A program made the position numbers and the translations under genes. Shown here in pieces: positions 1-14,587 of a stretch of DNA of 14,587 nucleotides. Below the pieces are notes generated by a model. That model was not told where the DNA came from and did no database searches. It worked only from the letters and a program-made list of their open reading frames with translations. Every line of letters begins with the position of its first letter. Positions within the stretch are counted from its first letter, which is position 1. The DNA is from Octopus sinensis (taxonomy: Eukaryota), in assembly GCF_006345805.1 (NCBI RefSeq), contig NW_021825702.1, positions 1 through 14,587 of the forward strand. Direction: 5' to 3'.

Positions 1-132
1 TAACATTACTTTCCTTCTGGTGGCTTCCGGCAAGAGATGCTGGAAAATGGGATCGAAAACAGACAACAATTAATGGATAAACAAACACTCTCCCCTACTT
101 CTTCCCCCTCGTGTGTGACCCTTCTGTCCGAA

Positions 133-336
133 GTCAGTCGCCATGATAGATCGTTAGCCACTACGCACATTTTTTCTCTCCTTGTTTCCCTCCTTGTTTT
201 TTCTGTCTCCCCTTCTGTAGAAGAGCGCAGGCTCGAAACGTAAAAGACTTTTTCTATTCCTGAGCGTTATACTAATACATCTGTTTGTATTGTACACCAC
301 CAGTCTTCGTTTTTTGTATTTTTCGTAAACTCTCCC
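133..336 (+). mobile_element. Penelope-like (PLE)-derived non-autonomous repeat, copy 1, with hammerhead-like motif, ending at (TA)n
   Basis: Aligns by eye with the reverse complement of 714-915 (cgccatgatagatcgttagc...gctcgaaa.gtaaaagactttttctatt...ttcgtaaact.tccc). Contains CTGTAGA-A-GAGC-gcag-GCTC-GAAA-C-GTA. Ends at (TA)n 337-356. PLE assignment is inferred from the motif. Confidence 0.65.
211..247 (+). ncRNA. Degenerate minimal type-I hammerhead ribozyme-like motif
   Basis: cctt-CTGTAGA-A-GAGC(gcag)GCTC-GAAA-C-GTA-aaaga: core-like box, 4-bp stem II, GAAA, NUH triplet GUA, imperfect stem I. The core has U where CUGANGA has A. Confidence 0.5.
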
Positions 337-383
337 TATATATATATATATATATACATCTAAATGGATCCGAGTTCTTTCAC

Positions 384-605
384 AGGCCATACGCTCATTA
401 GGCCGGTTTCTGTGACGTATGTATTTTTTCTCTAGACGGGACGCTGGTCGCCACAGGATTACTCACTTTTTACCAGCTGAGTGGACTGGACCAACGTGAA
501 ATGAAGTGTTTTGATCAGGAACACAATGTATCACCCACTCCAGGAACCGAAACCACAATCTCACGATTATGAGTGCAACACCCTAACCACCAAGTCACAC
601 ACGTA
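384..605 (-). mobile_element. tRNA-derived SINE, family B (diverged)
   Basis: Minus strand: A-box-like tgacttggtgg, B-box-like gtttcggttcc, CORE-like tgtgttcctgatcaaaacacttc. Shares agtccactcagctgg and the gaaaccgg tail with 10898-11126. Confidence 0.8.
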
Positions 606-675
606 CGCACACACACGTACACACGCGTACACACGTACACACACACATACACACCACACACACACACACACACAC

Positions 676-712
<37 letters not shown>
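596..712. repeat. (CA)n/(TA)n compound microsatellite
   Basis: Directly visible. Confidence 0.95.
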
Positions 713-713
<1 letters not shown>

Positions 714-714
<1 letters not shown>

Positions 715-915
715 GGGAAAGTTTACGAAAATAAGCAAAAGACGAAGGCAGGTGGAGTACAAACAAACAAATGTATTAGTATAGCCATCAGGAATAGAAA
801 TAGAAAAAGTCTTTTACATTTCGAGCCTTCGCTCTTCGACAGAAAGATACACAGAAAAAAACAAGTAGAGAAAAAAATGCGTGTAGGAGCTAACGATCTA
901 TCATGGCGTCCTGAC
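714..915 (-). mobile_element. PLE-derived repeat, copy 2 (inverted relative to 133-336)
   Basis: Reverse-complement homology to 133-336. The terminus abuts (TA)n 687-712. Confidence 0.65.
810..847 (-). ncRNA. Degenerate minimal type-I hammerhead ribozyme-like motif
   Basis: Minus strand: tcttt-CTGTCGA-A-GAGC(gaag)GCTC-GAAA-T-GTA-aaaga. Stem I tcttt/aaaga and stem II GAGC/GCTC both pair perfectly. Confidence 0.55.
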
Positions 916-1080
916 GCACACATACATGCATAAAGTACATTTATATGCATATATTTATGAATATATACGTATTCATAAGCAGCTTCGGTGTTAGAGGAGC
1001 CATGAAGAACTCTGTATCTTCTGGCTCTCACGCCCTTTTCTGCAGATAAACCACTGTCGCTATCATTATCAAACATTTAC

Positions 1081-1256
1081 CCTCAATCAACGCAGTATTT
1101 GATCCGTTCTGTTTTACGGCTAACATTAGATTAAATGGACGTTGTTCTTTTTGGGGATAACCACAAACTTCCAACGAGAGTGGAGCTAGGCACAATTTCG
1201 CCCGAGTCTTAGTTTCTTCCTCTACTTTTGTCAGAGGAAGCAACACCAATTTTTTC
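1081..1256 (-). CDS. Weak candidate exon (KKLVLLPLTKVEEETKTRAKLCLAPLSLEVCGYPQKEQRPFNLMLAVKQNGSNTALIE), product unknown
   Basis: Non-repetitive and open within ORF 1028-1285(-). Donor GAGG|gtaaat; acceptor ttag| lacks a pyrimidine tract. No recognised homology. Confidence 0.15.
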
Positions 1257-1311
1257 CTAATTTGACATTGTAGATTTCTATCCATTCATACACCAAAATA
1301 ACAAAGTTATA

Positions 1312-1686
1312 AAAGTTAAGTTAAGTTAATTTTGGGGCTTAAAAAGCAAAATCACGGCCATGTAGGGGGACATAGGGTTATGTACAGGGAGGGTGTTCAT
1401 GTAAAGAGTTCAGGCCATTTCTGGTCAAGAGAGACTTTGAACCGAGCGGTCGTCGGCATCTTCACTATCTCGTCCAGCAGCTTATTCCACGGAACCGCAA
1501 CCCGGACGGAGAAAGCCCCTCTCCTTCGATTGAGATGAAATCGTCGCAGATAGAGCTTTTCGGAGTGACCCCGCAGCCGACGCTCTGGAGCAGGAGTGAA
1601 GAACAGCTCTTTCGAGAGGTTACACATTCCGCTTATGATGTTGTGAGCGAGAATGAGATCTCCACGGCGTCGTCGTTTTTTTAGAG
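1312..1686 (-). mobile_element. 5'-truncated CR1-clade LINE: ORF2 C-terminus, short 3' UTR and (AACTT)n tail
   Basis: Minus-strand frame 1684-1397 reads LKKRRRRGDLILAHNIISGMCNLSKELFF...LRGHSEKL...FSVRVAVPWNKL...FKVSLDQKW, with the typical CR1 RRxRGDL, RGHxxKL, FSxRV..WN and FK..LD motifs. The tandem tail appears as aagttaagttaagtt at 1313-1327. Confidence 0.92.
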
Positions 1687-1762
1687 CGTCTTCAGCCTTT
1701 CTTCATAAGACAAAAGTTACACTGCATGCTAAAAAGACACTGCTTTTTTATATGGACATTAC

Positions 1763-1838
1763 CTGAATTCAGAAATTTCACCTGGATGATTCCTTTCATA
1801 TAAACAAGGAGTTGTACAATAGATCTGGGGTGTGCGAT
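1763..1838 (-). CDS. Weak candidate exon (RTPQIYCTTPCLYERNHPGEISEF)
   Basis: Minus strand: branch-like ctaac, then tattcccttaag| acceptor and CAG|gtaatg donor. Open frame is phase-compatible with 1081-1256. Confidence 0.2.
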
Positions 1839-2014
1839 CTTAAGGGAATAGATATGTTAGATACCTTAAATTAAAAATTCCCCTCAGTACTCTTAGGGCT
1901 ATACAGAGATGAGGAGTTAGCTATCCCTATGGTGGACAAATGTAATCTTGCTAGTTAAGAAGCAGCTGTAAGCTAATGAAAGTGATTGTGTAATTCGTTC
2001 TTTAACAGTCATTA

Positions 2015-2368
2015 ATATATGTATATATGTATGTATATGTACATACATACAAATATATATATACATAAAATATTATATATATATATATATATATATAAAC
2101 GTATATACTTCTTATTCTACCAAATATATACGTTTTTATTATTATTTTGCAATTTACTTAATCATTGGTATTTTATTGTTATTTTAATTTTAATATTTCT
2201 ATTATATGTAATTTTCTAAATGGTGTAATTTAATTGTTCATTTTAAATTGATAAAAGGTGTTTTTTTCTAATTTATATATATATATATATTATATTTTGA
2301 AATTCGATTTAGTTTCTAAATTGAATTTTTCCCTGTAAGTTAGGAATAATATTCCCTCAAATAATTAT

Positions 2369-2421
<53 letters not shown>

Positions 2422-2491
2422 GGTGCCCAGCATGGCCACAGCTCATAGGCTGGAACTGGAATCAATCAATCAATCATATATATATATATAT

Positions 2492-2525
<34 letters not shown>

Positions 2526-2622
2526 AAGAAGTAAATATATGGCACAACGAAGTACCGATATTCTTTACTGGAAAGCAATACTCTAGTATTGCATTACTAA
2601 TTTATATTGCATTACTAATTTT

Positions 2623-2653
<31 letters not shown>

Positions 2654-2673
2654 ATATATATATATATATATAT
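2015..2673. repeat. AT-rich low-complexity region with several (TA)n, (ATCA)n and (GA)n tracts and an 18-bp tandem duplication (2587-2621)
   Basis: Directly visible. Confidence 0.9.
2419..2476 (+). mobile_element. Isolated 3' tail fragment of a family A-like SINE between (TA)n tracts
   Basis: ggcggtgcccagcatggccacag matches ggcggtgctccagcatg near 11736. Ends in (ATCA)n. Confidence 0.65.
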
Positions 2674-2783
2674 AGCGCAAATATTCCCCTCAATACACTT
2701 TGACCTATATAGAGATGACTGGTTAGCTATCACTTTGGATATTCACTAATACAGTAGGGAAGGACATTATCATACATTTTCAG

Positions 2784-2852
2784 ATCTTTGATAGAGCAGC
2801 CCTTATCTACAACGTCTTCCGAGAAGTGATCGGATTCAAACGCTTAATTAGG
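2784..2852 (+). CDS. Weak candidate exon (IFDRAALIYNVFREVIGFKRLIR)
   Basis: ttttcag| acceptor, 23 open codons, weak AGG|gtacat donor. Opposite strand to the other candidates. Confidence 0.15.
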
Positions 2853-2898
2853 GTACATTTCAAATCAGGGCCCTTCACAGAAATATAGTTAATATATA

Positions 2899-3050
2899 GG
2901 TGCAAGCGTGGCTGTGTGGTAAGAAGCTTGCTTCCCAACCACTCACTGCGTCTCACTGCGTGGCACTTTGGGCGATTGTCTCCTACTATGGTTTCGGGCT
3001 AATCAAAGCCTTGTGAGCGGATTTGGTAGACGGAAACTGACAGAAGCCTG

Positions 3051-3053
<3 letters not shown>
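2899..3053 (+). mobile_element. tRNA-derived SINE family A, 5' half
   Basis: gtggctgtgtggtaag...gccttgtgagcggatttggtagacggaaactga, homologous to 11336-11497. The B-box region is deleted or rearranged. Confidence 0.88.
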
Positions 3054-3096
<43 letters not shown>

Positions 3097-3125
3097 GATA
3101 TAATATATATATATATATATTATAT
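3054..3125. repeat. (TA)n microsatellite
   Basis: Directly visible. Confidence 0.95.
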
Positions 3126-3129
3126 GTAA

Positions 3130-3258
3130 GACCCCAGGACTTATTCTTTACAGTATAGTATTTATTCTATCGGCCTCTTTTGCTGAACCGCTAAGTTACG
3201 CAAACACACAAATACCGGTTGTCAAGCGATGGTGGGAGGACCACCACAGACACACAAA
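3130..3258 (-). mobile_element. SINE family A, 3' half in inverted orientation, tail missing
   Basis: Reverse complement matches about 11590-11720 (catcgcttgacaaccg...cgtaacttagcggttc...aagaataagtcctggggtc). Confidence 0.85.
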
Positions 3259-3326
3259 TACATACATACATACACACATACATACATACATGCATACATA
3301 CATACATACATACATACATACATACA

Positions 3327-3356
<30 letters not shown>
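3259..3356. repeat. (CATA)n microsatellite
   Basis: Directly visible. Confidence 0.95.
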
Positions 3357-3358
<2 letters not shown>

Positions 3359-3401
3359 ACAAAGTAAACTTGCAAGGTTACCGCACGAGTGAAACTATAT
3401 A

Positions 3402-3764
3402 GGAAAGAGGATTTGAAAATGCAGAGGTCTTTTAATTATTTTAAGTTCATCAAAAATCATAATTGTAAAGAAGCATACATATAGAAAGAATCATATTTAA
3501 GTATTTATAGAGAATTTATTTTACTACCTATCTTGAACAATTTCACGTAAACTGTTTAAACAAAAAGCCCCTCTTAACATTTTCTTATCATTGTCAAAGA
3601 CTGTATAACTGCATTTTAATACAATTATGATAATCACTTTTTAACACAACAAAGCTTATACAAAGCTTTACATTTTACTTTTGAAAATCTTTTATCAAAA
3701 AAGTGAAACCGGTCAAGTCAATAAACATCTTTAAAAGGCCTCAGCATTTTCAAATCCTCTTTCC
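3402..3764 (+). mobile_element. AT-rich element with 34-bp terminal inverted repeats flanked by TATATA; contains a decayed hammerhead-like motif (PLE-derived or MITE)
   Basis: 3402-3435 ggaaagaggatttgaaaatgcagaggtcttttaa versus the reverse complement of 3731-3764: 32/34 identical. TATATA lies outside both arms. GAAACCGGTC at 3705-3714. Confidence 0.75.
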
Positions 3765-3787
3765 TATATATATATATATATATATAT

Positions 3788-3868
3788 ACACCTGCCCAAG
3801 GTGCCACGCAGCGGGACTGAACCCGGAACCATGTGGTTGGCAAGCTCCCCCCTCCCATAGCCACTCCT
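3788..3868 (-). mobile_element. SINE family A head fragment
   Basis: Reverse complement of aggagtggct...ccacatggttccgggttcagtccc...gcgtggcaccttgggca. Confidence 0.85.
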
Positions 3869-3918
3869 CACCAGTCATAGCTATGTGCAGCTATTCAACA
3901 TACACAGCTTTAAGGTCG

Positions 3919-4145
3919 AGCCAAAACAAGGGACCTCTATGTGGTCGTTCAATCTGTTAGAAATAACTGCCAAATCTTCTCAGACAGCATTCAAATATAT
4001 TGAAACAAAGAAGGGCACATTGCATAACGTAATGTCGGGTCTTATAGTATTCCTCAAAATGAGACCAAATGGCTACGGCACAGTTTAAACAGCTTTGAAC
4101 ATCAGCGTCTCAATCAAGAGTGGCCAGAAGTTAAATAACAGCAAC
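3919..4145 (+). mobile_element. Unclassified interspersed repeat, family D (diverged)
   Basis: ctctatgtggtcgttcaatctgttagaaataactgccaaatct is homologous to the reverse complements of about 11806-11860 and 13010-13045. Ends in taaataacagcaac. Confidence 0.6.
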
Positions 4146-4342
4146 TGTGGAGGCGTAATGGCCCAGTGGTTAGGGCAGCAGACTCGCGGTCGTAAGAACG
4201 CGGTTTCGATTCCTAGACCGGGCATTGTGAGTGTTTATTGAGCAAAAACGCCTAAGCTCCACGAGGCTCTGGCGGGGGTGGATGGTGAATCCCGCTGTAC
4301 TCTTCCACCACAACTTTCTCTCACTCTTTCTTCCTACTTCTG
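4146..4342 (+). mobile_element. tRNA-derived SINE with family B-related head and distinct body
   Basis: A box TGGCCCAGTGG 4159-4169, B box GTTTCGATTCC 4203-4213, then CORE-like ttgagcaaaaac. Confidence 0.8.
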
Positions 4343-4610
4343 CCACAAAGCAGAGGAACCATGACGTGGTAAACTTTCAGACCCTAGTCTAGATTGTGAA
4401 TCCTCTCTACCCCAGGATGGTTCAGCTCTCCACCCGTTAAAAACCACTGTTTACAGAATGAGGATAACAACGTAGCTTTCGCGCCCGTGCAACCACCAGT
4501 CTATCGCGTGTGGTGGGTGGATCTTCAAGTTGCCACACGCATTCTTAGTAGCTTAGAGGAGGCTCGAATTAGAGATTATTCTTTGTGGCTAATGGCGTGA
4601 GTCCTGATTG

Positions 4611-4635
4611 GAAGAAGAAGAAAAAGACAACAGCA

Positions 4636-4678
<43 letters not shown>

Positions 4679-4865
4679 TAACAACGGCAACAGTGGCAGT
4701 AGCAGCAGTAGCAGCAGCAGCAGCAGGAGGCTGAGGTACAAACCAATGTAGAAGCTTTGTATGGTCGCCAAAACTTTTAAAGTATTGAATCTCATTCAAA
4801 TCACAACTAAAATAAAGAAAGAAAAAAAGAAAGAAAGAAAGAAAGAAAGGAGGAAAGAATGAAAG
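4611..4865. repeat. (GAA)n, (CTA)n, (GCA)n and (GAAA)n microsatellites
   Basis: Directly visible. Confidence 0.9.
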
Positions 4866-4877
4866 ACAGAACAGACA

Positions 4878-4975
4878 TGTTGGCTTGATCACGACTAGAA
4901 TGTTTTGTATAGCAAGGTCTGCTCGACTTGAGCTGACCTGGGTTTAAACAACAAGACCAACAAGAACAAGAACAG
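4878..4975 (+). mobile_element. Family D terminal fragment ending in CAA-rich tail
   Basis: aggtctgctcgacttgagctgacctgggtttaaacaac resembles the reverse complement of 12858-12895. Confidence 0.6.
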
Positions 4976-5149
4976 CAACGACATTCCATGGACGAAACTA
5001 AATTGAGAAACTGATCAACAGGGATTCGAACTACGTTTCTAGTTATTCACCTAAATACACACCACCATCGTCACTCCCACCAGCCTAACCTCCCCCAACT
5101 ACGAAAATGACATATGTATATGAAAACCTGTCAAAATAAACTCCCCACA

Positions 5150-5650
5150 CGTATGTATGTATGTATGTATGTGTATGTATGTATGTATGTATGTATGTAT
5201 GTATGTATGTATGCATGCATGCATGCATGCATGCATGTATGTACGTATGTCCGTATGTGTATATATATACATATATATAATATATATACACAAACATATA
5301 TATACTTATATGTATGTATACATACATATACATATATATATGTATATGTATATATTCATACATACATACATAAATACATACACACACACACACACACATA
5401 TATATATATGACAGACATATGAATATTGAGATCGATTTAATCGACTCGTCCACAACCACCCACCACACCACCACCACCATCATCATCACCACCACCATCA
5501 TCATCACCACCACCACCATCATCATCACCACCACTGCCACCACCATCACCATCGCCATCAATACAGCTTTCAACAACACCATCATTATCATCGTCATCAC
5601 CACCACCACCATCATCATCATCATCGTCACCACCACCACCATTACCACCT
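5150..5650. repeat. Compound microsatellites: (GTAT)n, (GCAT)n, (TA)n, (CA)n, then (CAC/CAT)n
   Basis: Directly visible; source of the spurious low-complexity ORFs. Confidence 0.95.
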
Positions 5651-5779
5651 CTATCCCATCTACATCAATTGATTTGTGCTTAGTCATGAGACATCCATAT
5701 GAAAAAACCGTCAATAGCAACAACAACACAATAACATAAGCCTTCCCCAAGACAGATTTTGAAGGCGTGCGGGTTTCAC

Positions 5780-5872
5780 CTTGGTGTGACCTCTTCCTTG
5801 ATCAAGTGGCGCAAGCAAAGACTCGTGAAGACGTTAAAAGTACAGATACCAAGATAGCGCTCATGTCGTTTC
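5780..5872 (-). CDS. Weak candidate exon (KRHERYLGICTFNVFTSLCLRHLIKEEVTP), product unknown
   Basis: Unique, more GC-balanced island between microsatellites. ttccgtacag| acceptor, AAG|gtgaaa donor, 93 nt symmetric phase 2-2. A plus-strand frame is also open. Confidence 0.25.
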
Positions 5873-5994
5873 CTGTACGGAACAGTTTTTTTAGTGTTTC
5901 ATGGCGGAATATTGATGTAATTGTCAGAACAAGACGAAAGTTTCGTGTCCGCAGACGAGATTGCGCGCGCGCATCAGTGTATATTTGCTTGAGT

Positions 5995-6008
5995 ATGTGT
6001 GAGTGTGT

Positions 6009-6046
<38 letters not shown>

Positions 6047-6588
6047 ATGTGTGTGCGTGTGTGCGGGTGTGTGTATGTGTGTGTGTTTGTACGTGTGTGT
6101 GTTTGTATGTGATTCTGTATGTGAGTGCATGATTGTGTATGTGTGCGTTTTTGCATGTGTGTCTGCATGATTGTATATATAATGTGTGTGTGTGAGTGAA
6201 TGATTGCGTATGTGTGTGTTTGTATGTGTGTGTACATGATTGTGTATGTGCTTGTCGGTATGCTTGTGTATTCATTTTTGTTTGTATATTTTGTGTGTGT
6301 GCGTGCGTATGTGTGCGTGTAGAGAGGAGAGTGTATTATTGTATGCATACGTAAGTGTGTGTGCCTAGAGGTGGTTGTGTGTATGTGTGCGTGTGATTGT
6401 ATGGCTGTTTGTCTTTGACTGTATGGTTGGTGCGTGTGTATATGTATGTGTGTGGGACTGCGATTTGTGTATATGCATTATGTACTCGTGACTTAGTGTG
6501 TGTGTGTGTGCGTATGCGTGCATTTGTGTGTGTGTATGTGTGTGTTTGTGTGTGTGTGTGTGTATGTGTGTACGTGCGTGTATGTGTG
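5995..6588. repeat. Degenerate (TG)n array
   Basis: Directly visible. Confidence 0.95.
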
Positions 6589-6691
6589 ATGAAGGTGACA
6601 GATGAAAAATGGACGTTGAAGCAAGTCAGGTAAGAATGACCAATTCTTATGAAATATTACAAGACTTTGGTGAGCGATTCCCCCTTCAGAA

Positions 6692-6882
6692 TACACACAC
6701 ACACGCACACACACATACACACACACACATACACACACACTCTCTCTCTCTCTCTCTCTCTCACCCTCTCCCTCTTACTGCCTCAGTCATTCACTTTCCA
6801 TCTCTCTGAAAGCACTACTGTCCTCAATCACATTGCTTTACTTTCTCATCGCATACTAATTTACACACACCACACACACACA

Positions 6883-6913
<31 letters not shown>

Positions 6914-7015
6914 CCTCACACACACACACACAAACACACACACATACCAACACACCACACACACACACACACACACACACACAACCACACACACACCTAT
7001 ATATATATATATGTA
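6692..7015. repeat. (CA)n, (CT)n and (TA)n microsatellites
   Basis: Directly visible. Confidence 0.95.
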
Positions 7016-7021
7016 TTCATA

Positions 7022-7211
7022 TAGAAACGTTAGCACAGCCGGACGAAATGCGTAGCCGTATTTCATCTGTCGTTACGTTCCGAGTTCAAATTCCGCCGAG
7101 GTCGACTTAGGCACTGGAGTCGGTGTAATCGGCTTTATCCCTTTGTCTGTCCTTGTTTGTCCTCTCTGTGTTTAGCCCCTTGTGGGCAATTAAGAAATGG
7201 AAATAAAGAAA
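7022..7211 (+). mobile_element. SINE family C monomer with internal deletion and tail type 1
   Basis: gaaacgttagc...gagttcaaattccgccgaggtcgact, then jumps to cactggagtcgg...tttgtctgtccttgtttgt...ccccttgtgggcaattaagaaat; compare 13901-14130. Confidence 0.88.
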
Positions 7212-7279
7212 TTCATAAAATACTCGCATACATAAGTGCGCGCGCGCTTGTGTGTATGTGTGTGTGTGTGTGTGTGTAA

Positions 7280-7545
7280 GAGCGTTTGGCGTAGTGGTTA
7301 GGGTGTTGCACTCACGATCCCGAAACCGTGGTTTCAATTCCTGAACCAGGGCGGTACGTTATTCTCTTGAGCAAAATATTTCATCTCACCTTGCCTGCGA
7401 TCACTTCAACATCTGTTGTGTCGTGTGCCGTGCACTCGTTCGGGCAACATCAATTTGATGGAGGGAGGGAGCTAATGTGAACCATATGCTCCTCATCACC
7501 AATCACTTCTGCTGATTTTTCAGCAAGAAATTGCAGAACCGTCTT
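7280..7545 (+). mobile_element. tRNA-derived SINE with family B head and a different body
   Basis: A box TGGCGTAGTGG 7287-7297, B box GTTTCAATTCC 7331-7341, CORE-like cttgagcaaaatatttcatctcac. The 3' boundary is approximate. Confidence 0.75.
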
Positions 7546-7570
7546 CATCAGACTACGAGAGAGTATCAGC

Positions 7571-7682
<112 letters not shown>

Positions 7683-7899
7683 TCAACTTCTTCAAGTACC
7701 ACTTGAAGAGGAAAGTGAGAGTAGAGAGGCAAGTTTTGTCTAGCGAATGTTTTAAAAAAAGATGGGTGAATGTAGCTAGGATGACACGTATGAATGACGA
7801 AGCCACCTTGAGCATAATTCTATGAACCCAGAAATTGAAAACAGAGGGTTACCCACTTGCAAACAAATGTGGTAACATATAACAATATTTCCATCCAAC

Positions 7900-7954
7900 C
7901 TTCTGCTCTTTAGGTTTTCGGTTAGATCGTAATCAGAGGAAGAACACCAGATTT
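7900..7954 (-). CDS. Weak candidate exon (IWCSSSDYDLTENLKSR)
   Basis: cacttcatgtacag| acceptor, weak AAG|gttgga donor. Phase-compatible with 5780-5872. Confidence 0.12.
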
Positions 7955-8385
7955 CTGTACATGAAGTGATTGTTAACAGCTTATAATCATTTATAGGGGC
8001 TACTAAGGGTCAGGAAATTGGTCAGTATTGACCTCCGCGGGTCTATGCTGTTATCCATATATTCGATTATATTAATATAATTTGACTGAATTTTTATTAT
8101 TCATTTTCAATTTCGTTTAAGCACTTTCATTAATTTCTTTAAAACATTTCTTATTAATTAAAAAGCGTTGATGATGCAAACGAACTGAGGAATTATTGAT
8201 TTTAAATCAATAATGTTTTTTTGAATAATATGAATTTAAGAATTTTATTTAGAAATTTACGTAATGGAGATCGATAATTGATCAACGATTCCATGAAAGG
8301 GAGAATGATATGTTTGCTACCGCCTTGTGTAATCAAATTAGGAGTCAGTTAAACCAGCCAGGTTCAATTTGCATAACTGCATAGA

Positions 8386-8969
8386 TTCTTTTCTACTCTA
8401 GGCACAAGGCTCGATTTTTGGGGGCGGGGGGGGGAGTCGATTAGATCGATCCCAGTACGCAACTGGTACTTAATTTATCGACCTCGAAAGGATGAAAGGC
8501 AAAAGTGGACCTCGGCGGAATTTGAACTCAGAACGTAAAGACAGACGAAATACCTATTTCTTTACTACCCACAAGGGGCTAAACACAGAGAAGACAAACA
8601 AGGACAGACAAACGGATTAAGTCGATTATATCGACCCCAGTGCGTAACTGGTACTTATTTAATCGACCCCGAAAGGATGAAAGGCAAAGTCGACCTGGCT
8701 GGAATTTGAACTCAGAACATAGCGGCAGACGAAATACCTATTTCTTTACTACCCACAAGGGGCTAAACACAGAGAGGACAAACAAGGACAGACAAACGGA
8801 TTAAGTCGATTATATCGACCCCAGTGCGTAACTGGTACTTATTTAATCGACCCCGAAAGGATGAAAGGCAAAGTCGACCTCGGCGGAATTTGAACTCAGA
8901 ATGTAACGGCAGACGAAATACCGCTAAGCATTTTACCCGGTGCGCTTATGATTCTGCCAGCTCGCCGCT
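8386..8969 (-). mobile_element. SINE family C trimer (one head, three B-box/core units, 184-bp period)
   Basis: gaaatacc recurs at 8547, 8731 and 8915. Each unit has gagttcaaattcc and gcctttcatcctttc..ggtcgat..taagtaccag. One head gcggcgagctggcagaatc, tail ccttgtgcctagagtagaaaaga. Confidence 0.92.
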
Positions 8970-8989
8970 TTGATTAATAACAATAATAA

Positions 8990-9205
8990 TCTTTTCTACT
9001 ATAGGCATGAAGCATGAAATTTAGCGGAAGGGAACAAGTCGATTACATCGACCTCAGTGTTTCACTGGTACTTGATTTATTGACCCTGAAAGAATCAAAG
9101 GTAAAGTCGACCTCAGCAGAATTTGATCTCAGAGCGTATAAGACAGACAAAATGCCGCTCGGCATTTTGCCCGGCGTGCCGACAATTCTGCGAGTTCGCC
9201 GCCTT
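8990..9205 (-). mobile_element. SINE family C monomer (older), tail type 2
   Basis: Homologous head, core and ...cctatagtagaaaagattatt tail. Confidence 0.88.
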
Positions 9206-9372
9206 TCTAAAGATTATAATGGAAAATATTACAGCTGTGACCAGTCATAATTTTTTTTCTTTCCTTTGCCTCGTCAAGGACGGTACAGGTATGACATCGA
9301 TTATCTGGAACCTTCGGATTATTGATTTTTCCGGACCGGGGGTGGGGTGGGGGTCACCTCTAAATTTATCAA

Positions 9373-9600
9373 ATATTGGTTTCAAATTTTCGCACAAGGT
9401 TAGCAAGTTGAGTGGAGGGGTGGAGGGGGTTAAGCCGATTACATCAACCCCAATGCGTAATTGCTACTTATTTTATCGACCCCGAAAGAGATGTAAAGCA
9501 AATTCAACTTCGGCGGAATTTGAACTCAGAACGTAAGGACGGACGAAATGCCGCTAAGTTACTTTGCCCGGTGCACTACGGTTCTGTCAGCTCACCATCT
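9373..9600 (-). mobile_element. SINE family C monomer (diverged), tail type 3
   Basis: Homologous head and core; tail ccttgtgcgaaaatttgaaaccaatatt. Confidence 0.85.
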
Positions 9601-9626
9601 TAATAACAACAACAATAATAATAATA

Positions 9627-10164
9627 TGGCTCTCATGGCTGCTGATCTTAACTGATTGGAAGTGATATCATGTATACATTGTTTTGTCTTGGTATAAAAG
9701 ATGGGCTACAGCAAATATTCTGCTCAATACCACAGATTTGCTTGTCAGTTGTTTGACCTTAACCAGTTGAGCATGTCCCTTAGTGGCTGACAATATGTGC
9801 ATTTCTGATCATGAGCAGAAGTAGTGGGGGAGCATCATAGCCATGTGTTGAGAGGGATTCTTTGTAGTTTGAATAATTCACCTCTGGAAGCATGGGAGCT
9901 TCGTTCAACATCCTTAAACAACCCTTATTCAGGGACTTTTGGAGTGGGATGGGTTACTCGACCAGAAGAAAATTCTAACTAGGCCTCACCTGCAAAGTCA
10001 TGTGCTGTTAATCTTGATATGAGATCACCGTGTTGCGCACATATGTTTGCGATGCATGTGGCTGGTGTACCCTTATCAGACAGGTAGTTACGATGGGTAT
10101 ACTGGGCTTCTTATATTGTACCCCAGTGTCACTTTGATGGTATGCACTGCTCTCTCTCTCTCTC
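9627..10164 (+). mobile_element. Putative 3' end of a non-LTR retroelement within an (AAT)n tract (possibly Dong/R4-like)
   Basis: Higher-GC block with sharp borders, (AAC/AAT)n on the left and (AAT)n on the right, 3' hairpins, no long ORF. The clade is inference only. Confidence 0.45.
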
Positions 10165-10219
<55 letters not shown>

Positions 10220-10222
10220 TAA
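10165..10222. repeat. (AAT)n microsatellite
   Basis: Directly visible. Confidence 0.97.
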
Positions 10223-10276
10223 TAGAACAAATATGAAAATTACTTGAATAAATGAAATACAGGTATCTGTATGTTA

Positions 10277-10814
10277 TCTTTTATTTTTCACCTGTTCCAA
10301 TCATCAGACTGCGGTCATGCTGGGGCACCGCCTTGAAGAATTTTTAGTCGCATGAATTGACCCCCAATACTTTTTTTAACACTGGTACTTCTTCTATCGG
10401 TCCCTCTTGGCCGAACCGCTAAATTAATAGAAAAGTAAACAAACAAACACTGGCTCTTAAGCAGTGGTGGGATACACACATACACATACACGACGGTTTT
10501 TTTTTTCAGTTTCCGTCTACCAAATCCACTCAGAAGGCTTTAGTCGGCCCGGGGCTATAGAACAGTGGCTCCCAACCTGTGGTCCGCAAAGGTAGTACTG
10601 GGGATCCGAGAACATGTTAAGCTGACAGACTTTTCAATATTCTGGGGTCCGTGGAGAAGGGGTCCTTAGTAGTGAAATAAAAGGGGTCCTTGGTAGTGAA
10701 AAGGATAGGAACAGGTTCTACAACAGTAGAAGACACTTGCCCAAGGTACCACGCAGTGGGACCGAACCCGGAACCATGTAGTTGGGAAGCAAACTTCCAA
10801 CAACACAGCCACAC
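10277..10814 (-). mobile_element. Near full-length SINE family A (diverged), interrupted by a MITE
   Basis: Colinear with the reverse complement of 11336-11788 apart from the insertion after ggctatag. Confidence 0.9.
10563..10717. mobile_element. hAT (Charlie/MER5-like) MITE nested in SINE A
   Basis: Left TIR cagtggctcccaacct; degenerate right TIR aggataggaacaggtt (9/16); possible decayed 8-bp TSD ctatagaa/ctacaaca. Splits the SINE sequence ggctatag|tagaagacac. Confidence 0.75.
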
Positions 10815-10888
10815 TTGCTGTTATCTGTCTGTCTGTCGTTTTTTTTTCTGTTCAATAAATGTCCACCAAGCTAGCCAATGAGGCAGGC
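10815..10888. repeat. Left arm of an inverted duplication (partner 11853-11947)
   Basis: 43-bp exact reverse-complement match (10846-10888 vs 11853-11895) plus an 18-bp exact match at the outer ends. Confidence 0.95.
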
Positions 10889-10897
10889 CAATTAAGT

Positions 10898-11126
10898 AAT
10901 AAATGCACCCTTTTAAAGCCTAGCCAGGCTCATGGGCCCGGTTTCCCGGTTTCAATGGCGTATATGTTCCCCAGCTGGATGGGACGCCTGTTACTCACAG
11001 GTTTACTCATCTTTGCCAGCTGAGTGGACTGCTCAAGAACACAACGCGTCGCTCGGTCCAGGAATCGAAATCGCAATCTTACGATCATGATGCTGACACC
11101 CTAACCACTAAGCCACGCGTCTCCAC
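10898..11126 (-). mobile_element. tRNA-derived SINE family B
   Basis: Minus strand: A box tggcttagtgg, B box atttcgattcc, tgtgttcttgagca, tail gaaaccgggaaaccgggcccatgagcctggctaggctttaaaagggtgcattt. Confidence 0.88.
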
Positions 11127-11335
11127 AGTATAAATAATACTAGTTCAGTAATACCGTTTTGAGTAAAATACTCGTAAACTATTCTGTTGGCTGCAGGAAT
11201 TTGAAGTTCCTGCTCGTAAATTAATCCGGATTATACGAGATTCCGAATTATCAATGTTGGGAAATATGGTGCTGTACCTGTAATATCTAACGTATTTTCT
11301 ATTATTTCTATTTCTTTTTCTTAAACAATGGTATA

Positions 11336-11503
11336 GGCGTAGGAGTGGCTGTGTGGTAAGTAGCTTGCTTACGAACCACATGGTTCCGGGTTCAGTCCCA
11401 CTGCGTGGCACCTTGGGTAAGTGTCTTCTACTATAGCCTCGGGCTGACCAAGCCTTGTGAGTGGATTTGGTAGACGGAAACTGAAAGAAGCCCGTCGTAT
11501 ATA

Positions 11504-11569
<66 letters not shown>

Positions 11570-11788
11570 GTGTGTGTGTGTGCGTGTTTGTCTGTGTTTG
11601 TCCCCCCAACATCGCTTGACAACCGATGCTGGTGTGTTTACGTCCCCGTAACTTAGCGGTTCGGCAAAAAGAAGCCGATAAAATAAGTACTAGGCTTACA
11701 AAGAATAAGTCTTGGGGTCGATTTGCTCGACTAAAGGCGGTGCTCCAGCATGATCACGGTCACATGACTGAAACAAGTAAAAGAGTAA
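11336..11788 (+). mobile_element. Full-length tRNA-derived SINE family A with internal (TA)n(TG)n microsatellite
   Basis: A box TGGCTGTGTGG 11346-11356, B box GGTTCAGTCCC 11389-11399, CORE-like ccttgggtaagtgtctt, internal microsatellite 11498-11582, tail gtaaaagagtaa. Confidence 0.93.
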
Positions 11789-11805
11789 TTGGCATGTTGT
11801 GAGCT

Positions 11806-11868
11806 GAAGATGTTTTAGTTGCTATTTCTACACGGTCAGCGACCACGTAAAAGCCTGCCTCATTGGCT
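11806..11868 (-). mobile_element. Family D fragment
   Basis: tgctatttctacacggtcagcgaccacgtaaaagcc resembles the reverse complement of about 3935-3977. Confidence 0.55.
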
Positions 11869-11947
11869 AGCTTGGTGGACATTTATTGAACAGAAGAGAC
11901 AAAAAAAAAAAAAACAGACAGACAGACAAACAGACAGATAACAGCAA
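11853..11947. repeat. Right arm of the inverted duplication
   Basis: See 10815-10888. Confidence 0.95.
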
Positions 11948-12122
11948 TAGCAGCCGTAGCAGTAGTAGCAGTAGACGTTCAGTGACAGTTGCACTCTGGG
12001 AAGACATGGTTGGTTGGGTTGTCATGCTTAACTGGACAGAAAGACACGTCCTGATCTAATGTCGCTTACAACACTATCAAACTTTGTCGTCCATTGCACA
12101 TTAATAGTATTGCCATTGTTAC

Positions 12123-12855
12123 GTGTTGTTGTTGTTTTAGTTGTTGTTGTTGTTATTAGTGGTGGTGGTAGTTTGTGGTGGTGATGGTGTTGGTGGCTCG
12201 TAGTGGTGGTGGTGGTGTTAGGGTGATGTGAATATAGCGATGGGTACGTGGCGGGGGTTGGGCTGGTGGTGGTGGTGGTTTATGATGGCGATTAGAAGGT
12301 GGTGGTCACGGTTGTGGTTGTGCTGATGTAAATATGATAGATGGCGTTGTGGTGATCCATCCGGAGATGGTTTTGGTGATGGTTGTGGTTGCAGTAAATG
12401 AGGTGGTGATGAGGAGGCTGTCATGTGGATGTTTCGGTTGTAGTCACTGAGGCAGTTGAAGCTGTCCTTAATATAGATGTAAATGTGGTTGTGGTGGTGG
12501 TGGTAGTGGCAGTGGTGTGGAGGAGGTGGTAGTGGTGGTGGTGGTTTTGTTAGTTTAGGTGGTAGTAGTGGTGTTGGTGATAGTGGTGGTGGTGTTAGTG
12601 TTGGTAATGGTGTTGGTGGTGGTAGTGGTGGTGATAGTGGCAATGGTGTGGAGGAGGTGGTAGTGGTGGTGGTGGTTTTGTTAGTGTAGGTGGTAGTAGT
12701 GGTGTTGGTGCTGTTGGTGATAGTGGTGGCAGTAGTGGTGGTGGTGTTAGTGTTGGTAGTGATGGTGGTGGTGGTAGTGGTGGTGGTAGTAGGGGTATGG
12801 GTTATGGTGGTGGTGTTAGTGGTGGTAGTGTTGATGTTGATAGTGGTGGTAATGG
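12123..12855. repeat. (GTT/GGT/AGT)n low-complexity tract containing a ~131-bp tandem duplication (about 12504-12765)
   Basis: tggtgtggaggaggtggtagtggtggtggtggttttgttagt occurs twice, 131 bp apart. Confidence 0.9.
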
Positions 12856-12857
12856 TA

Positions 12858-13072
12858 CTTGTTCAGTCCCAGGTCAACCCTAATCGAGCAATTCTAGAAA
12901 TATAGACACTCCAAGCACGACCATCTCGTCTTTTTCCCAATGTGTAACTAAGCTATGATTACATTATCCAACTTGTCTCTTTCTATCACGACAGTTTATG
13001 AGTTGACATAGATTTCGCTGCTATTATTAGCACATAGAATGACCCTCCCCCCTACAGACTCCTTCATTAGTT
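12858..13072 (-). mobile_element. Family D repeat (diverged)
   Basis: Carries both family D end motifs (cccaggtcaaccctaatcgagca; agatttcgctgctatt). Confidence 0.6.
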
Positions 13073-13084
13073 GGTGATTATTGT

Positions 13085-13432
13085 AGAGGTGGTAGTAGTG
13101 TGGTAGTGGTTGTGATGGTTGATGTCGTAGTGGTTAGGAATTATTTTTCATGTGTTCATATGATGATTGGCACTGTGGTGGTGGTGGTGGTGGTGGTGAT
13201 GATGATGATGATGATGGTGGTAGTGGTGGTGGTGATAGAGGTGGTGGTGATGATGATGATGGTGGTGGTGGTGGTGGTGGTGATGGTGGTGGTGGTGGTG
13301 GTGATGATGATGGTGGTGATGGTGGTGGTGGGGATGATGATGATGGCGATGGTAATGGTGGTGGTGGTGGTGATGGCGGTGATGATGGTGGTTGTGTCGG
13401 TAGCAGTTGTAGTAGTGTTGGTGGTGGTAGCG

Positions 13433-13474
<42 letters not shown>

Positions 13475-13520
13475 ATGGTGGCGGTGGTGGTAGTGGGTGA
13501 TAGTGGTAGGGGTGGTGGCG
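13085..13520. repeat. (GGT/GAT/AGT)n trinucleotide array
   Basis: Directly visible. Confidence 0.95.
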
Positions 13521-13900
13521 AGGAGTGATTTTGTGATTGCTTTGCACTCCAGTGCACAACGATTGTTGCAACAACACCTTTGTGTCTTTAATTACGGCAA
13601 TAAAACGGTTGCGGTGGGAGCAGGGCGGGGGGTGGGGCGTGGGGGCAGACGGTGAGAAGGGGTGGTGCTGGTGGTAGTATTTATAGTAACAGTAGCCACT
13701 ACTACTACTACTACTACTAGAAACGGTTTATTAGAATATGTAAATAATAATAGCCGTAATAATAATAATGATAATAATAATAATAATAATAAAATAATGG
13801 CAGTAATGATTTATTTTATTAGCCACAGGGGCATCAGATGAGGGTCACATTACAATAATAATAATATCATCATCATTATCATCTTCATCATTATTATGAA

Positions 13901-14298
13901 GGCGGCGAGCTGGCAGAACCGTTAGCAAGCCGGGCGAAATGCTTAGCGGCATTTCGTCTGTCTTTATGTTCTGAGTTCAAATTCCGCCGAGGTCGACTTT
14001 GCCTTTCATCCTTTCGAGGTCGATAAATTAAGTACCAGTTACGCACAGGGGTCGATATAATCGACTTAATCCGTTTGTCTGTCTTTGTTTGTGCCCTCTG
14101 TGTTTAGCCCCTTGTGGGTAGTAAAGAAATTTCGTCTGTCTTTATGTTCAGAGTTCAAATTCTGCCGAGGTCGACTTTGCCTTTCATCCCTTTCGGGGTC
14201 GATAAATTAAGTACCAGTTGCGTACTGAGATCGATCTAATCGACTGGCCCCCTCACCTCCTACCAAATTTCAGGCCTTGTACCTATAGTAGAAAGGAT
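13901..14298 (+). mobile_element. SINE family C dimer
   Basis: Head ggcggcgagctggcagaaccgttagc, B box 13973-13985, second unit restarting at ttcgtctgtc 14131 (first at 13953), tail cctatagtagaaaggattatt. ATT/CAT repeats on both sides. Confidence 0.93.
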
Positions 14299-14560
14299 TA
14301 TTATCATTATTATTATTGTGATGATGATGATGATGATGATGAAGTAGAGGAGGAAGTGAAGGAGGGGAAGAAGAACTATATATATATATGTGCGTGTGTG
14401 TGTGTGTGTGTGTTGTGTGTGTGTGTAGCTAGATACATACTTACATATATATAACAGTCGTGTTTAAAATGATGCCGGATGATGATGATGATGATGCTGA
14501 AAGTGGTGATGATGATGATGACGACGACGACCGTGATGATGATGGTAATTGATAATATCA
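14299..14560. repeat. (ATT)n, (GAT)n, (TA)n and (TG)n microsatellites
   Basis: Directly visible. Confidence 0.9.
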
Positions 14561-14587
14561 TTAAGCCATCTAATTGCCAATCAATCA

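Follow-up and report, generated by a model that had tools for sequence, protein, structure and literature searches.

Two hammerhead-like motifs lie in the first thousand bases of the window, the whole 14,587-nt stretch of Octopus sinensis DNA that was analysed (contig NW_021825702.1, positions 1 to 14,587, forward strand), and each of them sits within a truncated copy of the 3' end of a Penelope-like element (PLE). The features are as follows.

89..335, plus strand: copy A, a 5'-truncated 3' end (pLTR) of a PLE, subfamily N7 = A, H17 = A (similarity to other copies)
211..246, plus strand: minimal type I hammerhead motif of copy A, predicted cut between 242 and 243 (pattern and subfamily consensus); stem I 211-214, C3 215, U6 218, extra A 222, stem II 223-234, GAAA 235-238, H17 242, stem I' 243-246
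336..356, no strand: (TA)n tract, the insertion target, at copy A's 3' end (sequence; same 3' end in other copies)
678..712, no strand: (TA)n tract, the insertion target, at copy B's 3' end (sequence)
712..908, minus strand: copy B, a separate 3' end from this PLE lineage, again 5'-truncated, subfamily N7 = C, H17 = A (consensus match)
810..847, minus strand: minimal type I hammerhead motif of copy B, predicted cut between 815 and 814 (pattern, fold and consensus); C3 842, U6 839, H17 815

A degenerate pattern in which positions 6 and 7 were left free matched the window twice without any mismatch, at 215-241 (plus strand) and 816-842 (minus strand), and found no match in 200 shuffled sequences, so that the two motifs proposed in the initial annotation are real; their stem II is indeed identical, as had been claimed. 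An Rfam scan of the window, uninformative for minimal motifs, gave 97 matches with none from hammerhead families at E ≤ 5, and the folds of the two motifs were not unusually stable compared with shuffled sequences (z of -0.14 and -0.44), as is expected of a minimal motif. The elements of the minimal type I fold were present, namely stem I (5 bp in copy B), stem II with G10.1-C11.1, GAAA, a palindromic 15.2-16.2, the UH triplet and an additional base after A9. The CUGANGA core (A6) of PLE minimal type I hammerheads was absent, position 6 being U in 94.8% of exact matches and in all eight subfamily consensuses. Judged from its sequence, the motif thus resembles a PLE minimal hammerhead in place and shape, yet lacks the core by which members of that class are recognised.

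Copy A was 94% identical to a longer copy (L002) over 89-347 and 93% identical to its own subfamily consensus, and among the best 40 of 3043 candidates, 39 other copies were 90-95% identical to it. Copy B was 94% identical to its own subfamily consensus over 712-905, each copy was 82-84% identical to the consensus of the other's subfamily, and the two regions aligned at 79%. By these comparisons, A and B are independent insertions which face each other on opposite strands and which, for that reason, cannot form a dimer in cis. With respect to its consensus, copy A has two changes, one in stem I (giving a C.A mismatch) and one in the loop, and copy B likewise two, one in the loop and one at 15.2 (CpG decay). 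Of the variation initially described between the two copies, the A/C difference at N7 stands as a difference between subfamilies, whereas loop, stem I and 15.2 turn out, against the subfamily consensus, to be private decay; three of the four kinds of difference are thus to be read as decay after insertion and not as covariation. The best reading of both copies is that they are dead products of PLE amplification. An 80-codon frame which runs through copy A was considered as a PLE open reading frame (ORF) and rejected, the parent ORF ending at least several hundred bases upstream of the motif, and on the same ground an explanation of U6 by coding constraint was dismissed. No variant of base 218 was found at ≥5% in contigs of four runs from four organism codes, a weak comparison that needs 80% likeness. 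Between the two copies, window positions 365-590 hold a different interspersed repeat, common to 13-18 fetched loci, which we take to be SINE-like. Further along the window, a 184-nt unit is present in 2.6 tandem copies with 93% matches (8435-8922) and as an inverted copy about 5 kb away (13896-14130); this unit is a common repeat, shared with about 50 fetched loci.

The initial annotation had suggested that the family amplified with a variant core, to be abandoned if the family consensus proved to be CTGANGA. Genome-wide, an exact 24-letter pattern found T at position 6 in 20,714 copies, A in 413 and C or G in 720, so that T makes up 94.8% of 21,847 exact matches, with no match in reversed-pattern controls; the CTGANGA consensus fails this count and amplification with the variant core is borne out. 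The C/G copies mostly carried C (92/100 among the matches listed, 720 in all), as expected for transitions. As a safeguard against circularity, copies were also gathered with a profile of the 3' flank only, which yielded 301 sequence-unique copies, and among the 194 of these not chosen by core pattern, which still needed alignment to the motif with at most 8 mismatches, position 6 was T in 191, G in 2, C in 1 and A in none. Fifteen rows from 30 fetched A6 loci clustered within U6 subfamilies as back-mutants, and others of the fetched A6 copies formed older families, one of them with a GTTT/AAAC stem I and a different loop. It is hardly credible, then, that copies A and B merely decayed from a canonical CUGANGA family: each does carry two private changes in its 36-nt motif and canonical-core families do occur in the same genome, but T is about 50 times commoner than A, A is rarer than C/G, the long-ORF parents carry U6 and the A6 rows just mentioned nest among U6 copies. 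Simple decay is refuted by the position 6 counts. Among the patterns counted, no other short-stem minimal hammerhead-like motif of this genome is likely to be as abundant as the U6 motif.

U6 is the derived state, since A6 is retained both in sister families and in relatives found in other organisms. Where stem II has a different sequence, the motifs of this genome were A6 in 74/100 cases among the matches listed (625 in all; control 42), and of the 26 T6 rows among these, 15 belonged to another family read in a false register and 5 or more to known repeats, as mutated members. In metagenome loci that code for relatives, a descriptor with position 6 left open picked up 11 motifs, spread over 10 of 80 loci; all were A6, and some had near-identical stems beside proteins 51-57% identical. 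In the alignment of Cervera and de la Peña (2014; PMC4209133), as far as its available part goes, all 44 rows examined were A6, in a search that itself required A6. A tree built with position 6 masked gave a ladder of seven U6 subfamilies with bootstrap values of 96-100; the base of the tree, outside the supported ladder, holds the oldest subfamily as a mixture of A and U copies, and one single U6 copy (L309) groups with A6 families. What looked like a second CUGUUGA family (15/100 rows) was rejected as a false register, a canonical CTGATGA lying about 35 nt upstream. The repeat family L293-L305, L310 and L311 (e.g., G000:C2:30562443), in which CTGATGA stands about 35 nt upstream of a CUGUUGA-like string with GAAACGT, resembles a long or split-core hammerhead, and one of its copies adjoins a distant reverse transcriptase (RT; 25% identity). 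Also seen were lone U6 copies in which the extra base is G, the loop differs, the triplet is GUC or the stem is GGGC/GCCC (L137:3014, L139, L309); these are possible further old U6 subfamilies, and the same genome holds many older canonical-core PLE hammerhead families with GGAC/GTCC and GGAT/ATCC stems (L264-L292).

Walking upstream from the motif reached RT, linker and GIY-YIG sequence, and in a protein search the best 150 of 16,313 candidates were 83-90% identical, the query itself aside. Of 16 loci, chosen for long frames, 15 contained frames free of stops, 618-975 aa long and running in the same direction as the element. The 963-aa ORF of one of them (L128) matched RVT_1 above the cut-off (E = 1.6e-7) and GIY-YIG below it (E = 0.003, residues 868-907), with YIG and CxxC..H..H visible, and the linker between the two contains CSRPRCRTC, that is C-x4-C-x2-C. 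This ORF had 1034 protein relatives, the best 50-57% identical, many with PF00078 and some with PF01541, the named matches being 'uncharacterized'. A single ORF with RT plus a C-terminal GIY-YIG is what characterises EN+ PLEs, and variable 5' truncation, the 5' ends lying anywhere between -1332 and +104 or beyond, with a fixed 3' end (+137; positions are numbered with C3 = 0, the predicted cut lying between +27 and +28) fits the partial-tandem structure of PLEs. Six of the 16 long-ORF loci had the structure pLTR-ORF-pLTR with matching 5' and 3' repeats, 90-99% identical, and carried the motif in both pLTRs, 11 of the 12 motifs being CUGU and one CUGC; the likely start codon follows the 5' motif at a distance of about 750 nt. 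The search for RT- and GIY-YIG-coding parents with the same terminus, as initially proposed, was thus successful, and the objection that stem conservation or covariation and any link to PLE coding sequence might be missing fails with it. The CX2-5CxxC motif between RT and EN and the (TA)n at the 3' ends correspond to Neptune hallmarks, a CX2-5CxxC linker motif and (TA)n/microsatellite targeting, in the portion of PMC8557442 available. As judged by linker and target, the parent is a PLE lineage with Neptune features, which was recently active and whose young pLTR-ORF-pLTR copies carry the CUGU core.

Flank-based clustering defined eight multi-copy subfamilies of 1.5-11.5% divergence. Along the ladder, 49 substitutions were counted at 36 sites of 107 flank columns, while the 34 motif positions other than N7 and H17 underwent no change against 15.6 expected (Poisson P = 1.7e-7, Fisher P = 1e-5), in a set where 107/301 copies were chosen by core pattern. 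By contrast, N7 and H17 accounted for 8 changes at two sites, above the flank rate (P = 5e-6); N7 takes all four bases and H17 is A or U, never G. Hammerhead catalysis leaves both positions free. By this pattern, the master lineage of the U6 PLE is under constraint on the motif. Across the eight subfamilies, loop II was as invariant as the core and no stem covariation was seen within the U6 lineage, and the constraint could therefore be one of protein or DNA recognition. Stem changes, judged by eye, were present between the U6 lineage and its A6 sister families, which alter both sides of a stem and keep the core (stem I GTTT/AAAC; stem II of GGAC/GTCC and GGGC/GCCC type).

The U6 monomer is predicted to form the pairs U4.G16.2, G5-C15.2 and U6-A15.1, with U7-A14 in addition when N7 = U, which extend stem II toward stem I. 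In folding predictions across subfamilies, the probability of G5-C15.2 was 0.35-0.98 with U6 vs. 0.00-0.23 with A6, and in the youngest subfamily the zipped form was predicted at -10.2 kcal/mol vs. -7.8 for the open form, i.e., 2.4 lower. The A6C substitution loses hydrogen bonds, as described in the accessible part of PMC3088659; A6U is predicted to have a second effect, zipping, beyond that loss.

The 5' ends of genomic copies were tallied by hand, 100 each among the matches listed (454, 141, 700 and 120 in all), many of them being repeat starts of one locus. Among the matches listed (141 in all), 90 pLTR/5'UTR-junction regions, less 2 duplicates and 2 unmappable ones, left 86 mapped loci, of which one (L198) starts at the cut site and the others from -1332 to +352. 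Among the matches listed for short copies that abut (TA)n, starts at +27..+29 were found in 13/44 young-subfamily loci, cut-site starts in 9/38 loci of a downstream window, and starts at +28/+29 in 20/91 duplicate-reduced loci of older subfamilies; these samples, in which the excess at +28/+29 is slight, overlap one another. This excess was significant against a flat background (p = 0.001, 0.0003 and 0.046) but not against microhomology-matched controls (p = 0.08-0.27). In the older subfamilies, 13/91 starts fell at the A-run +21/+22 (p = 0.15 vs. +28/+29), and the young subfamilies had 10 vs. 5 starts at two TA sites (p = 0.15). Most templates thus seem to pass the motif site uncut or re-joined, and the cut fraction, if any, would be minor. 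The strongest peak of the older subfamilies, at +14 (20/91 among the matches listed, the other TA site having 7), is at a TA in loop II, and microhomology may explain it. Four copies that start at the predicted cut (G000:C2:131812449, C5:60782196, C3:14225637 and C2:30787613) have their first bases briefly duplicated, as if RT had re-primed at the 5' end of the RNA.

Rolling-circle-like tandem arrays of short units were another product of this element. At 20 of 24 loci, remapped in detail, there is a junction that connects a 5' UTR point between +190 and +469 (hot spots around +398 and +423) with an earlier one, 7-563 nt upstream of the motif; wherever the end is in view, the junction-bearing loci end at or near +137. 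Eleven loci (L195, L205, L212, L231, L146, L159, L196, L218, L198, L183 and L166) show their own junction 2-5 times over, in units 258-606 nt long and 94-99.8% identical to one another. In seven arrays (L159, L196, L218, L183, L231, L195 and L205) the first piece starts downstream of +137, so that at insertion the junction must have been copied two or more times; since unequal crossover cannot create this from a single junction, it was rejected as the sole source of these seven. Back-splicing was likewise rejected as a source of junctions, no GT donor following any of the 20, and no consistent ligation scars were found at the cut site in array units. All 20 short-unit junctions were private and, for this reason, the arrays do not prove ribozyme-made circles. 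They point to short circular RNA, or to repeated end-to-end jumps on one RNA, that held one intact motif. Metazoan non-LTR retrozymes (bioRxiv 10.64898/2026.07.22.740005, in the part available; PMC7229834 also bears on metazoan retrozymes) are similar head-to-tail short hammerhead units related to PLE pLTRs, but form dispersed tandem families with a shared unit, whereas here each array has a private junction and the fixed PLE 3' end, and the window copies are single. The arrays look like by-products of single events rather than established retrozyme families, and they fit the proposal of the same preprint that animal retrozymes derive from PLE pLTRs.

On balance, we lean towards the motif being an attenuated ribozyme, dependent on a dimer or on protein, in the pLTR of an amplifying PLE lineage in which A6U is fixed. 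A single copy would be unable to close stem III, an ACGU palindrome without a loop, and U6 would pair with A15.1 alongside the pairs G5-C15.2 and U4.G16.2, so that the core would be zipped up as an extended hairpin; most transcripts would consequently stay whole. Primed in (TA)n, reverse transcription would begin at the pLTR end, some 110 nt downstream of the cut site, and the RT would read on through the motif; now and then an RNA would be cut and re-joined, which would yield templates of unit length or circular ones. The 13/44 young-subfamily 5' ends at +27..+29 (among the matches listed) count for this reading, and slow or assisted cutting has precedents in the available parts of two sources: a natural A6C hammerhead cuts slowly (kobs <0.1/min; PMC3088659), and the PAc PLE hammerhead cuts only with protein, uncut RNA being the main template in vitro (PMC11167929). 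Against it, by analogy, full pairwise mutagenesis of a type III hammerhead gave low activity and no rescue for CUGA-turn mutants except the C:G swap, in the data seen of PMC9901934, and the private junctions of the arrays do not seem to fit cut-and-ligated circles amplified from genomic masters.

The same mutagenesis (PMC9901934) favours a catalytically dead motif, inactivated by A6U, whose zipped hairpin is kept as an RNA handle for the PLE protein, a reading that we consider a genuine but lesser possibility; the handle may serve RNP assembly or the placing of RT initiation, and lost cutting may have aided amplification. Hammerhead mutants indeed leave PAc insertion in vitro unimpaired (PMC11167929) and Naiads proliferate without canonical hammerheads (PMC8557442), each according to the part of the source available; in the octopus copies, loop II is invariant across the eight subfamilies, templates read through the motif site, and the pile-up at the cut site is not significant once microhomology is controlled. 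A dead fold accounts less easily for C3, G8, G12, GAAA and U16.1 being fixed while exactly N7 and H17 turn over (P = 5e-6), which looks like the tuning of a rate, or for the slight 5'-end excess at +28/+29 in each of the overlapping samples, although a zipped hairpin would leave N7 and H17 free in a dead fold too. That the constraint acts on DNA, as a promoter element or endonuclease recognition site in the pLTR, with the hammerhead shape merely inherited, is improbable: compensatory stem change is absent within the U6 lineage, and many 5' ends and starts of short units fall 50-170 nt upstream of the motif, as they might close to a promoter, but sister families change both stem sides while the core is kept, and the free positions match ribozyme rules. 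To return to the attenuated ribozyme, a rather doubtful extension of it would make A6U a built-in off switch opened by dimerisation or protein, with N7 and H17 tuning the rate from one subfamily to the next, and with rare cutting and joining giving circular RNAs that are copied by rolling circle into the arrays, as retrozymes at birth.

Protein assistance is known from PAc, a Poseidon element of Anolis (Frangieh et al., 2024). As far as the available text of PMC11167929 goes, PAc is alike in that RT starts internally, about 110 nt downstream of the hammerhead, at AT-rich targets and with uncut RNA as the main template; it differs by its canonical core, which overlaps the start codon, whereas in the octopus element about 750 nt separate the motif from the likely start codon downstream of it, and the linker is of Neptune type. 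The minimal hammerheads of PLE pLTRs, in what was available of Cervera and de la Peña (2014; PMC4209133), share with the present motif a place in both pLTRs, a short stem I, G10.1-C11.1, the extra nucleotide between 9 and 10.1, the palindromic 15.2-16.2 without loop 3, a U-rich 5' and an AU-rich 3' flank, and occurrence mostly as single truncated copies. They differ by their CUGANGAH consensus, with U3-A8 as the reported core variant, where U6 is found here, by a stem II of 7-8 bp instead of 4 bp, and in that one sequence dominates here with >20,000 exact copies. Phage Bcep176 likewise has a hammerhead with a natural substitution at position 6 (A6C; Perreault et al., 2011; PMC3088659, in part), but that is one phage sequence, of low measured activity, whereas here U6 is fixed across an amplifying retroelement lineage, as seen from sequence alone. 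Small hammerheads that cleave as dimers (Lunse, Weinberg and Breaker, RNA Biol 14:1499; cited in PMC6765202) are PLE-associated, by the title of that paper, and the set may include position 6 variants. No published description of an A6U PLE hammerhead was found, in a search that did not cover Lunse et al. (2017) or all supplements; PMC13282606 makes no mention of a ribozyme or hammerhead.

Cutting by PLE hammerheads is weak in vitro and was dispensable in the one reconstituted system. The octopus family offers a natural experiment on why PLEs keep them: a lineage with a changed core base reached >20,000 copies over eight subfamilies and, after changing a base that mutagenesis finds important, froze all bases of the motif but the two free positions. 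It may be that A6U is tolerated, or put to use, by the hammerhead core; alternatively, it may be the fold rather than the chemistry that PLEs require. This family would escape descriptor searches in which CUGANGA is obligatory. The arrays, for their part, are genomic evidence that the PLE reverse transcriptase copies RNA templates that are short and circular, or re-used end to end.

What the first reader, a model, noticed from the sequence alone, without database searches (positions are those of the whole stretch)
3396..3770. TIR-bounded element in TA repeats hiding a decayed PLE-type hammerhead
Seen: 34-bp inverted arms (32/34) flanked by TATATA, which looks like a MITE. Just inside the right arm is actt-TTGAAAA-tctttt(atc)aaaaaagt-GAAA-CCG-GTC-aagt (3677-3718): stem I actt/aagt, a core two changes from CTGAAGA, palindromic ACCGGT and a GUC triplet, followed by AATAAA at 3720. 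Its layout (hammerhead, short spacer, ctct..cc, (TA)n) parallels the otherwise dissimilar element at 133-336. Inference: a second TA-targeting Penelope-derived family whose inverted end copy mimics a DNA transposon, so some apparent MITEs here may be retroelements.
Basis: partly seen in the sequence, partly recalled or inferred. Interest (0 to 1): 0.7.

Follow-up and report, generated by a model that had tools for sequence, protein, structure and literature searches.

The report
Penelope retroelement stub mimicking a MITE
This 410-base insert looks like a small DNA transposon but is two back-to-back end pieces of a Penelope-type jumping gene, a known layout, and its hammerhead RNA motif is not decayed but a family-wide variant that likely still cuts when paired, though cutting is untested.

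Summary
The arms (32/34) and hammerhead letters are real, but this is not a MITE. Both internal junctions are unique in the 2.7-Gb genome. The family end runs about 38 bp past the left TATATA, and copies lead inward to an RT + GIY-YIG ORF of a Neptune-like Penelope-like element (PLE). The window copy is an antisense end with its tail, shortened by a 208-bp deletion, joined by 6-bp microhomology to a sense end without tail. Other two-armed copies have second arms of 37-318 bp, none with the tail (8 of 8). The core TTGANAA is not decay: 0 of 47 family copies have C3 or G8, it is the published U3-A8 covariation, and it persists with stem covariation in related families. Stem II opens with a U-U mismatch, also with natural precedent; I found no paper on the combination, but one key paper was unavailable. 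Cleavage is untested. This scan noted the same two-armed layout earlier on other DNA. New member of a known kind; interest 0.3.

The parts
3258..3357 (.). (ATAC)n/TA tract, left target flank; it is the internal microsatellite of an abundant SINE-like host repeat
3358..3395 (-). PLE 'tail' (about 38 bp), present on this arm only
   Evidence: shared by many copies; absent from the right arm
3396..3435 (-). Internal TATATA plus 34-bp remnant of the antisense family end (the apparent left TIR)
3433..3435 (.). Deletion junction, TAA microhomology; about 208 bp of the antisense arm, including its hammerhead, is missing
   Evidence: alignment to copy L017; junction unique in genome
3433..3517 (-). 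Rest of the antisense arm (inner pLTR sequence)
   Evidence: query bases 32-116 match the strand opposite to 111-364 in other copies
3512..3517 (.). Inversion junction, 6-bp microhomology GAATTT shared by both arms
   Evidence: junction unique in genome
3512..3770 (+). Sense arm: 5'-truncated 3' end (pLTR) of the PLE, stopping at the internal TATATA without tail
   Evidence: 78-91% identity to the 30 best loci; colinear with RT-EN ORF in L032
3677..3718 (+). Minimal type I hammerhead motif: U3-A8 core, U10.1-U11.1 mismatch, 5-bp stem II (3689-3703), palindromic stem III, predicted cut after 3714
3765..3788 (.). (TA)12 right target flank, then the downstream part of the host SINE-like repeat; about 75 bp of that repeat's middle is missing here
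   Evidence: middle part present in 42 of 43 host-repeat segments, some overlapping

Best explanation
The insert is two truncated, back-to-back copies of the 3' end of a Penelope-like retrotransposon family, likely made in one insertion into a TA microsatellite, and its 34-bp 'TIRs' are what an internal deletion left of a longer inverted arm. Shown: homology of both arms to the end of an RT + GIY-YIG element, tail on one arm only, microhomologies at both junctions, junctions unique in the genome, hammerhead core equal to the family majority. Inferred: the element's GIY-YIG nuclease nicked the TA tract, RT primed once from each side at the two family end points about 40 nt apart (one arm with tail, one without), both cDNAs stopped early and joined through GAATTT, and 208 bp of the left arm were lost by a template jump or a later deletion in the foldback. 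The U3-A8 hammerhead likely works as a weak, dimer- or protein-dependent self-cleaver in tandem transcripts of the master element; this lone old copy is likely inert.
For: ORF linkage: L032 runs RT, GIY-YIG, CA-rich spacer, hammerhead, end and tail in one direction; also L107, L109, L110, L111, L225, L242. A younger subfamily has a 776-codon open frame (L099; Pfam RVT_1 E 7.8e-8; homologues carry RVT_1 and often PF01541) with CX4CxxC linker and YIGQT; its ends are direct in L101 and inverted around the ORF in L103, L112, L113. Variable arms: 8 two-ended copies span 132-915 bp, second arm 37-318 bp, tail on second arm 0 of 8. Of 17 further two-ended copies, tail at one end 13, both 2, none 2. 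Hammerhead: core positions 42-46 of 47, N7 varies (A 33, T 12, G 2); U3-A8 motif downstream of the ORF in 8 of 20 more distant loci, 5 hits in 4.8 Mb shuffled; 9 of 12 pairs change on both sides, score 0.463 vs at most 0.233 when slid. Layout described in PMC8557442, PMC3846280, PMC11167929.
Against: The window copy itself has no ORF; the link is through homologous copies. No intact ORF was seen in the window's own old subfamily (L032 has stops and frameshifts; intact frames belong to a subfamily whose end is about 76% identical). Clade (Neptune vs Nematis) was not tested by a tree. The covariation set (15 rows) was hand-picked with a descriptor that required pairing, so one search is biased upward, and three rows are one column out of register in stem II. 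Position 10.1-11.1 is unpaired in 11 of 15 rows, against the conserved G10.1-C11.1 of PLE hammerheads. Predicted monomer and dimer folds do not form the full hammerhead for the window motif. Timing of the deletion and the two-priming model are not shown.
Confidence: 0.93

Rival explanations
1. A Tc1/mariner-type MITE with 34-bp TIRs and a TA target duplication.
For: 32/34 arms with TA outside and no ORF. Another copy has a similar 37-bp short arm (L228).
Against: Both junctions occur once in 2.7 Gb; most copies have one end only; the left end continues into a tail; arm lengths vary 37-318 bp; inverted ends flank RT + GIY-YIG.
Confidence: 0.02
2. PLE-derived, but the hammerhead is a non-catalytic structural signal (or a fossil) kept for RT or nuclease recognition of the pLTR end.
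For: U-U at 10.1-11.1, A/U-rich weak stems, no stable predicted fold. In Anolis PAc, hammerhead mutants did not affect insertion and the ribozyme cut only with protein (PMC11167929). Conservation between old and young subfamilies covers the hammerhead and everything downstream of it.
Against: Changes between families fall at tolerant sites (N7; H17 as C, U or A; paired stems) while U3, U4, G5, A6, A8, A9, G12-A15.1 and U16.1 hold; one relative (L185) has the same U3-A8 core with canonical G10.1-C11.1. U3-A8 and U10.1-U11.1 are reported in natural hammerheads (PMC3088659).
Confidence: 0.3
3. Two independent insertions of the same family landed head to head in one TA tract.
For: The family is abundant and favours TA tracts; the arms differ at 2 of 34 sites.
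Against: No TA tract or spacer between the arms, only a 6-bp microhomology; ends point outward with a one-sided tail in most two-armed copies; both mismatches are private changes in the right arm, as expected from ageing.
Confidence: 0.05

Closest known systems
Insertions of C-terminal EN+ Penelope-like elements, Neptune/Nematis type (Craig et al. 2021 PMC8557442, passages; Arkhipova et al. 2013 PMC3846280, passages)
   Same: RT followed by GIY-YIG, CX2-5CxxC linker, direct and inverted pLTRs, 5' truncation, 30-40 bp tail at one end, microsatellite targets, microhomology junctions and deletions.
   Different: New family; 1-2 kb CA- or TG-rich spacer between ORF and pLTR; this copy's inverted arm is cut down to 34 bp, giving a MITE look.
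Minimal PLE hammerheads, incl. the U3-A8 form of Schistosoma Cercyon (Cervera and de la Pena 2014, PMC4209133, parts 1-2 of 4 read)
   Same: Type I, short stem I, longer stem II, palindromic stem III implying dimers, U3-A8 covariation, located in the pLTR.
   Different: Lacks the conserved G10.1-C11.1 pair; stem II opens with U-U then C-G (or, read otherwise, a bulged U on both sides).
Natural hammerhead core variants (Perreault et al. 2011, PMC3088659, passages)
   Same: U3-A8 and U10.1-U11.1 are each reported in nature; U-U is stated to be the most active mispair at that position.
   Different: Here both occur together and across several related retroelement families; the passages read do not show the combination.
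PAc Poseidon element of Anolis (Frangieh et al. 2024, PMC11167929, passages and second part of main text)
   Same: Two RT start sites delimit the tail; protein extends both target strands; AT-rich targets.
   Different: PAc starts at sites not homologous to the target; here both family end points coincide with internal TA runs that match the target repeat.
Tc1/mariner-derived MITEs (recalled)
   Same: Short, non-coding, about 30-bp inverted ends, TA flanks.
   Different: No family of fixed two-armed copies, asymmetric ends, no transposase partner.

Membership tests
EN+ Penelope-like element | ORF with RT and C-terminal GIY-YIG endonuclease linked to this end | tested here: met
   L032 colinear; L099 RVT_1, YIGQT core, homologues with PF01541. 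Pfam itself did not call GIY-YIG on L099 or L032.
EN+ Penelope-like element | pLTR in direct and inverted arrangement around the ORF | tested here: met
   direct L101, L114; inverted L103, L112, L113
EN+ Penelope-like element | 30-40 bp tail at one end | tested here: met
   window 3358-3395
EN+ Penelope-like element | Variable 5' truncation and inversion points | tested here: met
Neptune clade | CX2-5CxxC linker before GIY-YIG (shared with Nematis) and two Cys plus two His around the core | tested here: met
   CX4CxxC at residue 646 of L099; RCEGC, HRQQ, GHLD
Neptune clade | Phylogenetic placement with named Neptune RTs | not tested
   no named reference set among the hits
Minimal type I hammerhead | Core 3-9, G12-A15.1, U16.1, H17 with a 3-8 pair | tested here: met
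   U3-A8 form, 42-46 of 47 per position
Minimal type I hammerhead | Stems I and II and palindromic stem III, with covariation | tested here: met
   (selected rows, biased upward)
Minimal type I hammerhead | G10.1-C11.1 pair | tested here: not met
   U-U in 10 of 15 rows, C-U in 1, A-U in 3, G-C in 1; natural exception reported
Minimal type I hammerhead | Self-cleavage | not testable with these tools
   only contigs were available
MITE | Many copies of fixed length with both TIRs | tested here: not met
MITE | Element bounded by TIRs and a target duplication | tested here: not met
   family sequence continues 38 bp beyond the left TATATA
MITE | TIRs shared with a transposase-coding element | tested here: not met
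   ends flank RT + GIY-YIG in the long loci examined; no genome-wide transposase search was made
Non-LTR retrozyme | Tandem non-coding monomers each with a hammerhead | tested here: not met
   ends lead to a coding element; only occasional two-copy tandems (L043, L064, L236)

The most novel reading that the evidence does not exclude
A lineage of Neptune-like PLEs carries an active hammerhead that combines two rare core variants (U3-A8 and U10.1-U11.1), and targets TA microsatellites because both of its RT start sites are internal UA runs that anneal to the nicked target, unlike the non-homologous priming shown for PAc. In 11 of 11 genome matches to the tail-ORF junction a (TA)4-5 run follows the tail, and TATATA precedes it.
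Probability: 0.3. Interest if true: 0.55.

Novelty: new member of a known kind. Interest (0 to 1): 0.3.

Why it matters
Practically, it shows how PLE stubs with deleted inverted arms can pass for TA-targeting MITEs, and that descriptors demanding CUGANGA or a paired 10.1-11.1 miss hundreds of hammerheads here (426 and 329 exact pattern matches). For ribozyme work it gives a natural series, within one genome, from G-C to U-U at 10.1-11.1 on a U3-A8 core. Intact ORFs of the young subfamily make target priming in a microsatellite-targeting Neptune-like element testable. The architecture itself is already described.

Tried and rejected
Rfam scan: no hammerhead model reached E 10 at the site. Monomer and homodimer folding did not give the full hammerhead for the window motif; uninformative for minimal PLE hammerheads. 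RNA evidence: no holder is on record as RNA; four contig sets laid on the young pLTR show no end pile-up and cannot show one. Pfam did not recognise the GIY-YIG domain; it rests on motifs and homologues. The first mapping run was swamped by TA repeats and was redone. MITE, retrozyme array and poly(A)-signal readings rejected as above. Literature: searches found no description of this family or of the combined core variant, nor of PLE stubs misread as MITEs (listing only). Lunse, Weinberg and Breaker (RNA Biol 14:1499, on PLE hammerhead variants) is not held, and the supplements of PMC4209133 and PMC3088659 were not read; any of these may already list the variant. bioRxiv 10.64898/2026.07.22.740005: part 1 of 5 read, background only. 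PMC6765202 and PMC6155905: passages only. That the genome is an octopus is my recollection from size and repeats, echoed by earlier notes, not tested.

Full report
Observation. The arms at 3402-3435 and 3731-3764 match at 32 of 34 bases with TATATA outside each. The hammerhead-like letters are at 3677-3718 as stated. A strict descriptor finds this one site in the window and none in 7.26 Mb of shuffled loci. Rfam has no hammerhead hit there.

The family. A search of the own genome (G000, 2.7 Gb) with 3402-3765 gave 1884 candidates, 40 scored. In the 30 loci fetched, copies share element bases 111-364 on one strand; bases 32-116 match the opposite strand just beyond, and bases 1-34 match only as the reverse of the same end. 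So the window copy is built from one family end used twice. Aligned to copy L017, the left arm reads tail, TATATA, 34 bp, a 208-bp gap at a TAA microhomology, then 85 bp more; it joins the sense arm through a 6-bp microhomology. Each junction, searched with one mismatch allowed, occurs once in the genome. The family end extends about 38 bp beyond the left TATATA, so that TATATA is internal sequence, not a target duplication.

What the end belongs to. Followed inward, copies pass through about 600 bp of AT-rich sequence and a CA-rich spacer. In L032 this leads to a broken ORF with RT motifs and a GIY-YIG domain on the same strand; L107, L109, L110, L111, L225 and L242 give the same link. The endonuclease piece retrieves 150 scored relatives of 15019 candidates. 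A younger subfamily has open frames up to 776 codons (L099), scored as RVT_1, with homologues carrying RVT_1 and often GIY-YIG PF01541, a CX4CxxC linker and a YIGQT core. Its end is about 76% identical to the old end, from the hammerhead onward. That end stands as a direct repeat before the ORF in L101 and inverted around it in L103, L112 and L113. The linker marks Neptune or Nematis type (PMC8557442, passages); no tree was built.

Arm lengths and tail. Among 24 loci picked by tail plus end (two overlap), 11 hold an opposite-strand piece; 8 of these reach the family end on the second arm, with arms of 37-318 bp and spans of 132-915 bp, and none of the 8 has the tail on that arm. Of 17 further two-ended copies chosen, the tail is on one end in 13, both in 2 (in L102 that arm runs on into the ORF start), neither in 2 (for three copies one end was read because the script missed it). 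Inverted 5' copies with a one-sided 30-40 bp tail and microhomology junctions are the described PLE pattern (PMC8557442; PMC3846280, passages). In Anolis PAc the tail lies between two RT start sites and the protein extends both target strands (PMC11167929).

The hammerhead. In 47 distinct copies anchored on downstream sequence, not on the core, the window letters are the majority at every core position (42-46 of 47), N7 varies (A 33, T 12, G 2) and none has C3 or G8. So the two 'changes' are the master's state: the U3-A8 covariation of the 3-8 pair, reported for Schistosoma PLEs (PMC4209133, parts 1-2) and other natural hammerheads (PMC3088659, passages). An exact pattern has 426 matches, control 0, mostly with N7 = C. 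The young subfamily changes H17 to U or A and one stem II pair to U-G. In 8 of 20 loci of other relatives (50-62% protein identity to L099, one 88%) a U3-A8 motif lies downstream of the ORF, one more sits inverted upstream, and shuffles give 5 hits in 4.8 Mb. These relatives change stem I, stem II and the palindrome while keeping pairing: on 15 hand-picked rows 9 of 12 pairs change on both sides, score 0.463 against at most 0.233 when slid; the rows were chosen with a pairing descriptor, so this overstates the case. A second pattern with a different stem II and the same flanking U's has 329 matches, control 0. Against a canonical ribozyme: 10.1-11.1 is U-U in 10 of 15 rows where PLE hammerheads usually have G-C; L185 has G-C in the same columns, which fixes the register. 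PMC3088659 reports natural U10.1-U11.1 and calls it the most active mispair. Folding programs do not produce the full hammerhead, and no RNA-end data were available.

Target. The insert lies in the internal microsatellite of an abundant SINE-like repeat; about 75 bp of that repeat's middle, present in 42 of 43 segments examined (some overlapping), is missing at the right junction. Both family end points coincide with internal TA runs: TATATA before the tail, and (TA)4-5 after it in 11 of 11 tail-ORF junction matches (L242 shows the same in the old subfamily). Annealing of the nicked target to these runs is my inference.

Comparison element 133-336. It is a separate abundant family (4043 candidates, 40 scored) with a C3-G8 core, U at position 6 and variable N7; 9 of 30 loci have an upstream, same-strand match to the L099 protein.

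Mechanism (inferred). Nicking of the TA tract, priming from both sides at the two end points, early termination, joining by microhomology, then or meanwhile loss of 208 bp from the left arm. The two arm mismatches are private to the right arm, in line with an old copy 86-91% identical to its closest relatives.

Verdict. A new family of a known kind; the MITE look is an accident of one deletion. Confidence in the PLE reading 0.93; that the motif is a true hammerhead homologue about 0.9; that the master's motif cleaves about 0.6. Earlier notes of this scan describe the same two-armed layout elsewhere. Interest 0.3.

Noticed in passing
window 211-250 (element at about 100-337) and a second copy at 715-908, minus strand: Hammerhead of another PLE family with U at core position 6 and variable N7, canonical G10.1-C11.1; linked to a distant RT/EN ORF in 9 of 30 loci.
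   Followed up: partly
window 8435-8922 and 13896-14130: 184-bp unit in 2.6 tandem copies, with an inverted match about 5 kb away; looks like copies of a dispersed repeat.
   Followed up: no
L099 4100-5700, L090, L091, L081 downstream of the ORF: The young subfamily has a TG/TA-rich spacer of about 1.3 kb after the ORF where the old subfamily has a CA-rich one: the 3' spacer is microsatellite-like and seems to have changed strand or been replaced.
   Followed up: no
L101 400-1700: A long reading frame begins just after the tail and upstream of the RT frame, so the full ORF is longer than 776 codons or there is an upstream ORF.
   Followed up: no
L112 5800-6325, runs X2 and X7: Loose contig ends over the hammerhead show runs of T-to-C changes, as antisense A-to-I hyper-editing of foldback RNA would give; run type is only a guess and no DNA control of the same individual.
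   Followed up: no
L014 and relatives, 290-430 bp from the 3' end: Two short repeats resembling degenerate hammerhead 5' halves (CTGATGA and TTGATGA) lie upstream of the main motif.
   Followed up: no
L185 2825-2881: Relative with the U3-A8 core and a canonical G10.1-C11.1 pair, a natural control for the U-U variant.
   Followed up: partly
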